DNA of 64,000 nt from Acutalibacteraceae bacterium (GTDB taxonomy: Bacteria; Bacillota; Clostridia; Oscillospirales; Acutalibacteraceae): positions 6,614-70,613 of the forward strand of contig JAZSQU010000017.1 of assembly GCA_045538095.1 (NCBI GenBank), written 5' to 3'. How positions within the stretch are numbered: the stretch's first letter is position 1; each line of letters begins with the position of its first letter. The notes under the pieces are model-generated. The model was not told where the DNA came from. It saw nothing but the letters and a program-made list of their open reading frames with translations, and searched no databases. The position numbers and the translations under genes were made by a program. This document shows, one piece after another, positions 1 to 64,000 of the stretch.

Positions 1-552
1 AACAGAAATTACTGTGCTTGCAACCTTAACTGCATTACAGCACTTATACTTTGTATCGCCTGTTGCACCTTCTGTTGTACATGTGGGTGCTGCATAACCG
101 TCTACATAAGTTTCGGTTGATGTATGAGCATCTGCATCGATTGCAGTTGTTGTACCCTTGGTTTTAAGTGCATCACAACATGACCAGTGGATATCACCTG
201 TGTAACCGCCAGCTGTACATGTTGCATCTTTCTGTTTCTTAATAACAGTTGCAGTACCTGTATGTGCATCAGCATCAACAGAAATTACTGTGCTTGCAAC
301 CTTAACTGCGTTACAGCACTTATACTTTGTATCGCCTGTTGCACCTTCTGTTGTACATGTGGGTGCCACATAACCGTCTACATAAGTTTCGGTTGATGTA
401 TGAGCATCTGCATTAATTGCAGTTGTTGTACCCTTGGTTTCAAGTGCATCGCAGCATGACCAATATGTGTCGCCTGTGTAACCACCTGCTGTACATGTTG
501 CATCTACTTTGCCCTTAACAACATTTGCAGTGCCCGTATGGTTGTCAGCATC
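1..552 (-). repeat. 276-bp (92-codon) in-frame tandem repeat inside the giant CDS
   Basis: Bases 1-276 recur at 277-552 with only scattered mismatches (1-60 vs 277-336 differ at one base). The array probably continues upstream of the window. Confidence 0.85.
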
Positions 553-3500
553 CTTTTCGCCCCATGCAGTTTCACACTTTTCACAAATTGCCTTAGCAAC
601 ACATGTTGCTGTACCGCCTGAGCAAGCTTCACTTGTTGTTGCACCGCAAGTGCAAGTACCGGTATGAGTTTCACCGTCAGCATTCTGAGCGTAATCGTAA
701 ATGTGGTTACCTGTTGCAGGTTTTTCAATCTTTGTTGTGTAATCACACTTTGAACAGTATTCATATGCTTCCCAACCAGGTGCGCCACAAGTAGGCTCTT
801 TTGCTTCTACTTGTGTAAGTGTATGAGCTGCAACTGTAAGATTCTTATGTGTTATTTCATCACAACGTGAACACTTGTAAATATCATAACCATCGGTTGT
901 ACAAGTATAGTCAATTGTTTCAACATATACTGTGTAATCGTGTCCGAGTATGCCACCTGTTGTCGTGCCGCATACTGTACATGTTGCGGGAGCGTCACAG
1001 GTTGCATTGCCCCAGTTATGCTCTGCGAGAGGAAGATCAATTGTATCTCTGTTAAGTTCTGCATTACACTTTGAACAGTATACTACTAAATCGTAGCTAC
1101 CTGCTACTGTACAAGTTGATTCTTTTATGTTTTCTTCTACTGCTTCACCTTCTGTGTGTTCTGCAAGAGGAAGTTCAACTGTTTCGCTTGAAAGCTTTTC
1201 GTTACATACTGAACAGTAAACTACTGAATCGTAACTACCTGCTACTGTACAGCTTGATTTTTTTCTGTTTTCTTCGACTGCTTCTGCAGGTGTATGATCT
1301 GCAAGAGGAAGATCAATTGTTTCGCTTGAAAGCTTTTCGTTACATACTGAACAGTATACTACTGATTCATAGCTACCTGCTACTGTACAGCTTGATTCTT
1401 TTCTGTTCTCTTCTACTGCTTCACCTTCTGTATGTGCAGCAAGAGGAAGAGCAACTGTATCTCTGTCAAGTTCTGCATTACACTTTGAACAGTATACTAC
1501 TGAATCGTAGCTGCCTGCTACTGTACAGCTTGATTCTGTTCTGTTTTCTTCTACTGCTTCACCTTCTGTGTGTTCTGCAAGAGGAAGTTCAACTGTTTCG
1601 CTTGAAAGCTTTTCGTTACATACTGAACAGTAAACTACTGAATCGTAACTACCTGCTACTGTACAGCTTGATTCTTTTCTGTTTTCTTCGACTGCTTCTG
1701 CAGGTGTATGATCTGCAAGAGGAAGTTCAACTGTTTCGCTTGAAAGCTTTTCGTTACATACTGAACAGTATACTACCGAATCGTAGCTACCTGCTACTGT
1801 ACAAGTTGATTCTTTTATGTTTTCTTCGACTGCTTCTGCAGGTGTATGATCTGCAAGAGGAAGATCAACTGTTTCGCTTGAAAGCTTTTCGTTACATACT
1901 GAACAGTATACTACTGATTCATAGCTACCTGCTACTGTACAAGTTGATTCTTTTCTGTTTTCTTCGACTGCTTCACCTTCTGTGTGATCTGTTGCCTTCA
2001 GAATTTCAGAATAACCGTTGCCGCAATCCTTACATTCCCAAGTCTTGTATCCATCTTCAGTACAAGTTGCGGGCTCAGTATCTGTTACTGTATATGTACA
2101 GCTTGTTGTCTGCTTGTAGCTACATTCTGAGCAGACACGTGACATTTTGCCCTGATTGTCAGTTGTGTTTTTGGGGTCTGCTGCCCAAGCACCGTAAGTA
2201 TGACCGTCATTCTGTTCTCTGCCGCACTTACATGTTTCCTTATGCTGAGTTGCGTTACCGTCAATCTGTGCAAAGGCTGTGCCTTCACCGAAACAAGCTT
2301 CCTTGATGTTCATTGTTGTGCCTACACCGTAAGCTTCACACTTTTCACACTTGTAATCATGGTAATTACCACCGTCAATCTGACGTACAGCGCCGTTAAA
2401 GTTATGTGCTTCTTCTTCATAAGCACTACAAAGCGCATCAGCTGTACAAGTACGTCTGTGAGTTGTACCAGCGTTGAACTGTGCCCAATCACCGTAAACA
2501 TGTTTGCCTGTTGCGGGAATTGTCTCTGTTGTTGTATATGCGCAGTTAGCACAGTCCTTATGCTTTGATCCGGGAGTTACACAAGTAGGTTCTTTGTCGG
2601 TAATCCAATCGCCGAGGTTGTGGTCGATCGTTGGTGTTGTTTCCTGAGCAACGAGAATTGTTCCACAAACTGAGCACTTCTTACCGTCTGTAAGACCTGT
2701 TTCTGTACAAGTTGCAGCTTTGCCGGGAACTAATTCTTCTGTGTGAGCAAGCTGTGCTGCAAGCACTTCACCGCAGACTGTACAAGTCTGAGGAGCTTCA
2801 CATGTTGCTGCTGCACCGGGAGTATGACCTTTAGCAGATTCAAGCTCTGTGCCGCAGATTGTACAGGTCTGAGGAGTTGTACATGTTGCCTCTGCGCCGG
2901 GAGTATGAGCAATCTGTGCTACAAGCTCCACGCCACAAACAGTACAAGACTGGGGAGCTGTGCAAGTTGCCTCTGCACCGGGAGTGTGTTCTGCCATAGG
3001 AACAACTTCCTGAGCTACTGTAACAGTATTACAAACTGAGCAGTGCTTACCTTCTGTAAGGCCTGTCTTTGTGCATGTAGCGGCTACTGCTTCGTCAATT
3101 ACTTCTGTATGAGCAAGCTTTGCTGTTACCGTCTGAGCAACTGTAATTGTTCCGCAAACAGAGCACTTCTTACCTTCTGTAAGACCTGTCTTTGTACATG
3201 TAGCTGCTACTGCAGGAATTACTTCTTCTGTGTGAGCAAGCTGTGCAACTTCTTCAGTTCTTGTCTGACCGCAACCTGTACAGGTATATGTTTTTGTACC
3301 TTCGCTTGTACATGTTGAATCAGGATTAATAACACCATTATCCCATGTGTGCGCATAATTCGTTGCAATTTCATTTACAGTTTTATGTCCTGTAATTGTA
3401 TATTTTTCAGCTGCAGGCCATGTATAAACTGTATGGGTATCATTCACACCGGCACCGTTACTCTTAGTTACGGTGTTTGCTGTAGGTGATGCACTTGTGG

Positions 3501-4461
3501 TATATGAACCGTTATAGTAACCGGCTGCAACGGTTGTTGTTCCGCCATTGTTTGCCTTTATATAATTTACATTATATTTAGGACACTGTATGGTTACATT
3601 AGCCCATGCGCTGGAAACACCACCGTAATAAGTCTGAATCTGGTAAATAATTTTGCCATCTGACGAATTTGCCGGAAGATTGTATTGAACCTCATGATTG
3701 ATAATCATCTGAAGTGTTCCCACACCGCTTGAGACTGATGGATTAAATCCGATAACACCTGAATATCCTGTTGCAGTATTGTTATAAATTCTGTAGGTAT
3801 ATCCGATATCTCTGTTTACCGGAAGCTTAACGCCATACTGGTCATAAAGTGTAGATGAAGTTGTTTTTGTTACAGTACTTGTTGAACCCACTTCCGGAGC
3901 TGTAAAGCTCATAGCTGCAGGTGTAGAAAGTGTAGTACCGGTAGGTACTGTCCAATTTGCATTATATGATGCTCCCCACGCGCTATCATTATAAGTGAGT
4001 CGTCTTTCACTATTTGCAGTCCATGTTCCTTCAGACAGAGCAGTAAGATTACCTATTTTTATTGAATGAAGCTTTCCCTTCCATTTGATAGCACAAGGCC
4101 AACCATTAACAGGACCTGTTTCTGCGCTTGTATCGGAACTTAACCTTCTTGTGCTATCATCTGCCGTTTTAAAAGTATATGTACCATCTGAATATGCACC
4201 GAATGAGTTTACAAGAACATATTCGTCCGTAACTGAGGTATTAATTGAACCGTCAGCATTGATCGGATGATACTGGATTATAACATGTCCCGAACCTGTG
4301 TCTGTCACCTTAACTTCAACATGATAGGATGCATATGATGTAACACTTGGTTGGTCCACAGCAGCGTTAGCCTCTGTAGGAGCCACCCACACCCAACAGG
4401 ACATAATCATCAGCACTGATAAAAACACTGATAAGGCTTTTTTGAAATTTGTTTTTTTCAT
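1..4461 (-). CDS. Large secreted cysteine-rich repeat protein (N-terminal ~1487 codons; C-terminus lies beyond the window start)
   Basis: Missing from the ORF track because there is no stop in the window. Hand translation from ATG 4461 is open to base 1. An in-frame alternative ATG at 4473 abuts the RBS. TAAGGAG RBS at 4474-4480. N-terminus MKKTNFKKALSVFLSVLMIMSCWVWVAPTEANA is a signal peptide. A ~330-aa unique domain follows, then many H-T-x-ATCTxxG-x-CxxC(G/N) modules. Confidence 0.85.
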   Translation of the reverse strand, partial: MKKTNFKKALSVFLSVLMIMSCWVWVAPTEANAAVDQPSVTSYASYHVEVKVTDTGSGHVIIQYHPINADGSINTSVTDEYVLVNSFGAYSDGTYTFKTADDSTRRLSSDTSAETGPVNGWPCAIKWKGKLHSIKIGNLTALSEGTWTANSERRLTYNDSAWGASYNANWTVPTGTTLSTPAAMSFTAPEVGSTSTVTKTTSSTLYDQYGVKLPVNRDIGYTYRIYNNTATGYSGVIGFNPSVSSGVGTLQMIINHEVQYNLPANSSDGKIIYQIQTYYGGVSSAWANVTIQCPKYNVNYIKANNGGTTTVAAGYYNGSYTTSASPTANTVTKSNGAGVNDTHTVYTWPAAEKYTITGHKTVNEIATNYAHTWDNGVINPDSTCTSEGTKTYTCTGCGQTRTEEVAQLAHTEEVIPAVAATCTKTGLTEGKKCSVCGTITVAQTVTAKLAHTEVIDEAVAATCTKTGLTEGKHCSVCNTVTVAQEVVPMAEHTPGAEATCTAPQSCTVCGVELVAQIAHTPGAEATCTTPQTCTICGTELESAKGHTPGAAATCEAPQTCTVCGEVLAAQLAHTEELVPGKAATCTETGLTDGKKCSVCGTILVAQETTPTIDHNLGDWITDKEPTCVTPGSKHKDCANCAYTTTETIPATGKHVYGDWAQFNAGTTHRRTCTADALCSAYEEEAHNFNGAVRQIDGGNYHDYKCEKCEAYGVGTTMNIKEACFGEGTAFAQIDGNATQHKETCKCGREQNDGHTYGAWAADPKNTTDNQGKMSRVCSECSYKQTTSCTYTVTDTEPATCTEDGYKTWECKDCGNGYSEILKATDHTEGEAVEENRKESTCTVAGSYESVVYCSVCNEKLSSETVDLPLADHTPAEAVEENIKESTCTVAGSYDSVVYCSVCNEKLSSETVELPLADHTPAEAVEENRKESSCTVAGSYDSVVYCSVCNEKLSSETVELPLAEHTEGEAVEENRTESSCTVAGSYDSVVYCSKCNAELDRDTVALPLAAHTEGEAVEENRKESSCTVAGSYESVVYCSVCNEKLSSETIDLPLADHTPAEAVEENRKKSSCTVAGSYDSVVYCSVCNEKLSSETVELPLAEHTEGEAVEENIKESTCTVAGSYDLVVYCSKCNAELNRDTIDLPLAEHNWGNATCDAPATCTVCGTTTGGILGHDYTVYVETIDYTCTTDGYDIYKCSRCDEITHKNLTVAAHTLTQVEAKEPTCGAPGWEAYEYCSKCDYTTKIEKPATGNHIYDYAQNADGETHTGTCTCGATTSEACSGGTATCVAKAICEKCETAWGEKDADNHTGTANVVKGKVDATCTAGGYTGDTYWSCCDALETKGTTTAINADAHTSTETYVDGYVAPTCTTEGATGDTKYKCCNAVKVASTVISVDADAHTGTATVIKKQKDATCTAGGYTGDIHWSCCDALKTKGTTTAIDADAHTSTETYVDGYAAPTCTTEGATGDTKYKCCNAVKVASTVISV
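1073..2040 (-). repeat. Seven copies of a 138-bp (46-codon) in-frame tandem repeat inside the giant CDS
   Basis: Anchor word gaacagta recurs at 1073, 1211, 1349, 1487, 1625, 1763 and 1901, an exact 138-bp period. Unit translates as ESTCTVAGSYDSVVYCSVCNEKLSSETVELPLADHTPAEAVEENRK. Confidence 0.9.
2590..3260 (-). repeat. Shorter degenerate Cys-motif modules (~27 and ~40 aa) inside the giant CDS
   Basis: Translation gives successive AHTPGAEATCTAPQSCTVCGVELVAQI-type units and AHTEEVIPAVAATCTKTGLTEGKKCSVCGTITVAQ-type units. Confidence 0.7.
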
Positions 4462-4660
4462 TTTAAATACCATCTCCTTATTAGGATTTGCTCTGACCGG
4501 GTTTTGTCCGTCAGAACTGTGATTTTTTTGTTTTTCCGTATCCTGCCTCAAGGTGAAAACATCTGTCTGCACAACTGACCTCCCTGTGCTTTATATCAGA
4601 ATTCTTTCGCCCCGGGCAAAGCTGACCGATATATACAATATCGGCAATTATACATATTAT

Positions 4661-4689
4661 ATTATAATACATCACTCGCAAATAGTCAA
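4661..4689 (-). promoter_or_regulatory. Sigma-A-type promoter for the giant secreted protein gene
   Basis: Minus strand reads TTGACT, 17 nt, TATAAT (-35 at 4684-4689, -10 at 4661-4666). This implies a ~190-nt 5' UTR containing hairpins. Confidence 0.55.
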
Positions 4690-5044
4690 TATTTACCGAG
4701 CAAAATCCACAAAATCAGTAAATTTTATTTACTTTTTATATGTAAAGCGATTCATATAAATTGTCCCTCTTTAATTTTTGTAAAAACTTCCGGTTCGATA
4801 TTTTCAAACAGAAAACTCTGTGCTGTTCGGCAAAAACCTTAACCGTGACTGTTTCGGTTATCTTCAGGTTCGTCATCATCGCCTGCTATGAAATAATAGT
4901 CACCTATCAATTCATACTTAAACCTGTACATTCATCTGTAATGTATTCTGATAAATTCATATTTTTATCCTCATATCTTATTGACTTATGATATTTGCAA
5001 TTGTATAATTTATTTGGAACAAACAATTTGAAAGGAATGAAAAT

Positions 5045-6527
5045 ATGAACCCACTTTTTTCTTATCACGAAAAGAATCGGAAACAAAGGTTGCAAATGAC
5101 CGTTTGCTTTCCTACGGATTAGGTCTCACCGGTCAGAATATGACCTGTAGCTTTGTTGCAAGCAGATTATTTGTTTATCTTAATACTATTCTCAAAATAC
5201 CTGCCGAAAAAACAGGTATCATCACGGGTGTAAGCACCATGTGGGATGCCATAAATGACCCCATTGTCGGCGGACTTATTGACCGCAGACGCCACAAGCC
5301 CGGCTATAAGCTGCGTCCTTTCCTTCTGTGGACACCTCCCATTATCGCTGTTATTGTATTTATGATGTTCCTTGACTTCGGTTTAACTCAAGGTCAGACC
5401 ATACTCTTAACCCTTATTTTATTCCTTCTTTACGATACATTCTTTTCTCTTCAGGATATCTCAATATGGGGTATGGCCGCTTTATCAAGTCCCGATTCGG
5501 TCGAACGCGGACGAGTTATTCAGTGGATTTCAATTCTTGCAGGCTTTGGTGCTACAATCAGCGGTCTTTTCCCGACCTTCAAGGATATGGTTGTAAAAAA
5601 TGAAATAATGAGTGAAAAACCTCTTACGCCTGGGGCGCTTTTATCTTTGGCGTTGGCGGTATGCTCATAGCAATGCTTGCTTACCGCATGAAAGAAAAGG
5701 TTGAGCCTGCTGAGCCCGAAAACAAGACAAGTATATTAAAGGACATCGCAGACCTGAGACATAACAGAACACTCATAATTGTTTGTCTTGCGAGAATCGT
5801 GCAAAGCATTTCCCTTTCTCTTCCCTGGGAATACTTCTTTGAATCACAAGGTGTTGCCTATAAAGTGTTCGGCACTGAAATTTCAGGCGGTACTGCTCAG
5901 GTTATATATGGCACTGTTCTGGGAATTCCCGGTGCGATTGCAGTGTTCTTTACAACCAAGATTATCAGCCGTATCGGCGGCAATAAAAATCTCCTTGTTT
6001 TCTCTGAAGCAATCACTCTTGTCGCACGTATAATCGCTTTCTATGTGGGTGCAAACGACCGTTTCCTTAATGTAGGTGCTATTTTGGCAGTAATAGCCCT
6101 TCTCAGCATAACTCAGATATTCGCAAATATGAAGGACATTGCACACCGTGCGCTTCTGTCAAACTCCATCGATGAAACCGAGCTTGAAACCGGCAAGCGT
6201 ACAGAAGGTATTGTTTTCTCAATGCAAAACTTTGTTTCAAAGCTCATAAGTGCTGTTCCCAAATTCATTCAGGGCTATGTGCTTAAGTACCTTGGCTTCG
6301 ACCAGAATATCAAGCACGCGGCAAATCAAACCGTTATCAATGCACAGGTCGCTCCTCTTTTCCTCAAATACCGTTGGCATCTGTTCATTCTCGGCCCTGC
6401 AATCGGTTCAGCTCTTTATCTTATAGTTATCCTTTTCCTTAAAGATGATAAAGAACATATAGCAAAAGTTGAAAAACTGCTTAAGGAAAAAAGAGCTGCG
6501 GCTCAAGCTGAAGATGTAACTGTATAA
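5045..6527 (+). pseudogene. GPH-family (MelB/YicJ-like) glycoside-pentoside-hexuronide:cation symporter, interrupted by two frameshifts
   Basis: ORFs 5104-5670 and 5661-6527 are two halves of one transporter (motif DAINDPIVGGLIDRR; paralog of 47488-49011). The ATG at 5045 is in a third frame. The shifts map to a T-run (5054-5060) and an A-run (5614-5619). Confidence 0.7.
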
Positions 6528-6579
6528 TTCATCAGCGAAATTCATAGCATACACTGTCGAAAAACAGGTATAAAAAATA

Positions 6580-6625
6580 CCTCTCTCGAATGAACTCAGT
6601 GTTCAAGCGAGAGAGGTTTTCTCTT
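6580..6625 (+). terminator. Rho-independent terminator after the GPH pseudogene
   Basis: Arms cctctctcg (6580-6588) and cgagagagg (6608-6616), followed by ttttctctt. Confidence 0.55.
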
Positions 6626-6733
6626 GTATGAAATTAATGTAGGAAAGCCGTATACAGTATCATTTTGGTATCACGAGGCTTTCTGAAAGTCTCAAAGCCC
6701 TTGATATATAAGGCTTTGTGAACTTTTTGTTTC

Positions 6734-7735
6734 TTATTCCCACTCAATTGTGCCTGTCGGCTTCGGAGTGAGGTCGTAGAGCACACGGTTGATTCCTTCA
6801 ACTTCACTTGTAATTCTCTGTGTAACCTTGTGAAGCACTGCGTAGGGAATCTCTTCAATAGTTGCTGTCATAGCGTCGGTTGTGTTTACTGCTCTGATAA
6901 TTGCAGGCCAGCCTTCATAACGGCTTTCATCCTTAACGCCTACACTCTTCATATCAGGTACTGCAATAAAGTACTGCCAAACCTTTTCTGCAAGACCGTT
7001 AAGGTCGAATTCTTCACGGAGAATTGCATCTGCTTCTCGGAGTGCGTGAAGTCTGTCTCTTGTAATTGCACCGAGACATCTTACACCGAGACCGGGACCC
7101 GGGAAGGGCTGACGGTATACCATTGCGTGAGGAAGACCAAGTGCTTCACCAACAACTCTTACTTCATCCTTAAAGAGAAGCTTAATAGGCTCAACAAGCT
7201 CCATTTCCATTTCTTCGGGAAGTCCGCCTACGTTGTGGTGTGATTTAACTGCCTTTTTACCTTCAGCCTGCTTAATGCTTTCGAGAATGTCAGGATAAAT
7301 TGTGCCCTGTGCAAGGAAGGTGATTCCGTCAAGCTTTGCGGCCTCTTCGTCAAACACTTTAATAAATTCAGCACCGATAATCTTACGCTTGCTTTCAGGG
7401 TCGCTTACACCTGCAAGAAGGTCAAGAAAACGGTCTGTTGCATCAACATAAACAAGGTTTGCATCAAGTCCGTTTTTGAAAACCTCAATAACATTTTCAC
7501 TTTCACCCTTACGCATAAGGCCGTGGTTAACATGAACACATACAAGCTGCTTGCCGATAGCCTTGATAAGAAGAGCTGCAACTACTGATGAGTCAACACC
7601 GCCTGAAAGGGCAAGAAGAACTTTTTCGTTGCCAACTTGCTCACGGATAAGAGCAACCTGCTCATCGATGAACTCGTTTGCAAGCTCAGGAGTGGTGATG
7701 CGTTTCATTGTTTCGGGACGAATATTATTTTCCAT
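6734..7735 (-). CDS. guaA: GMP synthase ATP-pyrophosphatase plus dimerisation domains only (subunit-B-like; no glutamine amidotransferase domain)
   Basis: 333 aa. PP-loop SGGVDSSV; C-terminal KPTGTIEWE is typical of GuaA. The N-terminus aligns to the linker that follows the GATase domain in fused GuaA. Confidence 0.85.
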   Translation of the reverse strand: MENNIRPETMKRITTPELANEFIDEQVALIREQVGNEKVLLALSGGVDSSVVAALLIKAIGKQLVCVHVNHGLMRKGESENVIEVFKNGLDANLVYVDATDRFLDLLAGVSDPESKRKIIGAEFIKVFDEEAAKLDGITFLAQGTIYPDILESIKQAEGKKAVKSHHNVGGLPEEMEMELVEPIKLLFKDEVRVVGEALGLPHAMVYRQPFPGPGLGVRCLGAITRDRLHALREADAILREEFDLNGLAEKVWQYFIAVPDMKSVGVKDESRYEGWPAIIRAVNTTDAMTATIEEIPYAVLHKVTQRITSEVEGINRVLYDLTPKPTGTIEWE

Positions 7736-7765
7736 TCTGACACCTTCCTTAAATCTTTTCTAATT

Positions 7766-7794
7766 ATTATAACCCCTTTTTTTCTCATTTTCAA
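7766..7794 (-). promoter_or_regulatory. Sigma-A-type promoter for the guaA-like gene
   Basis: Minus strand reads TTGAAA (7789-7794), 17 nt, TATAAT (7766-7771). Confidence 0.55.
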
Positions 7795-7912
7795 GAGGAA
7801 ACATCTATAAAATTCTTAACTTTGAAAAATTTACACTTTGGCCTAAGGGAAGCTTTTAATTAAAGAGCAAATTGTAAAAATTGTATATGCTTTACTTCAA
7901 TCCGAACTTAAT

Positions 7913-10042
7913 TTAAAGCTTCTGATATTTACTTTTGGAGTAATTCTTAACCGAGTTATCGTTGAGTGTTCCTTTGCAGTATTTTATTCCGTACTTGCAG
8001 GTTTTAACCGCGTTTCCGGAAACTGTCGGCGTATTTTTCGCCGCATAAATATATATGCCGTTTTCAGCACAATTTGAAATGCTGTTATTTTTTATCTCGG
8101 ATATTTTGCAGCTCTTACTGTTAATCAGAATACCGTTGCGACACTTTACCTTAAGATCTTTACTGTAACTGTTTTTCTTAAGGTTAATCTGATTGCTGTT
8201 TATCTTTTTTGCACTTGCACTGCTTTTTACCGTAATACCGTCTGCTGCCGAAGATGCAAGGTCAATTTTGTTTTTGCTGACCGAAGCTACAGAAACTGTG
8301 TTATTCAGTAAAATACCACCGCTTTTGCTGTTGCAGACATAATTGGAATCTACCGCAGAAGCAGTTGCCGAGCCTGCAAAGTAAATTCCGTAGCCTTCAG
8401 CAGAATATATTTTATTTGAGCTGATTTTGCTTATATCTGAGTCCTTCACGGCTATTCCGTCGCCCTTCGTTTTCTCTGTTCTGTTTGAGGAGAGGGTGAT
8501 TTTTTCACTTTTAGTATATATATAAATGCCGTCGTTTTTCGCGTTTATAACTTTGTTGGATTTAATAATACCCGTTGAAAGAGTTGCCGCTTTGATGCCT
8601 GTTTCCTTTGTATTTTTTACTGTATTGGAAACAAGCTGAAGGCTGCTGCAATCCTTTATATATATTCCTGAATTAAGGTTTGATTGGATGCTACTTTTAT
8701 CGTAAACAGTATTTTTTGCAACATAAATTTTACTGCCGTTTTCAATTCTGATGCCGTGGTTAAGATTACTGCATTTTTTGGAATTGCTGAATATAATCTT
8801 GTTACCTGTTATGCTGAAATTTGATTTCTCTGAGTATTCCGAGCCGTAGGCATAGCTTACATTGATTGCATAGAAATTATCTTTGCCAATTGAGCTTGTT
8901 ATGGTGTTATTTTTAACCGTAACGCCTGAGATTTTAAGGTTTCCCGAAACAGTTTTTCCGTTTTTATCCTTATACTTTTTCACATCAGAACCAAGCAGTT
9001 TTATACCGAATGAAACTCTTCCGTAACCTTTGTCTTTAAGAGAAATACTATTATCTGAAATCACGGTATTTAATTTTCCGTTTATTTTGTCACCCTCATT
9101 AAAAGGCGCATACAGATGCTCAAGACCGCCTGACGGCACTGTACTGCAGAAAATACCGCTACCACAATCAGAGATTTTGTTACCCGAAATCTTGCTGTTT
9201 TTATAATTGAATGCACTTACAGCGTAACCCGTTATATTTTTAAAGGTGTTATCCGTTATTTTCATATTACTGAAATAGTGGCCGGCAACACCGGAATGAG
9301 TTCCTACACCACGAGAGAGATTAAGAAAACTGCAATCGGAAATTTCAACATTTTTTGTTCCCGTACCATCCATAGCCGGATAGGAAAAGTGCTCTTCTTT
9401 AAGGATATCAATTTGAATTGCTTCACAGTTGTAGCCCTCAGATTTTTTTGAAAAATCCATATCCCTGAAGGTGCAGTCCGCAATTTTTACATTACTGCAG
9501 GCTGCAAAGGTGAGCTGATGATGCACATCATAAGTGTTTCTGAAGGTAACATTTTCAATAATCACATTATTTGCGTGAGCAAAACGCATCAGTGAGGTTG
9601 TGCCGTTATCGTTACCGTCAAGGCAACCATTTTTTAAGGTTATTTCAGAAAAGCCACTATCACTGTAATAGGTTTCATTTGACCTTCCGAAACGTATCAT
9701 AGCAGCGCAATTGCCCATTCTGTAAAAGACAGACTCTGACATGTCAAAAATCATATTGCTGTAAAAATTGAGGCTTGAATGAAGTCCGTATTCACCCTCA
9801 GGAAGTATAAGGGTGTGGATATCATCCTCAGTCCCATTATCCCTTATGTAGTCAATAGCATACTGAATCTGCTTTCTTGCATCAACATTGATATTGTTAG
9901 TAACAACGTCATAAGTTCTGACAATCTCACCGCAACTGTCTTTGACAATAATTTTTTCTGTTTTGCCTGTAGCAGAGGCACCGAAGCAAAAGAAAAGCAG
10001 CAGTGCGCTGATTATAGTTGCAAAAGTTATAAGTTTTTTCAT
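7913..10042 (-). CDS. Secreted right-handed parallel beta-helix (PbH1) repeat protein
   Basis: 709 aa. Signal peptide MKKLITFATIISALLLFFCFGASA. Many N-x-x-I-x-x-N / I-S-x-N-x-I turns typical of the pectate-lyase fold. Confidence 0.65.
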   Translation of the reverse strand: MKKLITFATIISALLLFFCFGASATGKTEKIIVKDSCGEIVRTYDVVTNNINVDARKQIQYAIDYIRDNGTEDDIHTLILPEGEYGLHSSLNFYSNMIFDMSESVFYRMGNCAAMIRFGRSNETYYSDSGFSEITLKNGCLDGNDNGTTSLMRFAHANNVIIENVTFRNTYDVHHQLTFAACSNVKIADCTFRDMDFSKKSEGYNCEAIQIDILKEEHFSYPAMDGTGTKNVEISDCSFLNLSRGVGTHSGVAGHYFSNMKITDNTFKNITGYAVSAFNYKNSKISGNKISDCGSGIFCSTVPSGGLEHLYAPFNEGDKINGKLNTVISDNSISLKDKGYGRVSFGIKLLGSDVKKYKDKNGKTVSGNLKISGVTVKNNTITSSIGKDNFYAINVSYAYGSEYSEKSNFSITGNKIIFSNSKKCSNLNHGIRIENGSKIYVAKNTVYDKSSIQSNLNSGIYIKDCSSLQLVSNTVKNTKETGIKAATLSTGIIKSNKVINAKNDGIYIYTKSEKITLSSNRTEKTKGDGIAVKDSDISKISSNKIYSAEGYGIYFAGSATASAVDSNYVCNSKSGGILLNNTVSVASVSKNKIDLASSAADGITVKSSASAKKINSNQINLKKNSYSKDLKVKCRNGILINSKSCKISEIKNNSISNCAENGIYIYAAKNTPTVSGNAVKTCKYGIKYCKGTLNDNSVKNYSKSKYQKL

Positions 10043-10161
10043 TCAAACACACCCCTTATATTACTACTTAACATTTTACCCTCTTCAGACTGTACTGTCA
10101 ACGGTTTCTGCTATGGAAAAAACTGCCACACCGTAAAGCATGGCAGTAATTAAAACTTACA

Positions 10162-11355
10162 TCAGTTAGTATAATTGTCGAAGTAGCCCTGAACAAGTAC
10201 AACGGGTGTACCCTTGTCGCCTGAGCCGCTTGTAAGGTCGCAGAGTGAACCGATAAGGTCGGTGAATTTTCTGGGTGTTGTACCCTGAGAAGCCATATTA
10301 CCAACAAGGCTTTCTTCACCTTTTTCCTTGATTCTTTCGCTGATAGCCTTTTTAAGCTCGTCGCCTGAAAGATCCTTGAAATCGTTGTCTGCAAGATACT
10401 TGAGCTTAAGCTCGTTGGGTGTGCCCTCAAGGCCCTTTGTATATCCTGGTGAAACGCAGGGGTCAGCAAGCTCCCAGATTTTACCCTGAGGATCCTTAAA
10501 TGCACCGTCACCGTATACCATAACCTCAATCTTCTTGCCTGTCTTTTCAATAAGATACTGCTGAGCCTTGTTTACGAACTCATTGCAGTTCTTCGGAAAG
10601 AGCTTAATCATATCTTCAGTTGACTTGTTTGAACCGAGAAGACCGAAATCAGCATTGAAGCCACTGCCGTCAACTGATGAAGTGAGAATGTCGTCCATAC
10701 CGCATACAATCTTTGCACCTGCTGCTTTGAGAAGTCTTTTTGTTCTCGCTCTTGTGTGAATGTCGCAGGTAAGAACACAGTCGGTGTAGTCAAGAATTGC
10801 CTTTGCCTGGTTTGCAAAAACAACCTCACATTCTGCACCTGCTTCAGTTATAATCTGTGAATAGTAATCTACATAGTCAACACCTGTGAACTCGTGCTTG
10901 TTTTCGCCGAAAAGTTCACGGTACTTGCTGAGAGAAAGAACATCACTGTAAGGATTTACGCCTGCCTCGTCAAGCTGATCATAAGTGAGAAGATGGTTAC
11001 CAACCTCATCACTGGGATAGCTGAGCATAAGCACAATTTTCTTTGCACCCATTGCAATACCCTTAAGACAGATTGCAAAACGGTTTCTTGAAAGAATCGG
11101 GAAAATTACGCCGACGGTTTCACCGCCGAGCTTTGCTTTTACATCCTTAGCAATAGCCTCTACTGAAGCATAGTTACCCTGACTTCTTGCAAGTATTGAT
11201 TCTGTAACTGCAACAACGTCTTTATCACGAAGCTGGAAGCCGTCAATTTCGGCTGCTTCAACAACACTGTCGCAAACAATCTTTGCAAGGTCGTCACCTT
11301 CACGGATAATCGGGCAACGGATACCTCTTGAAATAGTGCCTGTTCTTCTTTGCAT
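10162..11355 (-). CDS. CofE/F420-0:gamma-glutamyl ligase-like fold protein
   Basis: 397 aa. N-terminal VAVTESILARSQG and C-terminal SGSGDKGTPVVLVQG resemble CofE-family motifs, judged from memory with no search. Confidence 0.5.
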   Translation of the reverse strand: MQRRTGTISRGIRCPIIREGDDLAKIVCDSVVEAAEIDGFQLRDKDVVAVTESILARSQGNYASVEAIAKDVKAKLGGETVGVIFPILSRNRFAICLKGIAMGAKKIVLMLSYPSDEVGNHLLTYDQLDEAGVNPYSDVLSLSKYRELFGENKHEFTGVDYVDYYSQIITEAGAECEVVFANQAKAILDYTDCVLTCDIHTRARTKRLLKAAGAKIVCGMDDILTSSVDGSGFNADFGLLGSNKSTEDMIKLFPKNCNEFVNKAQQYLIEKTGKKIEVMVYGDGAFKDPQGKIWELADPCVSPGYTKGLEGTPNELKLKYLADNDFKDLSGDELKKAISERIKEKGEESLVGNMASQGTTPRKFTDLIGSLCDLTSGSGDKGTPVVLVQGYFDNYTN

Positions 11356-11626
11356 ATAAATTACCCCTTAAAATCATGTTATCAATTTCGAATAGCTCGA
11401 TAACTAATACTTTCATATTTTATCACTATGAACGCAAGAAATCAATATTTCTGCGTTTAATATTATGCCCATTTACAAAAAAATTTTTGTATAAAATGAC
11501 AAATATACTATTATTATGCTCACCTGAGCAGTTTTTAAGAATGATTTTTTTATTGCTGCGTGGGTTTTCTTTTAATTCTGTGTATTATATAATGAAGACG
11601 GAAACGGAACACACGGAGGTGACAAA

Positions 11627-12172
11627 ATGCAGGCAGAGAAAATCATTGAGGGTCTGAAAGAGAAAAAGCAGGAAAGTCTTACGGAATTCCGACTTTGCTA
11701 CAAACCCCTCATACACTACATACTTATACCCATACTTAAAGACGAAAGAGATATTGAAGAATGCTTTTCCGACATAACTGTAATGGTGTGGAACAACATT
11801 CAATTCTACAATCCTGAAAAAGCAACCTTTACCACCTGGCTTACGGCAATCAGCCGCAACGCCGCATTCAACAAAGCTCGAAATCTGAAAAAAATCAATC
11901 AGAACGAAGAACCGATTTATGAAAACACACCTTCACCCTGCATTTCACCTGAGGAAACTGCCATCAGAAAAGAACAGCAAAAACTTTTGCAAAAGGCAAT
12001 TTCAACTCTTTCAAAAGAAAATCAAAGTCTCTTTTACAGAAAGTATTATTACATGCAGTCCACTTCACAGATTGCTGCTGAGCTTGGCTTAAGCGAAAGA
12101 GCAGTTGAAGGCAGACTTTACCGTATCAAACAAAATTTAAGAAAACAACTGGGAGGTGACAAGGATGAATGA
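11627..12172 (+). CDS. ECF-type sigma-70 family RNA polymerase sigma factor
   Basis: 181 aa. Region 2 (TWLTAISRNAAFN) and a region 4 HTH (SQIAAELGLSERAVEGRLYRIKQNLR). GGAGGTG RBS. Confidence 0.85.
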   Translation: MQAEKIIEGLKEKKQESLTEFRLCYKPLIHYILIPILKDERDIEECFSDITVMVWNNIQFYNPEKATFTTWLTAISRNAAFNKARNLKKINQNEEPIYENTPSPCISPEETAIRKEQQKLLQKAISTLSKENQSLFYRKYYYMQSTSQIAAELGLSERAVEGRLYRIKQNLRKQLGGDKDE

Positions 12173-13664
12173 AAACAATTTTGATTTTTTAAGCGACAGT
12201 CAGATTTCCGAAATGCTTTCTCCTTTTCCGCCGCCTGACAGTGTAACAAAGACAGTCTCACCCTGGCGAAAAGCAACAAGACAGATGCTCATAGGTTTCG
12301 CACTGACTGCAGTTGTACCGCAGATTTTTCCTCTTAATTTAATCTGTCCCGTTGCCGGTTCAATCTCTTTGTTTCTTGGGTTCAGAAGTCTGAGGAAAGA
12401 AAACAAATGGTTTTTCTTCGGTTTTGTTCTCAGCTCAATAATCCTCGGTTTTGAAGGCATTTCAATTTTTCTGAATTCATCGGTTGTGCGCTATACATCA
12501 GAAAGCTCTGCACCGTTTTCAGCCATGTCTCTCGGTTCACTACTGCTTGTATTTCTTACATCAGTTTCAATTTCAGCAGGCATCATAACCGTAAAAAAGA
12601 GGCTCGGCTATGCTTCATCAGCCTTATCTCCTTTTGCACTCGTCGGAATAATGTCACTCATCATCTTTCTTGCCCTCATAAACTTCACCGGCGCACTTGC
12701 TTTCTTTGTGCTTATAGCTTATGTTCTTGTTTTCGTCTGTCTTATAAGGCTTTCAAAATCACTTGATGAAATCGGATACTCCATTAAAATTGCAGGTGCA
12801 GTAAACTCAGATAAAACAGTTACAACAATATGCCTGGGTCTTGCGTTTCTCATTTCACTTACGGGTTATGTTTTCTTCGCACGTTACCCTATGGAATGGA
12901 AACCTCAGGTAAAAAACGAAAGTGCACAGATTGAGGAAATCAAAACAAATCTTCTTTCTTTAGGTTTTCCTGAAGATGTTCTTTCCGACCTTAAGGATGA
13001 GGATATTCTTGATTATGAGGATGCAGTTTATGTCGATTCAGATACCACATATCAAGCATTCAACAACGGCAGAAAAGTCAGAAGGACTTCAGGTAACACT
13101 ACATACATCCACACGGAATATGACGAAAAGGAAATGCAGTTCACTATTGTTTATGCTCTCATAAATGAAGAAGAAAACGAATGGAAAATCTTGCATCATT
13201 TCAAGTGGGTTATTGATAACGGCTACTATGCAACAGAAGGTATTTCCGTCGACTGGCCCAACGACAGGTACTCTTTTGTAACAGAAGATGTCAGTGGCAG
13301 GGTGCTTTACGACAGCGACGGTATTACATATATTTCACCTTTTTTTAAAGAGGGAAATCAGGTATATTCATCAAACTCAATTTTTAATTACGGCAGTGTA
13401 TTTGATACATATTTTGCTGAGTTTTCTTATCCGCTTAAAGGAGAAAACAAACGAGGCTATGCTACTTATTCAGTAAGAGTCAATGACTCCATACTTTGCG
13501 AGAATTCTTGTCTCAATTACGCACACAATGCAAGTCCCCTGCAATACCCCGTTAAATCAAGCGTAGATATTCTGAAAGAATGGCCAACAGATAATCGGTC
13601 GTTTAAAGTCAGACAGCACGTGGTCCTTATTAGTTTTGGTGAGTACCTAATCAAATCAGAATAA
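12165..13664 (+). CDS. Polytopic membrane protein with large C-terminal extracytoplasmic domain; putative anti-sigma factor
   Basis: Start ATG 12165 overlaps the sigma gene stop (ATGAATGA), with GGGAGGTG 6 nt upstream. About 6-7 hydrophobic segments are followed by a ~260-aa soluble domain. Confidence 0.6.
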   Translation: MNENNFDFLSDSQISEMLSPFPPPDSVTKTVSPWRKATRQMLIGFALTAVVPQIFPLNLICPVAGSISLFLGFRSLRKENKWFFFGFVLSSIILGFEGISIFLNSSVVRYTSESSAPFSAMSLGSLLLVFLTSVSISAGIITVKKRLGYASSALSPFALVGIMSLIIFLALINFTGALAFFVLIAYVLVFVCLIRLSKSLDEIGYSIKIAGAVNSDKTVTTICLGLAFLISLTGYVFFARYPMEWKPQVKNESAQIEEIKTNLLSLGFPEDVLSDLKDEDILDYEDAVYVDSDTTYQAFNNGRKVRRTSGNTTYIHTEYDEKEMQFTIVYALINEEENEWKILHHFKWVIDNGYYATEGISVDWPNDRYSFVTEDVSGRVLYDSDGITYISPFFKEGNQVYSSNSIFNYGSVFDTYFAEFSYPLKGENKRGYATYSVRVNDSILCENSCLNYAHNASPLQYPVKSSVDILKEWPTDNRSFKVRQHVVLISFGEYLIKSE

Positions 13665-13737
13665 TAAGCACCCGACCCACCAAGCAATCAAAGATTGCGG
13701 TCAGGTGCCCAAACCCTTGTTATTTTACAACAAAACA

Positions 13738-13770
13738 GGCTGATGCAAAACGCATCAGCCTTTCATTTTT
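13738..13770. terminator. Bidirectional rho-independent terminator between convergent genes
   Basis: Arms ggctgatgc (13738-13746) and gcatcagcc (13752-13760), followed by tttcattttt. An A-run lies on the other side. Confidence 0.75.
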
Positions 13771-13780
13771 GATTTAAATC

Positions 13781-14794
13781 TTAGCCAAGTGCTACAACAC
13801 CTGTCTCGTTAAGCACGAGAAGAAGCATATAAGCGGCATAAATTGTGAGAAGTGCAAAGCCCTGCCACTTTTTGAATTTGCCCTGAATGATTGTGGGAAC
13901 AACTGCAACTGCACAAGCAGCGATACATACAGGGAAGTCAAACACAATATTGATTTTTTCAACAGGAAGTGCTGTGCCGTTGATTACTGCACAAAGAGGA
14001 AGAATAAGTGTTGTGTCGATAATGTTTGCACCGATGATGTTACCAACTGAAAGTGAGGATTCCTTCTTACGGATAGCTGTGAGAGTGGTAACAAGCTCGG
14101 GAAGTGATGTGCCGAGAGCAATTACGGTAAAGCCGATGATTGTTTCGCTGATACCCATTCCTGTAGCGATTGTTTTACCCGAGGAAACAAGGAACTCTGC
14201 ACCGAACACTATTGAAGCTGTACCTATAATGAAGAAGAAAATCTTACCGGGAAGCTCTTTCTTTTCGTATGAGTCAATATCGTCTGTAGCTGCGCCTTTT
14301 TTGCCTTCAATAACATTGCTTATCATAAAGATAAGGAAGATTGCCCAAAGAACAAAGGCTGACCAGGTGGGAAGTGAACCACTCAGTGAAAGGAGTGTAA
14401 GACCCACAATTGCAGCAAGGAAAAGTCCGCCCTTAAGAGAGAAGCTCTTTCTGTTTACAAGACCTGCCATTGCAACAAGGGAAACGCCCATAATAAGAGT
14501 TGTGTTTGCCGTAACTGAACCGATAGCGTTACCGATTGCAAGCTGTGCTGAGCCGTTCATTGCTGCTCTTACTGAAACGAGAAGCTCGGGAAGGGTTGTT
14601 GCAAAAGAAACGATTGTTGCACCTACAACGAACTTGGGAATACCTGTTGCCTCAGCGAACCATGAAGCTGAATCAACGAACCAGTCGCCGCCCTTGATTG
14701 TGAGAACAAGACCTACAACAAAGATAACTGCAGCAACTGCCATAAGTGCTCCGCCTGAAAGGGAGCCAAAAAGAGTAAAGCCGAAAAATTCCAT
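13781..14794 (-). CDS. CaCA-family sodium/calcium exchanger (YrbG-like)
   Basis: 337 aa, about 10 TM segments, two alpha-repeat motifs (GNAIGS.., GNIIGANI). Confidence 0.8.
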   Translation of the reverse strand: MEFFGFTLFGSLSGGALMAVAAVIFVVGLVLTIKGGDWFVDSASWFAEATGIPKFVVGATIVSFATTLPELLVSVRAAMNGSAQLAIGNAIGSVTANTTLIMGVSLVAMAGLVNRKSFSLKGGLFLAAIVGLTLLSLSGSLPTWSAFVLWAIFLIFMISNVIEGKKGAATDDIDSYEKKELPGKIFFFIIGTASIVFGAEFLVSSGKTIATGMGISETIIGFTVIALGTSLPELVTTLTAIRKKESSLSVGNIIGANIIDTTLILPLCAVINGTALPVEKINIVFDFPVCIAACAVAVVPTIIQGKFKKWQGFALLTIYAAYMLLLVLNETGVVALG

Positions 14795-14877
14795 TTGTTT
14801 TTCCTCCGTTTTGTTTTTTATTAAAGATTTTAAACGAACTTAAATATTATATCACAGATTTTTAAGTTTATCAATAT

Positions 14878-15360
14878 TTATTTGTGATATTTCGTTCCTG
14901 CAGAAATCTGTACAGCTCTGTAAATCTGTTCAAGGAGCATAATTCTCGCAAGCTGATGGGGAAAAGTCATTTTGCTCATTGAAAGCTTTTTACTGCTCAT
15001 TTTCTTGATAGTGTCAGAAAGTCCGAAGGAGCTTCCGATTATAAAAACAATACTGCTTGTACCTGCAACACCGACATTTTCAATTTCAGCACTGAGCTCT
15101 TCGCTGCTTATCTGCTTACCCTCAATGCAAAGAGAGTATATGTATGAGCCTTTCGGAATTTTCTCGGTTATTTTCTTAGCCTCAGAAGCAAGCGCGTTTT
15201 CAATCTCCTTTTCCGAAGGGTTGTCGCTGAGCTTTTCAGGTGTCAGCTCAACTATATTAAGCTTGCAGAAGGCTGAGAGCCTTTTTGAATATTCGTCACT
15301 TGCGTCACGGAGATACTTCTCCTTAAGCTTACCAAGACAGATAATTGTAACATTAAGCAT
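14878..15360 (-). CDS. rlmH: 23S rRNA (pseudouridine1915-N3)-methyltransferase
   Basis: 160 aa SPOUT protein. MLNVTIICLGKLKEKYL... is typical RlmH. Confidence 0.85.
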   Translation of the reverse strand: MLNVTIICLGKLKEKYLRDASDEYSKRLSAFCKLNIVELTPEKLSDNPSEKEIENALASEAKKITEKIPKGSYIYSLCIEGKQISSEELSAEIENVGVAGTSSIVFIIGSSFGLSDTIKKMSSKKLSMSKMTFPHQLARIMLLEQIYRAVQISAGTKYHK

Positions 15361-15369
15361 TTTTTCACC

Positions 15370-16161
15370 TCAGAATCTTACAACATCACGGTCGTTTTCT
15401 ATTTTGTTTACCTCAAGGAAGAAATCTCTGCCCTCAGCTGCACCTATTGTTTTAAGAGCAGAAGCCGAGGTTTCATAAGCAAGCTCGGGAAAATTATTGT
15501 CACGGCTGAGATGTCCGAGGAAAAAGCGCACCGTGCCGCTTTTTAAAAGCTCTGTAACTGCCTCAGCGCAACTGTTGTTGGAAAGGTGTCCCACATCGGA
15601 GAGTATTCGTCTTTTAAGATAGTAAGGATAAGGCCCGTTTCTGAGCATTCCTTCGTCGTGGTTTGATTCAAGCATTACAAGACTTGACCCTCTCAGATTA
15701 TCCATAATCTCCTCAGTCATATGACCTATATCCGTAGCAATTGCCGTTTTCTGACCGTCAGGAAGAGTTACGGTATAGCCGCAGCTTTCACGGCTGTCGT
15801 GAGGCGTTTTAAAGCTTTTTACGAAAAGGTCACCTATGTTAAGACCGCTTTCAGGCATAACCTCAACGGAAAATTTTCCGTTAAGTACTCCGTTTTCTTT
15901 TAGAGCCTCAAGAGTACCCTCAGTTGCATAAACAGGAATGTTGTGGTTGGTTGCAAGGATTCTTACGGCATTGACGTGGTCAATATGCTCGTGGGTTATG
16001 AATATTCCCCCAAGGGTTTTCGGGTCAATTCCTCTGTCAGAAAGAGCCTTTACCATTCTTTTAGCCGAAACCCCTGCATCAACGAGAATTGAAGTTGTAG
16101 CAGAGGAAAGAAAGGTGGAATTTCCCGACGAAGAAGAAAAAAGTGAACAGAATCTTGCCAT
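15370..16161 (-). CDS. MBL-fold metallo-hydrolase (YycJ/WalJ-like)
   Basis: 263 aa with the HEHIDH motif. Confidence 0.8.
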   Translation of the reverse strand: MARFCSLFSSSSGNSTFLSSATTSILVDAGVSAKRMVKALSDRGIDPKTLGGIFITHEHIDHVNAVRILATNHNIPVYATEGTLEALKENGVLNGKFSVEVMPESGLNIGDLFVKSFKTPHDSRESCGYTVTLPDGQKTAIATDIGHMTEEIMDNLRGSSLVMLESNHDEGMLRNGPYPYYLKRRILSDVGHLSNNSCAEAVTELLKSGTVRFFLGHLSRDNNFPELAYETSASALKTIGAAEGRDFFLEVNKIENDRDVVRF

Positions 16162-16220
16162 TGTAATATCTCCTAAAAAAAATCGGTAATACCGAAGTAT
16201 TGCCGATTTAAGTTTTGTAT

Positions 16221-17520
16221 TTAACCTGCATTGATGTTTGAACTGTCGTTTTCTCTGATTTCTTTTCTGTAGATATCAGCACCAAGATTTCTCAGCTTTT
16301 CAACGTAGTCCTCATAACCGCGGTCAATGTAAATAATGTCTTCAATTTCAGTAATGCCGCTTGCAGCAAGACCTGCAATAATCATAGCGGCACCTGCACG
16401 AAGGTCGTCTGCTCTTACGGGTGCACCGGTGAGTTCATTGACGCCCTGGATAACGGCGATTGTACCGTCAACCTGAACATTTGCGCCCATTCTCATAAGC
16501 TGATCGAGATACTTGAAACGGTTATCCCAAACGCCCTCAGAAACAACGCTTGTGCCCTTTGCAATACTGAGAAGCACTGCCATCTGAGGCTGCATGTCTG
16601 TGGGGAAGCCGGGATGGGGCATTGTTTTAAGGTTGCACTTTTTGAATTCGCCGTTGGATTTTACTCTTACAGCATCGTCATATTCTGTAATTTCAACACC
16701 GCATTCAACCATTTTTGCAGTGATTGATTCAAGGTGCTTGGGAATAACATTCTTAACAATTACGTCACCGCCTGAAGCAGCGGCAGCAACCATATAAGTA
16801 CCTGCTTCAATCTGGTCGGGAATAATTGAATATGTGCAGCCGTGAAGATTCTGTACACCGTGGATTTTGATAACGTCTGTACCTGCACCTCTTACGTCGG
16901 CGCCCATAGCATTAAGGAAGTTTGCAAGGTCAACAATATGGGGCTCCTTGGCAGCGTTTTCAATTATTGTAAGTCCTCTCGCCTTAACCGCAGCAAGCAT
17001 AATGTTGATTGTTGCGCCTACTGACACCTTGTCCATATAGATAGGACTGCCTGTAAGGTAATCAGCTGAAGCGTTAATCATTGCGTTTTCAACTGCTGCA
17101 GTGGCACCAAGAAGCTCAAAGCCTCTGATGTGAAGGTCAATAGGTCTTACGCCGAAGTTACAACCACCGGGAAGGGCTACCTTAGCTCTGTTATATCTGC
17201 CGAGAAGAGCACCGATGAGATAATAAGAAGCTCTTAACTGCTTCGTCATCTCGTGAGGCACAATATATGAGTTAACGGTTTTTGTGTTAATTTCAATTGT
17301 ATGTTTATTTATATATTTAATCTGTGCACCCATCTGGCTAAGAATTTTAACCATACAGGTTACGTCACTGATATTCGGTATATTTTCAATGCGACAGACA
17401 TCCTGTGCAAGCAAAGTTGCAGGAATAATTGCTACAGCGGCATTTTTTGCACCGCTGATTTCAACTTCACCGAAGAGTCTGTTACCGCCATGGATAACAA
17501 GCTTTTCCAAATCAAATCTC
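16221..17520 (-). CDS. murA: UDP-N-acetylglucosamine 1-carboxyvinyltransferase
   Basis: Strong MurA similarity throughout (EISGAKNAAV...). I place the start at TTG 17520, with AGGAG 8 nt upstream. The 17636 start in the ORF track adds a non-homologous extension. Confidence 0.85.
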
Positions 17521-17911
17521 CTCTTTCCGTTTTTTCTTTCGGAAATACTATCTGTATATTTCAAGTAAGTAAATTCTACAATATGTGGTATGCTTTTTTT
17601 GCCAAAAATAGCCAAAGCGCACCATTCAACTGCCATATTATATCATAAAAAAAATGAAAAATAAAGTCTTTTTCGGCTTTTTGTTAAAAATAACCTAAAT
17701 TCTGTTTTTTATCACATAAATTTTATAAAGACAGAGTAGAATTAACCCTCAGACAATAGTTTTTGCATAAATCTTATCTTAATCAGTTTAAAATAATGGC
17801 TTATGCCGTAAGTTTTTCCTTTTGCGCTTTTTTATAAGAAAATTTTATTGATTATAAAATAATTTTTTGATATAATGTAAAATGTATAATTATATGTAAA
17901 GGGGTTTTTCT

Positions 17912-18550
17912 ATGACTCATCTTCAGAAAGCACGTGAGCTTCAGGCAAAAAGCCTGATTGCTGCAATTGAAAAAAGAAATATGACAGCTTACTACTGCGA
18001 AAGCAAAGAGGACTGTCTTAAAAAGGTTTTTGAGCTTATTCCGAAAGAAAGCACAATTGCCTGGGGTGGCAGCGAAAGCATAAAGGAAGTGGGTATTCCT
18101 TCTGCACTTAAAGAAAGCGAAAACTACACCGTTTTTGACAGAGCTGAATATACCACGCCCGAAAAAACAAAGGAGTTCAACAATCTCGCTTTTAATTCCG
18201 ATTACTACTTTATGAGCACCAACGCAATTACTCTTGACGGTGTAATGCTCAACATTGACGGCAACGGAAACAGAGTTGCAAACCTGATTTTCGGGCCTGA
18301 GCACGTTATTGTTGTCGTTGGTATGAACAAGGTTGTAAAAGACGTTGACGAAGCTTATAACAGAGTAAGAAACATTGCTTCACCGCCCAACACCATTAGA
18401 CTCAGCAAAAACACACCCTGTTCAAAACTCGGCAAGTGCGGTAACTGCTACGGTGAGGACTGCATATGTAACCAGATTGTAATTACAAGAAGAAGCCGTG
18501 TCAAAGAGCGTATTATTGTTCTTCTCGTAAACGATAATTTAGGTTTCTGA
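17912..18550 (+). CDS. LUD-domain (YkgG/LutC-like, DUF162) protein
   Basis: 212 aa. The NAITLDGVMLNIDGNGNR and GMNKVV motifs are typical of LUD domains. C-terminal Cys cluster. Confidence 0.6.
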   Translation: MTHLQKARELQAKSLIAAIEKRNMTAYYCESKEDCLKKVFELIPKESTIAWGGSESIKEVGIPSALKESENYTVFDRAEYTTPEKTKEFNNLAFNSDYYFMSTNAITLDGVMLNIDGNGNRVANLIFGPEHVIVVVGMNKVVKDVDEAYNRVRNIASPPNTIRLSKNTPCSKLGKCGNCYGEDCICNQIVITRRSRVKERIIVLLVNDNLGF

Positions 18551-18579
18551 TAACACTTAAAGAAAAGGAGCTAAGAATT

Positions 18580-21500
18580 ATGAAAACAAACAAAACCCCA
18601 AGACTTCTTGCCCTGTTGCTTTCAGTTATTTTAGTGATGGGCACTTTCTGCATTCCTGCAAGTGCTGCGGCAAAGTCAATTAAAAATGCAACCCTGACCG
18701 TTGCAACTGCAATTTACACAGGCAAAGCCCTCAAGCCTACCGTTAAGGTTAAGCTTTCAGGCAAAACCCTTAATTCAAAGTACTACACCGTAAGCTATAG
18801 CAACAACAAGAATATCGGTAAGGGTACTGTTACCGTAAAGGGTAAAAACGGCTACAGCGGTTCTGTTAAGAAAACTTTCAAAATTGTTCCCAATAAAGTT
18901 TCAGGTATTACCACAGCAACAAACAGCAACACCGTAAAGCTTTCCTGGAAAACCGTAAAGGGTGCAACCCACTATCAGGTATATATGTATGAAGGCGGCG
19001 AATGGGTAAGAAAGGCAACCACAAAGTCACTTTCCGTTAAAATCGGTGACCTCAGCGGCGGCAAGACCTACACCTTCAAAATCAGGGCATATAAGAAGGT
19101 AAGCGGCGAATACTACACCGGTTCATTCTCCTCAAATACAAAAGCAACAACAAAGCTTCCTGCTCCCAAGAATTTCAAAGCTACTTCAGGAGATAAATCA
19201 ATTAAACTTTCCTGGAGCAAGGTTTCAGGTGCTGACGGCTATCAGGTATGGCTACACGACGGAAAGGACTGGACTGATGCAAAAAATACAAGCAAAAACA
19301 GCTATACATTCTCCTCACTCAAAAGCGGCGTTGTTTACGCTTTCAAAGTAAGAGCTTACATAAACAGCAGCTCAAAGGTATACGGCTCATATGCTTCAAC
19401 AATCAAGGCTTCAACTGCTCTCGGTGCAGTTACCGGTCTTGAAGTTTCGGACATCAAGGTTAACTCTGCTAAAATTTCCTGGGACAAGGTTACAGGTGCT
19501 GATTCATACCAAATTGAAAAAGAAAACGAGGTTGGCGATGTAACCTCATACACCACCACTAAGACAAGCTATAACCTTACAGGTCTTACAGATACAACCT
19601 GGGTTACAGTTACTGTAAGAGCTTACAGTGAAGCTTCAAAATCTTACGGTAAGGCTGCAAAAATCAGCTTCCCTGCAAAACCCAATGCTCCCGACAAAAT
19701 TGTGGTTTCCAATATTACCGAAAACAGTGCGAAGCTTGACTTTTCTCTCAGCACCAACCGTTCAGGCTTTGTTGTTTACCTTCATCAGCTTGACAAAAAC
19801 GGTGAAACATTAAAACGCACCAAGGTTGCTGACACAAAGCTTTCAACCACTGTAAAAGACCTTGAAGGTGCAACAAAATACCGTTTTGAAGTTTGCTCAT
19901 ACAACAAATACGACGGCGAATACACCTACAGTGACCCCGTTTATTCAGAGATTTTCACAACCCTTCCCGGTAAGTTGAAGGACCTTAAGGCAATTTCATC
20001 CAAGGATGTTATTTCACTTTCATGGACTCTCCAGTCCGGTGCCGACGGCTACGAGGTTTACGACGGAAACAAGGCTCTTTTAGAGGAGCTGTCCTCCGAC
20101 AAGAATATTTACACTGCTTACTCCCTTGAAGAAGGCAAAGATTACACCTTCTTTGTAAGAGCTTTCATCAAGAATGAAAAAGGCGAAAAGGTTTACGGTG
20201 ATTACACTGAGGTAAGCGCTTCAACAACCGGCACAAAGCTTACAGGTCTTTCCTTTACAAACAAGACAACAAAACTGAGCAAGGGTGAAACCTTCCAGAC
20301 AGAAGTAAGAATTGAACCCGAAACCGCAGAAAACTTTACACTTTCATATTCTTCATCAAACACTGCTGTTGCAATTATCAATAACAGCGGTATCATCACA
20401 GCAGTTGCAGAAGGTTCCACAAAAATCACAGTTTCAAATGCTGATGGCTCAATTTCAGACTCCTTCACTCTTTCAGTTGAAGATATCAAGCTTCAGTCTG
20501 TTTCAGTAAACAGCTCATATACAGTCAACGTAAACGAAAGCGTTGCAATTGTGCCCACTTTCAAGCCCTCAAACGTTTCAGACAAATCCTTCACTCTTTC
20601 AGGTAAGGATTACAGCTACACATATAAGGCAGGTCTTTTCGGCACACAAACAAAGACGGACACCTGCAAGTTTGATGACTACTTCTTCATCGACACCAAA
20701 AACGGCAGACTTCTTGCAAAGCAGGCAACCGTTGAACCCAAGACCGGAAACGCTTTCTCCTTTACCGTGACTCTTACGGCTTCAGGCGGAAAGACAGCAA
20801 CCTTTAAAATTTCTTCAACAACAAGACTTATTTCCGTTTATTACGCAGGCGAGGATAATCCCTGGTATTACGGCAACAGTGCTAAGCTTTCAGCAGACGT
20901 TGATTCTGAGGCAGGCTTCAGAGCTGACTCACTTATCTGGTCATCAAGCAACACAAAGGTAGCAACAGTTTCATCCGACGGTATGGTCAACTGCATAGGC
21001 ACGGGTGAAGTAACAATCACTGCAACTGCACCCGTAGGCACAAAGAGCCACAGCATCACCTTCTATGTAAGAGAAGTTCTTACTCTCAACAAGGATTACT
21101 ACGAAAACTGCAGAATCGGCGAAAGCTACCAGCTTTCAGTTGACATCAAGCCCTCATCCTCAGGTGCTAAGGTGCTTTACCTTTCATCGGATCCCGAAAC
21201 TGCAACAGTAAGCACCACCGGTAAGGTAACCTTTAAGAAAAACGGTCACGTTGAAATCTATGTTTCCTCAGACCTTACCGATACAGTAAAGGCAGTGCTC
21301 ACAACCGGCTCCTGCACACTTCCCGAAGGTTCAAAATCAAAGCTTCTTTCGGTTTTGGAAGACAGTGCAAACAAGATTAAAACTCAGATGCCTGCACTTT
21401 ACCTTTCAACTCTTCCCACCTTCACAAACGTTAAGATTCATAAGGAAGGCAGCTTCAAGACTGATGACCTTGTGGGAATTTTCGAATCCTTCGCTTCTTC

Positions 21501-22044
21501 ACAGTCAAAATTCATTCCTGCAGTAACCTTCAAGAATTATCCCAACCAGACAGAGTATGACAATGCATACAGCAGTTACATGGCTTCGGTTCCCGTTTCA
21601 GGTGCTCACTATCTTGTTATTCCCGGTCTTCAGGACAGCGACATCAAGTCAATTGAAGTAGTGGATAATGGTTCATACACCTATGATATCAAGCTCACTC
21701 TCAACGATGAATATATGGCTGCACCTCCCACCAGACCCAGCGACACTGCTCACGGAAAGGTATTCGATATTCTCGAAAACAGCTATCTTCAGAAAATTCA
21801 GTCCGGTCTTGAATCATCAGGTTCAGGAATGTCATTGAAGTACTCAGCATTCAGACAGACCTACAACAACAGCACCTTCACAGTTTCCTACAACAAGGTT
21901 ACAGGCAAAATTACGAATATCAATTACGATATGAATGTTCACGTTGAAATCATTGACCTTAAGCTTTCAATGACACTTATAACTGCAATCGATTCAACAG
22001 TAACCTTCGACGTAAACAACCTTGTTAACTATGAGGTAAAATAA
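18580..22044 (+). CDS. Large secreted protein with fibronectin-III-like repeats and Big_2 (bacterial Ig-like) domains
   Basis: 1154 aa with a signal peptide. About six LSW..V.GA.GYQV...Y.F.VRAY units, then SSSNT.VA.....G.I.A...G...IT Big_2-like units. Confidence 0.75.
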   Translation: MKTNKTPRLLALLLSVILVMGTFCIPASAAAKSIKNATLTVATAIYTGKALKPTVKVKLSGKTLNSKYYTVSYSNNKNIGKGTVTVKGKNGYSGSVKKTFKIVPNKVSGITTATNSNTVKLSWKTVKGATHYQVYMYEGGEWVRKATTKSLSVKIGDLSGGKTYTFKIRAYKKVSGEYYTGSFSSNTKATTKLPAPKNFKATSGDKSIKLSWSKVSGADGYQVWLHDGKDWTDAKNTSKNSYTFSSLKSGVVYAFKVRAYINSSSKVYGSYASTIKASTALGAVTGLEVSDIKVNSAKISWDKVTGADSYQIEKENEVGDVTSYTTTKTSYNLTGLTDTTWVTVTVRAYSEASKSYGKAAKISFPAKPNAPDKIVVSNITENSAKLDFSLSTNRSGFVVYLHQLDKNGETLKRTKVADTKLSTTVKDLEGATKYRFEVCSYNKYDGEYTYSDPVYSEIFTTLPGKLKDLKAISSKDVISLSWTLQSGADGYEVYDGNKALLEELSSDKNIYTAYSLEEGKDYTFFVRAFIKNEKGEKVYGDYTEVSASTTGTKLTGLSFTNKTTKLSKGETFQTEVRIEPETAENFTLSYSSSNTAVAIINNSGIITAVAEGSTKITVSNADGSISDSFTLSVEDIKLQSVSVNSSYTVNVNESVAIVPTFKPSNVSDKSFTLSGKDYSYTYKAGLFGTQTKTDTCKFDDYFFIDTKNGRLLAKQATVEPKTGNAFSFTVTLTASGGKTATFKISSTTRLISVYYAGEDNPWYYGNSAKLSADVDSEAGFRADSLIWSSSNTKVATVSSDGMVNCIGTGEVTITATAPVGTKSHSITFYVREVLTLNKDYYENCRIGESYQLSVDIKPSSSGAKVLYLSSDPETATVSTTGKVTFKKNGHVEIYVSSDLTDTVKAVLTTGSCTLPEGSKSKLLSVLEDSANKIKTQMPALYLSTLPTFTNVKIHKEGSFKTDDLVGIFESFASSQSKFIPAVTFKNYPNQTEYDNAYSSYMASVPVSGAHYLVIPGLQDSDIKSIEVVDNGSYTYDIKLTLNDEYMAAPPTRPSDTAHGKVFDILENSYLQKIQSGLESSGSGMSLKYSAFRQTYNNSTFTVSYNKVTGKITNINYDMNVHVEIIDLKLSMTLITAIDSTVTFDVNNLVNYEVK

Positions 22045-22055
22045 AATAATCATAA

Positions 22056-22083
22056 AAGGCACCTGTCGTGGTGCCTTTTTTCA
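22056..22083 (+). terminator. Rho-independent terminator
   Basis: Arms aaggcacc and ggtgcctt with loop tgtcgt, followed by a T-run. Confidence 0.8.
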
Positions 22084-22145
22084 TTTACAAAACTTCACTG
22101 TTATGATATAATGTATAAGTTAACACTTAAAAAGAGGTGAAACAG

Positions 22146-23417
22146 ATGAAAGCACCCTTAGCGGACAGAATCCGCCCTCAGACTATTGACGATATGGTGG
22201 GACAGCGCCACCTTTTAGGCGAAGGCAAAGCACTGCGCAATATAATTGAATCCGGCGAGCTGCCCAACCTTATTTTTTACGGCCCGTCAGGCATCGGCAA
22301 AACTACCCTGGCTTCAATTATCGCACTCTCGACCAACCGAAAATTTCATAAGCTTAACGGCACCTCAGCCTCAACAGCTGACATAAAGGCAATTGTTCAG
22401 GAGCTTGATACACTTTCAGCACCTAACGGAATTCTCCTTTATCTCGACGAGATTCAATACTTCAATAAAAAGCAGCAGCAGACTCTGCTTGACTATATCG
22501 AACGAGGCGAAATTACACTTATTGCTTCCACAACGGAAAACCCATACTTCTATATTCACGGTGCTATTCTCAGCCGTTCAACGGTTTTTGAATTCAAGAG
22601 CATCACTCCTACGGACATCATCCCTGCCGTTGAAAGAGCCTTCCGTTTTCTTGCAGAAGACAGAAACGTCACCATTGAAGTGCCTGACGATGTTACAAGC
22701 TATATTGCTTATGCCTGTGGCGGCGACGTCAGAAAAGCTATGAATTCTGCAGAGCTCTGTGTACTCAGTACTCTTCCCGACAACGAGGGCAAGGTAGTTA
22801 TTACAAGAGAAAAGGCTGAAGAACTTACACAAAAAAGCGCTATGAAGTATGACAGAGAGGGCGATGAGCACTATGACATTCTCTCTGCTTTTCAGAAAAG
22901 TATGCGTGGCTCTGACCCTGATGCGGCTCTTCATTATCTCGGCAGACTTCTTGAAGCAGGTGACCTGCCCTCAGCTACAAGACGCCTTCTTGTGTGTGCA
23001 AATGAGGATGTAGGTCTTGCCTATCCCATGATTATTCCTATTGTAAAAGCAGCAGTTGATACGGCTCTTATGGTGGGTATGCCCGAAGCAAGAATTCCTC
23101 TTGCAAATGCCGTTGTGTTGGTGTGCAACTCACCTAAGTCCAACAGCGCCTATATGGGTATAAATGAGGCGATGAATGATATCAGACGCGGTAATACAGG
23201 CCCTATACCAAGACAGCTTCAGAACAAGCATTTTGACGGTGAGGACAACAATGATAAAGGTCAGTTCTATAAATACCCGCACGATTATCCTCACCACTAC
23301 ACCACTCAGCAGTATCTGCCCGACATTATAAAGCACAAGAAATATTATGTTTACGGTGACAACAAAAACGAGCAGGCTGCAAAAGATTACTGGGATAAAA
23401 TCAAAGGAGAAAAGTAA
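22146..23417 (+). CDS. rarA: Replication-associated recombination protein A (AAA+ ATPase)
   Basis: Walker A GPSGIGKTT; MgsA/RarA C-terminal domain. ATG 22146 with AGAGGTG upstream is preferred over GTG 22137. Confidence 0.85.
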   Translation: MKAPLADRIRPQTIDDMVGQRHLLGEGKALRNIIESGELPNLIFYGPSGIGKTTLASIIALSTNRKFHKLNGTSASTADIKAIVQELDTLSAPNGILLYLDEIQYFNKKQQQTLLDYIERGEITLIASTTENPYFYIHGAILSRSTVFEFKSITPTDIIPAVERAFRFLAEDRNVTIEVPDDVTSYIAYACGGDVRKAMNSAELCVLSTLPDNEGKVVITREKAEELTQKSAMKYDREGDEHYDILSAFQKSMRGSDPDAALHYLGRLLEAGDLPSATRRLLVCANEDVGLAYPMIIPIVKAAVDTALMVGMPEARIPLANAVVLVCNSPKSNSAYMGINEAMNDIRRGNTGPIPRQLQNKHFDGEDNNDKGQFYKYPHDYPHHYTTQQYLPDIIKHKKYYVYGDNKNEQAAKDYWDKIKGEK

Positions 23418-24322
23418 TGGAATACGCTAAGAAAGCGGAAAGCAAATTCGGTAAATACATTTTCTGCTACTTTGTGGGCAACGGTGAAAATCAGGAAAGA
23501 ATTCACCTTGCAGTAAGTGAAGACGGTTACAACTTCACTCCGCTTAACGACAACAAGCCCGTCATCACTCAGACGAAGGGCAAAAAATGTGTCCGCGACC
23601 CGTACATCTTCAAGGGTCAGGACAACTGCTACTATATTATCGGTACAGATATGCGCTGTGAGGAAGGTTGGGAGTCCAATCACGCTCTCGTTACCTGGAA
23701 GTCAGAAGACCTTATAAAGTGGACAGATGAAACCATAATTGACATAAAAGCTCTCGGTGAAAAGTACAAAAACACAACAAGGGCGTGGGCACCTCAGGCG
23801 ATCTGGGACGAAAAAGAAAAGGCCTATATGATTTATTGGGCACACTCCACAAAGGAACAGAACACTGCAGGAATGTACTATGCTCATTCCAAGGATATGA
23901 AAACCATAACTGAGCCGAAGTCTCTTTACTGCAGAGATGTGCAGACCATTGACGGTGATATTGCGTACAATAGTAAAAACGGCAAGTACTATCTTTACTT
24001 CAAGCATGAGGAAAAGCAGGCTATTGCTTATGTAACCTCAAATAATCTCACAGGCCCTTATGAGGACAAACCCGTTATTGTTTCCCTTTCAAAGGAAGGC
24101 GTTGAAGGCAGCGAAATTTACCCCATAAACGGCACTGACACCTTCGTTATGGTTATGGACGAATACAGCACCGATATTTTCTTTATGCAGCAGACGGAGG
24201 ATTTTGAAAACTTTCTGCCCGTAAGAAGAGAGGACTACTCTATGGACTTTCATCCGAGACACGGCTCAATCTGTGCGATTACGGATGAGGAGTATGAAAA
24301 TCTCCTTAAGGCAAAGTTTTAA
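23417..24322 (+). CDS. Glycoside hydrolase family 43-like protein
   Basis: 301 aa. VRDPYIF, WAPQ and the five-bladed propeller pattern. Its start overlaps the rarA stop (TAATG). Confidence 0.7.
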   Translation: MEYAKKAESKFGKYIFCYFVGNGENQERIHLAVSEDGYNFTPLNDNKPVITQTKGKKCVRDPYIFKGQDNCYYIIGTDMRCEEGWESNHALVTWKSEDLIKWTDETIIDIKALGEKYKNTTRAWAPQAIWDEKEKAYMIYWAHSTKEQNTAGMYYAHSKDMKTITEPKSLYCRDVQTIDGDIAYNSKNGKYYLYFKHEEKQAIAYVTSNNLTGPYEDKPVIVSLSKEGVEGSEIYPINGTDTFVMVMDEYSTDIFFMQQTEDFENFLPVRREDYSMDFHPRHGSICAITDEEYENLLKAKF

Positions 24323-24330
24323 GCAAAGCA

Positions 24331-24359
24331 AAACGGCAACCTCAGGTTGCCGTTTTTTC
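24331..24359. terminator. Bidirectional terminator between convergent genes
   Basis: Arms cggcaacc (24334-24341) and ggttgccg (24345-24352), flanked by an A-run and a T-run. Confidence 0.8.
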
Positions 24360-24369
24360 ATTTTGTGTT

Positions 24370-25773
24370 TTATATCTTTCCAAGCTTACTGAGAATATTC
24401 TTGTCGCAGGTGTCACCCATTGAGCCGATTTCATCCCAGAGCTTATCTGCCTTTTTCTTCCATTCAGCAAAGCCTGCAGGAGTTTCGGGATATGCATCAT
24501 AGAGGGCAGAAACTCTGATGAACTGTGTAAGACTCTTTACGATGTCCTTTATGTAATCGCCTCTCAACTTGCCCGTTACAACACCGAAGGAGAGATTTTT
24601 GAGAATATTGAGAACATCAGGCACAGTTATATCAAGGTCGTTTCCTCCGCCGCCGAGAATTTTCTGTGAGAAGAGTGTGTCTGTTTTGAACATATACTCT
24701 GCCTCGTCATAGGTACAGCCTACAATACCGATAAGAAGAGGTCTCAGCGCATCAAAATCCTTACCCTGAACTTTCATATATTTTTTGTTGATAGGCCACA
24801 TATTTTCCTTTGTAAGCTCCTTATTCTGATTGAGAAGACGGGAGATTACATCAACTGCAATTCTTGCCTGATAAAGTGAGGAGCTGCAGCCTTCGCCGCA
24901 GGTGGGCTTTGTAAGCTGAGCAGTGTCACCCATAGCAATAAAGTTGTCATCAACAAATGAGTAAAGGCTTCTGTAGTAAGGAGTCATACCCTTTTCAATT
25001 TTTTCAACAGTATATTCCGGCCAGGGCACATTCTTTCTGAAGTCCTTGAAAATTTCCTCAGCATATTCGTAGCAGTAGTTACCGCCTATACCTAAAATTG
25101 CACCATTGGGGTCACCTGAGGGTGCAGACCATGCCTTGTAGTTGAGGAAGAAGGTATGAAGCTTCATGGGGTCAACGTTTGCATCTTTATATTTTACATA
25201 ATAAAGCACAACATAGAAAATGTTCTTGGGGTCAAGAACTTTGTTTTCAACAACAGAAGTGTCGGGAAGCATTCTTCTCGCTGCAGAGGGTATACCCGTA
25301 CAGTCGGCTACAAGCTTACAGTAAACTTCTTTTTCAGCTTTTGCAGTTTTGTATTTTGCACCGATGATTTTTCCCTTTTCGTCACGGATAAAGTCGGTGA
25401 AAGCTGCACCGTAGATTATCTTTGCACCGGCTTCTTCAGCCTTTTTGTTCATCTTCATAATCTGCTCGTGCTTATGCATACCGATAATGGGATTACCTAC
25501 ACCAACCTTTTCATGGTTGCCATAGGGCGATTTGCCACCGGTTGAACCGAATTCAAAGCCGTATTCAACGTCACCTTCATTTGGAAGCTCAAGGCCGAAT
25601 TTCTGCATTTCGTATTTTTCCATATGGAAAATGTCGTACTCTCTTGAAACGTCCTTCGGCTTCTGCTTTTCAATTACAAGCACCTTGTGGCCTCTTTTTG
25701 CCATTTCTCTTGCAAACCATGCACCCGTTGTGGAAGCACCGGCAACAAGAATATCATAAGTTTCTGCTTTCAT
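24370..25773 (-). CDS. FAD-dependent oxidoreductase (geranylgeranyl-reductase-like fold)
   Basis: 467 aa. N-terminal dinucleotide-binding motif DILVAGASTTGAWFA...VLVIEK. Confidence 0.55.
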   Translation of the reverse strand: MKAETYDILVAGASTTGAWFAREMAKRGHKVLVIEKQKPKDVSREYDIFHMEKYEMQKFGLELPNEGDVEYGFEFGSTGGKSPYGNHEKVGVGNPIIGMHKHEQIMKMNKKAEEAGAKIIYGAAFTDFIRDEKGKIIGAKYKTAKAEKEVYCKLVADCTGIPSAARRMLPDTSVVENKVLDPKNIFYVVLYYVKYKDANVDPMKLHTFFLNYKAWSAPSGDPNGAILGIGGNYCYEYAEEIFKDFRKNVPWPEYTVEKIEKGMTPYYRSLYSFVDDNFIAMGDTAQLTKPTCGEGCSSSLYQARIAVDVISRLLNQNKELTKENMWPINKKYMKVQGKDFDALRPLLIGIVGCTYDEAEYMFKTDTLFSQKILGGGGNDLDITVPDVLNILKNLSFGVVTGKLRGDYIKDIVKSLTQFIRVSALYDAYPETPAGFAEWKKKADKLWDEIGSMGDTCDKNILSKLGKI

Positions 25774-25859
25774 TTTTCACTTCTCCTTTTTATGTATTAT
25801 TGTATATTTAAATAATACCACTATTTTTCATAACTTTCAATCAGCGATTTCTATAAAAG

Positions 25860-26471
25860 TCAGCGCCCACTTTTGTTACTTAATTTAATTTCCTGTAATT
25901 TTTCTGCAATCCAGAAACGAACTTCATATTTGGGCTTTGAAGAAACAAGCTTTATTTCCTTGGCTGTCAGCACATCTGAAAGAATGTCTTCTCTTTTTTC
26001 CGCAGCAGGCAGACACAACGGCGGAAAAAGAACGCACCACCAGTTTTTGCCCTTTCCTTCGCCGATAATCACCTTAAGGCTTTTATATGTTCCTGCAGGC
26101 AAAGTAAGATTTCCATAGCTTTTCGTCGGGAAATAGGAAGGCTCTGCCCTGACTTCCACAGAGTAGTTGCTACCCTCTTCCTTTATCACTTTTTCCGTGA
26201 GAATTGAAAGTTCACCGAGAGCATTCTTCAGATTTTGCTCTGCTTCTTCAGTGCTTTCAGAAAGGGTAAAAAGCTCACCGCTTTCTTCAATTATTCTGTC
26301 TCTTACCTTCAGCTTTAATTCCTGGTCAGCTACACTGTCGGAGTTTGCAATTACGTGAAGCCTCAGCACTTTTTCTCTTATGCTGTCGCAATCCTTTTCA
26401 AAGGAAAAACAGCTGATTATACAGATGAAAAGGGAAAGAACAATTGCAAGTTCAATAAGTTTCAGTTTCAT
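25860..26471 (-). CDS. spoIIR: Stage II sporulation protein R
   Basis: LRLHVIANSDS and NWWCVLFPPLC motifs. Start likely ATG 26471 (MKLKLIELAIVL...); the ORF track start 26489 is an alternative. Confidence 0.85.
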   Translation of the reverse strand: MKLKLIELAIVLSLFICIISCFSFEKDCDSIREKVLRLHVIANSDSVADQELKLKVRDRIIEESGELFTLSESTEEAEQNLKNALGELSILTEKVIKEEGSNYSVEVRAEPSYFPTKSYGNLTLPAGTYKSLKVIIGEGKGKNWWCVLFPPLCLPAAEKREDILSDVLTAKEIKLVSSKPKYEVRFWIAEKLQEIKLSNKSGR

Positions 26472-26616
26472 TTTATGTATACCTCTCATTTTTCTTATAT
26501 CCTACTTTTGGCAAAAAGAAAGGGAAATATTCAAAGTAATGGCAATCTTTTCTTCTGTCTATTGACAAACCGATTTTATAAATATAAGATAAGATTAGGT
26601 AAAGGAGCGAAGGAAT

Positions 26617-27267
26617 ATGAGTAAATTCAGATATATAATGTGGGATTGGAACGGCACGTTGCTTGACGATTTGAGAGCTAATTTTGAAACTATCAATAAG
26701 CTTCTCACTGACAGAAGCCTTCCCGAAATGAAGTCTGTTGAGGAGTACCGTAGTCTTTTTTGCTTTCCCGTAATCGGCTTTTATGAAAAAACAGGCTTCG
26801 ACCTTGAAAGCGAAAGGTTCGAGGATATTGCAAAGGACTATGTAAGAGAATACTACAACCGCTTTTTCGAATGTGAGCTTTTTCCTGAAAGCGAAGAAAT
26901 TCTCAGATATATTCTTACAAGCGGCAGAGAACAGCTTATTGTTTCTGCAACGGAGCAGGAGTCGCTTTTAAAGCAGGTTGAAGAATTCGGCATTGACCAC
27001 CTTTTTACGGAGGTTCTCGGAATGGGTGACATTTATGCACGAAGCAAGGTTCAGCTTGCAGAGCGTTGGATGAAAGAAAACGGTGTCAATCCTTCAGAGG
27101 TGCTTTTTATCGGCGACACCACCCACGACTTTGAGGTAGCAAGAAGTATCGGCTGCAGCTGTGTGCTTATTCCTTCGGGCCACAACTCAGAAGAACGGCT
27201 TAATCTCACGGGCTGTACCGTTCTCAAAAGTATCAAAGACGTTAAAAACTATTTAGAGGAGAATTGA
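26617..27267 (+). CDS. HAD-superfamily hydrolase (phosphoglycolate-phosphatase-like)
   Basis: 216 aa. Motif I reads WDWNGTL (the second Asp is replaced by Asn); motif IV is GDTTHD. Confidence 0.7.
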   Translation: MSKFRYIMWDWNGTLLDDLRANFETINKLLTDRSLPEMKSVEEYRSLFCFPVIGFYEKTGFDLESERFEDIAKDYVREYYNRFFECELFPESEEILRYILTSGREQLIVSATEQESLLKQVEEFGIDHLFTEVLGMGDIYARSKVQLAERWMKENGVNPSEVLFIGDTTHDFEVARSIGCSCVLIPSGHNSEERLNLTGCTVLKSIKDVKNYLEEN

Positions 27268-27268
27268 A

Positions 27269-28372
27269 ATGAAAAAGCTTATTGTTGCCTGCGACTCCTT
27301 CAAAGGCACTATGTCCTCAGTAAGGGTTTTTGAAATCATAAAAGAAGTGCTTACATCAAAGTACGATGATATGGAAGTAATCGGTGTACCTATGGCTGAC
27401 GGCGGTGAAGGTACCGTTGAAGCTTTTCTCTGTGCACTGGGCGGCGAAATGAAGTATACTACCGTAAAAAGTCCTCTTATGAGAGATATTGAAAGCTTTT
27501 ACGGAGTCCTTCCTGACGGCACGGCAGTAATTGAGCTTGCTGCTGCAAGCGGCATCACTATTGAAAATGAACGCGACGCAGTAAACACTACTACCTACGG
27601 CACAGGTCAGCTTATTCTTGAAGCTATAAAAAGCGGCGCAAAAAAGGTGATTTTAGGCATCGGCGGCAGTGCCACAACAGACGGTGGTATGGGCGCAGCA
27701 GCAGCTTTGGGAGCAAAATTTCTCGACAAAGACGGCAGAGAAGTGCCTCTCACCGGCAAAGGTCTCTCTATGGTTGAAACAGTAAACCTGAGTGGTATCC
27801 CACAAATTGTAAAAGATACTGAAATCACTGTGCTTTGCGATGTGGACAATCCTCTTTACGGCATAAACGGTGCTGCTTATGTTTACTCACCTCAGAAGGG
27901 TGCTGATACAAAAACCGTCGAATATCTCGACAACGGTCTTCGCAACCTTGCTGAAAAGGCCGAAAAAGCTCTCGGCAAAGATTTCTCAAAGATAAAGGGT
28001 GCAGGTGCTGCAGGCGGTCTCGGATTCGGTATGATAAGCTTTCTTTCAGCTTCACTGGTAAGCGGAAGTGAGTGTATCCTCAGTATGACCGACTTTGAAA
28101 GAAAAGCAAAGGAAGCAGACCTTGTCATAACCGGCGAAGGTAAAATGGATTTTCAGAGTGTTATGGGTAAGGTGCCTTTTGCCGTTGCAAAGAAAAGTGG
28201 CGGCACAAAGGTAATTGCCGTTGTGGGACTTAATGAAGCAAAGATAAGCGATATTCAAAACAACGGCATAAGCGAGGTTTATGAAACCAACCCCCTTCAT
28301 CTGCCTTTCAAAGAAATAAAAAACAAAGCAGAAGAAATGCTAAGAGAAACTGCCGAAAAAATTGTTCTCTGA
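27269..28372 (+). CDS. Glycerate kinase
   Basis: 367 aa. MKKLIVACDSFKGT... and the GEGKMD motif are typical of GlxK/GarK. Confidence 0.85.
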   Translation: MKKLIVACDSFKGTMSSVRVFEIIKEVLTSKYDDMEVIGVPMADGGEGTVEAFLCALGGEMKYTTVKSPLMRDIESFYGVLPDGTAVIELAAASGITIENERDAVNTTTYGTGQLILEAIKSGAKKVILGIGGSATTDGGMGAAAALGAKFLDKDGREVPLTGKGLSMVETVNLSGIPQIVKDTEITVLCDVDNPLYGINGAAYVYSPQKGADTKTVEYLDNGLRNLAEKAEKALGKDFSKIKGAGAAGGLGFGMISFLSASLVSGSECILSMTDFERKAKEADLVITGEGKMDFQSVMGKVPFAVAKKSGGTKVIAVVGLNEAKISDIQNNGISEVYETNPLHLPFKEIKNKAEEMLRETAEKIVL

Positions 28373-28474
28373 CAAGGAAAAATTTACTTATTTGTATTGA
28401 TTTATTTTTGTTTTTGTGGCTTAATATATAGTGGTAAACTTTGAAAACAGAATTTCTTAAAAGGAGTACATAAA

Positions 28475-29998
28475 ATGGAACAGATTAAAAGACTGAAGTA
28501 TTTTGTTGACGGTCAGTGGCTGGAATCAAAAACAGAAAAGTATATGCCTGTTTATAATCCCAGCACAGGTGAAGTTATTGCTGAAGCTCCCTGCTGCACT
28601 GCAGACGAGGTTGAAGCAGCAATCCAGTCAGCAAAGGCTGCTTTCCCCGCATGGTCAAACACACCCGTTATGAAGAGAACTCAGGTTCTCTATAAATTCC
28701 GTGAGCTTCTTATTGAACATATGGATGAGCTCAGTGAGCTTTGCGCTCTTGAACACGGTAAGGTTCTTTCAGAAGCAAAGGGTGACATTCTCAAGGTTAA
28801 GGAACCCGTTGAGCACGCACTTTCAGCTCCCTCACTTCTTATGGGCGACGCTATGAGAGATACTTCAAACGGCTACGACACAACTCTCTACTATGAACCC
28901 GTTGGTGTTTTCGGCGGTATCGTTCCCTTCAACTTCCCCGGTATGATTCCTATGGGCTGGATGGTTCCCTGCTGTATCGTTTCAGGTAACACCATTGTTC
29001 TTAAGCTGGCTTCAATGACACCGATGACAGCTATGAGACTCAACGAGCTCTTAGTTGAAGCAGGACTCCCCAAGGGTGTTGTAAACCTTGTAACCTGCAG
29101 CAGAAACGAAGCTGACCTTCTTCTCAAGCACCCCGACGTTAAGGGTATAACCTTCGTAGGCTCAACCTCAGTCGGTCTTCACGTATACAAAGAAGCTTCA
29201 GCAACAGGCAAGAGAGTTCAGTGCCTTTGCGAAGCTAAGAACCACGCACTCGTTCTCAACGATGCAGCTCTTGAAAGAACAGCAAGAGGTATTATCAACT
29301 CCTCATTCGGCTGTGCAGGCGAAAGATGTATGGCTCTTCCCGTTGTTGTTGCTCAGGAGGGTATTGCAGACAAGCTTGTAGCACTTCTCAAGAAGTTTGC
29401 TGAAGAGCTTACACTCGGCCCTGCTTATCTTCCCGAATCAAAGCTCGGCCCCGTTGTAACAGCTAAGCATAAGGAAAGCGTTATCAATTGGATCAACAAG
29501 GGTATTGAAGAAGGCGCAACTCTCGTTCTCGACGGTAGAGATGCAAAGGTTGAAGGCTACGAAAACGGCTTCTATGTAGGCCCCACAATTCTTGACAATG
29601 TAACTGAAGAAATGACAGTCGGTACTCAGGAAATCTTCGGACCCGTGCTCTGCATCAAAAGAGTCAAGACATTCGAGGAAGGCCTCAAGATTATGAACGA
29701 CAACCCCTTTGCTAACGGCTCAGTAATCTTCACACAGAATGGCTACTACGCAAGAGAATTTGCAAAGAGAACAGACGGCGGTATGGTTGGCGTTAACGTT
29801 GGTATTCCCGTACCCGTTGGCGTATTCCCCTTCACCGGTCACAAGCTCTCTTTCTTCGGTAACCTCCACTGTCTCGGTAAGGACGCATTCAGATTCTTCA
29901 CAGAAACAAAGGCTGTAACAACACGCTGGTTTGATGAAGAAGAAATGAAAGCTACAGAAGTTGACACATGGGACGGCTCCGTTGGCGGCGGCGAATAA
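28475..29998 (+). CDS. mmsA: CoA-acylating methylmalonate/malonate-semialdehyde dehydrogenase (ALDH family)
   Basis: 507 aa. ALDH catalytic region GCAGERCMA, and the MmsA/IolA-type N-terminus. Confidence 0.8.
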   Translation: MEQIKRLKYFVDGQWLESKTEKYMPVYNPSTGEVIAEAPCCTADEVEAAIQSAKAAFPAWSNTPVMKRTQVLYKFRELLIEHMDELSELCALEHGKVLSEAKGDILKVKEPVEHALSAPSLLMGDAMRDTSNGYDTTLYYEPVGVFGGIVPFNFPGMIPMGWMVPCCIVSGNTIVLKLASMTPMTAMRLNELLVEAGLPKGVVNLVTCSRNEADLLLKHPDVKGITFVGSTSVGLHVYKEASATGKRVQCLCEAKNHALVLNDAALERTARGIINSSFGCAGERCMALPVVVAQEGIADKLVALLKKFAEELTLGPAYLPESKLGPVVTAKHKESVINWINKGIEEGATLVLDGRDAKVEGYENGFYVGPTILDNVTEEMTVGTQEIFGPVLCIKRVKTFEEGLKIMNDNPFANGSVIFTQNGYYAREFAKRTDGGMVGVNVGIPVPVGVFPFTGHKLSFFGNLHCLGKDAFRFFTETKAVTTRWFDEEEMKATEVDTWDGSVGGGE

Positions 29999-30002
29999 AA
30001 TA

Positions 30003-30026
30003 AAAAGCTCCTTCGGGAGCTTTTTT
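30003..30026 (+). terminator. Rho-independent terminator of mmsA
   Basis: Arms aaaagctcc and ggagctttt with loop ttcg, then a T-run. Confidence 0.85.
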
Positions 30027-30198
30027 AGCTAAATTCGCTTTCAGCGAGCTAAATTGACCTTCGGTCAGCTAAATTACTTCGTAGCTAAATTGACCTGCAG
30101 TCAGCTGTTAAAGCGAATTTTATTTAGCTTTGCATTAGCAAAATTTAACTGTGAGCCTAAGCGAACAATTTAGCTGTTGCATCAGCAACTATTTAGCT
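30024..30198. repeat. Array of AGCTAAAT(T) words (4 direct, 3 inverted) interleaved with short hairpins
   Basis: agctaaatt at 30027, 30047, 30067 and 30083. The inverse word atttagct at 30122, 30169 and 30191. tttagctaaa (30024-30033) is a perfect 10-bp palindrome. Confidence 0.8.
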
Positions 30199-30245
30199 TT
30201 TCACTCTCACCGTTGCTAAACACTCTCTTTAACAATTATTCATTA

Positions 30246-30274
30246 AAAACAAAAACCGCCAAAGGCGGTTTTTG
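30246..30274. terminator. Bidirectional terminator
   Basis: Arms aaccgcc and ggcggtt with loop aaa, flanked by an A-run and a T-run. Confidence 0.8.
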
Positions 30275-31081
30275 TTATTCGTTCATACCGAGAACGTTCT
30301 TCTGCTTGCTATATTCAGCCTGGAAGTTCTTGTTAACCTCGTTAATCTGGTCAAGGCTTGTCTTTGCAACGTTCTGATAACCTGCAAGACTGTTGACAAC
30401 AAAGTCGTGTGCACCGTGAACAATGCCAACTGCCCAATCTCTTGTCTGTGCCTTAAGCTCGTTGCACTGAGCTGTTGCTTCGGCAATCATATTCTTAGCC
30501 TGAACTTCTGTGTTGGTCTTGATCTGTTCAGCCTGTTCTCTTGCCATACGGGTAATGCTGTGCTCCTGAACCATAGCTTCAGCCTGAGCCTTTGCACGCT
30601 TGAGAATTTCTTCAGCGTCCTTCTTACCCTTATCGGTTGTTGAAGCGTAGAAGCTTCTTGCGTTTGCAACGATTTCTGCTTCCTGCTTACGTGCGTTTGC
30701 AATAATCTCGTTTGCTTCTCTTGTTGCCTGGCTTACAATTGCAGCCTCGTTGTCAAGAATAGCCTTTGCGTCAATCATTTCCTGAGGGAACTTGTTCTGG
30801 ATGTACTGTGAAAGAGTTGCAATTTCCTCAGCTTCAACAACTCTCTTTTTCTTTGAGAAGAAGTACTTCTTACCTCTTGAAACAAGAGATTCCATTTCGA
30901 TTATGAGCTTATCGAATTCCATGCTACCCCACTTGTCCTCAGCAGCAGCTTCGTCGTAGGTACCGAATTCGGTAATTTCCTCGTATTCTTCCTCTGTTTC
31001 AATTGTGTTTGACTGAAGAGTTTCAAATTCTTCTTCAGCTTCTGTGTCAAGATCTGTTTCTAAATCATAAAAACGTGACAT
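30275..31081 (-). CDS. Acidic N-terminus plus long coiled-coil protein (ATP-synthase-b-like heptads); function unknown
   Basis: 268 aa. Long A/E/K/Q-rich helical region (ANARKQEAEIVANAR...AKAQAEAMV). Confidence 0.6.
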   Translation of the reverse strand: MSRFYDLETDLDTEAEEEFETLQSNTIETEEEYEEITEFGTYDEAAAEDKWGSMEFDKLIIEMESLVSRGKKYFFSKKKRVVEAEEIATLSQYIQNKFPQEMIDAKAILDNEAAIVSQATREANEIIANARKQEAEIVANARSFYASTTDKGKKDAEEILKRAKAQAEAMVQEHSITRMAREQAEQIKTNTEVQAKNMIAEATAQCNELKAQTRDWAVGIVHGAHDFVVNSLAGYQNVAKTSLDQINEVNKNFQAEYSKQKNVLGMNE

Positions 31082-31109
31082 TGATTTTCACCCTTTCTTT
31101 AGCTTTGCA

Positions 31110-31601
31110 TCAGCCTTTAAGTTTTTCAATTATCTCTTTTGAAATTTCCTCCGGTAAAAACGGAGAAACATCGCCGCCAAGTATGCACACCTGCTTTATC
31201 ATGCTGGAGCTGAGGAACATGTGCTCAGTGTTGGCAGCCATAAATAAGGTCTCTGTGTTTTCGTTGAGCTTTTTGTTGATAAGCGCCTGCTGAAATTCAT
31301 CTTCAAAATCAGAAACAGCTCGCAGACCTTTGATTATTGCAATTGCATTCTGCTCTCGTGCATAGTCTGCAAGAAGTCCCATTGATGAGTCAACAACAAC
31401 ATTAGGCAAATCCTTTGTGCATTTCTTTACAAATTCCACTCTCTGCTCAACGGAGAAAGCGTAGGTGCCCATTTTGCGGTGATTTGACATAACAGCCACA
31501 ATAAGCTTGTCAAACATTCCCGCACTTCTTCTGATTATATCCAGATGACCGATTGTTATCGGGTCAAAGGAACCGGGATAAATTGCGATTTTTTCTTTCA
31601 T
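31110..31601 (-). CDS. coaD: Phosphopantetheine adenylyltransferase
   Basis: 163 aa. YPGSFDPITIGHLDII motif. Confidence 0.9.
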   Translation of the reverse strand: MKEKIAIYPGSFDPITIGHLDIIRRSAGMFDKLIVAVMSNHRKMGTYAFSVEQRVEFVKKCTKDLPNVVVDSSMGLLADYAREQNAIAIIKGLRAVSDFEDEFQQALINKKLNENTETLFMAANTEHMFLSSSMIKQVCILGGDVSPFLPEEISKEIIEKLKG

Positions 31602-32152
31602 TCAGTATCGCTCCCTTCGTCGAACCGGTAAACAAACAGACCGGTTTTTCCGTAGCGATACTTTTTCTGAAGACGGAAGGTGCCTGCAGTTTCGGGAACC
31701 TCGTCTTTGAAAGGTGCTTCGCAGATTACAACGCCGCCCTCATTCATAACGTCGGAAATTTTTGAGAGTGCCTTTTCAAGAAGACCTACAGAATAAGGTG
31801 GGTCGATAAAGGCGATGTCGTACTTTTCACTTCTTCTTGTGAGAAATGAAACAGCGTCTGTATTAAGGACAACAGCCTGCTTCTGAAAGCCGGTTGTTTC
31901 AAGGTTCTTTTTTATAACCTCAACGCTCTTTTTTGATGCATCAACAATTACTGCACTGTGAGCTCCTCTTGAAAGAGCTTCAATTGCAAGCTGTCCGCAT
32001 CCACCGAAAAGGTCAAGAACCTTTCTTCCCTCAATTTCAAACTGAATAATTGAAAAGAGAGCTTCCTTTACAATATCGGTAGTCGGTCTTACATCGTCAC
32101 CCTCAAGGGTTAAAAGACGTCTGCCTCTTGCTGTTCCTGTAATAACTCTCAT
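31598..32152 (-). CDS. rsmD: 16S rRNA (guanine966-N2)-methyltransferase
   Basis: MRVITGTARGRRL... and the DPPY motif (FIDPPY). ATG 32152 sits 9 nt after GGGGTG. Confidence 0.85.
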   Translation of the reverse strand: MRVITGTARGRRLLTLEGDDVRPTTDIVKEALFSIIQFEIEGRKVLDLFGGCGQLAIEALSRGAHSAVIVDASKKSVEVIKKNLETTGFQKQAVVLNTDAVSFLTRRSEKYDIAFIDPPYSVGLLEKALSKISDVMNEGGVVICEAPFKDEVPETAGTFRLQKKYRYGKTGLFVYRFDEGSDTE

Positions 32153-32301
32153 CAGACATAACACCCCATATTAAATGTACTATATATTATCATATTTCAA
32201 GGAAAAAAAGCAACACTATTTGCTGAATTTCTGCAGATTTACTTAATTTTCCTCCAAAAATCGACAGATTTTTGCCAAGTTTTCTCAAGAAAAGGAGTTT
32301 A

Positions 32302-33246
32302 TTATTCCAAATTAGCTTTTGATTTACTCTCTTTTCTGCCGTGATTGAAGAGCTTTCTGTTATCAAGAGCCCACATTCTGCCTGTGAATTCGCCCTCTTT
32401 TACCTCTCCTACTGCACTTGTTATTTCGTAAACCGTTGCATCAAGAGTATCAAGCTGGCTGAGAATTTCAGCCTCAAGGAACATAGGTCTTACTGCTGCA
32501 CCGAAATCCGGCTCTCCGTGGTGAGAGATAACCATGTGCTCTAAAAGCATAGCCTTTTCTGAAGATATACCAAGCTCAAGAGCCTTCTGCTCAATTTTCA
32601 TGGCACCCATTACAAGGTGACCTAGAAGCTCACCCTTTACGCTGTATGAAGATACAAGTCCTGCAGGGTTAAGTTCAAACTCGTCAATTTTACAAAGATC
32701 GTGGACAATAATTCCACAGGTAAGCAAATCCCTATCAACAGAAGGATAAAGCATACACACACCCTCGCTGAGCTTCAGTATAGAAAGAGTATGGTACAGA
32801 AGTCCCCCTCTTATAGCGTGGTGAAGCTTAAATGCTGCAGGCCAGGTGAGAATTTCTTTTTCTCTGTCCTTTAAAAGAGCATAGGTAAGGGTTTTAAGCT
32901 CCTCGTCTTTAACTGACGCAACTGCATTCATAATTGCACCCAGCATCATTTCACCTGAGTATTCGGCTGTGGGAACAAAATCGGAAATATTAACGCCGTC
33001 GGTAAGAGTAACTTTTCTGATTTTTTCAACTCTCAGCTGGTCAGCACCGTTGAACTGAGTTACGGTTGCTCTTACCTTAACAAGGTCGCCTGCCTCATAT
33101 GCACCGTGGGTAATTTCACTGTAATCCCAGAGCTTTGCTGAAATCTCACCGTCTTTATCGCAGAGCATCATATCAAGATAGGGTGCTCCCTTTACGTTTG
33201 TTTTTCTGTCTACTGTTTTAATAAGCCAGAAGCCGTCATTTGTCAT
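32302..33246 (-). CDS. yhaM: 3'-5' exoribonuclease YhaM-like (OB-fold plus HD domain)
   Basis: 314 aa. N-terminal OB fold, then an HD domain (HHAIRGGLLYH, VHDLCK). Confidence 0.8.
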   Translation of the reverse strand: MTNDGFWLIKTVDRKTNVKGAPYLDMMLCDKDGEISAKLWDYSEITHGAYEAGDLVKVRATVTQFNGADQLRVEKIRKVTLTDGVNISDFVPTAEYSGEMMLGAIMNAVASVKDEELKTLTYALLKDREKEILTWPAAFKLHHAIRGGLLYHTLSILKLSEGVCMLYPSVDRDLLTCGIIVHDLCKIDEFELNPAGLVSSYSVKGELLGHLVMGAMKIEQKALELGISSEKAMLLEHMVISHHGEPDFGAAVRPMFLEAEILSQLDTLDATVYEITSAVGEVKEGEFTGRMWALDNRKLFNHGRKESKSKANLE

Positions 33247-33646
33247 TATTGCTCTCCTCCTTCGTTATGATATCGAAAAGTTCACGAAGTCTTTCCATAT
33301 TACCCTTAAGATAAAGATAACCGAAAAGAGCTTCAAAGCCTGTTGCGTAGTGGTAATCGCCTTCAGTTGCGTTTTTCGCCTTGTGGTTGGTGTGACAGTT
33401 TCTGCCACGGCGAAAAACTGCAAGCTCTTCCTCACTCAGCAAGTCCATAATCTTTTTAACTGCCGTTGCCTGAGAAGCGGCATTTACGGTTTTTGAAGCA
33501 AGATTATGGAGCTTATTTACAGGTCTGTTAGCCTGACATATAAGCCTTTCGCGGACAAACATATCGAAAACCGTATCACCCATAAAAGCAAGGGTAAGAG
33601 GACTGAGGTTATTCACATCGCAATTTTCATTGTAAAATCGTTCCAT
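33236..33646 (-). CDS. mrnC: Mini-ribonuclease III
   Basis: 136 aa. LAFMGDTVFDMFVRE motif. Confidence 0.85.
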   Translation of the reverse strand: MERFYNENCDVNNLSPLTLAFMGDTVFDMFVRERLICQANRPVNKLHNLASKTVNAASQATAVKKIMDLLSEEELAVFRRGRNCHTNHKAKNATEGDYHYATGFEALFGYLYLKGNMERLRELFDIITKEESNNDK

Positions 33647-33656
33647 TTTGTTATCC

Positions 33657-34928
33657 TTAGTTCATAAATTCAAACTCAAAATCGTAAATGCTTACAATAT
33701 CGCCCTCATTGATTCCTTTTTCACGAAGGGCGTCAATAATACCGCTTGAAATAAGCACTCTCTGGAAATACTGCAGAGATTCGTAGTCGTCAAGGTCGGT
33801 GTGGCAGATAATTCTGATAAGCCAGGGTGCCTCAACGATATATACATCGTCCTCAACCGTGATTTCAAAGCCTGTGTTCTGCTTTGAAAGAAGAGTTTCA
33901 AGGGGAATCTCCTCACTCTCGTACTGTCTCACGGGAGGAAGGGTTGATAGCATTTCAAGAATTGCATCAACTACCTCTTTTGTACCCTCAGTAATAGGAG
34001 CGCACATTTCAAGATATCTGTAGCCTTTTTCTTCAATATAAGCTCTGAATTCTTCTCTCTGCTCGTCTGTTGCAAGGTCGATTTTGTTGCCTACAACAAT
34101 CTGAGGTCTTTCAGCGAGCTCGGGGTTAAAACGCTCAAGCTCAAGGTTGATTTTCTCAAAATCTTCCTTGGGGTCTCTGCCCTCAGAACCTGCAACGTCA
34201 ACTATGTGTACGAGCATACGGCAACGGTCAACGTGACGAAGAAAAGCATGTCCTAGGCCTATTCCCTCACTTGCACCCTCAATAAGACCGGGAATATCTG
34301 CAATTACAAAAGAGCAGCCCTCACCTCTTGAAACCACACCGAGAACGGGAGTGATTGTTGTGAAGTGGTAGTCGGCAATAATGGGCTTTGCCTGACTTAC
34401 AACGGAGATAAAGCTTGATTTTCCCACATTCGGAAAGCCTAAAAGACCAACGTCTGCAAGAAGCTTAAGCTCAAGAGTAACCTCCCATTCCTCACCGGGA
34501 GTACCGGGCTTTGCAAAACGTGGAGTTTGTCTTGTGGGGGTTGCAAAATGGCTGTTGCCCCAACCGCCTCTGCCGCCTTTTGCAGCAATAAAGCTGTCGT
34601 CTGTGGACATATCTGCCATAATAACGCCGCTTTCGTTTTCTTTTATAATTGTACCTCTGGGCACACGGATAACAAGGTCCTCGCCTTTTTTGCCGTTACG
34701 TCTGCCGCCTTGTCCGTCAGAGCCGTTTGGTGCTTTATATTTTCTTTTATACTTAAAATCGTTAAGTGTGGAAAGGTTATCGTCAACCACAAAAACAATG
34801 TCGCCGCCTTTTCCGCCATCACCACCGTCAGGACCGCCTGAAGCGATGTATTTTTCGCGGTGAAAAGCAACTGCACCGTTGCCGCCGTCACCTGCTTTGA
34901 TTTTAATGACCGCTTTGTCGATAAACAT
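33657..34928 (-). CDS. obg: GTPase Obg/CgtA
   Basis: 423 aa. Gly-rich Obg fold, G1 GFPNVGKSS, and a C-terminal TGS-like domain. Confidence 0.9.
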   Translation of the reverse strand: MFIDKAVIKIKAGDGGNGAVAFHREKYIASGGPDGGDGGKGGDIVFVVDDNLSTLNDFKYKRKYKAPNGSDGQGGRRNGKKGEDLVIRVPRGTIIKENESGVIMADMSTDDSFIAAKGGRGGWGNSHFATPTRQTPRFAKPGTPGEEWEVTLELKLLADVGLLGFPNVGKSSFISVVSQAKPIIADYHFTTITPVLGVVSRGEGCSFVIADIPGLIEGASEGIGLGHAFLRHVDRCRMLVHIVDVAGSEGRDPKEDFEKINLELERFNPELAERPQIVVGNKIDLATDEQREEFRAYIEEKGYRYLEMCAPITEGTKEVVDAILEMLSTLPPVRQYESEEIPLETLLSKQNTGFEITVEDDVYIVEAPWLIRIICHTDLDDYESLQYFQRVLISSGIIDALREKGINEGDIVSIYDFEFEFMN

Positions 34929-35138
34929 TGTGTCAGCCTCCTTTTATACACAGTTTGGCATAATCAATTTATTATACTATATATTACGATTTTTTTCAAG
35001 ATTTTAAGCAAAAGAAAAAGTCCCATATCCAACTTCAAAAAAATACTGAAAATTCCTTGCAACTGTACCCGTTTTTATAGTATAATAAGAACTTAAGTTG
35101 GCAGAATCGCTGCCGGAATGGAATTGGAGTTATTAAAA

Positions 35139-36641
35139 ATGAATCAAAGACGAACAGCAGGTGTGCTTATGCACCTTACATCGCTTCCCGGAAAATACGG
35201 TACGGGCGTTATGGGCAAAGAGGCTAAACAGTTTATCGACAGACTTTTTGCAATGGACTTTCATCTGTGGCAGGTGCTTCCACTTAATCCCGTTGATATG
35301 AGTGGCTCACCCTACTGCTCAGTCAGCGCCTTTGCAGGAAATATAAGTTTAATTGACCCTCTCGCCCTTTTTGAAAGCGGTCTTATTACAAAAGAAGAGC
35401 TTTTCGAAAACGAGTACCACGGCTCAATCTATGTTACAGATTATGCCTTCGCTTACAGTAAAAGAATGGGTACTCTCCGCAAGGCCTTTTCACGAATTAC
35501 AGATGACGACAGACAGCTTATTTCCCTTTTCCTGGAGCAGAACGCCTGGGTAAAGGACTACGCCGTATTTATGGCTCTGAAGGCTTTTCACGAGGATAAA
35601 CCCTGGTGGGAATGGAACGAAAAGTTTGTAAGATACGAAAAAGCAATTAAAAATGTTGACTTTCTCAAAGACGAAATCGACTTCTATGCTTTCACCCAGT
35701 ACACTTTCTATACTCAGTGGAGAAAGCTTAAGGAATATGCAAACAGCAAGGACATCAAAATTCTCGGTGATATGCCCATTTACGTAAGCCGTGACAGTGT
35801 TGACGTATGGAGCAACAGAGGACTTTTCGAAATTAACGAAAAAAGTCTTGCACCCACCCACGTTGCAGGTGTACCTCCCGACTATTTTTCAGCTGACGGT
35901 CAGCTCTGGGGCAATCCCCTTTACAACTGGAGCAAGATGGAGAAAGACGGCTTCAAGTGGTGGATTACACGAATTGCAACCTGTCTCAGGCTTTACGACA
36001 AGGTCAGAATCGACCATTTCAGAGCCTTTGCATCATATTGGGCAGTTCCTGCTGAAAGCAAAACTGCAAAGAACGGTGAATGGAGAAACGGCCCCGGCAT
36101 GAAGCTTTTCAACAAGGTTAAGAAAGCCCTTCCCGATGCAGATATTATCGCAGAAGACCTCGGTACCTTCGGTGAAGATGTTGTGAAGCTTCTTGAAGAC
36201 ACAGACTTCCCGGGAATGAGAGTTATTCAGTTCGGCTTTGACCCCGACGGCGACAGCACTCACCTTCCTCACAACTACCCGAAAAACTGCACTGCCTATG
36301 TAGGCACTCACGATAACAACACAATTCTCGGTTGGTTCTTCGATGCCAATGACAGAGAACGTGCCTTTGCGCTTCGTTACTGTTGTTTCGGAGGAAGCAA
36401 CTGGGGTGAAGGCGGACCTTACAGTGGTTCATGCCGTGCCGTTATTGAAGCGGTATGGAAAAGCTCAGCCACAACTGTAATTGTTGCACTTCAGGATATG
36501 GTTGGCTACGGTGCAGATGCAAGAATGAATACACCGGGCACAACAGAAAAGAACTGGTGTTTCAGAATCAGCGAGGATGCCCTGGGTCAGATTGACGAAA
36601 AATACTTTAAAGAGATTAACGCAGTTTACAGACGTTGGTAA
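35139..36641 (+). CDS. malQ: 4-alpha-glucanotransferase (amylomaltase, GH77)
   Basis: GVLMHLTSLPG and RIDHFRAF motifs. ATG 35139 has GGAG 9 nt upstream and is preferred over 35118. Confidence 0.85.
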   Translation: MNQRRTAGVLMHLTSLPGKYGTGVMGKEAKQFIDRLFAMDFHLWQVLPLNPVDMSGSPYCSVSAFAGNISLIDPLALFESGLITKEELFENEYHGSIYVTDYAFAYSKRMGTLRKAFSRITDDDRQLISLFLEQNAWVKDYAVFMALKAFHEDKPWWEWNEKFVRYEKAIKNVDFLKDEIDFYAFTQYTFYTQWRKLKEYANSKDIKILGDMPIYVSRDSVDVWSNRGLFEINEKSLAPTHVAGVPPDYFSADGQLWGNPLYNWSKMEKDGFKWWITRIATCLRLYDKVRIDHFRAFASYWAVPAESKTAKNGEWRNGPGMKLFNKVKKALPDADIIAEDLGTFGEDVVKLLEDTDFPGMRVIQFGFDPDGDSTHLPHNYPKNCTAYVGTHDNNTILGWFFDANDRERAFALRYCCFGGSNWGEGGPYSGSCRAVIEAVWKSSATTVIVALQDMVGYGADARMNTPGTTEKNWCFRISEDALGQIDEKYFKEINAVYRRW

Positions 36642-36751
36642 GAAAATGCAAAATTATCTCTCCCAAAAATGTGCATATCTTAAACTTTGTTATTCGGCAG
36701 GCAGATTTTAACTCTGTAAAGGCGAATACAATCGGAGCGAAGCTCCCCGCA

Positions 36752-36786
36752 TTTCAACTTTCAACTTTTAACTTTCAACTTTAACA
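36752..36786 (+). repeat. Five tandem heptamers TTTCAAC-like just upstream of the aconitase RBS
   Basis: tttcaac tttcaac ttttaac tttcaac tttaaca at 36752-36786. Confidence 0.85.
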
Positions 36787-36807
36787 TAAACGAAAGGATT
36801 GATATAA

Positions 36808-39084
36808 ATGTTAGAAATTATAAAGCACGGTGTGCATCTTGTTGACGGAAGACAGCTTATTGACGGCACACCTGAAGAGCAAAAGACTCAGCTGGACGCT
36901 ATGGGTCTTTCAGAAAGAAATGACAGGAACGGCACAATTGCTTATTCTATCCTTAATTCTCACAACACAAAACCCGACTCAGACAAAATGAGAATCAAGT
37001 TTGACTCAATGATTTCTCACGATATTACCTATGTTGGTATTATTCAGACAGCAAGAGCAAGCGGACTCAAGCAGTTCCCTCTGCCCTATGCTATGACAAA
37101 CTGCCACAACAGTCTTTGTGCAGTTGGCGGTACAATCAACGAGGACGACCACGTTTTCGGTCTTTCAGCTGCTAAAAAGTACGGCGGTATCTACGTTCCT
37201 GCAAACCAGGCAGTTATTCACCAGTACGCACGTGAAATGATGGCAAAGTGCGGCAATATGCTCCTTGGTTCAGACAGCCACACACGTTACGGTGCTCTCG
37301 GCACAATGGGTGTGGGCGAAGGTGGCCCTGAGCTTGTAAAGCAGCTTCTCAACAACACATGGGATATCAATAAGCCTGAGGTTGTTCTCGTTTATCTTGA
37401 AAATGCTCCCAAAAGAGGTGTCGGCCCTCATGATGTTGCAATTGCTCTTTGCGGTGCAGTGTTCAAGGAAGGTCTTGTTACAAACAAGGTCCTTGAATTC
37501 GTAGGCCCGGGTGTGAAAAATCTCAGTATGGATTTCCGTATCGGCATTGATGTTATGACAACGGAAACAGCCTGCCTTTCCTCAATATGGGAGACTGACG
37601 AAAAGGTTAAGGATTTCTACACCGTTCACGCAAGACCAGACGATTACAAGGCACTTTCACCTGAAAAGGTTGCTTACTACGATATGGCAATCAGAATTGA
37701 CCTTTCAAAAATTGAAAGTATGATTGCTCTTCCCTTCCATCCCTCAAACGCTTATACAATTCACGAGCTGCAGCAGAATCCTGACATTCTCTATGAGGTT
37801 GAAAAGGCCGCAGAGGCTCAGTTCGGCGACAAGGTTGACTTCAAGCTGAGAGACAAGGTGGTTGACGGCAAAATCTACGTTGATCAGGGTATTATTGCCG
37901 GCTGTGCAGGCGGTATGTTCGAGAACATCTGCGAGGCTGCTGCAATTCTTGACGGCAAGAGCACAGGTGACGGCTACTTCTCGCTTTCTGTTTATCCCTC
38001 AAGTGTGCCCGTTAACCTTGCACTTCTCAGAAACGGCGTTCAAAGTAAGCTTCTTGAAGCCGGTGCAGTATTCAAGCCCTGCTTCTGCGGACCTTGCTTC
38101 GGTGCAGGTGACGTACCTGCAAACAACGGGCTTTCAATCAGACACACAACCCGTAACTTCCCCAACAGAGAAGGAAGTAAGCCCGGTGACGGTCAGCTTG
38201 CTTCTGTTGCTCTTGTGGATTCACGTTCAATTGCTGCAACTGCTCTCAACAAGGGCGTTCTCACTGCTGCAACAGACATTGAAATTCCCGAATATGACAG
38301 CACATACACCTTTGAAACAGGCGTGTATGAAAAGAGAGTATATCAGGGCTTCGGCAAGCCTGACAGTGATGCCAAGCTGAAATTCGGCCCCAACATCACA
38401 GACTGGCCCAAGATGTACGCACTTGAAGATAATCTTCTCGTAAAGCTCGCTTGCGTAATTCACGACGACGTTACAACAACCGACGAGCTTATCCCCTCCG
38501 GTGAAACATCATCCTACCGTTCAAACCCCTTAAGACTTTCAGAGTTTGCACTTTCAAGAAGAGAGCCTCAGTATGTTCCCAGAGCAAAGGCTGTTGCCGC
38601 TGAGGAAGCAAAGAGAAGAGAAAGCAACTCCTCAGCTGAGGTTATCGATACTCTCAAAAAGGTTACAGACAATGCAGAAGAAACTGCAAAGCACACTCAG
38701 TTCGGTTCATGCGTATTTGCCTGCCGTCCCGGTGACGGTTCAGCAAGAGAGCAGGCTGCTTCATGTCAGAAGGTTCTTGGCGGTTTTGCAAACATCTGCT
38801 ATGAATTTGCAACAAAGCGCTACAGAAGCAACTGCATCAACTGGGGCATTCTTCCCTTCACCATCAGCAAGGATACCGAGTTCAACTACTCAGACGGCGA
38901 CTATGTTTTCGTTCCCGGTATCCGTGAGGCTATCAAGAACGGCACAGAGGAAATTCCCGCAAAGGTAATCACAAAAGACTCCGTTGAGGATATCACCCTT
39001 TACGTAAAGGGACTTACCGAAGAGGAAAAGACAATTATCCTTGAAGGTTGCCTTATGAATTACTATAAGGCGCAGAACAAGTAA
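36808..39084 (+). CDS. Aconitase-family hydratase (aconitate hydratase, clostridial ~750-aa type)
   Basis: 758 aa. Aconitase Fe-S ligand regions (GSDSHT, CGPCFG) and a C-terminal swivel domain. Confidence 0.8.
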   Translation: MLEIIKHGVHLVDGRQLIDGTPEEQKTQLDAMGLSERNDRNGTIAYSILNSHNTKPDSDKMRIKFDSMISHDITYVGIIQTARASGLKQFPLPYAMTNCHNSLCAVGGTINEDDHVFGLSAAKKYGGIYVPANQAVIHQYAREMMAKCGNMLLGSDSHTRYGALGTMGVGEGGPELVKQLLNNTWDINKPEVVLVYLENAPKRGVGPHDVAIALCGAVFKEGLVTNKVLEFVGPGVKNLSMDFRIGIDVMTTETACLSSIWETDEKVKDFYTVHARPDDYKALSPEKVAYYDMAIRIDLSKIESMIALPFHPSNAYTIHELQQNPDILYEVEKAAEAQFGDKVDFKLRDKVVDGKIYVDQGIIAGCAGGMFENICEAAAILDGKSTGDGYFSLSVYPSSVPVNLALLRNGVQSKLLEAGAVFKPCFCGPCFGAGDVPANNGLSIRHTTRNFPNREGSKPGDGQLASVALVDSRSIAATALNKGVLTAATDIEIPEYDSTYTFETGVYEKRVYQGFGKPDSDAKLKFGPNITDWPKMYALEDNLLVKLACVIHDDVTTTDELIPSGETSSYRSNPLRLSEFALSRREPQYVPRAKAVAAEEAKRRESNSSAEVIDTLKKVTDNAEETAKHTQFGSCVFACRPGDGSAREQAASCQKVLGGFANICYEFATKRYRSNCINWGILPFTISKDTEFNYSDGDYVFVPGIREAIKNGTEEIPAKVITKDSVEDITLYVKGLTEEEKTIILEGCLMNYYKAQNK

Positions 39085-39110
39085 ATATAAAACATCTGAC
39101 GAGATTTATA

Positions 39111-39331
39111 CGTAGGGGCGCCCATTGGGCGTCCGCTTTTTTACCACAGCAAAAAAGGTGAAAATTTTACGGACCGTCGGGGACGCCGGTCCCTACGTTT
39201 GTCATTCCGAGATTTAACGAGGAATCTTTCAATTGTTGAGGTTTAAGATTCTTCACTGCGTTCAGAATGACAGCCTTAATAACCCTTCCGTCAGCCTACG
39301 GCTGCCACCTTCCCTTTCAGGGACGGCAAGG
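39111..39331. repeat. Cluster of GC-rich imperfect palindromes (REP/MITE-like intergenic elements)
   Basis: cgtaggg (39111) pairs with ccctacg (39191). ggaccg pairs with cggtcc (39171-39192). tgtcattc...aggaatctt pairs with aagattctt...gaatgaca (39200-39272). cttccgtc...gacggcaag spans 39285-39330 with nested cagcc/ggctg and ccct/aggg. Confidence 0.7.
39116..39142 (+). terminator. Rho-independent terminator of the aconitase gene
   Basis: Arms gggcgccc and gggcgtcc (one G-U pair) with loop att, then cttttttacc. Confidence 0.65.
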
Positions 39332-39449
39332 ATTTGTTTCTGACGGTCAATTGTATCGTCAGTTATTTTGCATTTTGCATTTATTGAGTATTGACGGATG
39401 ATTTTCTATCTGTTAAAATAGCCTCAGAACAAAATGGGAGATGACGAAC

Positions 39450-40745
39450 ATGAGCAGCAAATTCCCTTTGCCGAAAGGCTTTACAATAACGGCTCATACG
39501 GGCTGTGAGGGCACCGAATACAACTCAGCCGAATCTATCCGTGTGGGTGCAGAGTACGGCGAAATTGTTGAAGTGGATTTAAACTTTACAAAAAACGGTG
39601 ACCCCGTTCTAGCTCACACCTTTGCTAAAAAAGATTCTCTGTCCCTCGACGAGGCTTTCTCTGTTCTCGCTGAGCTACCCGGCACAAGAATGAATATTGA
39701 CGTTAAAATCGGCCCTAACCTTAAGGCGGTTTACGACTGTGCAATAAAGCATGGTGTGCAAGACAGAATCCTTTACACAGGCATTGAAAAGGAAAAGCTC
39801 ACCGCCGCCAAAAGAGATACTCCTGAGATTCCCTTTTATCTCAATGTTACCGTAACCCGTTTTAAGATGCTCAGAAAGGGCTACATAGATTATCTTGTTG
39901 AAGAAACCAAAAAGCATGGTGCAATCGGTCTTAATATGAGCTACAAGCCTTGCACAAAGGCGCTTATAGACGCTTTTCACAAAGAGGGACTTATTGTTTC
40001 TCTTTACACCTGCAACGATATAAAAGCTATGCTTAAGGCTATTAAGCTTGGTGCTGACAATATCACCACAAAAAATCCGAAAGCTCTAAAAAAGCTTATT
40101 GAAACACCCTTTTGCTATACTGCCCACACAGGCTGCAGCGGCACAAAGGCTAATTCCCTTGAAGCTATGGAAACCGGTATAAAAAACGGCGCTGACATTG
40201 TTGAATTCGACCTGAGATTCGATAAAAACGGCACTGCTGTTCTTTCTCACGACGAGCCTAAGGACGGAGAGGTCACTCTTAAAGAGGCTTTCGCTTTACT
40301 CAGTAAGCACCCTGAAATTAAAGCCAACGTTGACGTAAAAATCCCCACAGACTTAAATCAGGTTCAGACACTCGCTGAAGAGTACGGTGTTCTCGACCAG
40401 ATTTTCTATACGGGCATTGAGGACGAATTTGTTGCTGCCGCAAAAAAGTACAGCCCGAAGATTTCGTATTATCTCAACGTAAGAGATATTCTTCCGCCTA
40501 AAAAACACACAAGAGAGTATATCTTAACACTTACTGAAAAGGTAAAAGCATCCGGTGCTGTAGGTATCAATTTTAAATATATCTATGCTTCAAAGCTTCT
40601 CGTTGATGTTTTTCAGGAGGAGGGACTGCTGGTTTCAATCTGGACTGTAAACAGCGAAAAGGACCTTTACAGAATACTATCCTACTCTCCCGACAACATC
40701 ACCACCAAAAAGCCTGAATTACTGAGGGAAATTCTCGGCAGATAA
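39450..40745 (+). CDS. Tandem-duplicated glycerophosphodiester phosphodiesterase (two GDPD domains)
   Basis: FTITAHTGCEGTEYNS...VEVDLNFTKNGDPVLAH repeats as FCYTAHTGCSGTKANS...VEFDLRFDKNGTAVLSHD. ATG 39450 lies 9 nt after GGGAG. Confidence 0.75.
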   Translation: MSSKFPLPKGFTITAHTGCEGTEYNSAESIRVGAEYGEIVEVDLNFTKNGDPVLAHTFAKKDSLSLDEAFSVLAELPGTRMNIDVKIGPNLKAVYDCAIKHGVQDRILYTGIEKEKLTAAKRDTPEIPFYLNVTVTRFKMLRKGYIDYLVEETKKHGAIGLNMSYKPCTKALIDAFHKEGLIVSLYTCNDIKAMLKAIKLGADNITTKNPKALKKLIETPFCYTAHTGCSGTKANSLEAMETGIKNGADIVEFDLRFDKNGTAVLSHDEPKDGEVTLKEAFALLSKHPEIKANVDVKIPTDLNQVQTLAEEYGVLDQIFYTGIEDEFVAAAKKYSPKISYYLNVRDILPPKKHTREYILTLTEKVKASGAVGINFKYIYASKLLVDVFQEEGLLVSIWTVNSEKDLYRILSYSPDNITTKKPELLREILGR

Positions 40746-40864
40746 AAAGCATTCCCTGCACGGAGATAATGTTCTCTTTGCAGGGATTTTTTTAGCTTTA
40801 AACCTTGACCTACGGGGAATTATCTGCTAAAATTGGCTTTGTATTTTACAAAAAAGGAGTGCAA

Positions 40865-42079
40865 ATGAAAATGGATAAAATCAAAATGGGTAAAATCGTC
40901 GAGATGGACGGCGACGAAATGACCAGAATCATCTGGAAAATGATTAAAGACGAGCTTCTCTCACCCTTCGTTGAGCTTAACACCGAATACTATGACCTTG
41001 GTCTTCCCTACCGTGACGAAACAAACGACCAGGTAAGCATTGATGCAGGTGAGGCAATTAAAAAGTACCACGTAGGCGTTAAGTGTGCAACAATTACTCC
41101 CAATGCTCAGAGAGTCGAAGAATACAAGCTCAAGGAAATGTGGAAGAGCCCCAACGGCACAATCAGAGCCATTCTTGACGGTACAGTTTTCAGAACACCT
41201 ATTCTTGTAAGCGGTGTTAAGCCTACCGTAAGAACATGGGAAGCGCCCATTACAATTGCCCGTCACGCATACGGTGACGTTTACAAGTCAACCGAATTCC
41301 GTCCCACAAAGCCCGGCAAGGCTGAGCTTGTTTTCACAAGCGAAGACGGTGAAGAGGAAAGAGCAACAATTTACGATTTTGAGTGTGGCGGCGTGCTTCA
41401 GGGTATGTATAACAAGGACACATCAATCCGTTCCTTCGCTCACTCATGCTTTAAATATGCCCTTTCAACAAAGCAGGATCTCTGGTTCTCAACAAAGGAT
41501 ACCATTTCAAAGAAATATGACCAGACCTTCAAGCTTATCTTTGAAGAAATCTACAACGAAAACTACAAAGAGGACTTTGAAAAGGCAGGCATTGAATACT
41601 TCTATACCCTTATTGACGATGCTGTTGCAAGAGTTATCCGTTCAAAGGGCGGTTATATCTGGGCTTGTAAAAACTATGACGGCGACGTAATGAGCGATAT
41701 GGTTTCAACTGCTTTCGGTTCACTCGCTATGATGACAAGCGTTCTCGTTTCACCCGACGGCAACTATGAATACGAGGCTGCTCACGGCACAGTTACACGT
41801 CACTACTACCGTTATCTTGAAGGCGAACAGACCTCAACAAACCCCATTGCAACAATTTTTGCATGGACAGGCGCACTTCGCAAGAGAGGTGAGCTTGACG
41901 GAAATAATGAGCTTATGGCTTTTGCTGACAAGCTTGAAAAGGCTTCACTTGATGTAATTGAAAGCGGAAGAATGACCAAGGACCTTGTGGGTCTCTGGGA
42001 AGGCTCAGAGGCTACGGCTCTCACAACGGAAGAGTTCATTATGGCTATTAAGGAAGAGCTTGTTAAGGCTATGGCATAA
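40865..42079 (+). CDS. icd: NADP-dependent isocitrate dehydrogenase (eukaryote-like homodimeric type)
   Basis: [13 protein letters not shown] and KCATITP motifs. ATG 40865 has AGGAG 5 nt upstream. Confidence 0.85.
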
Positions 42080-42117
42080 TATTGCCAATTCCGTGCATAC
42101 CAAAAATTAAAAGACAA

Positions 42118-42165
42118 AGCAGATGCTTTATGTGGATTACCGCTGAAGCATCTGCTCTTTTTCTT
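42118..42165 (+). terminator. Rho-independent terminator of icd
   Basis: Arms agcagatgct (42118-42127) and agcatctgct (42147-42156), then ctttttctt. Confidence 0.7.
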
Positions 42166-42239
42166 AATTGATATTCTTTTTTACTGCAAATCTTTTTTGC
42201 TTTTCCGGAATTTTTTCATTTTCCCGGAGCATCGTCAGC

Positions 42240-43370
42240 TTAAAACTCAATCGTTGCGTGTTTTATATGGAATCTGTTCCAGGTGTATGTAATATGAAGA
42301 GTGTTACCGTCGGAAATTACCGTAGGATAGGAATACTCCGTAAAGAATAAAATGCTTCTCTGAAGATATGTTACGTCCTCCCAGGTTTTTCCGTTGTCCT
42401 CAGACACAGAAACAAGAAGCTGATGTCTCCTTTGTCTTACACCGCAAGGATTATAAACAAGCCAGAGCTTTCCGTCGTCGGTCATAGTACAATCTATTCC
42501 GCTGCTTCCGTGCATAAGACCTGTTGAGTATGCCTTACACCAAGTAATGCCGCCATCATAGGAATCGCTTCTGTAAATCCAACCGGCAAGAGTTCTGAAC
42601 ATAGCGTGGATATTACCGTCTTTATCCTGCCATAATGTAGGTTGAATCATCTCAACAAGGTTGCCTTCTTCATCGACAGCTTCAACATAATCGGTTTTTG
42701 TCCAGGTCTTACCACCGTCATAGGAAATATCAAAGAAAGCCTTCCATTGTCCTTGTTCAGTTGACGCAGGTGCAATTATAACACCGTCATCTCTCACAAG
42801 ACACTGATTTTTAACAGGGCCTCTGCCGCCGGAGGTATCACCCGGCACAAGCTCCTGAGGCCAGGTCCATGTATTGCCGCCATCGTAGGAATCCACATAT
42901 TTTGTAACCCAATCAGAAGGACTTGAGCCTACATGATAGAAAAGTCTTATGTAATCGCCAAAATTATGAAGCACGGGGTTATAGTGAGCTGCGTTATCAT
43001 CGGTGGGAACTGACTTCGGCTTTGACCAATCGTTACCGCTTTTTATACTGTACCATATTCTTACATCTTTACCGCCCTCTTGTGAACCGCCGAACCAAGC
43101 CGAAACAAGATTTCCGTTATCAAGCTTGATTACAGTTGAAGCGTGAGCACTCAAAAAGTATCTGAATGAAGGAAAAATTGCTTCCTTCTTAACTTTGACA
43201 GAGATATCAGACTTAGGATTGTAGCTGCCGAAAATAATACTCCAGTTGCGTTTTTTAGCCATTTCTTTACTTTCAGTAAAAGCGCTTACGGGAATTATTG
43301 CCGTAAACAAAAGAATCGATGATAATACTATGCCGCAAATTCTTTTTGTAATTTTTTTCATATTTATCAC
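42240..43370 (-). CDS. Secreted BNR/Asp-box repeat protein (exo-alpha-sialidase-like beta-propeller)
   Basis: 376 aa with a signal peptide. Four S-x-D-x-G-x-T-W boxes: SYDGGNTW, SYDGGKTW, SYDGGITW, SEDNGKTW. Confidence 0.65.
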   Translation of the reverse strand: MINMKKITKRICGIVLSSILLFTAIIPVSAFTESKEMAKKRNWSIIFGSYNPKSDISVKVKKEAIFPSFRYFLSAHASTVIKLDNGNLVSAWFGGSQEGGKDVRIWYSIKSGNDWSKPKSVPTDDNAAHYNPVLHNFGDYIRLFYHVGSSPSDWVTKYVDSYDGGNTWTWPQELVPGDTSGGRGPVKNQCLVRDDGVIIAPASTEQGQWKAFFDISYDGGKTWTKTDYVEAVDEEGNLVEMIQPTLWQDKDGNIHAMFRTLAGWIYRSDSYDGGITWCKAYSTGLMHGSSGIDCTMTDDGKLWLVYNPCGVRQRRHQLLVSVSEDNGKTWEDVTYLQRSILFFTEYSYPTVISDGNTLHITYTWNRFHIKHATIEF

Positions 43371-43432
43371 TTCTTTCTTTAATTATGTTTGTATAATAAC
43401 ACTTTATCTTATTTTTGTAAAGAGAGAAGAGG

Positions 43433-43468
43433 TAAAAATAAAGCAGGTCTTCGCTTTGAAGACCTGCT
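43433..43468 (-). terminator. Terminator of the rpsF-ssb-rpsR operon
   Basis: Arms agcaggtcttc and gaagacctgct, with a T-run on the minus strand. Confidence 0.8.
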
Positions 43469-43480
43469 CATTATTTTTAA

Positions 43481-43723
43481 TTAGTCAGCTGTGTAAGCCA
43501 TAAGTGCTACCTGACGAGCACGCTTGATTGCTGTTGTGAGCTCTCTCTGATGTCTTGCACAAGTGCCTGTTACACGGCGGGGAAGGATCTTAGCTCTGTC
43601 TGATGTGAACTTTCTGAGCTTCTGTACGTCCTTGTAGTCGATTTCTTCTACCTTGTCAACACAGAATGCGCAAACCTTCTTGCGTGACTTTCTGTTCTGA
43701 CGAGCGCCTTTTTCAAATGCCAT
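43481..43723 (-). CDS. rpsR: 30S ribosomal protein S18
   Basis: 80 aa. CAFC...IDYKD...L..F.S.R.KILPRR.TG.CA.HQR. Confidence 0.95.
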
Positions 43724-43770
43724 GAGAATTTTCCTCCTGTTCGTAAAATTAACTTTGCGTATTTACGCAA

Positions 43771-44211
43771 TTAAAAGGGTAAATCTTCGTCGTCTGTGAT
43801 TTCTTCAAAATCACCGGGAGCTGCTGTCTGGTATGAGGGAGCAGGTGCTGCAGCTGCAGGAGCAGGATTATAGTTGCCTGTGCCTGTTTCAGCCTTTGAA
43901 CCGCAGAAGCTTACTTCTCTTGCAAGAACTTCAAATGCTGTTCTCTTATTACCGCTTTGATCTTCATACTGACGGGTCTGAATTGAACCCTGAATAGCAA
44001 TCATTGAACCCTTAGTAAAGTATCTTGTAACAAAGTTAGCAGTACTTTCCCAAGCAACAATTGTAATGAAATCAGCCTGTCTCTGTTCTCCTGCTCTTAC
44101 AAAAGAACGGTCAACAGCAATACGGAATGTACACACAGCCTTGCCTGAAGTTGTTGTGCGAAGCTCCGGGTCAGCAACGAGTCTGCCCATAAGTGTTACG
44201 CAGTTAAGCAT
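43771..44211 (-). CDS. ssb: Single-stranded DNA-binding protein
   Basis: 146 aa. OB fold and an acidic tail ending DDEDLPF. Confidence 0.95.
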   Translation of the reverse strand: MLNCVTLMGRLVADPELRTTTSGKAVCTFRIAVDRSFVRAGEQRQADFITIVAWESTANFVTRYFTKGSMIAIQGSIQTRQYEDQSGNKRTAFEVLAREVSFCGSKAETGTGNYNPAPAAAAPAPSYQTAAPGDFEEITDDEDLPF

Positions 44212-44226
44212 AATTTAGGCTCCTCC

Positions 44227-44517
44227 TTACTTTCTGATTGTGAGAACGCGAAGTACGCCGTCTGTGATCTTAGCAACACGGTCGATTTCTGCGGGAAGTG
44301 ATGCTTCACCGGCATAGTTCATGAGAATGTATGCGCCTGTTGTTTCGTCGTTGATTTCGTAAGCAAGTGTACGAACGCCGCCGTTTGCACCGAAGGGTTC
44401 ACACTTATCAAGTGTACCGTTCTTAGCAATAAGAGCGCTGAACTTCTCTGTGAGTGCTGTTACGCCTTCTTCACCCTTTGCAGTTGAAAATACGAACATT
44501 GTCTCATAATTGTTCAT
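44227..44517 (-). CDS. rpsF: 30S ribosomal protein S6
   Basis: Start ATG 44517 (MNNYETMFVF...), with AAGGAGG 7 nt upstream. The ORF-track extension to 44631 runs through the promoter. Confidence 0.9.
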   Translation of the reverse strand: MNNYETMFVFSTAKGEEGVTALTEKFSALIAKNGTLDKCEPFGANGGVRTLAYEINDETTGAYILMNYAGEASLPAEIDRVAKITDGVLRVLTIRK

Positions 44518-44631
44518 GTCTTTTACCTCCTTATGGTCTCTGGCCCTGCATCCTCGTGCAGAGCAAGGAATTTTTGTTGCAGACACACTGCAACAGTTAA
44601 AGATTATAACAGTATTTGCCACTGTTGTCAA
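44518..44631 (-). promoter_or_regulatory. Consensus promoter plus structured rpsF 5' leader
   Basis: Minus strand reads TTGACA (44626-44631), 17 nt, TATAAT (44603-44608). The leader has hairpins gttgcag/ctgcaac and ctgca/tgcag. Confidence 0.7.
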
Positions 44632-44679
44632 GAGTTTAAGGAGGTTTTATTCAAGTTTTTTAAAGATTTTATCTTAATT

Positions 44680-45267
44680 TTATTTTGCTAAATCTACAAT
44701 GATGTCAACACACTTTTCGGGTGTCAGGGTACCACTGTCAAGGGAAATATGATAATTCTCCACGTTACCCCAATTTCTGCCCGTAAAGTATTTGTAGTTA
44801 GCCTTGCGCTTTGAATCTTTCTCTTCAAGACGCTTTTCAGGGCTTTTATCCCTTACACCGTAACGTTCAACTATATGCTTAGCTCTGTAGCTCTTATCGG
44901 CATAAATGAAAACGTTAAGGCAATCCTCGCGCTCACGGAGAATATAGTCGGCACATCGACCTACAATTACGCAGTTGCCTTTTTCTGCAAGCTCCATAAT
45001 AACGCTGCACTGCGCACTCCAGAGATAGTCGGAAGCATTCATTGATCCCGGACTTGTTCCTGATGAAAAAGCATAGGACAGAATACTTTTGCCCGGTGCA
45101 TACTCACCTGCATCTTCAATATAAGATGGGTGAAGTCCCGTTTTTTCAGCCACCTGAAGAACCAGCTCACTGTCGTAATAGGCATAGCCCAGCTTTTCTG
45201 CCACCTCTTTGCCTATACTTCTGCCGCCTGAACCGAACTGTCTGCTGATTGTAATTATCTTTTTCAC
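44680..45267 (-). CDS. Cytidylate-kinase-like family protein
   Basis: Start GTG 45267 with AGAGGTG upstream. KKIITISRQFGSGGRSIGKEVAEKLG is typical of the family. Confidence 0.65.
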   Translation of the reverse strand: MKKIITISRQFGSGGRSIGKEVAEKLGYAYYDSELVLQVAEKTGLHPSYIEDAGEYAPGKSILSYAFSSGTSPGSMNASDYLWSAQCSVIMELAEKGNCVIVGRCADYILREREDCLNVFIYADKSYRAKHIVERYGVRDKSPEKRLEEKDSKRKANYKYFTGRNWGNVENYHISLDSGTLTPEKCVDIIVDLAK

Positions 45268-45433
45268 AATAAACACCTCTTTTACATATAGTATGTTCAT
45301 TTTCATTATACTAGAAAAGAGGTTTCTCATGCAATATGAAAATTTAACAAAAGTCTTTGTGTGTTTTGCTGTGTAATGTCTGCCCTTCAATCTGTGCATA
45401 TTAACTAAATATTAACGAATTTTTCGAAAGCGA

Positions 45434-45462
45434 TTGACAACAGATTAAATTCGTAGTAAAAT
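45434..45462 (+). promoter_or_regulatory. Sigma-A-type promoter of the S1-S2 small-peptide operon
   Basis: TTGACA (45434-45439), 17 nt, TAAAAT (45457-45462). Confidence 0.6.
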
Positions 45463-45523
45463 AAGCTTGACTACAGAGGTTATATACCTTTTAGAAATTA
45501 CGTAATGAAAAGGAGAATAAAGT

Positions 45524-45652
45524 ATGTTCAATCATATTGACTGGAATGCTTTCATGCAGGTATGGGACGAATTCCTTAAGTTTATGGATACAGTTATTGA
45601 ATGGCTTATGTTTGTTCTTGCAGACGGCCCCAAGCCCGGCGAAGGATTATAA
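45524..45652 (+). CDS. Small peptide S1 (42 aa), amphipathic and Trp/Phe-rich
   Basis: AAAGGAG RBS 8 nt upstream. MFNHIDWNAFMQVWDEFLKFMDTVIEWLMFVLADGPKPGEGL. Below the ORF-track cutoff. Confidence 0.6.
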   Translation: MFNHIDWNAFMQVWDEFLKFMDTVIEWLMFVLADGPKPGEGL

Positions 45653-45672
45653 TTAATAAAGGAGTATAAAAT

Positions 45673-45786
45673 ATGTTTGGTTCAAACGATGCTGAAACCA
45701 TGAATCTGATTTACAGGCTCTATATGATTCTTTCAAGAGCTGCAACTGCTTGGTTTAAATTTATTCAGGCTCTCTACAATTCATAA
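45673..45786 (+). CDS. Small peptide S2 (37 aa)
   Basis: AAAGGAG RBS 8 nt upstream. MFGSNDAETMNLIYRLYMILSRAATAWFKFIQALYNS. Confidence 0.6.
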   Translation: MFGSNDAETMNLIYRLYMILSRAATAWFKFIQALYNS

Positions 45787-45795
45787 AAACATATG

Positions 45796-45829
45796 GCTGT
45801 TACGCGAAAGTGTAACAGCTTTCTTTTAT
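45796..45829 (+). terminator. Terminator after S1-S2
   Basis: Arms gctgttac and gtaacagc, then tttcttttat. A second hairpin, aagtcgc/gcgactt plus a T-run, lies at 45851-45880. Confidence 0.7.
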
Positions 45830-45938
45830 CCCCCAATAAACCAGTTTGAGAAGTCGCACTGAAGCGACTTTATTTTTTGTACGGACAACACAAAAAAGCC
45901 ACCGCATTTCTGCAGTGGCTAAAGTACCAAGTCAAATC

Positions 45939-46868
45939 TTAGTATGTAATTGTGTATGTGTCGTCAAGTGAACCTGCGATACCGATTGTAGCGGAGATGG
46001 GCGGGAACTTGATCTTACCTGAACCTGAACCTTCGATGGGCATCTTGAGAGCGAGAACTGTAAGTCTGCCTTCGCCGTCAACTGTTGCTTCAAGTGTTGC
46101 ACCTGCATAAGCCATATCAGCACTTGTGATTGAAACCATATCAGTGCCAAGGTCAAGAGTTGCAAGGTTAAGAGGATCAGTAATTGTCTGATGGAGTACG
46201 GGATATGTTGTATTTGTACCGTCGAACTTTGATGATTCGGGCTTGATAACGATTGTCATCTTGTAGCCTGCGCCGTCTGCTGCTGCTGTTGCTGATGCAA
46301 CTGCATCTGTTGTAAGAGCTGCGTCTCTGTCGCCGGGTGTAATAGCATTGTAAAGCTTACCGTCTGCATCGTTAACACCGTTGTTGTAGTCAGCTTCCCA
46401 AGCTGATGAACCTGCAAGGTTATCTACGATAGGCTGAATGATACCTGCAACTACGTCGCCGCCCGGGCAGTCTGTGATCTGAAGTGAAATTACGCTGTCC
46501 TTCTTGAAGTGGCATGTGCCCTTGAAGTTCTTAGCATCATTGATAGCCTTGTTGTAAGCTGCAACTACTTCTGCGGGTGTACCGGGAACTTTGCTGTCGC
46601 CTGCGGGCTTGTTAGCTTCAGGAGCCTTTGTTGTGTCATCATTGCCTGCGGGAGCCTGTGATGAGGGCTGAGTGCTGGGCTGTGTTGAAGGCTGAGTGCT
46701 GGGCTGTGTTGACTGTGTGGGAGCGGGAGTATTGCCACCTACAGGAGCTGAGTCACCTTCGTACTTAACGTTAACTGTGATTCCTTTTGTTGCGCCGATG
46801 CCGAAGCCGCTTAAGAAAATGATGAGGGCTGCAAGAACAATGGCAACAACCTTGATTTCTTTCTTCAT
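45939..46868 (-). CDS. Membrane-anchored or secreted protein with a (S/T)QP-repeat linker; function unknown
   Basis: 309 aa. N-terminal hydrophobic segment, then the linker STQPSTQPSTQPSTQPSSQ, which is a DNA tandem repeat around 46660-46720. Confidence 0.7.
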   Translation of the reverse strand: MKKEIKVVAIVLAALIIFLSGFGIGATKGITVNVKYEGDSAPVGGNTPAPTQSTQPSTQPSTQPSTQPSSQAPAGNDDTTKAPEANKPAGDSKVPGTPAEVVAAYNKAINDAKNFKGTCHFKKDSVISLQITDCPGGDVVAGIIQPIVDNLAGSSAWEADYNNGVNDADGKLYNAITPGDRDAALTTDAVASATAAADGAGYKMTIVIKPESSKFDGTNTTYPVLHQTITDPLNLATLDLGTDMVSITSADMAYAGATLEATVDGEGRLTVLALKMPIEGSGSGKIKFPPISATIGIAGSLDDTYTITY

Positions 46869-47222
46869 GGTCTGTTAAACCCCTTTCAAAAATTTACGCC
46901 TTTTCTCCGGCGCTTTTTTCCGTAGTATGCTTCGTGCTTGAAGGCACGCAAACATTTACTTAATAAAGGTACACTAAAAATCGAAAAAAGTCAAGCAGTT
47001 TTACGTAAATTTGCAAAAAGATTTTTCATTTATTTTTCTGTTCATTTTTCTTCGTTTTTTTCACCAAAAAAAAGGCTTTAAAATCGTATAAAACTGACAA
47101 AGTTTATCATCAGGAATTTTCCATTGCCATTTTTTGTTAAAAAGGTGTTGCATTTGCTGTCATTAAAGTGGTATTCTATATACTATAAGAAAAGCAAGTT
47201 TTATCCTGAAAGGAGAAGTGTG

Positions 47223-47453
47223 ATGAAAAAGATTATTGAAGTTACCGGTATGCACTGTCAGCACTGCGCAAAAGCCGTTGAAGACGAGCTTAAAAAAATT
47301 GACGGTGTGGGCAAGGTGAAGGCTGACCACGAAAAAAACTCTGCAACTGTTTCAATGAAGAGTGAAATCAGCGACGAGCTTCTCATCAAAGCAGTTGAAG
47401 AAGCAGGTTTTACCCCGGGTATTATAACTGTAAAAGAAGGACTTTTCGGATAA
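47223..47453 (+). CDS. copZ: Heavy-metal-associated (HMA) domain copper chaperone
   Basis: 76 aa from ATG 47223 (RBS AAAGGAG). GMHCQHC metal-binding motif. Confidence 0.8.
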   Translation: MKKIIEVTGMHCQHCAKAVEDELKKIDGVGKVKADHEKNSATVSMKSEISDELLIKAVEEAGFTPGIITVKEGLFG

Positions 47454-47487
47454 TTCATTTTTCAATCAATTAAAGGAGAGATTTTAA

Positions 47488-49011
47488 ATGGCTAAAGAAA
47501 AAAAGCAAAAGGAAGCTCCCGTAAACGAGCACCCTAATAAAATAGGCGTCAAGGATGCTGCAGGTTATACTATTGCCGAAGCTGCGAATATGTTTAACCT
47601 TACGTACATTTCAAGCTACCTTAAAATGTTCATGACCGACGTTCTCGGCATTGCTCCTGCAAAAGCCGGCGTTATGTTTATGATTACCCGTATCTGGGAC
47701 TGCATCAACGACCCCTTGTGGGGTGCGCTGGTTGCAAAAAGAGCACCCTCAAAGAACGGAAAGTTCCGTCCTTACCTCAAGTGGGTTGCCTTTCCTCTCG
47801 GAATTTCAACAATTCTCTGTTTCCTTCCCTATCATCAGTTTACTCAGAGTCAGGGACTCCTTCTCGGTATATGCTACATCACCTACTGCCTTTACGGCAT
47901 GATGTACACAGGTATGAACATACCCTTCGGCTCACTTGCTTCAGTTATTACCGATGACCCCAACGGCAGAAACCTTCTTTCAACCTTCCGTTCAATCGGT
48001 TCAGGTATCGGCGGCGCCGTGGTTTCACTTCTCGCTCCCTTGTTTATTTACTCAGTTAAGATGGAAAACGGAGCAGAAGTTATTGACCCAATCACAAACG
48101 AAGTAATTAAGCAGACCGACGGCAACAAAATGTTCATTTTCGGTCTTGTTATGGGTATTCTTTCAATTATCTTCTACCTTGTAGGCTTCAAGACTACAAA
48201 GGAAAGAGTTCCCTCAGAAGCAGACCCCAAGGTTGACCTTAAGAAAACCTACCTGGGACTTCTCAAGTCAAGACCCTTTGTTACTGTTGCACTTGCAGGT
48301 GTACTTATTTCAGGTCAGCTTCAGTTCAACTCATTCAATACATACCTTTATAAGAACTACTTTACAAATACAGACCTCGGTATTCTCGGCACAATCTGTA
48401 ACTATCTTCCCATGGTCTGCCTTGTTCTCTTCACTCCGAAGCTTTCAGCAAAATTCGGCAAAAAAGAGCTTTGCGGCAAGTTCTCAATCATTGCAGCTAT
48501 TACTTCAGTTGTACTTGCAATTCTCGCAAACAATCAAAGCTTTATCGATATGATAAATCCCGACAAGGGCATTTTCCCTGCGTGGATGTTCATGACTTCG
48601 CTTCTTCTTATCGGTTTCGGTTATACCTTTGTAAGCCTTACCTGCTGGGCAGTTGTAATGGACGTTATTGACTATCAGGAATACACCACCGGCATCAGAA
48701 GTGAAAGCGCAGTTTATGCCGTTTACACCTTCTCAAGAAAGCTCGGTCAGACAATCGCTGACACAGCAGGTCTTTTCCTTCTTCAGTGGGCTAAATATGA
48801 CAGCACAACAGCCGGCAACGGTTTCATTACAGAAAACGGTACAAGTAAGAAAATTATGCTTATCTGCACAATCATACCTGCCGTTGTTTACACCGGCGTA
48901 TGGCTTCTTATGAGATTCGGTTATCCTCTCACCAAGGAAAGACTTGAACCCATTTATGCTTTTGTAAGAGAGAAGAGAGAGGCTGCTGAAGCCGAGGCTA
49001 AAGAGGCATAA
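47488..49011 (+). CDS. GPH-family glycoside-pentoside-hexuronide:cation symporter (intact)
   Basis: 507 aa, about 12 TM segments. RIWDCINDPLWGALV motif. Confidence 0.8.
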   Translation: MAKEKKQKEAPVNEHPNKIGVKDAAGYTIAEAANMFNLTYISSYLKMFMTDVLGIAPAKAGVMFMITRIWDCINDPLWGALVAKRAPSKNGKFRPYLKWVAFPLGISTILCFLPYHQFTQSQGLLLGICYITYCLYGMMYTGMNIPFGSLASVITDDPNGRNLLSTFRSIGSGIGGAVVSLLAPLFIYSVKMENGAEVIDPITNEVIKQTDGNKMFIFGLVMGILSIIFYLVGFKTTKERVPSEADPKVDLKKTYLGLLKSRPFVTVALAGVLISGQLQFNSFNTYLYKNYFTNTDLGILGTICNYLPMVCLVLFTPKLSAKFGKKELCGKFSIIAAITSVVLAILANNQSFIDMINPDKGIFPAWMFMTSLLLIGFGYTFVSLTCWAVVMDVIDYQEYTTGIRSESAVYAVYTFSRKLGQTIADTAGLFLLQWAKYDSTTAGNGFITENGTSKKIMLICTIIPAVVYTGVWLLMRFGYPLTKERLEPIYAFVREKREAAEAEAKEA

Positions 49012-49019
49012 GTTTGAAC

Positions 49020-49048
49020 TTGACAAAATAAAAAACTCCGTGTATAAT
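49020..49048 (+). promoter_or_regulatory. Perfect consensus sigma-A promoter with no ORF downstream
   Basis: TTGACA (49020-49025), 17 nt, TATAAT (49043-49048). Confidence 0.65.
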
Positions 49049-49062
49049 GGAAATACACGGAG
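49030..49062 (-). terminator. Minus-strand terminator for the small toxin-like gene
   Basis: Arms ctccgtgta (49036-49044) and tacacggag (49054-49062), with a T-run on the minus strand (plus-strand A-run 49030-49035). Confidence 0.6.
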
Positions 49063-49151
49063 AGGTTCTCTGCAATAAGCAGGTAACTCCCAGATATTGA
49101 TGTTAAAGATGAACACCGCGATTTGGAAGATGGGCGGTGTTCTTCTTATTT
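49055..49151 (+). ncRNA. Candidate ~95-nt antisense sRNA (type I antitoxin candidate)
   Basis: Runs from the consensus promoter to a terminator: gaacaccgc (49111-49119) with gcggtgttc (49134-49142), then ttcttattt. No ORF. It lies wholly inside the predicted 3' UTR of the convergent small toxin-like gene. Confidence 0.5.
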
Positions 49152-49180
49152 ATGTATTAAATCTCATACTAAATATGAAG

Positions 49181-49285
49181 TCATTTGTTACGTTTTCCTT
49201 TTCGGATATCCTTAAGTACTTTGTAACAGAATGAGATAATAGCAAGTATCAGATTAATGATTGCACATTTTTCTGATATTGTCAT
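49181..49285 (-). CDS. 34-aa hydrophobic/basic peptide, type I toxin-like (Fst/holin-like-toxin architecture)
   Basis: GGGGGTG RBS 5 nt upstream of the ATG. MTISEKCAIINLILAIISFCYKVLKDIRKGKRNK: one hydrophobic helix plus a Lys/Arg tail. Confidence 0.55.
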   Translation of the reverse strand: MTISEKCAIINLILAIISFCYKVLKDIRKGKRNK

Positions 49286-49354
49286 ACTATCACCCCCTTC
49301 TTCAAAATGAAAAGGGAGTTACCGCCTACTGTTTTATGCAGATTACCTGCGGTA

Positions 49355-49383
49355 ATTTTGTCATAGCGGCATAAAAAAGTCAA
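49355..49383 (-). promoter_or_regulatory. Possible promoter of the toxin-like gene
   Basis: Minus strand reads TTGACT (49378-49383), 17 nt, CAAAAT (49355-49360). In the leader, ACUCCCUU (plus 49312-49319) can pair with the SD AAGGGGGU (plus 49291-49299). Confidence 0.4.
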
Positions 49384-49482
49384 CTGCAACCACAGGTTGC
49401 GTAAATTCCAAGTAAAGTTTATTGCTTTTTCTCTCATTGTAAAGTACAATAAAACCAGCAAATCAAAGAAAGGCTGATAATT

Positions 49483-50199
49483 ATGAAGCTACACGATAAG
49501 ATATATGAACTCAGAAAAAAGGAAGGTCTTTCTCAGGAAGCTCTTGCTGAAAAGTTAGGAGTTTCAAGGCAGTCTGTCAGCAAGTGGGAAACAGGCGAAG
49601 CTACACCTGAGGTCACTAAGCTTGTGGCTATCAGCAAACTTTTCGGTGTTACAACAGATTATCTTCTGAATGATGAGACTGAAGAAGAAAAGGAGATTGA
49701 AACTCCGATTTTTGAAATGCCCTCATCCGCTTTTGAAGCGACTTCCGTAAACGAAACAACTTCGCCGAAAAAGAAAAATAAATCTGTAAAAGGACTTGTA
49801 ATTGCACTTTTAATCTGCATTATGCTGTGCATTCTCACGCCCCTTATAGTTGCTATTTTAGGTTTCAGTATATTTCAGATGAGTCCCGACGCAGAGACAA
49901 TATACGCCGAAACTGCACCCGGCTATGAAATTGAAGTTATGCCGAGCATTCCCGTAAGCGTTGAACCTGATGAAACCTATCCCTACGACGCAGACGATAC
50001 TGTCAGCGTCAGCTATCCCGACGAAAGCAGCGGAGAAGTCATTATACATTTTGAACAAAGCTCTTCAAGCGAGCCTCAATCAAGCTCTGCTTTCAGTGTT
50101 GCAGGTGTTCTTGCACTTGTTTTCGGTTTGCCTGCGTTGGCAATTCCGATTCTGATTATAGCACTCATAATACTTCTTATAAAACGAAAAAGGCAATAA
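49483..50199 (+). CDS. XRE-family HTH regulator with C-terminal membrane anchors
   Basis: 238 aa. [26 protein letters not shown], then two hydrophobic segments. Confidence 0.8.
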
Positions 50200-50204
50200 A
50201 AACT

Positions 50205-50236
50205 GCAGACTGTCAAAGGCGACAGTCTGCTTTCAC
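50205..50236. terminator. Bidirectional terminator (XRE gene / mfd)
   Basis: Arms gcagactgtc (50205-50214) and gacagtctgc (50221-50230), flanked by an A-run and a T-run. Confidence 0.75.
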
Positions 50237-50237
50237 T

Positions 50238-53200
50238 TTATTCTTCTGATTTGTCCGATGAAATTTTACCTACAAACTCCTTAAGCACTTCAACGGGTGG
50301 TTTTCCGCCGAGCTTAAGAGTAATGTACGGACTTGTTTTTGCGGCGCTTATCATTGCTCTGCCTCTGAAGTGCTGACCGATTGCGGCAACAACCTCAGGC
50401 TTCAGCTCGTTTATAAATATGAGAAGCACCGTATTCTGCTGCTTGATTTCGTAAATGCCAAGCTTTGCTGCGTTGCTTCTCAGAAGTGCAACATCAACAA
50501 GACCCTGAACTGCTGCAGGCGGCTCACCGAAACGGTCAATGAATTCGTCCATAACATCCATAGCATCCTCACCGTTTTCAATTTCGGCAATTCGCTTATA
50601 CATATTAATTCTGTTTTTCACCGAATCAATGTAGGTTTCAGGAATGTGGGCATCTATAGCCACATCAATAAGGCACTCTTTTTTCGGCTTGAATTCCTCA
50701 CCTGTCTTCTCTTCCTCAATTGTTTCAGAGAGGATTTTCAGGTACATATCGTAGCCCACAGCCTCCATATGTCCGTGCTGCTGAGCACCGAGCACATTGC
50801 CTGCACCTCTTATCTCAAGGTCACGCATAGCAATACGGAAGCCTGAACCGAACTCTGTAAATTCTCTGATAGCCGAAAGTCTGCGCTGTGCAATTTCGCT
50901 GACCTCTTTACGGTTGTTATAGGTGAAATAGGCAAAAGCACGTCTTGATGAACGGCCGACTCTGCCTCGTATCTGATGAAGCTGAGCAAGACCGAGACGG
51001 TCTGCGTCCTCGATTATAAGGGTATTTGCATTTGGCACATCAACACCCGTTTCGATAATGGTTGTGCAGACGAGAATATCAATTTCGCCCTCAAGAAGTT
51101 GTCGCCACACCTCGCTAAGTTCCTCTTCGCTCATTTTGCCGTGACCTAAACCGATTCGTGCATCAGGGAGAAATTCCTTGATTTTAGCCGCAGTTTTTTC
51201 AATGGTATCCACTCTGTTATGGAGATAGTAAACCTGACCGCCGCGTCGAAGCTCTCTTTCCATTGCCTCAGCAAGCACGCTCATATCCTGAGCTACCACG
51301 TAGGTCTGTACGGGGTGTCTGCCTACAGGAGGAATTTCAAGAGAGGACATATCACGGATACCCGTCATAGCCATATTGAGAGTACGTGGAATGGGGGTTG
51401 CTGAAAGGGTAAGCACGTCAACAAGAGGGAATTTTTCCTTCAGCTTTTCTTTCTGTGCAACGCCGAAGCGCTGTTCCTCGTCTACAATAAGCAGACCTAA
51501 ATCCTTGAACTCCACTGTTTTTGCGATAATGGAGTGAGTACCAACGATAATATCGATACTGCCTCGCTTGAGGGCTTTTTTAATTTCTGTACGTTCCTTC
51601 TGTGTGCGGAAACGTGAGAGCATTTCAATTTCCACAGGGAAACCGTCAAAGCGCATTTTGATTGTCTGATAATGCTGAAAAGCGAGGATTGTTGTAGGCA
51701 CAAGAATTGCACACTGCTTTCCGTCTGCAATACACTTGAAAGCAGCACGCAGGGCAACCTCTGTTTTGCCGAAGCCTACATCACCGCAGAGAAGTCGGTC
51801 CATGGGACTGCTTCTTTCCATATCGGACTTGATTTCGTTAATCGCTATAAGCTGGTCGTCGGTTTCTTCAAACTCAAAGCGGCGCTCAAAGTCACTTTGC
51901 ATATCCATATCAGGCGAAAACGCATAACCCTTTGAGTTAATTCTTGCCGAATATATTTTAGTAAGCTGAGCCGCCATATCCTTTACGGCGGTGCGGACTT
52001 TTTTCTGTGTATTCTTCCATTCGTCTGAGCCGAGTCTACTGAGTTTGATTGTCTTATCCGTATCACCTGGTGAAACATACTTTGCAAGAAGGTCAAGCTG
52101 AGTTACGGGAAGGTAAAGCACATCAGCTCCACGGAAGTTAATTTTGATATAATCTTTGATTTTGCCTGCAACATTCATAGTCTTTATGCCATCAAAAACA
52201 CCGATACCGTGAACTGCATGAACAACATAATCGCCCTTGGTAATCTCTTCAAGAGAGGTAAGTCCCCTGCCCGTTTTGAATTTTCGCTGAGTCTTTTTCT
52301 GCGGTTTGGGAGTCGCTCTGCCGTAAGTAAAGAGCATAAACTTCTCAGAGGCATATTCAATACCGCCTGAAACACTGCCCGGATTTACGGACACGGTTTT
52401 TTCAGGGAATTCTGCAGGCACAATGGGGAAAAACCTTGATTTTATTCCCTCGGTTTCAAGGTCAAAGGCAAGTTCCTTCGCACTTTTTTCCGTACCTGCC
52501 ATAACTACAACGGTGTAACCTAATCTCTGTGCAGGCTCCAAATCTTCAAGAAGATAGGACAACGTGCCGTCCCAGCGGGAAGTCTGCTGTGCAGTTACAC
52601 TGACAAGATTTTTAACGGGCACATCAAATGAGCCACGGGCAAGATTATCAATAAAAACCGTTCTTCCGCCACTGTATTCCGAAAGCACCTCGTTCCAGGT
52701 AAGGGCAAAGGTGTCAAGTCCTTTTGTTAAAAGCCCATCCTCAAAGGCAGCACGGATATCCTCAAGAAGAAGCTGAGATGTAGTTGTGAATTTCTGTTTT
52801 ACATTGCTGCTTTCTGAAACAAAAAAGAGTTTGCCTTCCATATATTCAAAAACGGATGCGACGCCCTCATACGCAAGGGAAAGATAACGGTCAGGTGACG
52901 CAATATGCATAAAATGGCTGAGACGCTCAATGTCCTCATTTATTGACGCTTTGACCTTTACACTGCCCTTTCCTTTGACAGTAGGCAGAAATTCTTCAAG
53001 CTTTTTCTTCATTTCTTCGGGAGAGTCAAAAAGAATTTCCGTTGCAGGAGTTATGTCGATTTCGCTGAGTATTTCTGTTCTGCGCTGAGTTTCAAGGTCG
53101 AAAAGGGAAATAGAATCCACACTGTCGCCCCAGAATTCCACACGGCAAGGTGCAGAATGACCCGGTGCAAAAATGTCGAGAATGCCACCGCGAAGAGAGA

Positions 53201-53714
53201 ACTGACCCACACCGTCCACCTGCTCAGTTCGGACATAGCCTGCACTGATAAGCAGTTTTATAATGGCATGGGTGGAAATCTCGGTTTCTGTTGTAAGCTT
53301 CAGAATGTGCTTTTTAAGCTCTTCAGGCGGAATTGTAAGCTGGATTGCCGCCTCGATTGAGCATACTATATAATTGTAGTCACCGTCGAGAATACGGCAG
53401 AGTACACCAAGTCGCTTCTGCTCAAAGTCAAGAGATTTACTGTCCGTCTGACGGAAATTGAAATCACGGGCGGGATAGTGATACGCCCCTTCAGAAAAAA
53501 CATTCAGGTCTTCCGTAAGCTTTACTGCCGAAGCTTCATCAGGGCAGATTATGAGTGCCTTTTCGTCCATATCTTCAACGATAGAGGAGATATAATGAGC
53601 TTTATGCACCTGAGAAAGACCGATTACACCCATAGGAAGTGCACCGGTTTTTACGGCGTTTTTCACCGAAGAATATTCAATTGACTTTGAAAGAACAGCT
53701 GAAAAACCTGACAC
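50238..53714 (-). CDS. mfd: Transcription-repair coupling factor
   Basis: Mfd domains throughout (CarD-like domain, DEAD/DEEQRFG helicase, TRG motif). Start placed at GTG 53714, 8 nt after AGAGAGG. The 53774 start runs through the promoter. Confidence 0.9.
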   Translation of the reverse strand: MSGFSAVLSKSIEYSSVKNAVKTGALPMGVIGLSQVHKAHYISSIVEDMDEKALIICPDEASAVKLTEDLNVFSEGAYHYPARDFNFRQTDSKSLDFEQKRLGVLCRILDGDYNYIVCSIEAAIQLTIPPEELKKHILKLTTETEISTHAIIKLLISAGYVRTEQVDGVGQFSLRGGILDIFAPGHSAPCRVEFWGDSVDSISLFDLETQRRTEILSEIDITPATEILFDSPEEMKKKLEEFLPTVKGKGSVKVKASINEDIERLSHFMHIASPDRYLSLAYEGVASVFEYMEGKLFFVSESSNVKQKFTTTSQLLLEDIRAAFEDGLLTKGLDTFALTWNEVLSEYSGGRTVFIDNLARGSFDVPVKNLVSVTAQQTSRWDGTLSYLLEDLEPAQRLGYTVVVMAGTEKSAKELAFDLETEGIKSRFFPIVPAEFPEKTVSVNPGSVSGGIEYASEKFMLFTYGRATPKPQKKTQRKFKTGRGLTSLEEITKGDYVVHAVHGIGVFDGIKTMNVAGKIKDYIKINFRGADVLYLPVTQLDLLAKYVSPGDTDKTIKLSRLGSDEWKNTQKKVRTAVKDMAAQLTKIYSARINSKGYAFSPDMDMQSDFERRFEFEETDDQLIAINEIKSDMERSSPMDRLLCGDVGFGKTEVALRAAFKCIADGKQCAILVPTTILAFQHYQTIKMRFDGFPVEIEMLSRFRTQKERTEIKKALKRGSIDIIVGTHSIIAKTVEFKDLGLLIVDEEQRFGVAQKEKLKEKFPLVDVLTLSATPIPRTLNMAMTGIRDMSSLEIPPVGRHPVQTYVVAQDMSVLAEAMERELRRGGQVYYLHNRVDTIEKTAAKIKEFLPDARIGLGHGKMSEEELSEVWRQLLEGEIDILVCTTIIETGVDVPNANTLIIEDADRLGLAQLHQIRGRVGRSSRRAFAYFTYNNRKEVSEIAQRRLSAIREFTEFGSGFRIAMRDLEIRGAGNVLGAQQHGHMEAVGYDMYLKILSETIEEEKTGEEFKPKKECLIDVAIDAHIPETYIDSVKNRINMYKRIAEIENGEDAMDVMDEFIDRFGEPPAAVQGLVDVALLRSNAAKLGIYEIKQQNTVLLIFINELKPEVVAAIGQHFRGRAMISAAKTSPYITLKLGGKPPVEVLKEFVGKISSDKSEE

Positions 53715-53751
53715 CCATATCACCTCTCTTTTATTTTTACTCTGAAAGTAA

Positions 53752-53781
53752 ATTATATATCCAAAAATAACCAAAAGTCAA
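53752..53781 (-). promoter_or_regulatory. Probable mfd promoter
   Basis: Minus strand reads TTGACT (53776-53781), 18 nt, TATAAT (53752-53757). Confidence 0.5.
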
Positions 53782-53782
53782 G

Positions 53783-53814
53783 AAAAAAAAGAGAAACCCC
53801 CCACGGGATTTCTC
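53783..53814 (-). terminator. Terminator of P1
   Basis: Minus RNA: GAGAAAUCCC, GUGG loop, GGGGUUUCUC, then U8. Confidence 0.8.
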
Positions 53815-53833
53815 GGCTTAAGCTTTAATTAAC

Positions 53834-53941
53834 TTATGCTTCTTCCTTCTTGAAAACTGAGAAAAGTTCCTCGAGCCAACCGAAGATTTCTGTAAGAAGA
53901 GCCTTTACTTCGTCAAGGATTGCCTTTACATCTGCTGCCAT
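53834..53941 (-). CDS. Small peptide P1 (35 aa)
   Basis: GGGAGG RBS 9 nt upstream. MAADVKAILDEVKALLTEIFGWLEELFSVFKKEEA. Confidence 0.65.
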   Translation of the reverse strand: MAADVKAILDEVKALLTEIFGWLEELFSVFKKEEA

Positions 53942-53977
53942 TGTGTTTTACCTCCCTCTTTAAATTTTTACAAATAC

Positions 53978-54006
53978 ATTATATACTATCCTTTAAGAAA
54001 AATCAA
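53978..54006 (-). promoter_or_regulatory. P1 promoter
   Basis: TTGATT (54001-54006), 17 nt, TATAAT (53978-53983) on the minus strand. Confidence 0.6.
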
Positions 54007-54037
54007 TACTTGTGTATATTTTTTAAAATTTTTATCT

Positions 54038-54068
54038 AAAAAAATAACTGCTCCCTGAAGGAGCAGTT
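54038..54068 (-). terminator. Terminator of P2
   Basis: Arms aactgctcc and ggagcagtt, with U7 on the minus strand. Confidence 0.8.
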
Positions 54069-54076
54069 GACATTCA

Positions 54077-54175
54077 TTATTCAGCAGCGAGAACGCCTGC
54101 TTTTGTAAGAATATCGATTACAAGATCATAGATTTTTGTGAAAAATTCTGTGATGAATGTGAAGAACTGTTCCAT
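54077..54175 (-). CDS. Small peptide P2 (32 aa)
   Basis: GGAGG RBS 9 nt upstream. MEQFFTFITEFFTKIYDLVIDILTKAGVLAAE. Confidence 0.65.
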   Translation of the reverse strand: MEQFFTFITEFFTKIYDLVIDILTKAGVLAAE

Positions 54176-54226
54176 TATCCGCTACCTCCGTTTAGATTTT
54201 TGATAAGGTGTTCACCTTTCGTTTAC

Positions 54227-54255
54227 AGTATACATCATAAAATGATAAAAATCAA
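54227..54255 (-). promoter_or_regulatory. P2 promoter
   Basis: TTGATT, 17 nt, TATACT. Leader hairpin aaggtg/cacctt. Confidence 0.55.
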
Positions 54256-54281
54256 TAGTTTATGACGAAATGCAACATTTT

Positions 54282-54431
54282 TTATTCTTTTGTACCAAAG
54301 AGTTCATCCCACTTTGCAGCAGCAAGGAAGGGAGCAAGAATAGCGTAGAGAGCCTTGAACGCTTTCATAAGACCGTCAAAGAAGCCCTGCTTATCTGTGC
54401 CGAAAAGCTCGTATACGTAATCCATAATCAT
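54282..54431 (-). CDS. Small peptide P3 (49 aa)
   Basis: AGGAGGTG RBS 8 nt upstream. MIMDYVYELFGTDKQGFFDGLMKAFKALYAILAPFLAAAKWDELFGTKE. Confidence 0.65.
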   Translation of the reverse strand: MIMDYVYELFGTDKQGFFDGLMKAFKALYAILAPFLAAAKWDELFGTKE

Positions 54432-54466
54432 AGTTCTCACCTCCTGAGTTCGTTCTCTGTTTTGAA

Positions 54467-54495
54467 ATTATATCTCAATTTTGAAAATAAATCAA
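54467..54495 (-). promoter_or_regulatory. P3 promoter
   Basis: TTGATT, 17 nt, TATAAT on the minus strand. Confidence 0.6.
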
Positions 54496-54557
54496 TAGTA
54501 TATACAAAAATCTCATATACTTTTCACTTTTTTAATAATATCGAATGCCTATTAAAC

Positions 54558-54578
54558 AAAAAAGAGCCCAAAGGCTCC
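54558..54578 (-). terminator. Weak terminator of P4
   Basis: Arms gagcc and ggctc with a 4-nt loop, plus U6 on the minus strand. Confidence 0.5.
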
Positions 54579-54600
54579 TTTTCATTTAGTTGAATTTTGA

Positions 54601-54726
54601 TTATTCAGCGTCAGCGCCAAATTCGTCAACCTTGCCCATGATCTTTTCTACAAGAGCAAAGATAGCGTCAACAACCTTTTCGATGTTTTCGATGAATGTC
54701 ATTACATCTGCAAAGAAGTTTTCCAT
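54601..54726 (-). CDS. Small peptide P4 (41 aa)
   Basis: AGGAGG RBS 9 nt upstream. MENFFADVMTFIENIEKVVDAIFALVEKIMGKVDEFGADAE. Confidence 0.65.
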   Translation of the reverse strand: MENFFADVMTFIENIEKVVDAIFALVEKIMGKVDEFGADAE

Positions 54727-54775
54727 TACTTTACGCCTCCTATTTTTGTGATTTACCTTTTAAAGGTTCAGCTTA

Positions 54776-54804
54776 ATTATATACTAAGGCTTTAATAAAA
54801 TCAA
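54776..54804 (-). promoter_or_regulatory. P4 promoter
   Basis: TTGATT, 17 nt, TATAAT on the minus strand. Confidence 0.6.
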
Positions 54805-54824
54805 GAGTTTTCTTAAAATTTTTT

Positions 54825-54858
54825 AAAAAATTAAGAACTGCCGGTAAGCAGCTCTTAA
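54825..54858 (-). terminator. Terminator of P5
   Basis: Arms ttaagaactgc and gcagctcttaa (one mismatch), plus U6 on the minus strand. Confidence 0.65.
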
Positions 54859-54866
54859 ATAATTTC

Positions 54867-54959
54867 TTATTTGAAATAAGTGTTGATCCAATCCATAAGA
54901 CTGTTATACATAAGGGTAACAATTGCGATAAGTTCAGCGATAAGATCTGTAAGTACCAT
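54867..54959 (-). CDS. Small peptide P5 (30 aa)
   Basis: AAGGAG RBS 8 nt upstream. MVLTDLIAELIAIVTLMYNSLMDWINTYFK. Confidence 0.65.
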   Translation of the reverse strand: MVLTDLIAELIAIVTLMYNSLMDWINTYFK

Positions 54960-55012
54960 TTCAGTTTCTCCTTTTCTCTAAATTTTGTTGTTCAAGTATG
55001 AACGTTGGCATA

Positions 55013-55041
55013 ATTATACACCAAGGATTTTAAAATTTCAA
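55013..55041 (-). promoter_or_regulatory. P5 promoter
   Basis: TTGAAA, 17 nt, TATAAT on the minus strand. Confidence 0.6.
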
Positions 55042-55147
55042 GGGAAAGAAAAAATTTTTAATTATTATATGAAAAAAATTGTAACTGTATTAACTCAGGA
55101 AACGGCATTCTATTGTCTGATGCTGTGTAGTTGCTTTCAGCTGTAAG

Positions 55148-55182
55148 CAAAAACGGTACCACCCGTCAGGACAGTACCGTTT
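55148..55182 (-). terminator. Terminator of the P8-P7-P6 unit
   Basis: Arms aaacggtac and gtaccgttt with a 14-nt loop, plus a U-run on the minus strand. Confidence 0.6.
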
Positions 55183-55286
55183 TATGAAAATTATTGAATT
55201 TCTTTTTATCAACTTCAATTATGTAACCGATTCTGAGAAATTTTAGAATTTCATTGATGATACCGACTACAATCACAAAAATCCAT
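55166..55286 (-). pseudogene. P6: frameshifted or degenerate paralog of P7
   Basis: ATG 55286 gives only 11 codons. Shifting one base in the T5 run (55277-55281) reads MDF-VIVVGIINEILKFLRIGYIIEVDKKKFN..., which aligns with P7. No good SD. Confidence 0.5.
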
Positions 55287-55316
55287 TATACGTTTTTCCT
55301 GTAAAGTAAAACTTAA

Positions 55317-55424
55317 TTAAACAACGTCCTGCTCTACAAACTTGAGCTCGTAATCGATTCCAAGCATTTTTAAAACTTCGTTGATAAGACCTACAACGAA
55401 AGCGATAACATCATTCATATCCAT
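55317..55424 (-). CDS. Small peptide P7 (35 aa)
   Basis: GAGGAG RBS 8 nt upstream. MDMNDVIAFVVGLINEVLKMLGIDYELKFVEQDVV. Confidence 0.65.
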   Translation of the reverse strand: MDMNDVIAFVVGLINEVLKMLGIDYELKFVEQDVV

Positions 55425-55460
55425 TGTTATTTCTCCTCTTGATACTGAACTTTTTAAGAC

Positions 55461-55541
55461 TTACATTAAGCCTTCTTTTTTCATAATAGCTTCGATAATA
55501 TCAAAAATTCTTCCGGTAATAAAAGTTAAAAATCCCCACAT
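55461..55541 (-). CDS. Small peptide P8 (26 aa; 29 aa if started at ATG 55550)
   Basis: AAGGAG ends 9 nt before ATG 55541. MWGFLTFITGRIFDIIEAIMKKEGLM. Confidence 0.55.
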   Translation of the reverse strand: MWGFLTFITGRIFDIIEAIMKKEGLM

Positions 55542-55594
55542 ATTTGTCATCTCCTTTATTTTTTTGTTATCGGATTCATCACCGATACAATTTT

Positions 55595-55623
55595 ATTTTA
55601 CACTACAATTAACAATAAATCAA
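55595..55623 (-). promoter_or_regulatory. P8 promoter
   Basis: TTGATT, 17 nt, TAAAAT. Leader hairpin tatcgg/ccgata. Confidence 0.55.
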
Positions 55624-55650
55624 GTGGGTTAACTGTTTTTTAAAACTAAT

Positions 55651-55681
55651 AAAACAAAACCGCAAACCTTACGGTTTGCGG
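55651..55681 (-). terminator. Terminator of P9
   Basis: Arms ccgcaaacc and ggtttgcgg with loop ttac, plus a U-run on the minus strand. A second perfect hairpin aagttattt/aaataactt lies at 55684-55705. Confidence 0.8.
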
Positions 55682-55712
55682 TATAAGTTATTTGCAAATA
55701 ACTTAACTGAAA

Positions 55713-55856
55713 TTAGCCAACATAATCGAGACCTTCGTCTTTAGCAACGATGTTGAAGATTTCAGCAAGAATAACTGTGAGAAGATCAATGAAAGCAGCT
55801 GCCTTGTCTTCTGCATTAATAAGTGCTTCAATCTTGCCCTTAATACGATCAAACAT
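55713..55856 (-). CDS. Small peptide P9 (47 aa)
   Basis: AAGGAGG RBS 8 nt upstream. MFDRIKGKIEALINAEDKAAAFIDLLTVILAEIFNIVAKDEGLDYVG. Confidence 0.65.
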   Translation of the reverse strand: MFDRIKGKIEALINAEDKAAAFIDLLTVILAEIFNIVAKDEGLDYVG

Positions 55857-55876
55857 TATAGTATCCTCCTTATTAG

Positions 55877-55905
55877 ATTTTAGTAATGTAAATTTGACAA
55901 TTCAA
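55877..55905 (-). promoter_or_regulatory. Possible internal promoter for P9
   Basis: TTGAAT, 17 nt, TAAAAT within the 55-nt P10-P9 spacer. Confidence 0.4.
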
Positions 55906-55911
55906 ACAAAC

Positions 55912-56046
55912 TTATTTGATGAGGTTTGCGAACTCATCTTCGATTTCTGTGCCTACTTCCTTTTCGAAAATAGCCTTAACAAAAGCGATGATTTCGTCGA
56001 TAAGGTTGTAGATAGCGCTCTTTACAGCAGCTGTAAGATTATCCAT
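55912..56046 (-). CDS. Small peptide P10 (44 aa)
   Basis: GGAAGGAGG RBS 9 nt upstream. MDNLTAAVKSAIYNLIDEIIAFVKAIFEKEVGTEIEDEFANLIK. Confidence 0.65.
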   Translation of the reverse strand: MDNLTAAVKSAIYNLIDEIIAFVKAIFEKEVGTEIEDEFANLIK

Positions 56047-56128
56047 TGTGTAAGTCCTCCTTCCTCAATATTTGTTTATGGGATAAACCCAATAACATAC
56101 TAAAAAATAAAAGTGTCACTAGACAATC

Positions 56129-56269
56129 TTATTTAATGATGCCTACAACATCATCATAAGCGTCCTTAAGTTCGTCTTCTACTTCTGTGCCAACTTCTTT
56201 GTCCCAGATTGCTCTGATGAAAGCGATGATGTCAGCAAAGAGCTTTTCGAAAAATGCCTTAATATCCAT
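56129..56269 (-). CDS. Small peptide P11 (46 aa)
   Basis: AAGGAGG RBS 9 nt upstream. MDIKAFFEKLFADIIAFIRAIWDKEVGTEVEDELKDAYDDVVGIIK. Confidence 0.7.
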   Translation of the reverse strand: MDIKAFFEKLFADIIAFIRAIWDKEVGTEVEDELKDAYDDVVGIIK

Positions 56270-56326
56270 TGTACAAGTCCTCCTTTATAAATTTGCGTGA
56301 GGTACACACTCCTCTAACATAGATAC

Positions 56327-56355
56327 ATTATATAATAAGCAAAATTGTTTGTCAA
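56327..56355 (-). promoter_or_regulatory. P11 promoter (perfect consensus)
   Basis: TTGACA (56350-56355), 17 nt, TATAAT (56327-56332). Leader hairpin gagg/cctc. Confidence 0.7.
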
Positions 56356-56420
56356 TAGTTAATTCAAAAAAAGTTCATCAATTAACACGATTTCTTTATA
56401 AATTTTAATAAATTCATATT

Positions 56421-56454
56421 AAAGAAAAATAACGCACAGTTTTCTGTGCGTTAT
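56421..56454 (-). terminator. Terminator of P12
   Basis: 11-bp stem ataacgcacag/ctgtgcgttat with loop tttt, plus a U-run on the minus strand. Confidence 0.85.
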
Positions 56455-56552
56455 CACTTTGTTTCAATTGTGTCTCTTCTTAGCCGATAACGGGTACAAA
56501 GTAGACAAAGAAGAAACCGGGTATGCTGGCCTAAAAACTCAATAAGATAACC

Positions 56553-56693
56553 TTATTTTGTGCTGTCAAGAATGTTATCGTATGCATCCTTGAGTTCGTC
56601 TTCTACTTCTGAGCCAACTTCTCTATCCCAGATTGCTCTGATGAAAGCGATGATGTCAGCAAAGAGCTTTTCGAAAAATGCCTTAATATCCAT
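56553..56693 (-). CDS. Small peptide P12 (46 aa), close paralog of P11
   Basis: GGGAGG RBS 8 nt upstream. MDIKAFFEKLFADIIAFIRAIWDREVGSEVEDELKDAYDNILDSTK. Its first 23 aa are identical to P11. Confidence 0.7.
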   Translation of the reverse strand: MDIKAFFEKLFADIIAFIRAIWDREVGSEVEDELKDAYDNILDSTK

Positions 56694-56747
56694 TGTATAA
56701 TCCTCCCTTTAAAATTTATCTGAGGAAAAACCCTCTTGCGACTTCCG

Positions 56748-56776
56748 ATTATATATCAGAAATACATTTCTGTCAA
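56748..56776 (-). promoter_or_regulatory. P12 promoter (perfect consensus)
   Basis: TTGACA (56771-56776), 17 nt, TATAAT (56748-56753). Confidence 0.7.
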
Positions 56777-56842
56777 TAGTTTATTCAGAACAGCCCGATA
56801 AATAGCACTTTTTTAATAAAACTTAATAAATCTGAAATAAAC

Positions 56843-56874
56843 AAAAAAATAACACACAGCGAACTGTGCGTTAT
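56843..56874 (-). terminator. Terminator of the P14-P13 unit
   Basis: Arms ataacacacag and ctgtgcgttat (one G-U pair), plus U7. Homologous to the P12 terminator. Confidence 0.8.
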
Positions 56875-56888
56875 CAGGTTGAATTAAA

Positions 56889-56984
56889 TTATGCCTCTTC
56901 CTCTTCGTCAAGACCAATGAGGGGTCTGAGGTAAGCAAACATAAAGTCGAGTAGTCTGTTGATGATGTCGATAAGTTTCTGCAT
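56889..56984 (-). CDS. Small peptide P13 (31 aa)
   Basis: GGAGG RBS 9 nt upstream. MQKLIDIINRLLDFMFAYLRPLIGLDEEEEA. Starts 18 nt after the P14 stop. Confidence 0.65.
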   Translation of the reverse strand: MQKLIDIINRLLDFMFAYLRPLIGLDEEEEA

Positions 56985-57002
56985 AATAAATTACCTCCGT
57001 TA

Positions 57003-57110
57003 TTAGTTAACTTCGTTCTTGAGTTCATTGATGAATTTTTCAAGAATTTCATCAATGAAAGCGATAATTCTCATAAAAATAGCTTCGAACTGAGCCTTGA
57101 AATCTTCCAT
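57003..57110 (-). CDS. Small peptide P14 (35 aa)
   Basis: AAGGAG RBS 8 nt upstream. MEDFKAQFEAIFMRIIAFIDEILEKFINELKNEVN. Confidence 0.65.
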   Translation of the reverse strand: MEDFKAQFEAIFMRIIAFIDEILEKFINELKNEVN

Positions 57111-57154
57111 TGTGTTTTCTCCTTTCTGTATTTTATACAAAACTCTATAATGCT

Positions 57155-57182
57155 ATTATACACAAAATTAAAATAAAATCAA
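57155..57182 (-). promoter_or_regulatory. P14 promoter
   Basis: TTGATT, 16 nt, TATAAT on the minus strand. Confidence 0.55.
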
Positions 57183-57202
57183 TAGTTTTAAATTTATTTA
57201 AT

Positions 57203-57234
57203 AAAAAAAGTGCCACAAGCAAAAGCTTGTGGCA
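57203..57234 (-). terminator. Terminator of the P16-P15 unit
   Basis: Arms tgccacaagc and gcttgtggca with loop aaaa, plus U7 on the minus strand. Confidence 0.85.
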
Positions 57235-57247
57235 AAATTCAATTAAC

Positions 57248-57370
57248 TTATGCTTCGATACCGAGCTGCTTGTAAATGAATGCGAAGAGTTCCTTGAGGC
57301 CTTCTACGAAAGCGTCAACAAAAGCCTGGAAGTTGCCTTCTTTAATGTTGTTGATGATATTTGTAATCAT
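57248..57370 (-). CDS. Small peptide P15 (40 aa)
   Basis: AAGGAGG RBS 8 nt upstream. MITNIINNIKEGNFQAFVDAFVEGLKELFAFIYKQLGIEA. Confidence 0.65.
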   Translation of the reverse strand: MITNIINNIKEGNFQAFVDAFVEGLKELFAFIYKQLGIEA

Positions 57371-57412
57371 TGCGTTTTCCTCCTTGTTAGAATTAAATTT
57401 TAAAAAATCAAA

Positions 57413-57523
57413 TTAGAAGTTGAGATTAGCTTCGATCATGTTCTTAAGATATTCAGCAAGTGTGTCGAAGAACTTAAGAATTTCTGCCCAAAGATTGTCA
57501 AAGTTAAGGCTGATGTTTTCCAT
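57413..57523 (-). CDS. Small peptide P16 (36 aa)
   Basis: AAGGAGG RBS 8 nt upstream. MENISLNFDNLWAEILKFFDTLAEYLKNMIEANLNF. Confidence 0.65.
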   Translation of the reverse strand: MENISLNFDNLWAEILKFFDTLAEYLKNMIEANLNF

Positions 57524-57573
57524 TACGATATCCTCCTTTTTATATTTTAGGGACATCCCCCTAAGTTGATTAC

Positions 57574-57602
57574 ATTATATATCAGTATAAATGATTTGTC
57601 AA
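57574..57602 (-). promoter_or_regulatory. P16 promoter (perfect consensus)
   Basis: TTGACA (57597-57602), 17 nt, TATAAT (57574-57579). Leader hairpin ttaggg/ccctaa. Confidence 0.7.

Positions 57603-64000: not shown

Follow-up and report, generated by a model that had tools for sequence, protein, structure and literature searches.

The 373-bp insert at positions 49012–49384 of the window (the whole 64,000-nt stretch analysed here, from an uncultured ruminant-gut Clostridia genome of the Acutalibacteraceae) is probably an accessory module of type I toxin-antitoxin genes, belonging to a family absent from current databases. A toxin-antitoxin module of this type was the original prediction for the locus; all of the sequence features it listed were found where it had placed them, and each element of the type I reading that could be checked held, with further lines added by the insert, the coding pattern, the fold, the promoters, the transcription, and the layout of Hol_Tox genes. 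Genes for type I toxins hardly ever receive an annotation, and to our knowledge such toxins are all but unknown among the uncultured Oscillospirales, which are dominant in ruminant and human hindguts. New type I families turn up regularly, and the module is not surprising in kind; the locus is a candidate with clear limits, has natural variants with and without the module, and shows unusually strong nucleotide constraint and high in vivo expression.

The insert, to which as a whole no strand is assigned, is carried by some Acutalibacteraceae lineages. It stands in place of the plain terminator of an MFS transporter gene, and lies between this gene and an XRE regulator gene in the window, in L002, L003, L091–L093, and L099/L100, and in partial form in L102. 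The module is absent from L001, L004, L005, L094, L096–L098, L101, and L104–L107, with the same site in such loci holding a stop codon, a simple terminator, and the XRE operator, and the forms with and without the module were both found in one metagenome. The XRE regulator had been noted as a neighbour, however it does not belong to the module and its adjacency is incidental, since the relatives without the module have it too. Wherever present the module is single-copy and its context is the same, neither the whole module nor its arms or promoter-hairpin occur a second time in the window or in the 80 orthologous loci, and tblastn and blastn gave no match in phages and plasmids. A multi-copy mobile element was rejected on this lack of paralogues. 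A decaying miniature mobile element without cellular function, built on the inverted repeats 49064–49091 and 49314–49347, would fit an insertion/deletion polymorphism with repeats inside it, however we regard this as barely credible, with one copy at always the same site, no copies in the plasmid, phage, and viral collections, repeats that are internal rather than terminal and whose G.U pairs work in the minus-strand RNA only, and signs of strong purifying selection and high expression.

The alleles of the module form a mosaic, with the predicted functional elements variable at 10 of 141 positions, compared with 53 of 133 in the loops, spacers, and linkers. Three species, with flanking genes that are 89% and 74–75% identical at the DNA level, share the 167 nt of ORF plus 5′ UTR without a single difference; this identity could be due to a recent spread by recombination and not to constraint.

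The putative toxin is encoded on the minus strand by a 34-aa ORF (49181–49285; MTISEKCAIINLILAIISFCYKVLKDIRKGKRNK), and the single hydrophobic transmembrane helix and Lys/Arg tail that had been ascribed to it are confirmed in the sequence. Hydropathy over a 17-residue window reaches 2.2, the tail reads KDIRKGKRNK, and the net charge is +6, with the peptide showing the attributes used to define type I toxins (fewer than 60 aa, hydrophobic, a predicted transmembrane helix, and a charged C-terminus). The length of the ORF is invariant in all seven complete alleles, the peptide replacements among alleles (I10V/F, I13V, T2S, and R32H) are all conservative, and the synonymous changes include a double change, CTT to TTA, at Leu14. 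Between the window and L099, the most diverged pair, sd = 5 and nd = 3, giving a dN/dS of 0.16, and there is an excess of synonymous changes in the ORF (pooled Fisher p = 0.036), the signal of which comes from 10 variable nucleotides. In L003 and L091, sequence identity breaks off at the base that follows the stop codon. A real coding gene is supported by the Shine-Dalgarno sequence (SD), the fixed length, the substitution pattern, and the conserved block ending at the stop. An exact-sequence look-up found the ORF called as a gene in no assembly on record. When ~700 kb was scanned for short ORFs that follow an SD and encode a hydrophobic stretch plus a basic tail, using thresholds chosen after the peptide had been seen, the hits were this peptide, XRE-internal starts, and one other ORF.

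Searches of the kind suggested with the original prediction, against type I toxin families and Rfam, found no relatives. The peptide matches no Pfam family at E ≤ 1 and no family of NCBIfam or PADLOC at E ≤ 10, with phmmer against 1.84 billion representatives returning only one match, to an irrelevant repetitive protein of 1744 aa. Rfam, which includes 13 type I antitoxin families (PMC8594479), gave nothing at the gathering score over the whole window on either strand, and a permissive search of 48800–49600 gave rliA (22.6 bits) and ctRNA_pT181 (21.6 bits) as its best hits, far under the cut-offs. JGI/ENA metagenome contigs and IMG/VR gave no match to a degenerate pattern back-translated from KCAIINLILAII, which missed the JGI alleles because those carry I10V and I13V. 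The lack of a protein homologue, together with nucleotide-level conservation and the very strong fold z-score given below, would suit a structured non-coding RNA, with the abundant ~250-nt transcript of this locus as the functional product and the 34-codon ORF as incidental. This is very improbable in view of the near-ideal SD and its spacing, the fixed ORF length, the synonymous excess with its double Leu change alongside solely conservative replacements, the stop codon as the end of the conserved block, and the rarity by chance of such a peptide in the ~700-kb scan; nor does the RNA match an Rfam family.

The predicted toxin promoter (49355–49383, minus strand) consists of a −35 of TTGACT (49383–49378), a 17-nt spacer, and a TGn motif with a −10 of CAAAAT (49360–49355), which is TAAAAT in most alleles, with the mRNA predicted to start at ~49347. 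The −35 is invariant, and the spacer differs among alleles at 6 of 14 positions. In both this promoter and the opposing one the hexamers are constant and the spacers variable, the sole exception being a T to C change at the last −10 position of the toxin promoter in the L091/L092 allele, which is left with a weakened predicted −10. The predicted full-length toxin mRNA (49026–49347, minus strand, ~322 nt) folds with an MFE of −105.3 kcal/mol (z = −9.4 versus shuffles), compared with −97.4 (z = −6.6) for the plus strand over the same span, and its consensus fold is preserved in six alleles. The ORF is enclosed by a predicted long-distance helix of −37.2 kcal/mol, in which the 5′ arm of the mRNA (49314–49347, anti-SD included) pairs with a 3′ arm on the same strand (49091–49064), with two G.U pairs possible on the minus strand only. 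The 5′ arm has a single variable position, in L102, and in L099 a TC to AA change at 49067–68 makes the 3′ arm a perfect complement of the mRNA 5′ end, GGUAAUCUGC.

The SD itself, AAGGGGGUGAU (49289–49299, minus strand), is invariant, lies 3 nt before the AUG, and is identical at 10 of 11 positions to the extended Firmicute consensus, AAGGAGGUGAU. In the fold without the 3′ arm it pairs with the anti-SD ACUCCCUU (49312–49319, minus strand; invariant in all alleles) to form a local hairpin predicted at −13.8 kcal/mol, in line with the proposal that an upstream anti-SD can sequester the SD. Both predicted folds leave the SD paired and hidden. The minus-strand terminator that had been placed at 49030–49062 is likewise present, as hairpin 1 followed by U6 (49026–49062; stem 49062–49053 / 49045–49036, −14.7 kcal/mol), with invariant stems, a loop variable at 3 of 7 positions, and the −10 of the opposing promoter contained within stem and loop. 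By predicted fold, the length of ~322 nt, the long-distance helix, the SD hairpin, and the terminator correspond to the descriptors of T1TAdb, which are a structured toxin mRNA of 150–400 nt, a sequestered SD, and a terminator stem-loop and/or a 5′–3′ long-distance interaction (PMC8594479). The toxin mRNA is predicted to be translationally locked.

On the plus strand, the perfect TTGACA-17-TATAAT promoter of the original prediction (49020–49048, 12/12) is confirmed and would drive the predicted antisense RNA, with hexamers that no allele alters and a spacer variable at one position. Near-consensus promoters, with at most one mismatch, number 15 in the window against 0.53 expected, and the other four perfect promoters all precede an SD and an ORF; on these sequence grounds, a 12/12 promoter is highly predictive in this genome. 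The plus-strand terminator was also found as described, comprising hairpin 3 (GAACACCGC / GCGGUGUUC; 49111–49142, −17.2 kcal/mol) and a T-rich tail to 49151, the stem being kept in a diverged allele by a compensatory G-C to A-U change, along with the tail. The antisense RNA is predicted to terminate at this hairpin, as the transporter gene probably does too. The predicted antisense RNA (49055–49151, plus strand, ~97 nt), which follows from this promoter and terminator and has no ORF, would be complementary over its full length to the 3′ UTR of the toxin mRNA, including the 3′ arm, and folds at −31.4 kcal/mol (z = −2.9). Pairing of the antisense RNA in trans with the SD region was considered and dropped, with 7% of shuffles doing as well. 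In one metagenome, short contigs resembling 49019–49056 were seen in other contexts, and look like ordinary promoters before genes.

RNA contigs confined to the module were assembled, without strand, from six of seven gut metatranscriptomes, with outer limits of ~49070–49331. They cover 49091–49331 (X25, depth 64.6), 49088–49236 (X31, depth 37.5, compared with 5.2 for the contig continuing from the MFS gene), 49097–49328 (X26), 49075–49308 (X27), 49089–49296 (X28), and 49070–49319 (X29), with depths for module-confined contigs of 38–65 against ~5 or nothing for the flanks, a difference of up to 7-fold or more. This high depth fits the stable toxin mRNAs reported from Clostridia (PMC6563280). 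Contigs end at 49319–49331 toward the toxin promoter, and on the other side the abundant contigs stop at 49070–49097, 35–70 nt before the predicted mRNA terminator is reached and 15–40 nt inside the predicted antisense start.

These contigs also bear on the idea that the toxin-like gene is real and the plus-strand elements form no independent antitoxin, the hairpin at 49111–49151 merely ending the transporter mRNA. Control would then fall to self-folding of the mRNA, to antisense from transporter read-through, or to some other small antisense RNA over the 5′ UTR, where a weak plus-strand promoter (49279–49308) and a hairpin (49337–49351) are in fact found. RNA contigs from the transporter gene cross hairpin 1 and extend at least as far as 49102 and 49210, and the module must supply a terminator because the relatives without it have one at the same site. 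A separate ~97-nt species was not seen among the strandless assembled contigs, however RNAs below ~100 nt are lost by standard libraries. We consider this alternative improbable, as the 12/12 hexamers are invariant in all alleles amid a varying loop and spacer, the other perfect promoters of the window all look functional, and the 31-aa family described below retains a convergent perfect promoter despite a divergent spacer. The caveat that the plus-strand hairpins might be only a terminator therefore stands in part: the transporter probably ends there, which leaves room for an antisense RNA ending there as well.

In the type I module that we favour, the minus-strand promoter 49383–49355 would drive a ~320-nt mRNA for the 34-aa membrane peptide, with the 5′ end of this mRNA (49347–49314, including the anti-SD ACUCCC) paired with the 3′ arm (49091–49064), and with the SD sequestered by the coding region, or by the anti-SD once the 3′ arm is missing or otherwise paired. 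The promoter 49020–49048 would make the ~97-nt RNA ending at the hairpin 49111–49151, and the duplex of this RNA with the 3′ UTR may trigger RNase III-type decay, by analogy with bsrG/SR4 and txpA/RatA. The antisense RNA may also displace the 5′ arm, freeing the anti-SD to clamp the SD. Transporter read-through transcripts would bear the same antisense sequence, and upon loss of the antisense RNA the peptide would damage the membrane.

The predicted convergent layout matches that of bsrG/SR4 and txpA/RatA, the two systems with which the locus had been compared. As predicted for the module, bsrG/SR4 (Hol_Tox, PF16935; BsrG/BsrE/BsrH of Bacillus subtilis) specifies a small peptide that has one helix and a basic C-terminal end, a convergent antisense RNA over the 3′ end of the toxin mRNA, and a terminator just after the toxin stop, and its SD lies in a stem governed by 3′-end events (PMC3834814), which we liken to the arrangement predicted here. 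In contrast to bsrG/SR4, the predicted ~97-nt antisense RNA of the module stops short of the ORF, and the module lies outside a prophage, in an uncultured Acutalibacteraceae host. The txpA/RatA pair of the B. subtilis skin element is also convergent with a 3′ overlap, with a model of RNase III-dependent decay (PMC6563280, PMC3531473). The txpA overlap takes in the end of the ORF (PMC8594479), whereas that predicted for the module is confined to the 3′ UTR, and the two have no sequence relation, with no Rfam antitoxin family matched.

The predicted lock of the module resembles that of the Gram-negative hok/Sok and aapA1/IsoA1 systems, in which the mRNA is locked by a 5′–3′ long-distance interaction and SD/anti-SD pairing (PMC8594479, PMC6733600). 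The antisense RNAs of those systems pair near the 5′ region or ORF start, with activation by 3′ trimming, whereas the antisense RNA of the module would cover the 3′ arm itself, and there is no sequence relation. Clostridioides difficile, of the same class Clostridia, carries type I modules with the peptide and gene architecture predicted here, among them CD2517.1-RCd8, CD2907.1-RCd9, and CD0956.2-RCd10, which are convergent overlapping genes with stable toxin mRNAs, encoding peptides with a hydrophobic N-terminal part and a Lys-rich charged tail that are unlike the toxins of other genera (PMC6563280, PMC5961336). The C. difficile toxins are mostly 47–53 aa and often lie beside prophages or CRISPR arrays, compared with 34 aa for the peptide of the module, and the phmmer search over all representatives linked none of them to it.

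A search of metagenomes with the leader pattern ACTCCCTT-N9-15-AAGGGGGTGAT-N2-5-ATG returned 10 loci, against an estimated 1–2 expected by chance. Three of the 10 encode Hol_Tox peptides (PF16935, best E = 1.3e-9) and five encode a hydrophobic peptide of 31 aa and have a perfect promoter, conserved among them, in convergent orientation; the predicted folds of both groups share the RNA layout of the module. The Hol_Tox loci L084 and L085 have the ACUCCCUU...AAGGGGGUGAU leader and the layout with a 5′–3′ helix, as in the module. The 34-aa peptide was rejected as a member of Hol_Tox, there being no Pfam match at E ≤ 1, nothing by BLASTP against the Hol_Tox peptides from this search, and an hhalign probability of 6.7%, with the resemblance limited to an N-terminal MT[IV]xE.

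Without a toxin-family match, and with toxic and benign small membrane proteins inseparable by sequence alone, a harmless small membrane protein has to be weighed, such as a modulator of the MFS transporter or of the membrane-anchored XRE, with expression tuned by folding and antisense; the position of the gene, directly between those of a transporter and a membrane-bound regulator, would suit such a role. We nevertheless hold this to be unlikely. The gene is patchy even among very close relatives that share the neighbouring genes, its mRNA is predicted to be heavily locked with a doubly sequestered SD, the opposing promoter is a perfect consensus, and the RNA layout equals that of Hol_Tox toxin genes, all of which are typical of addiction-type modules and not of accessory transporter subunits.

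The 31-aa loci (L083 and L087–L090, from gut metagenomes), to which no family name could be matched, parallel the candidate toxin-antitoxin module throughout, with a promoter, 5′ arm, ACUCCCUU, AAGGGGGUGAU, and tiny hydrophobic ORF, followed by a post-stop hairpin, a 3′ arm, and a convergent perfect TTGACA-17-TATAAT, however they are GC-rich and their peptide, MGNNRGAKALRFVVCFVTGLAVAMAFAPKAC, is unrelated. Homology between the two was not supported, with nucleotide similarity outside the imposed motif insignificant, and we treat the 31-aa family as an analogue. This suggests that one RNA layout (a 5′–3′ lock, clamping of AAGGGGGUGAU by ACUCCCUU, and a consensus promoter in convergent orientation) recurs with unrelated peptides, which, if true, would offer a structure-based route to more such genes. 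More tentatively, and with the balance of probability against it, the module and the 31-aa loci may represent a broader, undescribed type I design class in gut Clostridia. The antitoxin RNA of this class would be a perfect-match mimic of the mRNA 5′ arm, taking the 3′ arm so that the mRNA flips from the long-distance lock to the anti-SD clamp, with the duplex exposed for cleavage; the abundant ~250-nt RNA seen in vivo would be a processed product, and the module would spread between species via homologous recombination of its flanks. Were this so, the ACUCCCUU...AAGGGGGUGAU leader and convergent consensus promoter would provide a handle for mining unannotated toxins from Firmicute metagenomes. 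Within the 31-aa family, the alleles keep the convergent perfect promoter despite differences at many positions of its spacer.

The 373-bp segment at 49012–49384 is probably a true type I toxin-antitoxin module that founds a new family; its sequence, comparison with relatives, and public RNA data support this reading as far as they go. The host, an uncultured bacterium of the Acutalibacteraceae (Oscillospirales), lives in the ruminant gut. Orthologous loci occur in MAGs from the hindgut of cattle, sheep, goat, deer, and yak, and the region is present in DNA runs of bovine, sheep, and other gut metagenomes. On the left lies an MFS_2 sugar-type transporter gene (47488–49011, plus strand), and on the right an HTH_3/XRE gene (49483–50199, plus strand) whose product has a membrane-anchored C-terminus, followed by mfd on the minus strand. 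The elements of the original prediction were all located where it had placed them, namely a minus-strand 34-codon ORF (49285–49181), its SD AAGGGGGUGAU (49299–49289) 3 nt 5′ of the AUG, an anti-SD ACUCCCUU upstream of the SD (49319–49312), an intrinsic terminator at the predicted end of the toxin mRNA (hairpin 1, 49062–49036, followed by U6), a plus-strand promoter matching TTGACA-17-TATAAT at 12/12 positions (49020–49048), with its −10 inside the minus-strand terminator hairpin, and a plus-strand hairpin (hairpin 3, 49111–49142) with a T-rich tail to 49151. The SD matches the extended Firmicute consensus at 10/11 positions. To these we add a predicted minus-strand toxin promoter (49383–49355; TTGACT, 17-nt spacer, TGn-CAAAAT), placing the mRNA start at ~49347.

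Among 80 fetched loci with an orthologous transporter, the module is carried by L002 and L003 only. In the next relatives (L001, L004, and L005) the transporter stop codon is followed by a simple terminator and then by a conserved palindrome and the XRE promoter, indicating that the 373 bp replace ~60 bp of terminator. Querying with the XRE protein and examining its relatives yielded additional carriers (L091/L092, L093, L099/L100, and, partially, L102) and non-carriers (L094, L096–L098, L101, and L104–L107). Between L099 (a carrier) and L104 (a non-carrier), identity is 94% on the XRE side, complete over its first ~100 nt, and only 79% on the transporter side; presence and absence thus vary among very close relatives, and alleles have a mosaic make-up. 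Both forms also occur within one metagenome. Wherever metagenome contigs contain the segment, it is single-copy and in the same context, and a second copy was not found in the window or the compared loci. As the XRE gene occurs with or without the segment, the regulator to whose adjacency the original prediction had drawn attention is a neighbour rather than a component. The palindrome GCAACC-N3-GGTTGC (49386–49400) precedes the toxin −35 by 2 nt and the XRE promoter by ~60 nt. Relatives keep it whether or not they carry the module, and it is therefore probably the XRE protein’s own operator; given its position, the XRE protein might also affect the toxin promoter. The more distant relative L095 has two tandem XRE-type genes (482–1945; 212 aa and 235 aa) upstream of mfd and no 373-bp-sized gap beside them, showing the neighbourhood itself to be variable.

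The transporter and XRE coding sequences flanking the module in the window, L002, and L003 are 89% and 74–75% identical in DNA, respectively, a divergence indicating different species. The ORF and 5′ UTR (167 nt) are identical across all three, with the similarity in L003 ending at the base adjoining the stop codon. Additional alleles vary at ten ORF nucleotides, with synonymous changes at K31 (AAA>AAG), I9 (ATC>ATT), E5 (GAA>GAG), and L14 (CTT>TTA, requiring two changes), and replacements (I10V/F, I13V, T2S, and R32H) that are all conservative; length and frame are constant throughout. Comparison of the window with L099 gives sd = 5, nd = 3, and a dN/dS of 0.16, and a pooled Fisher test of synonymous versus non-synonymous changes gives p = 0.036. 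These counts are small, yet all point in one direction, that of a protein-coding sequence. The peptide consists of a single hydrophobic helix with a +6 tail, and a scan of ~700 kb for ORFs of this type, with thresholds set after the fact, returned essentially this ORF alone. A main alternative to the toxin reading is that the same RNA control acts on a small membrane protein with no toxic activity.

Folding predicts a locked toxin mRNA. The minus-strand RNA 49347–49026 folds at −105.3 kcal/mol (z = −9.4, with 0/100 shuffles as good), compared with −97.4 kcal/mol (z = −6.6) for the plus strand of this span. The main element is a helix of −37.2 kcal/mol between the mRNA 5′ end (5′ arm, 49347–49314) and 49091–49064 (3′ arm), containing two G·U pairs that become A·C on the opposite strand. 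In this long-distance form the SD and start codon are predicted to pair with codons 14–18, and removal of the 3′ arm to yield an anti-SD/SD hairpin of −13.8 kcal/mol, the SD being occluded in both predicted states. The consensus fold is kept in six alleles, and in L099 two 3′-arm changes (49067–68) create a perfect complement of the first ten mRNA nucleotides, which also supports the predicted mRNA start. Outside the ORF, the predicted functional elements (promoter hexamers, stems, SD, anti-SD, and arms) vary at 10/141 positions, compared with 53/133 in loops, spacers, linkers, and 3′ UTR (p = 6e-11, which overstates independence, as some of the variable positions belong to a single replaced block).

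Near-consensus promoters are ~30-fold enriched in the window (15 versus 0.53 expected), and the other four perfect promoters each precede an SD and ORF, those of one rpsF-like operon and three small peptide genes. The first of these (44603–44631, minus strand), a control for promoter prediction, lies ~60 nt upstream of an SD and ATG (44516); judging by the N-terminus and sizes, this ORF and the next two (146 aa and 80 aa) may form an rpsF-ssb-rpsR operon. At 49020–49048 both hexamers are invariant in all alleles, with variation in the adjoining hairpin loop and at one spacer position. Plus-strand transcription from ~49055 would meet no ORF and end at the hairpin at 49111–49151, whose stem is kept by compensatory change, and whose plus-strand T-tail is kept, in an allele with surroundings only 55% identical. 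The ~97-nt antisense RNA predicted from this promoter and hairpin 3 is a full complement of the mRNA 3′ UTR, including the 3′ arm, whose pairing with the 5′ arm it would contest. The other main alternative is that the toxin gene is real and the antitoxin something other than this independent sRNA. Hairpin 3 must terminate the transporter gene too, as the original terminator is gone, and RNA contigs extend from that gene through hairpin 1, making transporter read-through also a source of antisense sequence. The concern that the plus-strand hairpin is solely a transporter terminator is thus borne out in that it is needed as such, but the invariant hexamers argue against that being its only role. 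Additionally, a weak plus-strand promoter-like site, TTGTCA-18-CAAAAT (49279–49308), and a weak hairpin with a T-run (49337–49351) could yield a ~45-nt RNA antisense to the mRNA 5′ end, a Sok/IsoA-like alternative antitoxin; this region (49279–49360) is almost invariant, so conservation speaks neither for nor against it.

RNA contigs, assembled without strand, cover the module in all seven gut metatranscriptomes, with a module-confined contig in six. Depth is greatest in X25 (49091–49331, 64.6) and X31 (49088–49236, 37.5, with a contig continuing from the transporter gene at 5.2), followed by X28 (49089–49296, 5.2), X29 (49070–49319, 4.5), X26 (49097–49328, 3.5), and X27 (49075–49308, 3.5); the sole contig of X30 (48900–49210, 7.36) continues from the transporter gene. 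Apart from read-through contigs, no contig at least 99% identical to the flanking genes was found in the seven metatranscriptomes, the only others being 90–95% relatives of the transporter gene at depths of ~1–4. The module is therefore an independent, strongly expressed unit in vivo, in agreement with the reported long half-lives of clostridial type I toxin mRNAs (PMC6563280). On the left, the contigs stop before the predicted mRNA terminator, at points lying between hairpin 3 and the predicted start of the antisense RNA, possibly through processing such as duplex cleavage. At 49088–49091, the outer edge of the 3′ arm, a sharp left end or 7-fold coverage step is seen in three metatranscriptomes (two studies), and in one of the three a Tn5 adapter is joined at 49088; either RNA processing or an artefact of the library could account for this.

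The module has no match in Pfam, NCBIfam, PADLOC, or Rfam. The leader motif ACTCCCTT-N9-15-AAGGGGGTGAT-N2-5-ATG, used as a query against metagenome contigs, returned ten loci, with 1–2 chance matches estimated for ~10^12 searched positions. Three encode 26-aa MTVFE...QKK peptides matching Pfam Hol_Tox (BsrG/BsrE-type toxins; best E = 1.3e-9), and five (L083 and L087–L090, from gut metagenome contigs) a 31-aa hydrophobic peptide, MGNNRGAKALRFVVCFVTGLAVAMAFAPKAC, for which no family was found. The latter loci form a second candidate type I module, in which a convergent perfect TTGACA-17-TATAAT is kept whilst its spacer differs at many positions among alleles; at L083 (~293–700) a 5′–3′ locked mRNA is predicted, with an MFE of ~−140 kcal/mol for 307 nt. 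The 34-aa peptide is not a recognisable Hol_Tox member, as neither BLASTP nor hhalign linked it to Hol_Tox, and beyond the motif imposed by the search the module has no significant nucleotide similarity to the 31-aa loci. The predicted folds of both groups nevertheless share their element order with the window module: a 5′–3′ helix around the ORF, an anti-SD/SD hairpin, a post-stop hairpin that is the convergent RNA’s terminator, and the mRNA terminator last. This common layout suggests that the module works like bsrG/SR4, where SR4 pairs with the 3′ end, both promoting decay and extending the sequestration of the SD (PMC3834814), and its predicted long-distance lock is shared with hok and aapA1 (PMC8594479, PMC6733600). 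By sequence it belongs to none of these families. That one RNA layout recurs with peptides unrelated to each other is the most useful by-product of this analysis.

Elsewhere in the window, a minus-strand tandem array (54600–57560) of approximately nine small ORFs (35–47 aa) encodes related peptides that combine an amphipathic helix with an acidic tail, such as MDIKAFFEKLFADIIAFIRAIWDKEVGTEVEDELKDAYDDVVGIIK (56129–56269), with a near-identical copy at 56553–56693. Three of these ORFs are preceded by a perfect TTGACA-17-TATAAT (56327–56355, 56748–56776, and 57574–57602), and the peptides look like leaderless secreted or membrane-active products, perhaps bacteriocin- or PSM-like. The array adjoins a long plus-strand ORF (58474–59805, 443 aa), which from its sequence may encode a phage terminase large subunit.
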